From: Veleropilina oligotropha
Taxonomy: Eukaryota
DNA: 34,605 nucleotides
Direction of reading: 5' to 3'
Assembly (NCBI GenBank): GCA_048128005.1
Contig: JBEUKZ010000002.1
Coordinates: forward strand, 248,001 to 282,605
The notes beneath the pieces were generated by a model. The model ran no database searches, was not told the origin of the DNA, and was given only the letters and a program-made list of their open reading frames with translations. Of this stretch, positions 1 through 34,605 are shown piece by piece; position 1 is the first letter of the stretch; the number at the start of each line of letters is the position of its first letter. Both the position numbers and the translations under genes were made by a program.

Positions 1-369
1 TTGGAGGAGATACACATGTAATACGTCTAATCCGACTAAATTGATGGCGAGGAATTCATTTCTGGTGTTGTTTTGACCACCTGGTCTCATCTTGACCTTC
101 AAAAGTCAAGGCCATGGTGATTTTCATACACCACGTGCGTGGCCATGAAATGGTCAATTCTAGTGACATAAATAGATGCAATATCTCAAATTCAACCACT
201 TCTGACACATTGAAATAATGTCTGATATTATATTATAGGTAGAGAGTCATAATTACCCTGGTAAATAAGGTTTAATGTCATTTTGATTGAAACTGTATAC
301 AAATATATTTTCAACTATCCAAGCAGCGCATGTCCATATTATCGCGGGATGAAAGCCCGGTCGCCATCT

Positions 370-1935
370 TTAGTAGTAGTAATGCAAATGTGTCTGTATC
401 ATTGGATATTACAATAACTTTCACATGAACATAAACAGCCCACTTCACATGCACCACTGTCAGCCTCTTCAATCCAGTTCAACTAGTCGGGGACTTCTTC
501 ACCACAAGTCACTTTTGCTGGAACCTCATCAGAGACAATAGAGCTGACGACGATGGTTACATTGTTGTAGGCTCGATGTGACACAATATCTCGCGCTAGC
601 AGCTGAGACGCCCAGAATTTTTCAATTTGCTGAGGGATGGGTGTACCTCTGCTCATACCAATGATGTCAATGCCTGTTGTTGGATTAATACGCCGCATAC
701 ACTCCAATTCCTTGAAAGACATCTCAATGTAGGAGTCAAGTGCGTGATGGATAAACTGACTCTTGGGACAGGCTGATGTAATGATGGCGTCTATGACAGT
801 GCTCATATTAGTAAATGGCGCCAGTGGCATCTGCCGCATCTTGGACATGAAGTCTACCATAACATGAGTGATAAAAGTAGACTTGTGACTCCATTGGGCG
901 AGATCCAGTTGAGATTCATTCTCCCCAACCAATAATGACTTTTTGGCGCGAGAAAGAAGGTCACCATATAACAGTGAAGATGTTGTCAGCACACCGTGTG
1001 AAAGAATATTCCCGACGTCCACCCCCTCTCCTTAGCAATGTCCATGATCCTCTGTGCCTCTGCCATGTCCTTGGCGGAAAGATCCCTCTTCTCCTTCAAA
1101 ATAGTTGCCGGTGTCTTCTGTGTTTAGTCTGTAAAACAAGGCAGCTTGCATTTCGATAAAGTCGCATTGATTTTCTTGCTTTTCTGTATTAATCTTTCTT
1201 GTCTGTATGAGTGGTAGATACGCTCACCATTCACGATACACTTGAGCAGACGCACAGCTACCACTCTGTGAACAGCCTGCTTTGTGAGCAGGTTTTGTGC
1301 AGTGACACATGCACATTGACCACACAGTCCAGCAGTTTTGCAACATTCTTGTTGAATGTGAGACGACGGGTTGTGCTCAGTGCAAGCTGAAGATGGCATT
1401 CTGTGTGGTTCATTGGATGATTGGTGATGAGTAAATTGAGGACATTGGTGATTGTTCAGATTTCATGGTACAAGAGTTCGAACTCGGCCCCAGAACTGTG
1501 CGGCTCCTACCTTGTAGTGACCTCCATGGCCACTTTACACTCGCTGGATGGACTTTCATATCACCTCCCACAGCACATAAGCAGCCTGGACGATCACGAA
1601 CAACCCACTATCCATTTGAGAAGCGGATGTAAAGCTCAGGATTTGTGAACTCCAAAACCATGATTTGTTCAAGATACCATGATCCAAGACGAAGGTAGTT
1701 GATGCAGTCACGTGCTGCAAATATCGGCATGGAACGTTCGACTGTAGCACAAATAGATTGCAGTTCCTTTTCTGTCAGAAACCACAGCATTATTAATGAC
1801 AGTGACCAAATGCAGCCAAACTCCAAATAATTTGTAGAGCTCAGATTTGACCTGGTGCAACTTTTCAATCTGTCCAATTATGGCATCAAACAGCTCTGGA
1901 CAACTTATACTAAACACTTCTCAGGACATCAGATA
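370..1935 (-). pseudogene. Academ-superfamily transposase remnant (central and C-terminal part, frameshifted)
   Basis: Minus-strand pieces: MPIFAARDCINYLRLGSWYLEQIMVL..PELY.RF (1608-1750), VDFMSKM...DSYIEMSFKE..RR (483-1022), then EEAD (~465) and VIVISNDTDTFALLL (~375-420); these match Academ motifs NY.R..S.Y, D.Y...S.K..ER.RR, EEAD, DTD. Confidence 0.75.
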
Positions 1936-3244
1936 TAGTAAGCGAATAATCGTTATTTTGTGTAAGGGAATTTTGCTCAGATAACATAAAAATGCTTCTT
2001 AGAGCAACAAAGAACAGTAAAGATGATTCTCGAATTAAGAATATGTGGGGCTGGGGGATAAAGGTAGGTCTGTTATATTGTAATCAGCAGGAGGGGGGTG
2101 AATAGACCACGTAGAACATCCACTGTTCAGAAACCTATATCAAGACAGCCCCAGGGATGGCCTCCACCCTCCAGCAGGGGGGGGGGGGGGGGCGATCGGG
2201 CCACGTATAGGTGTTTCACCTATACAAGTATTCTTGCAGCACAACTTACACTAGAGCACAAGACCACCTATGGGCGGAATATTTTGTCACAGGGTCTTTC
2301 ATAATGTAAACTTAGGGCTTGTGTTTTGGGTTTTTGGCGTCTTCTTGTACAACGGTGATGGGCTTGATTTAATACTCCCAACTCAACCTCCAAGATACCA
2401 TCATCTTAATATACCATAAGATGGAGACTGTGTAATAAATGACGTTTGTATATCTATTTAATGAGAGCGATCGTCGCATACAGCAACTGTTTTTTGTTGA
2501 CGTGCATGACCGAAAACACAGGGGTCACGGTAAACACGTGGAAGTGGTGGGAAAATTAAACATACTGGTGTCATATACTTGACCCGTCAGAGCGCTACTG
2601 ATTCAAGCACGAGTTATAATCTGAATTTGACGGTAAAGTAAACATACTGGTGTATACCCGAGATACAATGAAGGGTAAAAACAAATGTCAATGGCTTACT
2701 TTGAGCTCTGCAATCAGAGGTGTCTGGAATATTATTGCAATATCCACCTTGTTAGGTTCCGGAAGGTCGGGGGTACAGAGTCCTGCAGCAAATTTGGCAA
2801 GGTATTACAAACCGCTTCTCGCTGTATCAGGGTTGTGGGTAAAATAATGAGAAGGTCAAGGACTTAGCTGGCACCCTAGCACTGATATTTTATCTGACGT
2901 GTGCATCCCGCTATTTTATCATATATGACCTCAAATATATTTAGAACTAATAAAATATACATAATATGCAATTTCTAATTTTCAATTGAACACATTGGTG
3001 AAGAAGGCCAACACATTGCGTGGCAAACGATACTACTAGCTGGGTAGTTTAAACACCGTGGGGCTTTCATTTTTCCAAAATGTTTCTAAGTAAATTATAT
3101 TTTTTGAAAACATCTCAACTGTATCTTCCACTGTATCCCTTTGATGTACAAGCCATTAAGGCTTATTGTAGATACTCGTTAAGTAACAAATGATAAACAA
3201 TTTTGAAGTAAAATGGAAGTTGCACTTTGACATCTTGTGGAGGT

Positions 3245-3270
3245 GGGGGTGTTTTCAGAATATTCCCCGC
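3245..3270 (+). repeat. Left terminal inverted repeat GGGGGTGTTTTCAGAATATTCCCCGC
   Basis: Reverse complement matches 14734-14759 at 25 of 26 positions. Confidence 0.9.
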
Positions 3271-3278
3271 GGGGGGTC

Positions 3279-3456
3279 CATCTACATAAACAATTGGCAA
3301 TTCTTCATGTAGGCCACGGAGCGTCCGTATACATAAACAATTGGCAATTCTTCATGTAGGTCACGGAGCGTCCATCTACATAAACAATTGGCAATTCTTC
3401 ATGTAGGCCACGGGGCATCAATCTACATATACAATTGGCAATTCTTCATGTAGACC
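3279..3456 (+). repeat. Left subterminal tandem array, about 3.8 x 47 bp
   Basis: Unit CATCTACATAAACAATTGGCAATTCTTCATGTAGGCCACGGAGCGTC starting at 3279, 3326, 3373, 3420. Confidence 0.95.
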
Positions 3457-3666
3457 AAGTCTCTCTTTCTTACGCAGCATAACAAGCGCAGTGCCCTCGG
3501 AGAGTCAACCGGGGCCAGAATGGTTTCAGAATAGTCCTCGCGGCCCGCATATTATTAGAGACTTGATTACGTATGTCGTAATAACTTCGTGATTACACCA
3601 TAGCCATTTGGGGGACAAATTTCAAATTAGAGAATGGTATGTTAGTGTCATATCGAATGATACGTG

Positions 3667-6600
3667 ATGCCCCTCATCAGAGAACTACGTAATTTAGCGA
3701 AAGACTACGTGCTTCCCGGCAGGTCGAAGCTCAACAACACGACCTCATCAAGGTAATAGCCGACGTCCGTGCTGCCGAGTTTCGGAGGAGACTCGAGCGG
3801 GCGAGAAAACGGGAAGATTCCCCGCCATTCGTGGAGATGTTGAGAACCACCCAAAAAGAGGCCGTCGTGCTCGCTAATTGCAACAGCTCAAGGACGAGGT
3901 CAATGTGGCCCTCAAGGTCAGTAAATACAAAACCCAAGCTGAGAAAAAGCCCGGGCTACGACACAAGCCACTCCGTAACTTCGCGGATCGAATCGCCAAG
4001 CCGCACCTACACGGTCTGACTAGGTCTCGGAAAGAGATCCTTGTCCAGGCAATTGCTCGGGAGTGGCCCGATATTCTGAGATATCAGTTAACCTCGGATG
4101 AATACTATTCCCTTCTCGTTGACGATGGCGCAGTCCTGTTCCCTGATGGGGCGTATATCACAAAAGGCGCCGACATCATTCGTGAAGAAATTACCGAGGC
4201 TATTGACGGTCGTAGATTCGACTTCCAGCCTGTTGTAAGGGGACCTGACACAACAGACGAAGTTGCGGTGTATTGGGTATCGTGCGAAAAGGAGGATCTT
4301 AGGGTGACGCTGGGCATGGCTTCGGAGTTGTTGGAACTTCTGGACCCCGACACACGATACAAGTTGTTCACGGTAGTGGGAACTTCGGCCAAGGAGCCCC
4401 TAGCCCTAGTGACAGAGAAAGTGGGTGTCTTTGAGCATTACATCAAGGGGAAGGGGGTGGTTTGCGGAGACCAGGTCAGCGCCGGGGCTCTTTATGGTAT
4501 CGACCAGAATATATGCGAGAAGGGGGGAGATTATCTCGTATATGCCAGGTATGAACTGCGTCCGCTTCCGGAGCAGCAGGAAGAACCGGGGCCAATGCTG
4601 GCCCATCAAGAAGGCGGAGAGTTGGTAAACTGCTTCGTTCGCTGTGTGGTGGACCACTTCCAGAACAAAATGACGAGGTTAACAAGGGGCCTCAGACAAA
4701 TTATTAAGCGGTTCGACCAAATGCTTGCAGAAACGGGCTGCGCAAATGAGGATATGTTCTCCATTGAAGTGGCTCTCAACGTCAAGCTCATTGACGTTGA
4801 CGCGTTAGGCAACACTCTATGGGACAGCGGTAAATACAAGAGCCGGTCCAAGATTCGGGTGCTATGCCATAACAACCACGCCTGGGCATACATCCCGACC
4901 GATCTGCCCAAGATCTTACAGGTTTACGGCCTCGACGACACCGCAGAAAGTGCAGTGTCTGCTATTCTGGAAAAGGCGGGACGAAAGACCACTGTGGCCC
5001 AGAAAACCACGGACCAAAATGTAAGAGAGGTTCCGGTCTCATTTGCCGCCAGGGCCATCCCATCGGCGATCCGGGTCTGGGTATGTGGGCAGGCTCTCGT
5101 GGGGAGCGATGGTTCCCTGTGGGGGCCGAGGGCCGGGGCAGTAGCTATTGACCGCGCTTTCGAGGACGAGACGGGGTGGCATCCTTCCGAGATTCCCGAA
5201 GAGCTTGAGGGGCTTCAATAGGAATACTACAGAGCGACCCACTCCATGGGTGGCGCCATGTCTTACCGGTTCCAAAAGTGGTTGTCCCGCGAGGAGATCA
5301 AGCCAACGCCCGAAAGTTGAGGCCAATGTTTGGAACTCTAACGGCTCAGCTGCAGTCACAAGTGGTCACCATCATATCGACCTACGCGCGGCCTACCTTG
5401 GCTGCGTGGACTATCTTTGTGTGTGTGTGTGGGGGGGGGGGGGGGTGGAGATACCATAGATGTATTTCGCGAGTATGAGTTCCCGACGAGTATGATGCGT
5501 GGAGCGAATGTCGAAGACGTGCCCCTAATTGACGTCCTCACCCTGAACGGAGCGGGGCAGCTCACCGCGTGGCAATTCAGCCGAGGGACGCACACCTACA
5601 CCATAGGCCATGTAGGCGAGCACCTGCGGGAGAAGCAGGGTTGGATCACTACCCCCAAGCTTGCAAACTTGATTGGCTCTGGTGATCTGGTGAAGGTCAC
5701 AATGCGCGAGGTGGTATACAGCGTGGGCATAAAGGCCGATATCATGTTCCCAGCAAGGAATCTGGCTGTGCGCTTCGTTGGGAAATATTCTCGCCATCCG
5801 GATGAGTTAATCATCCTAGTCCGTGATCCAAACGAAGCCGCCTACTTGGCGAATGTTCTCGCCGGCACTGGCCGTCTCTTGAACTTCGAGAAGGCTGACA
5901 ATGTCCACCTCATCCAGTACAAGGACGGCAAAACTAGGACGTAGTGGTGCCACATTCGCGCCTTCATTCTAGCGTATACGAACATCGCCCTCCTCTGGAT
6001 GCTACGCAGATTCCCACAATAGGTTGTCATTCGTGTCTGCACCGACGCCATATACGTCAAGAGCCTTCCCGAATCGGTCGAACATATGCTGATCGAAGAC
6101 CATCCTCTTTAGCGAAAGACTACGTGCTTCCCGGCAGGTCGAACCCTCGGGCTATGAATGGCGCTCAGAGGTTGCTGCCTGAACGACAGAGCATGCTGGT
6201 CAGCTCGAGTTGGTGGTGCTCACCCAGGAGAACGACCTCGCCGAAGAACACCGTAAAAGCCCGAGACGTGGTCTACAGGATGCACTAGGCCAGACGATCC
6301 ACCACTACCTATGTCTACCCGTGGGCAAGCCGGTCGTTGCTTGGGACCCGGCTGCCCTGGGACACCGACTTGATAACCTAGCCGATGTCATCGTCATCGA
6401 CGAAGATCCTGACGACCGTCCTTGATTATCTCGCCCGCCGGACGTGTCAAATCATATGCGCCGGTGATCTGGGGCACATTCCGCCATGGGGCGATAAAGA
6501 AGGCCCTCACCACATGTTATCAGACTGGGCCGACCCCAACATGCGGTTGTTTGACACCCGCTATAGGTGCCTGTGCGAGGCGTGTGGTGAGCCTTGGTCC

Positions 6601-7584
6601 TGATGTAGCTGTCAAAATGGGTCAACGTCGGCTTTGCATGGCGAAAAGGCACAGAAGTAGTGCGCTAGCGACCAGCAGCAGCTCCATGTCATCAGAGAGA
6701 TTTTGGGCGCAACGCCGTTCGTAGAGGATGTAGATTTAACCGCAAGCCCGATGACATCTGGATCTGCTCCACGAACAATCTAGGCGCGCATGTCCAGACC
6801 CAGCCGCTCCAGCACCACATAACAGCTCACCCTCAGCTTCCTGCTAAAATTCGATTCGACCCAGACGGCAGCATATCGCACCGGTACGGCAAGCAGGGTC
6901 GGCCTATTGAGGTACCGGGTAGTCGATAAACCGTGCCGGCCTATCGAGGGACCATCGTCGAAGTCCCCTTTGAACTAGTCGAAAACCGCTGGAGTGGAAA
7001 TATGCGGGGCGGGGGATGGTGCATAGGGTGATAGGGAAGACCATTCAACCGCCCAGGCGCCGATACATCGTCGACCACTGTCTAAGTGGCTGGGTGAGCA
7101 ACGCCGTATATACAGCGGTGAGCCGAGCCCTGCTGATGGACCAGCTTGTAAGGGTTCTGCCTTATGACGATGCTCAGGGTGATATAACTCCCACCGATAA
7201 GCAGGCCACACCTTCCCTAGAGCTCATTGCTGCAAGGCTCAAACGCTACATGGTTGAGGATCGCCAAAAGAAACTGTCCCACTACACGGGAGCACACCAT
7301 AAACTCACCGTCGACCACGTGCTCGACATGATCGATGCCGCAGAAAGAAGTGTGTGATCTGTCATACTGCTCTCCTTCTTCGGGGCTACATGAAATTTCA
7401 GGAACAGACATTCAGTATCGACCGCCTGGATGACAGCCAGGGTTACTACAAGTGGAACGTCCGGTTGACGTGCCTGTTCTGTAATCGTCGACAAAAGCAC
7501 GTGGACTTTCCAGACGATTGATGCGTGGACTATCCAGACGACGGATGCGTGGACTTTCCAGACGACAGATGCCGGTACTGGTGA
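3667..7584 (+). pseudogene. Fused replication protein: Rho-N-like HeH, OTU-like domain, divergent family-B DNA polymerase, SF1 (RecD/Pif1-like) helicase, HNH nuclease
   Basis: Joined across stops and frameshifts: MPLIRELRNLAKDYVLPGRSKLN/HDLIKVI (3667); NCFVRCV...LCHNNHAW (4628-4885); IDLRAAYLGC (5376), GWITTPKL, RFVGKY, HIRAFILAY, RVCTDAIYV (~6035); VVLTQENDLA, VIVIDE (6387), AGDLGHIPP, RYRC, VHRVIGKT, YTAVSRA; CVIC..SIDRLDDSQGY...NVRLTCLFCN (7351-7490). Confidence 0.8.
7501..7572 (+). repeat. 3 x 24-bp tandem repeat at the 3' end of the replicase gene (VD[F/Y]PDDxC)
   Basis: GTGGACT[T/A]TCCAGACGAnnGATGC at 7501, 7525, 7549, in frame with the HNH domain. Confidence 0.9.
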
Positions 7585-7599
7585 AGCGCTAGGCAGGTC

Positions 7600-8321
7600 T
7601 CAGCTGCAACCTTGTGAATCCGTGCTTTGAGAAGGCCTTGTAGTAGAGCACGGACTGATTGGGTGCCGATACACGGCGGCGAATCGGGTAGGGTTATGTG
7701 TCCACCGCGGATCCGTTGTGCGGCAGCGCCAGGTATCTATTGGCTCTTCTTTATTTGTGGTGATATAAACCATCGTGCCAATCGGTAACAACGTTTCATG
7801 TGGCGGTTATTGTGGCGCCACTAGCAGAACCTGATACATTTTTCCGCCTCCACTGGAGGAAGACCAGTTAGTCGTGTTGGCGCCGCATTCATATCTGCGA
7901 TTACAGCTGAAAGAACGGACAACCACTGGCGATTGTTCCGGCCGCTGTTCATCTCTTCATGTGCTTGCTTCCTGAATACTCAACAATGCCTGCGATCGGT
8001 AATGACCTGGATCTGCGCGCCGTATATCGACTCCGTACTTCCCTAGAAGAGTGGATGCTTCCCCCTTGAATTCGTGCCCGTCATCCACCATTAGCGTTTT
8101 TGGCCAGGTTAAGGGGCCGGTCTTGTAGATATCGGCAAACGCTTTAGCTACTTCACTGGCCGATTTCGATGTTAGTGGCCAGGCAGCCTTGTAGCGATAG
8201 GCCCTGTAGACCAAAGTCAACGCATACTTGTACGTTTTACGGCCGACCTTGTCATGTGAGCGGTAGAGCAGATCGGCCTGGTGGATCACACCGGACCTAT
8301 CCTCTGTGGAACGGGCAAATA
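7600..8321 (-). pseudogene. Polinton-type rve (DDE) integrase, core and C-terminal part
   Basis: IHQADLLY.SHD...YKYALTLV...RYKAAWPLTSKSASEVAKAF...WPKTLMVDDGHEFKG; after a frameshift RQWLSVLSAVIADMNAAPTRLTGLPP; then RTTDPRW; segment with the catalytic Glu appears deleted. Confidence 0.9.
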
Positions 8322-9306
8322 TATTTAAATAGATTTAAATGAAATTTGTTTGGGTTTAGAAATCGCATTACTGCCACTCATATAAAAACCCATTGTAGTA
8401 ATCTTGTCATTTATAACCTGCTCTGTTTCTTTAAATGATCATCTATGCGATTTTTAAATTGATTTACAGACGTCGCTTCCACTACATTATTTGGAAGATT
8501 ATTCCATTCATCGACAACCCGATTTGAGAAAAAGTGTTTTCTAGCGTCCAGTCGGAATCGTTTTTTGTAAATCTTGAATTTATGCCCACTGGTATGGCTA
8601 TGGTTCATCTGAAAAAAAGAAACTCTTGTCAACGTTGTCTTTTCCTGTAGACATTTTAAACACCCCTTATCCTTCTTAAAGATAATGTTGTTAGGTTCAG
8701 TGCTCTTAGTCTGTTCTCATATGGTAATTCCCTCAACTCGCCTATCAATTTCGTGGCTCTTCTTTGGACTTGCTCTTAAATTTTGATATCCTTTGCATGA
8801 TATGGACACCATGCTTGTACTGCATATTCTAAATGCGGCCTAACCATTTTCTTGTATAGGCGAGTTATGATGGCTTTAGATTTAAAATTAAAGTTTCTCT
8901 TTATCATTCCCAATATTTGATTTCCCTTTTTGTCTGATTCCGCACATTGATTAGATGATTTGAATGTCTTGTCTACCCATACACCCAAATCCTTTTCTTT
9001 TTTCAACTACTTGTAAAGGTTCCGAAACCCATTTCATAATTATAGCTGTTGTTGTCATAACCCACATGCATTACTTTACATTTAATGGCGTTGAAAATCA
9101 TTTGCCAATCCTCAGACCACTTTACCACATTATTTAAGTCACTTTGAAGTTTGTTTGCATCTTCTTCAGTTTCGATAATTCTATGCCATTTGGTATCGTC
9201 AGTGAACTTTTTTACTAGAGATGTAACGACGTCATCAATGTCATTTAAATATATGAGAAAAAAATGGGCCCAAAACAGAACCTTGTGGTACTCCACTTAA
9301 TACAGG

Positions 9307-10446
9307 TGTAATAGGCTATATTCACCTTCCATCAATCTATACCCGGGTAGAGTCTGGTCTGGGCCAAACTATACCCCGGGGTTGAAAATAACACAGACTG
9401 GTTTATACCCCGGGATATTGTTTGGCCTTGACCGGACTATACCCCCCTAGTCCAAATAATACCTACTTGTGTTTTTAATAAATTAGTCTGTATTTCCAAA
9501 TAATAATTAAAAAAATAATTTGTCCCTGCAACATAGAAGATCAGGATCAGTCACGCTTTTATCAATCCATGTATAGTCAACGTAAGTACGAAGGGATCGA
9601 TAAATCCCGTCACTTTATTTCCTCTTTAAATAAAAGCTATTTGACATTGACATTATATAAAATACTAACCAGAACCACACAGTGCGGGAGCCCGGAGCGG
9701 AGCTTGAGGACCTGCTCAGCGAGCGGTAGCGAGCGCGGCCGACGGAGGCGGGCCGGAGGCCGCCGAATGATGCTCCTTGGCATTATTTAAATGATGGAAG
9801 TGAATTTGTAGACGTTTCGTCGAATATGAATTGTAACTTATTGGCGCATCCTTCCCTATAAGTCTTGCCTAAATTATAGTAATACAAATGAATGCCCGAT
9901 CGGGCTTGAAGCCGCGTCATGGGCAAATATATAAGACATGGAGGTTTTAGTAGTTTGCGCGTCTTTTAAAGTTCCTTTATTGATTTTTTTATTCGACGAA
10001 ACGGTTCGTCGAAACGGTCATTCGACGAAACGTCTGTTGAAAAATTCGACGATGCTAATCTGTAGATCTGGACTGCGATATCGGTGAAATACGTTTATCG
10101 GTAAGTCATTATTGTGTCATTTTCTGATGTGCACAGTACTGCGTTCGAACCCCGTATCGACGTTTTCTTTGGGCAAGGACATAAGCCACAATTGCTCGTC
10201 TGATCTGATAGAGATGTTAAACCGTGGATTCCGACTGCGATATCAGTGAAATACTCTGAAAGTGGTCGTAAAATCTCTGATTCTAGATGGTATATTCTGG
10301 CCTGGGGAGGTATGTAACAGGCTAGCCTGTATAACACTCCGGGGTATAAAGTGGACTAGCTCAGAATATACCCAAGTATATTCTGAGCTAGTCCACTCTA
10401 ACCCCGGGTTATAGTCCGGGCAGGGGGTATACTCGAAGCTGTTACA
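9307..10446. mobile_element. Non-autonomous TGT...ACA DNA transposon (Ginger-like) nested in the LINE
   Basis: Ends TGTAATAG / CTGTTACA, 4-bp flanks CAGG (9303-9306) and CCGG (10447-10450), ATACCCCGG-type subterminal repeats; removal restores RT peptide KWVPVLSGVPQG. Confidence 0.75.
9810..10035. repeat. Perfect 16-bp inverted repeat pair (possible small MITE) inside the Ginger-like element
   Basis: AGACGTTTCGTCGAAT (9810-9825) and ATTCGACGAAACGTCT (10020-10035), extra TTCGACGAAAC units at 9991-10020. Confidence 0.5.
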
Positions 10447-11568
10447 CCGGCACCCACTTTGACTTAATCCCATTTATTACAACCCTCTGTTTTCTATTTT
10501 CTAGCAACGTTTAGTATTGGGCCTTTTATTCCATGATTACTTAATTTTTGTAATAGTCTTTTTTGTGGTACTTTATCGAATGCTTTTTTGAAAATCAAGA
10601 TATATGATATCAACTGGTTTGCCCGTGTCGATTGCAGTTGTTACATCTTCAAAAAATTCCAGTAAGTTGGTTAAGCAAGATCTTTTCTCCATAAACCCAT
10701 GTTGACTAAGGTTTAGTAGGCCAAACACATTTATGTGTTTTAAGATAGTATATAATATAGATTCCATTATTTTGCCTACTATTGGTTATTTGCTCTACTT
10801 CCCTTTTTAAATATTGGGGTAATGTTTCCAGTTTTCCAGTCATCAGGCAAGCTGCCTTCTTGTAGAGATTTATTGAATATCAAGGTTAATGGCTTTACTA
10901 ATTCATTCCTACCTGCTTTTAGCAATTTGGGATATATGCTGTCTGGACCTGGAGTTTTAGTGACATTTAATAAGCTTATCGTTTTCAACCATTTCCGTAG
11001 TAATTTCAATACTTTCACAAAAAATTTCATGGTCCTGAAATATATGCTTTACCGGTGGAATATTTACCGTATCCTCTAGCGTATATAAAGATGCAAAATA
11101 CTTGTTTAGAGATTCTGAGATTTGTGCATCATCTGATATTACATTTCCATTTTCATCGTTCAGGGGACCTACAACATCTTTTGTTTTTTGTTTTGACCTA
11201 ATGTATGTATAAAATGATTTATGGTTTTCCTTGATGTTTTTTGCAAGATTTTCTTCAAAATATTTTTTGGCTGCACGGATTTCATTTTTACTTTTTTTCT
11301 CACATTCTTTATATTTTTGGTGGTCATCTTTGTCATGTGACTCTCTGTATCGTTTCCAACGTTTTTATTTCCTTCTTATAATTTTTCTTATTTTTCTGAT
11401 TAGCCATGGTGGTGAATGTTTTTTGCGTCTAAACTTTAATGGAATATTTCTTTTCATTATTTCTTCGATGTTATTTCGAAAAGCCTCCAACGTTCTTTAG
11501 CATTTAGGTTTTATGTTCCCTCACAGTTTATATTTCGGAGATTTCACAACTGTTTTTGTGTGTAGCTG

Positions 11569-11664
11569 AAATACTTCTCTAGGAGGTTTCGTCTGCATGT
11601 ACCGATCAACCTCCTGTGTCGAGATCCACTCCCGGATTCTTTTCTTTGAGGCTGCGCCCTTTGG
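11569..11664 (-). pseudogene. Integrase N-terminal fragment separated from the core by the LINE
   Basis: Reads KKRIREWISTQEVDRYMQTKPPREVF and joins in frame to ARSTEDRSGVIHQADLL at 8316 when the LINE is removed. Confidence 0.75.
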
Positions 11665-11665
11665 T

Positions 11666-12133
11666 TCACTCCAGCGCTACCCAGCGGGTCTGCTCTCGGA
11701 GTTCCTTTAATACCGAGTTGTATTTTTGCGTGAATACCCATACACTTTGTTCGGCATGTCTCCCGCTAAATGCTAACTCAGTCAACATATATTTTTTCTT
11801 GGTTAGAGCCTTACTGGCGGAGCAGTCATCGATGATGTACAGTGTTGATTCTCCCTCGAACTGCTTGTAGAACCCCCGCAGCCAATCGTGAAGACGCTCA
11901 CCTGGGGGGATTGTGTACACCTCTGGGTCAGTCAAGATCCACGGACAGGTCTGGTATGATTGGTTGTACTTGATCGAGAGGCAGATAATTGCAATGTGTC
12001 GCAACGTACTCCGATAGAATCCTTTCAACAGTTCAAGAATAAAAACAGTCTTCCCACAACCGGTCTGGCCACATATAATTGCTGAGTGGAGATCTTTGGG
12101 GTACGGGAACCCTTCAGTGCAATACTGAGACAT
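11666..12133 (-). pseudogene. A32/FtsK-family genome packaging ATPase, C-terminally truncated
   Basis: Walker A GQTGCGKT, Walker B LYIIDD, SGRH, VWVFTQKY, ELREQ; ends abruptly after WVAL. Confidence 0.9.
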
Positions 12134-13324
12134 TCTCGATGTTCAGCTGTATATCCATAAGCATGTACAGATAAACGTTCAATGCGCCTGCTGCATCACC
12201 TATCTTAGTGATCTGAATGGTGATGCCCTCGCTGGCGTTCTCTGCCCTATATCAAGCCACAGTGCATAATTTCTGGTCATGAATTCACCCAGAGTGACAT
12301 CTGCCAGAGCCAACTCCTTTGCAACTAACGCTACCTCAGGATGCCGCTTGCTAATCGGTTTGGATGCGAACTGCTTTTTGGCATCTTCCCACACCTGGTA
12401 TGAACGCATGCCCTGACTGTAGAGTTGGTTCGGTAACCCTCAATTGTGACCTCGACCTTTGTGATCTTTGTATTGTAAAAGGCTTCGGTGTCGCGAGCAA
12501 ATGGCGCTGCCATGACCTCGCCGTAACATTCAGATTGAGATTCCACAAGGTGTCGCTCTTGTCTCTGGTAAGCTTACGATGCCGGAGGACACGGTCGTAC
12601 AGAATGGCGAGGCGGCCCGAGAAATGGTTGCGTATCATTCTAGCCAGTTCTACCTGGGTGACCATGTCATATTCCAGGCTAATATTTTCGATGCTATAGC
12701 TGGCTCTGGAGTCATCCAGGGCCTTGATAGTCCTAGAATAGTCATTAAACGTGAGTTCATACTCAAGCCTGTCCCACAGAGCGCTGTGGTAAAATGGCAT
12801 TTGGCTCTCCAGCAACTCAAAGTTGAGCGGGGTGTGGTATCTATTACCGTAGGCGAAAGATATTGCCACATCTTCAGACGTTCTGACAGCGTCTGCCGCA
12901 GCAACAGGCAGCCAGGTAGATTTGTTCATAGCTGGCATCAATTCATTAGTATTGGGCATTCTTGCGCACCTGGTATATCTTTCAGAGATCGTTGTAGCAT
13001 TGATACACGTCGGAGTCGTCGACAGACATGACCTCGTTTCCACTTATCTTGATCATGGTCTTTAGATCCAGCACGACCAAGGTTCTGAACTACTGTTCTG
13101 TTCGGGTTAGATGAGTTTAGAGAGATTGTAAATGCCAAGTGTGCAGTCTCTGGCACGATAACGTCATGGGCCCCAGGATTAGGGAACCTAGCCAGCAGCT
13201 GCTGGTTGGCGCCAATAGTTGATGGGTTGTTGGTTATGATAACAGACTGGCGAATACCCTTGACCCAAAGGGGCTCTCGCAGTCTTCGGTATGGATAAAG
13301 TTTGCGTTCGTATGGACTGGCCAT
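12114..13324 (-). pseudogene. Major capsid protein (putative double jelly-roll), frameshifted
   Basis: MASPYERKLYPYRRLREPL.VKGIRQSVIITNNPSTI..NQQLL.RFPN; LNFELLESQMPFY..L.DRLEYELTFNDY; FYNTKITKVEVTIEG; ENASEGITIQITK...ALNVYLYMLMDIQLNIEN; about 400 codons, beta-rich, adjacent to packaging ATPase; recognised as similar to invertebrate Polinton capsids. Confidence 0.75.
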
Positions 13325-13359
13325 ATATATTAGATGAATATCACTATGCCTGTATTCAA

Positions 13360-14530
13360 ATGGCGTAGTTCGTTAACCATATATTCGAGCCTGATGATGA
13401 CATCATCGACGATGATGATATGGTCGGCTCCACTGACTGGAGTCGGCCACAGGAATGAACCAGTGGTCTGCGGCAAGAGTTTGTGAAACAGCTGTTGATG
13501 AGGGACAAACCCCGGCCACGGGGCGTGATTACTCTAAGTTTTATTATGTGGATGGGCAATTGCGACTGAAGGCCTATCCGAACATTGATCTAATCCATTA
13601 TCGCACCGGTAAGCCGAAGTCGTTGTCAACAATAGCTAGCCAGCGTGGTGAGGGTAACGCGATCAGAGATGGGTTGGTTTTTTTAGACTGGAAGAGAGGA
13701 CAAAAGCTGCCTTCAAAAGCTGTTGCAGATCTCCAGGCAGCCAACAATGAGTTGGGCGGAGCGGCCGGCAAGGTAGATAACGTAGAACTGCAAGACTTGC
13801 GATCCACAAAATGGAGACGACGTTCACAGATGCCGAAATTGATAATATACTGACGACAATGCGCAACCCTCCGTTAAATCTGCGCGAGCTACGCGAGTTT
13901 CATAAGGCAATGCAGACAATTCGAGGCGAGCTAAAAAACAATTTAGCCAAACTATCTGCGCTTGATGACCACATTGCTCTAGAGAAACAAAAGCTCGACC
14001 AGACAGATAAAAACGGTGTGGAACAGTTTGCTCGTCGACAAATGGCAGAACGCCTGGTCGACTTAAATGATGAACGAGCAGCTCGCCTAGAGGCGGCCTC
14101 ATCCAGTCGGAATGCCGTTCGCTCTCAGATAAACCGTATCAGAGAAACCATAAACAGCATTCTGAATGAAGACACAACGCTTGCCGAGCGCGTTCGTACA
14201 CTCTTCCGAGAGCAGGGGGTGACGATCGCAACCATACTCACCGCTATTGGCTGGCCATCTCGACGCTGGTACTGGCACTAACCGGTGGAGCAACAAGCGC
14301 CCCACCAATAGCGTCTCCGGCACCCCCACCACGGCATTCAGGCGATGCGAAGCATGAAGGTCTGACCGAGTGGGTAAAAAGCATATACAGAACATGGATC
14401 GGATACTGGATAAACTAGCAGGGAAAGCAGCAGCTGCACTCACAGGCATCATCGGAAGCCTGCTTTCGAGGCTTATCAATCTGTTTGGTATTTTTAGATA
14501 TTTTTTGCCCCAAAAAGTTGTGTCAAACGT
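13360..14530 (+). pseudogene. Coiled-coil protein with acidic N-terminus and hydrophobic/amphipathic C-terminus (function unknown)
   Basis: MA*FVNHIFEPDDDIIDDDD; ORF pieces 13455-13853 and 13811-14281 (LRELREFHKAMQTIRGELKNNLAKL...TTLAERVRTLFREQGVTIATILTAIG), then AISTLVLALTGG and LDKLAGKAAAALTGIIGSLLSRL. Confidence 0.7.
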
Positions 14531-14535
14531 CTGTT

Positions 14536-14676
14536 GGCCTACATGAAGAATTGGCAATTGTTTATGTAGACAAACGCCTGTCGGCCTACATGAAGAAATG
14601 ACAAATATTTATGTAGACAAATGCCCGTCGGCCTACATGAAGAATTGCCAATTGTTTATGTATACAAATGCCCGTC
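14536..14676 (-). repeat. Right subterminal tandem array, 3 x 47 bp, inverted relative to the left array
   Basis: GGCCTACATGAAGAATTG[G/C]CAATTGTTTATGTA core at 14536, 14583, 14630. Confidence 0.95.
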
Positions 14677-14733
14677 GGCCTGCGAACTATGGCTGGGAGC
14701 TGCGGCGAGTCAATTTGACCACCTGGGACAGCT

Positions 14734-14759
14734 GCGGGGAATATTCTGAAAACTCCCCC
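14734..14759 (-). repeat. Right terminal inverted repeat GCGGGGAATATTCTGAAAACTCCCCC
   Basis: Inverted match to 3245-3270. Confidence 0.9.
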
Positions 14760-14829
14760 CTGCGGCATAAAAATGTTTTCGAGAGTGACATTGATGTGAA
14801 ACTTTGTTAGTTTCTATATTCACCAAGGT

Positions 14830-15763
14830 ACTTATCGTTCACGGTTATTGTAATTGTCACAAAAATTGACAAAAAATAATATTTCTATGAATATTCATGA
14901 ATATTCAAATGAGATCATTAACATAAATGTACCGGGTGGGATTGAACAAAGCATCAGTTCCATTTTGGTACTAAATTTACTATTATAACTTTGTTATATG
15001 TGAGATAAGGTCGATTTCCTAAGTGACCTTGGTGTTAGGCAATGTTAGATTTTATGTTAATTAAGCTACTTATATATACAATAAAAAGGGAATCATAGTA
15101 ATTGTGATGACCATGGGAGTACTTTGATGTATATTTGGCATATAAATATATTTTAAAATTATTTGTAAGTGTAAAGTTATTGAAATTGTCGCTAAAATGA
15201 CAAAAAATCAATATTTCTATGAATATTCATGAATATGCAAATGAGACAATTAACATAATTATACTGGATGGGATTGGAATGCATCAGTTCCATTTTGGTA
15301 TTTAATTTATTATTATATCTTTAAAACTAAGTGAGATATGATCGATTTACTATTGTGCATGCCAGTTTTAGAGAGTAACTTTGATGGCAGGCTATGCTAA
15401 TTTATATGTTAATTAAGCTGCTTTTATATAATAAGAAGGGCATCATATTAATTGTCATGGCAATTGGACTACATAGATGTATGTTGGGCATAACAAATTT
15501 TTTACGTTCCTTCGAGGTTTTAGAGATCACTGTTATTGAAATTTTAGTAACAAATTGACAAAAAATCATTATTTATATGAATATTCATGAATATGCAATT
15601 AGATAATTAACATAAACGCATTGGATGTGATTGGTCAATGCTTTAGCTCCAATTTGGTACTAAATTTATTATTATAACATTAAAACTAAGTGAGATATGG
15701 TCGATTTACTGCTATGCATACCGGTTTTCGAGAATAACCTTGGTGGCATGCTATGATAATTTT
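14830..15763 (+). repeat. ~350-bp AT-rich tandem array, left part
   Basis: Recurring TATGAATATTCATGAATAT (14887, ~15218, ~15577) and TATGTTAATTAAGCT (15054, ~15405). Confidence 0.85.
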
Positions 15764-15782
15764 TATGACTTGACCTTTTTCA

Positions 15783-15841
15783 CACCACCACCACCACCAC
15801 CACCACCATCACCACCGCCACCGCCCCCGCCACCGCCACCA
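15783..15841 (+). repeat. (CCA/CCG)n microsatellite
   Basis: Directly visible; abuts the truncated ATPase. Confidence 0.9.
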
Positions 15842-16908
15842 AGGAATTCCACAAGACCTTGCCAAGGATGAATTCTTAGATCAAAGAATAAGAAATGTTA
15901 TTGTACTGGATGACCTCATGACAAGTAAAGATGAAAGCATCACCGATCTATTCACAGAAGGCAGTCATCATAGAAATCTCTCAGTTATAGCTATTAATCA
16001 AAACTTGTATCACTCTAAAGACCCCACGCAGCGAAGAAATTGTCAATACTTGATATTATTCAATAGTCCTGTTGACAAGCAACTTGTTATGACCCTGGCA
16101 AGACAAATGTATCCTGGAAGTCCAGACAAACTCATGAAGCAAAATAGAAGATGCAACGAAAGAACCCTATGGCTATATACTGCTGGATTTTAAAGTGCAT
16201 ACGTCTGAAATGAATCGAATTCGATCAAATGTATTTGAGAGAGATTATTTCAATGATGAATCGAAAACGAGGCTCGCACAGACAAATGTTCCTGTTATGG
16301 CAGTCGGATATAGCCCATATATAAAGCAACATGTAGCAGAGTTTGATCATTATTATAGCAGCAGCGAAGAGGAAGACATGATCTCCTGCAATTATTGTGA
16401 CTTATTATTTGATCATAGTTCAAGTTTACAAGAGCATATAAAAGATTGGTGTCATGGAAATTCTAAAAAAAGAAAATTAGACTTGGACATAATCAATAAA
16501 GAATCAAAAATGATTGATGAAGAATCAAAAGTGATTGATCAACTCATGAAGTTAAGCCATGATCAAAATAAAGCACTCTTTGAAGGAAAATATGAAAGAT
16601 ACATCAAGGAAGGGTTGAACGACGAAGAGGCCGCGGAAAAAAACAACGACAAGTTATATCTTGAGGATTTAGTACAAGTCATGAATAAATATAAGGAAAT
16701 ACTGTTCTACATTAAAAGATTAAGACACGGAAAAGTACATAATAAGATGGTGGCCAAAATGGATAAATACTTAGAACGTGGTCATGGTTCAAAAGCCTCT
16801 ATCAATATGGCCGTGACAAAATTACAACCTGAAATCGAAACATACTGGCAAACTGAATCTTCTGAAGGTGAAGGTGACAGCATGGAGCTGGATGAAGAAA
16901 ATGAATAA
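15840..16908 (+). pseudogene. Polinton A32-type ATPase C-terminal half fused to zinc finger and acidic tail
   Basis: QGIPQDL...VIVLDDLM...LFTEGSHHRNLSVIAINQNLY..RRNCQYLILF...LARQMYP; one frameshift near 16140, then EDATKEPYGYILLDF..RIRSNVF continuing into CNYCDLLF....LQEHIKDWC; Walker A absent. Confidence 0.85.
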
Positions 16909-17103
16909 ATGTATTTAATATAATGAAAGTGATTAATAAATAATAAATATAATAATTGATTTGTTTTTATTGACAATGTCTGTGTGAAATATACTACTGA
17001 GAGAGGATAGCAGATGACATAGAAATGTCATGCGGTAAAACTAATCGCTATGAATAGTATATGTGAACATATGATTCAATGTATTTAATGCAGCTAACAG
17101 ATT

Positions 17104-17232
17104 AACCAATCAGCGAGCGCCTCTTATCAAGCGATGGCAACAGCCAATCAGAGCCAAGCTCTCTGTTTTAACAGCCAATCAGCGATCACTTCCGGTCATG
17201 TAATGATGGAAAAACCAATCAGGCTATTTATA
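17104..17232 (+). promoter_or_regulatory. Cluster of four CCAATCAG boxes, an ETS-like site and a TATA-like box
   Basis: CCAAT at 17106, 17144, 17175, 17215; CACTTCCGG at 17187-17195; TATTTATA at 17225-17232. Confidence 0.5.
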
Positions 17233-17410
17233 GTAACAATGTGTCTATATATAGTAACATCACGGACGTATAAATAATCAGTTGACGACAATATGATCAG
17301 ATGCGTTATGAACCTTCAGCATGAACAATGACATGACAATGTAAGTATATAATTGTTTGGTGAAAAATCACTATATAACACATACTTCATCTAATCATAA
17401 TCACATAACT

Positions 17411-17492
17411 GCATCGGTGGGCGAGTGGTTAGCGAATCAGACACTCAACCGAGGCAGCCAGGATGGCTCAGGTTCGAGGCCAGCCGGCGGCA
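17411..17492 (+). ncRNA. tRNA-like (Leu/Ser-type long variable arm) Pol III unit or SINE head
   Basis: A box TGGGCGAGTGG, B box GGTTCGAGGCC, hairpin AGCCA-GGA-TGGCT in the variable-arm position; acceptor and anticodon stems imperfect. Confidence 0.5.
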
Positions 17493-17499
17493 TATGCTT

Positions 17500-18154
17500 C
17501 CGCTTAAAATAATAGATGAAATATATCGGTCAGATATACCGTAAACCTTGTGTTCATCTGATCAAATGGAGATGATAAACAGTCCGATATGAAATATATG
17601 CATCACAAACTGAAATGAAAAATATAACTATCAGTATATGTTATTCATATGTGGATAATAGAAACCGAACACAGTTATCTCCCCCCAGAATTCGTTCAAT
17701 AAAATAGAGTCGTTAATCGGTCGGATGTATATAATAATATACTTCACACACGGCTATGTAATAAATATTACCTCCCTAGCTAACATTGCATTGCATGTAT
17801 CAAACTTTTATAATGCTATGGCTAATAAACTAGTTTATTTAGATTTAGATTTAAAAGCTTCATATAAGGGGTAATAGAAACCGTACACAGTTATCTCCCC
17901 TATAATACTTTCGATAAAATAGAGATGTTAAACGGGCGGGTATATATATATATATATATATATATAATAATATGCTTCATAAAATAGAGTCGTTAATCGG
18001 TCGGATGTATATAATAATATACTTCACACACGGCTATGTATTAAATATTACCTCCCTAGCTAACAGCATATAAGCTTCAAATAAGGGGTAATATAAACCG
18101 TACACAGTTATCTCCCCCTAATTAGGCTGATCAAATAGAGACGTTAAACAGTCG

Positions 18155-18207
<53 letters not shown>

Positions 18208-18350
18208 ATATGCTTCATATGTGGCAATGTAATAAATATAACCTCGCTAACTAACAGTATATGTTATTCATATAGGGATAATAACACTTGGTTAGATCAC
18301 AGTTATCCACCCCCATAATTCGTCTGATCAAATGGAAATGTTAAACGGTT
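17500..18350 (+). repeat. Degenerate ~215-bp tandem repeats with (TA)n tracts
   Basis: AAACCG[A/T]ACACAGTTATCTCCCC at ~17662, 17878, ~18094 and a partial copy at ~18298. Confidence 0.8.
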
Positions 18351-19164
18351 CAATCATAGATCTATCCCCCTCCCATTTTGGTTAATATGTCTGGGTATTT
18401 ACTATTTATTTATCATTATATGAAAGCATTTAGGCTGATATCTGAATTTTCTTAAAAACTAACGAATGAGTGCAAGAATGCAGGGATTACGGAAATTCCC
18501 GGCTTTACCCGAAAGGGATTACACAATCAACTGACATCTCAGTAATGACTGATTAGTCATAATCCATAAATAGTTACAATAATCTATATATATAAGCACA
18601 GCCATTCAATTAATATAACAGACTGTGCGCTGGTTTTAATGGTATATGCTGTGATACCCGTACTGGTATTATTCATAATCGCTATTAATTAACTAATAAT
18701 TCTTCGTTATACCGTCATTATAAGCATATTTAGTTTTCAAATGACATTATATCTGTTGAATCTCATCGCTATTTATTTATTTACATACCACTCTGTTATT
18801 ATCGAGTATTCGCTAAATATAGCAACAAACCATAAACTTTCAATCATAAAGGACTAATACGAGATGTATAGCAATTTTCCACTGATAATTCGATGTTATG
18901 TCATCATTATAGGTATATTTCGTATTCAAGTGACATTATCTGTTGAATTTCATCGTATATATACTTATTTAAACAGTAAAAATCGCTTTATTCGCTTATT
19001 CCGAACAAAGGGCTTCACGTCGGTGAAATAACAAACATGTCACATGACAGCTGTATACACACCAAGTCGGCCAAATGGCGGATCATCCAATATGACTCGC
19101 CAATGTCTATAGCATTGGAAAATACATTTGAATAAACACTGAACAATATAGTTCATCTAGACAG

Positions 19165-19554
19165 AGGAAACCTAGGGTTATACCTACCCCCAGAACAGGG
19201 TTGGGTCGCCCGGGGGGTATGCCCCCCACCCCTGACAAAACCCCACCCCTGGGGAAATACACCAAAAACCTAGGGTTAAACGGTGAAACAATGGGTTATA
19301 CTGGCCCCAGACCCCCGGAACAGGGTGGAGTACCAGGGGGGTATGCCCCCCACCCCCGGGGAAATGCCCAAAATCTTGGGTTAGACAGAGAAAACCTGGG
19401 GTTAGACGTCGAAAAACTGGGGATAAACGTCGAAAACCTAGGGTTAGAACAGGGCGGGGTCGCCCCGGGGGTACGGCAGACACACCCCAAAATCCCACCC
19501 CCGGGGACAGGGTTATCGCCCCTGTTTTGATATCGGAGAGGCCCGACTACTACT
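19165..19554. repeat. GC-rich Polinton terminal repeat region with AAACCTAGGGTTA subrepeats
   Basis: Subrepeats at ~19168, 19266, 19371, 19391, 19412, 19433; ends in ACTACTACT. Confidence 0.7.
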
Positions 19555-19936
19555 CTCGTCGCAAGCGACAAAAGTTTCTCGTGTGCGCCGGGCTTTACGT
19601 TACAACTGTTATAACATGACCCTGTATATATAATACACATAATAATATTCAATTTATTTACATGTTTTACATGAAGATCTCACTTAAAATTACAGTTATT
19701 CGCAACTTCCATTACTTTAAAACGATATACACAGGTTTGTGGTCAGAAATGTGTCAGATATTTTTTGTACAAAAATTGTTACTGAAAAAATAAATAAAAT
19801 AAAAACTCTCCTGGGAAGCATACACACGTTGTCGTCGTTCAGGGGCTTTACACTAAGCGGTGTGCATTTAAATACTGTTTGCATGACACTCAACTGTGAA
19901 AAAGGGCAAGACATATTTCGAACGCGTCGTTCTTGT

Positions 19937-20575
19937 TATGTTAATTAAGCTACTTATATATAATAAAAATGGCTTCATATTAATTGTCGTGAAAATAGGA
20001 CTACCTAGATGTATGTTTGGCATAAAATTTAATATTTTCTTACGTTCCTTCGAGTTTTTAAAGATGACTGTTATTGCAATTTTATCAAAAAAATGACAAA
20101 AAATCATTATTTCTATGAATATTCATGAATATGAATTGTTCAATGCATTTGCTCCAATTTTGTACTAATTGTATCATTATAACATTAAAACTAAGTGAGA
20201 TATGGTCGATTCACTGCTGTGCATACCGGTTTTCGAGATTAAAGTTGGTGGCATGCTATGATAATTTTATGTTAATTAAGCTACTTATATATAATAAAAA
20301 GGGCATCATATTAATTGTTATGACAATTGGACTACATAGATGTATATTTGGCATAAACATTTAATATTTTTACGTTTTTTTGAGTTTTTAAAGTTCACTG
20401 TTTTTGAAATTTTAGCAAAAAATTGACAAAAACATCATTATTTCTATGAATAATCATGAATATGCAAATTACATAATTAACATAAATTGGAAATGCATTA
20501 GCTCCATTTTGGTACTAAATTTATTCTTAACATTAAAATTAAGTGAGATATGGTAGACTTACTGTTTTACATGCA
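19937..20575 (+). repeat. ~350-bp tandem array, right part (continuation of 14830-15763)
   Basis: Resumes with TATGTTAATTAAGCTAC in register with the interruption at 15763; same orientation. Confidence 0.85.
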
Positions 20576-20791
20576 GATTTGAAATATTTGCTTAGTTGTC
20601 ATGGAAACGGCAAGATTTAAAATTGTGCAAATGAGTTATTTGTTAGGGAACATCTTGTTTATAATTCAGATGATCGCAATGAACAATTTGGTACTCATGA
20701 AAAATTGTCCTGGGGGTGGGGTGCACGGTTAATCTCACTGGCCCCCGGCCTATTAGCCTATATTAGAACAAAAGCAAACTAAAATATTAGT

Positions 20792-21932
20792 AACACAAGG
20801 GCAATCGGAGGAGACTGCAAACCCTCGCCCGGGGCCTAGGAAGACGACGGCGAAAGTCAGAATTAAATATTTTTGAACATGAATTACAATCATAAAAATG
20901 TGGACAAATCATAACAAAATTCAAGTAATAATAACAAAACTTAAATAATTAAGTAAATATCAATTTAAAAAAATGGAGGTAACGGGATTTGTATCACAGA
21001 CCTCAAGATTCATCGACCACGCCTTAATCGTTTGCGCTATTCGTACATGTCTAAATATAACTGCGATTGTAGGCTAAATATATTTGGTGTTCGATTTTTG
21101 TATTGCAAATTTTGCCGAAGCTGATAATATTTAACTCGCAATAACTCAATAGTAACTGAAGCGATAACCTGAAATTTTAAAGAAAAAAAACTGTAACCAT
21201 GCTTAATGGTGTACATTATATCAAGGCGTTAGCAGTATTTAAAGTGCAATCACAAATATCGCAACATCTCGACGATTTTATCTTCGGAACAAATATTATT
21301 GCTATAAATTCGCTCGATAACACAAAGTATATCAAGAAGAGTTGTAGATAATGTCTCACTATGTCACTTGTTAAAATTTGAGGTGTCTGGAGTCAGTGGT
21401 TACCGATTTACATTTCACATTTCACATTATTTTCTAAAAAATTTGGATAATGTCAATATAATTTCATCAGGACTGCGATTTGCATGCCGAATTTACACAA
21501 TTTAATTGGATTTGGCGAAATTAGACATTTACCCCCAATTTTTTAAGTTTACAATCCCCCTGGAGGCCATCTTGTGTGATGTAGATCCTATATAATTCAC
21601 CATGTCATTGTCCCGTAATCTAAAGAACATTTTGAGAGTAATTTGAAGTTTGTACGACGAAGTGTTTTATCGCTACAGACGAAAATCTGTAGACCGGATA
21701 TTGCGTCATAAAATCCGGACCCGGATGGACCCGGATGCCAATCCATACCATCTTCGAGGAGAACCGAGCCACGGAGACACCCTATCGTGTGTGAAAATTT
21801 CAAGGAAATCGGATCAATGGTTTTCGAGTTAGGCGAATGGACATACACATACATACATGCATACAGACATACATACATACATACGGAACCGATTGCAATA
21901 CCCTCGCCTCTCCCCCGGAGGCGAGGGTAATA
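20792..21932 (-). mobile_element. HINE/DINE-like non-autonomous Helentron
   Basis: Terminal hairpin ACCCTCGCCTC...GAGGCGAGGGT (21900-21928), (TACA)n at 21841-21883, matching ACCCTCGCC at 20821 near the other end. Confidence 0.7.

Positions 21933-34605: not shown

What the first reader, a model, noticed from the sequence alone, without database searches (positions are those of the whole stretch)
3245..14759. Compact endogenous Polinton-like virus with non-canonical ends and a five-gene layout
Seen: both inverted termini and five recognisable genes (fused replicase +, integrase -, ATPase -, capsid -, coiled-coil protein +), about 8.3 kb after removing the LINE, tightly packed (15 bp between replicase and integrase stops; capsid stop overlapping ATPase start). 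Known: canonical Polintons are usually 15-25 kb, start with AG/AGTAGT, make 6-bp TSDs and carry an adenain-like protease and minor capsid. Inference: this is a decayed copy of a distinct animal lineage of integrating capsid-forming elements with a different replication module and GGGGG termini.
Basis: partly seen in the sequence, partly recalled or inferred. Interest (0 to 1): 0.9.

Follow-up and report, generated by a model that had tools for sequence, protein, structure and literature searches.

The report
Decayed endogenous Polinton-like virus copy
This is a dead, LINE-interrupted copy of a small capsid-encoding, integrase-bearing DNA virus that has inserted into an animal (probably mollusc) genome; it belongs to the broad Polinton-like group, and only its unusually small apparent size might be new.

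Summary
A 26-nt terminal inverted repeat (3245-3270 / 14734-14759) followed by 47-bp subterminal repeats bounds five broken genes and a ~3.2-kb LINE.

The five genes:
- A ~1350-aa replicase with a SAP domain, ~830 aa of unassigned sequence, a Dda-like SF1 helicase and an endonuclease-VII/HNH domain.
- An rve integrase.
- An A32-type packaging ATPase.
- A capsid gene, shown by fold to be a genuine double jelly-roll major capsid protein (Z 27.9 to PBCV-1).
- A conserved coiled-coil/transmembrane protein of unknown function.

- The LINE sits inside the integrase gene.
- A deletion joins ATPase residue ~146 to integrase residue ~41, so "five genes, 8.3 kb" is a minimum. Genes such as a penton or protease could have been lost there.
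- The replicase architecture matches the Tlr1-like helicase already known from Polinton-like viruses. A 2026 preprint reports comparable helicase-polymerase fusions in animal "group 2 Maverick-Polintons". Its polymerase palm domain could not be tested here.

Each of the four gene families searched has dozens to hundreds of relatives in eukaryotic assemblies (one named: Elysia crispata). None was found in IMG/VR.

Verdict: a real but dead new variant of a known kind, of moderate interest. The compact layout is unproven.

The parts
3245..3270 (+). Left terminal inverted repeat (26 nt, begins GGGGG)
   Evidence: pairs with 14734-14759 at 25/26. 0 matches expected by chance in 100 shuffles.
3276..3457 (+). 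Left subterminal array: 3.9 copies of a 47-bp unit, each with an imperfect ~15+15-nt palindromic core. Probable protein-binding sites (inference).
3667..7584 (+). Replicase pseudogene. SAP/Rho_N-like N-terminus (~3667-3794), ~830 aa unassigned, SF1 Dda-like helicase (~6210-7240), endonuclease-VII/HNH-like domain (~7240-7500), then a 24-bp tandem repeat in the acidic C-terminal tail.
   Evidence: Aligns to the 1358-aa homologue P0001 at ~60% identity in 8 pieces with 10 stops. Domains on homologues: Rho_N E 1e-8, AAA_30/AAA_19; Dda-like helicase E 2e-11, endonuclease VII E 2e-10. Natural stop read at 7582-7584.
6107..6209 (+). Internal lesion of the replicase. Homologue residues 823-895 (Walker A region) are absent. 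In their place lies ~100 nt that includes an exact 36-nt copy (6108-6143) of 3693-3728.
   Evidence: (family D7).
7589..8325 (-). Integrase pseudogene, distal part (homologue residues ~70-323: rve core and C-terminal domain).
   Evidence: rve E 5e-6 on the window piece, below Pfam's cut-off. Homologue P0347 reaches 36.6 bits, over the 32.6 cut-off. Mapping. Stop at 7589-7591.
8326..11553 (-). 5'-truncated non-LTR retrotransposon (LINE) inserted inside the integrase gene. Borders are approximate.
   Evidence: It separates integrase residues ~41-77 from ~70-323. G+C 39-40%. Weak RVT_1 match E 0.012. RT-like motifs recognised by eye (recalled, not tested).
11554..11664 (-). Integrase pseudogene, proximal part (homologue residues ~38/41-77). 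Residues 1-~40 are absent.
11665..11671 (.). Deletion junction. The ATPase ends at residue ~146 of ~199 and the integrase resumes at residue ~41. Anything that lay between the two genes is lost in this copy.
11672..12133 (-). A32-type packaging ATPase pseudogene, C-terminally truncated.
   Evidence: Pox_A32 E 1e-8, 35.4 bits, over the cut-off. 53% identity to residues 4-146 of a 199-aa relative. ATG at 12133-12131.
12114..13324 (-). Double jelly-roll major capsid protein pseudogene.
   Evidence: Maps to 410-430-aa homologues in 5 tblastn pieces with 7 stops. 515 cluster representatives at E<=1e-3. Homologue model pLDDT 87; PBCV-1 Z 27.9, Sputnik 19.0, mavirus 17.7.
13325..13359 (.). 35-nt AT-rich spacer between the divergent capsid and coiled-coil genes. 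Putative bidirectional promoter (inference).
13360..14546 (+). Coiled-coil/transmembrane protein pseudogene. Family of ~440 aa: acidic N-terminus, small domain, long coiled coil, C-terminal hydrophobic helices.
   Evidence: 426 homologues at E<=1e-3. Mapping. No Pfam, PHROG or ESM Atlas assignment. Ends read.
14524..14681 (-). Right subterminal array: 3.4 copies of the 47-bp unit.
14734..14759 (-). Right terminal inverted repeat.

Best explanation
Window 3245-14759 is a dead, integrated copy of a small double-stranded DNA virus or virus-like transposon of the Polinton-like supergroup.

SHOWN.
- It is bounded by a composite inverted terminus of about 215-235 nt: a 26-nt tip plus 3-4 palindrome-bearing 47-bp units.
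- It carries a morphogenesis module: a double jelly-roll major capsid protein and an A32-type packaging ATPase.
- It carries an rve (DDE) integrase.
- It carries one large replication protein built as SAP, about 830 aa unassigned, SF1 Dda-like helicase, endonuclease-VII/HNH nuclease.
- It carries a conserved coiled-coil/transmembrane protein.
- All five genes are broken.
- A LINE has landed in the integrase gene.
- A deletion has fused the truncated ATPase to the truncated integrase.

INFERRED MECHANISM.
- The integrase inserts the linear genome through its termini.
- The 47-bp palindromic units are binding sites for the integrase or for the replicase's DNA-binding domains.
- The large protein replicates the genome in the manner proposed for Tlr1-like (pPolB-S1H) helicases of Polinton-like viruses.
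- The ATPase packages DNA into a capsid made of capsid-protein trimers.
- The coiled-coil/TM protein is a virion or host-membrane component.

The visible gene set is a minimum. The intact genome was at least about 8.7-9 kb and may have held more genes at the deletion site.
For: - TIR and repeats.
- Capsid fold: the 18-sequence alignment A2 gave a model with pLDDT 87.3 and pTM 0.87. Foldseek PDB top hits are SGIV and PBCV-1 capsid proteins at E ~6e-17 to 8e-17, mavirus at 1e-13 and Sputnik at 7e-13. BFVD top hits are giant-virus capsid proteins. VIA-align Z: 27.9 PBCV-1, 25.7 faustovirus, 19.0 Sputnik, 17.7 mavirus, 15.7 adenovirus hexon, 14.5 PRD1. Pfam Capsid_N matched in 6 of 18 members, best E 1.7e-5.
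- ATPase: Pox_A32 over the cut-off.
- Integrase: rve; 52 homologues of ~320 aa.
- Replicase: 7 long homologues at ~55-61% identity. Domains.
- Same element: replicase, integrase and coiled-coil homologues sit on contigs of identical length, for example 5790, 32833, 264016 and 706816 nt. This suggests, but does not prove, that they lie together.
- Decay.
- LINE and deletion.
- Foreign composition: 48-56% G+C against 30-44% in the flanks.
- The architecture matches the published description of Tlr1-like helicases, which is 1000-1400 aa with a C-terminal SF1 helicase and then an HNH or GIY-YIG nuclease (PMC5499653 section 8 read; PMC11161782 passages).
Against: - No penton (minor capsid) or maturation protease gene is detectable in this copy. 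A capsid of this type needs a vertex protein.
- The polymerase palm domain that defines Tlr1-like helicases could not be shown. The fold of the middle region failed (pLDDT 32.9). hhalign against phi29 polymerase gave no signal. Pfam, PHROGs and PDB sequence searches found nothing there.
- No target-site duplication could be recognised.
- No virion, transcript or sequencing run was available.
- Host identity is inferred from a single named homologue (Elysia crispata).
Confidence: 0.85

Rival explanations
1. The lineage's intact genome is larger (roughly 12-16 kb) and ordinary for a Polinton-like virus or group 2 Maverick-Polinton. The deletion at 11665-11671 removed further genes, such as a penton or protease, that lay between the ATPase and the integrase. 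On this reading the five-gene layout is an artefact of decay.
For: - The deletion junction removes at least ~53 ATPase residues and ~40 integrase residues, plus an unknown amount between them.
- An environmental relative has an extra 440-aa gene between its capsid and coiled-coil genes, a further ORF upstream of the capsid gene, and five small ORFs beside the ATPase gene. By tblastn against the window its capsid pieces are 37-64% identical, its ATPase 53% and its coiled-coil protein 48%.
- Several coiled-coil homologues sit on contigs of 13.9-15.5 kb.
- Double jelly-roll capsids need a vertex protein.
Against: - Every other gene junction in the copy is very tight: 4 nt, a 20-nt overlap, and 35 nt.
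- One capsid homologue sits on an 8836-nt contig. Another capsid cluster recurs on Logan contigs of ~7.2 kb (7218, 7218, 7255). This hints at small genomes, but contig length is weak evidence.
Confidence: 0.4
2. The lineage really is a five-gene genome of about 9 kb. It would then be either a dependent (satellite-like) element that borrows vertex and maturation proteins from a larger related virus, or one that makes them from one of its two large unassigned regions (the replicase N-terminus or the coiled-coil protein).
For: - Tight packing elsewhere, and no free coding space in the copy. The non-coding stretches are 209 nt, 4 nt and 35 nt, plus the termini.
- Small contigs carry homologues.
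- The replicase has ~830 unassigned residues.
- Published Tlr1-like helicases contain a protease domain thought to process them (PMC11161782, passages).
Against: - The deletion makes the inference from this copy unsafe.
- No fold evidence exists for a jelly-roll in either large protein, because no model was obtained for them.
- A relative clearly has more genes.
Confidence: 0.35
3. The locus is a chance mosaic: unrelated mobile elements nested next to each other between fortuitous inverted repeats, not one element.
For: The region does contain a nested LINE and internal rearrangements.
Against: - The TIR is far beyond chance.
- The ends share ~215-235 nt.
- Genes abut or overlap.
- Homologues of different genes share contigs, including a 5790-nt contig that fits replicase plus integrase.
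- Capsid, ATPase and coiled-coil genes travel together in the environmental relative.
Confidence: 0.03

Closest known systems
Polinton-like viruses and Tlr1 elements that encode a 'Tlr1-like helicase' (pPolB-S1H fusion). Sources: Krupovic, Yutin & Koonin 2016, PMC5499653 (abstract and section 8 read); PNAS 2024, PMC11161782 (passages read).
   Same: - One large replication protein of 1000-1400 aa with a C-terminal SF1 helicase followed by an HNH-type nuclease.
- A long unassigned N-terminal half.
- A double jelly-roll capsid protein plus an A32-type ATPase.
- Tlr1 also combines this helicase with an rve integrase.
   Different: - Host is an animal, probably a mollusc, rather than a protist.
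- The visible genome is about half the 14-40 kb usually quoted.
- No penton gene is seen.
- A conserved coiled-coil/TM gene is present.
- The polymerase palm and vOTU domains were not demonstrated here.
'Group 2 Maverick-Polintons' of animal genomes (bioRxiv 10.64898/2026.06.19.733378, section 5 read).
   Same: - Found in animal genomes, molluscs included.
- rve integrase.
- pPolB often replaced by an SF1 or SF3 helicase fused to a polymerase.
   Different: - Whether this capsid or ATPase falls in that group's clusters could not be tested. The profiles are in closed supplements.
- No phospholipase or cysteine protease is seen here.
- The visible size is smaller.
Canonical Polintons/Mavericks (Orthopolintovirales). 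Defining features are taken from the abstract of PMC5499653 and the preprint above. The AG termini and 6-bp TSD are recalled from memory, not from a call.
   Same: - Long TIRs.
- rve integrase.
- A32 ATPase.
- Double jelly-roll capsid protein.
- Endogenous in animals.
   Different: - No recognisable pPolB (PF03175 type).
- No adenain-like protease.
- No penton.
- Termini read GGGGG.
- About 8.3 kb visible against 15-25 kb.
Unnamed environmental relative found as contaminant contigs in a bacterial MAG (L002 and L006).
   Same: Shares the capsid protein, the ATPase (53% identical) and the coiled-coil/TM protein (48%) with the window. Capsid tblastn pieces are 37-64% identical.
   Different: - Different gene order, with at least seven additional ORFs on the two contigs.
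- No rve integrase or replicase of this type found in that bin with the queries used.

Membership tests
Polinton-like virus with Tlr1-like helicase (pPolB-S1H) | Large (1000-1400 aa) replication protein with a C-terminal SF1 helicase domain | tested here: met
   Homologues are 1264-1377 aa. AAA_30/AAA_19 matches at residues ~870-996 lie near Pfam's cut-off. PHROG Dda-like helicase E 2e-11. The window copy aligns over 3667-7548.
Polinton-like virus with Tlr1-like helicase (pPolB-S1H) | HNH or GIY-YIG nuclease after the helicase | tested here: met
   PHROG endonuclease VII E 2e-10 and endonuclease E 2e-7 at the C-terminus. Weak PacI match E 0.61.
Polinton-like virus with Tlr1-like helicase (pPolB-S1H) | Protein-primed family B polymerase palm domain (with TPR1/TPR2) upstream of the helicase | tested here: inconclusive
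   The model of the middle region failed (pLDDT 32.9). hhalign against phi29 polymerase gave probability 0.1. Nothing was found in Pfam, PDB or PHROGs. Motif-like strings seen by eye rest on recalled motifs only.
Polinton-like virus with Tlr1-like helicase (pPolB-S1H) | vOTU-like protease domain next to the palm | tested here: inconclusive
   The same failed model. No sequence match was found.
Polinton-like supergroup (Polisuviricotina-type morphogenesis module) | Double jelly-roll major capsid protein | tested here: met
Polinton-like supergroup (Polisuviricotina-type morphogenesis module) | A32/FtsK-HerA type packaging ATPase | tested here: met
   Pox_A32 at 35.4 bits against a 22.8 cut-off. 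The relative scores 55.2 bits.
Polinton-like supergroup (Polisuviricotina-type morphogenesis module) | Single jelly-roll minor capsid (penton) protein | tested here: inconclusive
   No candidate gene and no free coding space in this copy. However, a deletion at 11665-11671 may have removed genes, and the two large unassigned protein regions were not folded.
Canonical Polinton/Maverick | Stand-alone protein-primed PolB | tested here: not met
   No DNA_pol_B_2 or other polymerase family matched in any ORF or homologue. The only replication gene is the helicase fusion.
Canonical Polinton/Maverick | rve (retrovirus-like) integrase | tested here: met
Canonical Polinton/Maverick | Adenain-like cysteine protease | tested here: inconclusive
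   No peptidase family matched among the 24 ORF pieces scanned. The copy is deleted at one junction, so absence from the lineage is not shown.
Canonical Polinton/Maverick | 6-bp target-site duplication and AG...CT termini (recalled definition) | tested here: inconclusive
   The flanks read GGAGGT and CTGCGG, with no convincing duplication at any offset. The paired termini begin GGGGG. A single old copy cannot settle this.

The most novel reading that the evidence does not exclude
The lineage is a genuinely five-gene integrating virus of about 9 kb with a double jelly-roll capsid. That is roughly half the 14-40 kb quoted for Polinton-like viruses and the 15-25 kb quoted for Polintons. It would lack separate penton and protease genes. 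It would then either obtain its vertex and maturation functions from the unassigned ~830-aa part of its polyprotein-like replicase or from the coiled-coil/membrane protein, or live as a satellite of larger relatives that share its capsid, ATPase and coiled-coil genes.
Probability: 0.3. Interest if true: 0.75.

Novelty: new variant of a known kind. Interest (0 to 1): 0.45.

Why it matters
Endogenous Polinton-like elements make up a large share of some mollusc genomes: up to 16% of one assembly, according to passages read in preprint 10.1101/2025.04.19.649669. Their gene content and life style in animals are still poorly described.

This locus gives a bounded example of an animal element that combines a Tlr1-type helicase replicase with an rve integrase. 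Its capsid protein is structurally nearer to giant-virus capsid proteins than to those of mavirus or adenovirus.

It also points to a large, unnamed coiled-coil/membrane protein family that travels with this capsid family.

If the compact layout is real, it would set a lower size limit for eukaryotic double jelly-roll viruses and raise the question of how their vertices are built. If it is not, the locus is one more decayed member of an already recognised group.

Tried and rejected
- Host genome: none is held. Other copies, TSDs and copy number could not be examined.
- Earlier findings of this scan: nothing by place or by sequence.
- IMG/VR: no relatives of the replicase, coiled-coil protein or capsid protein, either with single proteins or with a 6-sequence alignment. 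One alignment was too divergent to make search patterns.
- Metagenome scan: only a 3.5-kb contig holding a frameshifted replicase.
- Prokaryote genome collection: the first scan found nothing. The second found a contaminant contig, L002.
- Within that bin: no match to the replicase, the integrase, DNA_pol_B_2 or Peptidase_C5 with the queries used. The Peptidase_C5 control rang nowhere, so that blank says nothing.
- Sequencing runs: none was listed and no RNA holder was listed.
- ESM Atlas: no usable hit for the capsid piece or the coiled-coil protein.
- Replicase middle region: the fold failed on a shallow alignment, so no fold search was run on it. hhalign against phi29 polymerase gave no signal at Neff 1.3. 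PDB sequence searches with the replicase and capsid profiles found nothing meaningful.
- TSD: several offsets were tried by eye. The best was a 5-nt match with one mismatch (TGTGG against TGCGG), which needs different end definitions at the two ends and is not beyond chance.
- Trees with Polinton, adintovirus or PLV references were not built, because no reference sequences could be obtained through the tools.

Full report
WHAT IS THERE

The interval 3245-14759 is bounded by a 26-nt inverted repeat. The left copy begins GGGGG, and the right copy differs at one position. There are two matches in the window and none in 100 shuffles.

Just inside each tip lies an array of 47-bp units: 3.9 copies on the left and 3.4 on the right. 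Each unit carries an imperfect palindrome of about 15+15 nt. Aligned end to end, the two termini share about 215-235 nt at 82% mean column identity. On the right, the unit nearest the tip has been replaced by unrelated sequence. The element therefore has a composite long TIR. Only the terminal nucleotides differ from the AG start that I recall for Polintons.

G+C is 48-56% in the element's own parts and 30-44% in the flanks.

THE FIVE GENES

Replicase, 3667-7584 (+).
- The window aligns to a 1358-aa protein (P0001) at about 60% identity, in eight pieces with changing frames and ten in-frame stops.
- Homologue residues 823-895, the Walker A region, are missing. In their place are about 100 nt that include an exact 36-nt copy of 3693-3728.
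- Seven long homologues were found. One is a hypothetical protein of the sea slug Elysia crispata.
- One 90%-identity cluster has 75 members. At least ten of the 15 members listed are full length and lie on large contigs. Relatives of this gene are therefore intact and multi-copy elsewhere.
- Domains on the homologues:
  - a SAP-like Rho_N motif at the N-terminus (E 1e-8);
  - an SF1 helicase (AAA_30/AAA_19 near Pfam's cut-off; PHROG Dda-like helicase E 2e-11);
  - a C-terminal endonuclease-VII/HNH domain (PHROG E 2e-10 and 2e-7; weak PacI match).
- About 830 residues between the SAP motif and the helicase have no assignment.

Integrase.
- Homologues are about 320-330 aa with an rve core.
- In the window, residues ~70-323 map to 8325-7595 (-) and residues ~41-77 map to 11664-11554 (-).
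- The AT-richer block of about 3.2 kb between them is therefore inserted inside the integrase gene, not between genes.
- That block has only a weak RVT_1 match (E 0.012). Its reverse-transcriptase-like motifs were recognised by eye.

ATPase, 11672-12133 (-).
- Pox_A32 scores above Pfam's cut-off.
- Against a 199-aa relative, the window matches residues 4-146 at 53% identity and stops there.
- Seven nucleotides further on, the integrase resumes at about residue 41.
- This is a deletion junction. It removed about 53 ATPase residues, about 40 integrase residues, and whatever lay between the two genes.

Capsid gene, 12114-13324 (-).
- A 230-aa window piece found 515 cluster representatives at E<=1e-3 in an exhaustive HMMER search. 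Full-length members are 408-453 aa.
- An 18-member alignment gave a confident model (pLDDT 87.3, pTM 0.87).
- Foldseek against PDB and BFVD returned major capsid proteins of giant viruses, virophages and related viruses at E down to 3e-19.
- VIA-align gave Z 27.9 to PBCV-1 (352 residues aligned, rmsd 3.2), 25.7 to faustovirus, 19.0 to Sputnik, 17.7 to mavirus, 15.7 to adenovirus hexon and 14.5 to PRD1 P3.
- Pfam's giant-virus Capsid_N matched 6 of 18 members below its cut-off.
- This is a genuine double jelly-roll major capsid protein. It is structurally nearer to the giant-virus type than to mavirus or adenovirus.
- The window copy has several frame changes and seven stops within its tblastn pieces.

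Coiled-coil/transmembrane gene, 13360-14546 (+).
- There are 426 homologues at E<=1e-3 among longer proteins, mostly about 440 aa and mostly on large eukaryotic contigs.
- They have an acidic N-terminus, a small domain, a long coiled coil and hydrophobic C-terminal helices.
- Pfam, PHROGs and the ESM Atlas give no assignment.

PACKING

- The replicase's homologue-like stop (7582-7584) and the integrase stop (7589-7591) are 4 nt apart. A premature stop lies at 7519-7521.
- The ATPase ATG lies 20 nt inside the capsid gene's end.
- The capsid and coiled-coil ATGs are separated by a 35-nt AT-rich spacer.
- Without the LINE, the copy is about 8.29 kb. Adding back the minimal losses gives roughly 8.7-9 kb.

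IS FIVE GENES THE WHOLE GENOME?

This cannot be decided from the window.

For compactness:
- Every other junction is tight.
- One capsid homologue lies on an 8836-nt contig.
- One capsid cluster recurs on Logan contigs of 7218, 7218 and 7255 nt.

Against compactness:
- The deletion sits exactly where extra genes could have been.
- Several coiled-coil homologues lie on 13.9-15.5-kb contigs.
- An environmental relative clearly has more genes. It was recovered as contaminant contigs in a bacterial MAG.
  - It has a 440-aa membrane-anchored ORF between its capsid and coiled-coil genes, and a further ORF upstream of the capsid gene (L002).
  - It has five small ORFs beside its ATPase gene (L006).
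  - It shares the capsid gene (tblastn pieces 37-64% identical), the ATPase (53%) and the coiled-coil gene (48%) with the window.
  - No integrase or replicase of this type was found in that bin with my queries.

Contig lengths are weak evidence in either direction. I put the larger-genome reading at about 0.4 and the truly compact reading at about 0.3-0.35.

COMPARISON WITH WHAT IS KNOWN

- Krupovic, Yutin and Koonin (PMC5499653, abstract and section 8 read) describe Tlr1-like helicases of Polinton-like viruses. These are 1000-1400-aa proteins with a C-terminal SF1 helicase, an HNH (or, in Tlr1, GIY-YIG) nuclease after it, a protein-primed polymerase-like domain before it, and an uninformative N-terminal ~450 aa.
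- The 2024 PNAS paper (PMC11161782, passages read) refines this to TP-vOTU-palm-S1H. It notes that Tlr1 combines this protein with an rve integrase.
- A 2026 preprint (10.64898/2026.06.19.733378, section 5 read) states that animal group 2 Maverick-Polintons often replace pPolB by SF1 or SF3 helicases fused to a polymerase or primase.
- Another preprint (10.1101/2025.04.19.649669, passages read) reports that bivalve genomes are rich in regions assigned to Orthopolintovirales and PLVs.

The replication module here is therefore of a known type, and endogenous elements of this general kind are known in molluscs.

Two things could not be tested:
- Whether the middle of this replicase is a polymerase palm. 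The fold failed and profile comparison had no power.
- Whether this capsid or ATPase falls in a named cluster.

I found no paper describing this particular family or a ~9-kb member in three full-text searches. Those searches cover open-access papers and bioRxiv only.

MECHANISM

Shown:
- the parts list and their order;
- the capsid fold;
- the decay of all five genes.

Inferred from the families involved:
- integration by the DDE integrase acting on the termini;
- binding of integrase or replicase DNA-binding domains to the repeated palindromes;
- genome replication by the helicase fusion, protein-primed if the palm and terminal-protein domains exist;
- packaging by the A32-type ATPase into a trimer-built icosahedral shell;
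- a membrane-associated role for the coiled-coil protein.

This copy can do none of these things.

VERDICT

This is a real, well-bounded but dead copy of a Polinton-like virus lineage of animals. Its claim of a new replication module is not supported, and its claim of a compact five-gene genome remains open. I rate it a new variant of a known kind, of moderate interest.

Noticed in passing
window 6108-6143 and 3693-3728: An exact 36-nt copy of the replicase's N-terminal coding sequence sits at the site where ~73 residues of the helicase (Walker A region) are missing. It looks like filler DNA copied in during repair of a deletion.
   Followed up: partly
window 7500-7572: A 24-bp tandem repeat (3 copies, 89% matches) lies in the acidic C-terminal tail of the replicase. 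The first unit carries a premature stop.
   Followed up: partly
window 25896-26774 (+): An open frame of 292 aa has a strong Major Facilitator Superfamily match (MFS_1, E 5e-22). It is probably a host transporter exon and the only clear host gene seen in the window.
   Followed up: no
window 14784-15430: Immediately right of the element lie direct repeats of ~330-nt period (families D2, D3, D5) with a short palindrome (I9). This is unrelated AT-rich repetitive DNA, possibly the element's target.
   Followed up: no
window 10339-10408: A 33-nt inverted repeat with a 4-nt spacer (88% complementary) lies inside the LINE.
   Followed up: no
L002 1641-2963 (-) and 3-236 (-); L006 127-2403 (-): The environmental relative carries a 440-aa protein with a C-terminal hydrophobic helix, an N-terminal fragment of another protein upstream of the capsid gene, and five small ORFs (several hydrophobic, one cysteine-rich). 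None has a Pfam assignment. Any of them could be a vertex or membrane protein.
   Followed up: partly
window 29218-29400, 32935-33117, 33910-34311: Long AT/TA microsatellites, up to 202 dinucleotide copies, lie in the right part of the window.
   Followed up: no
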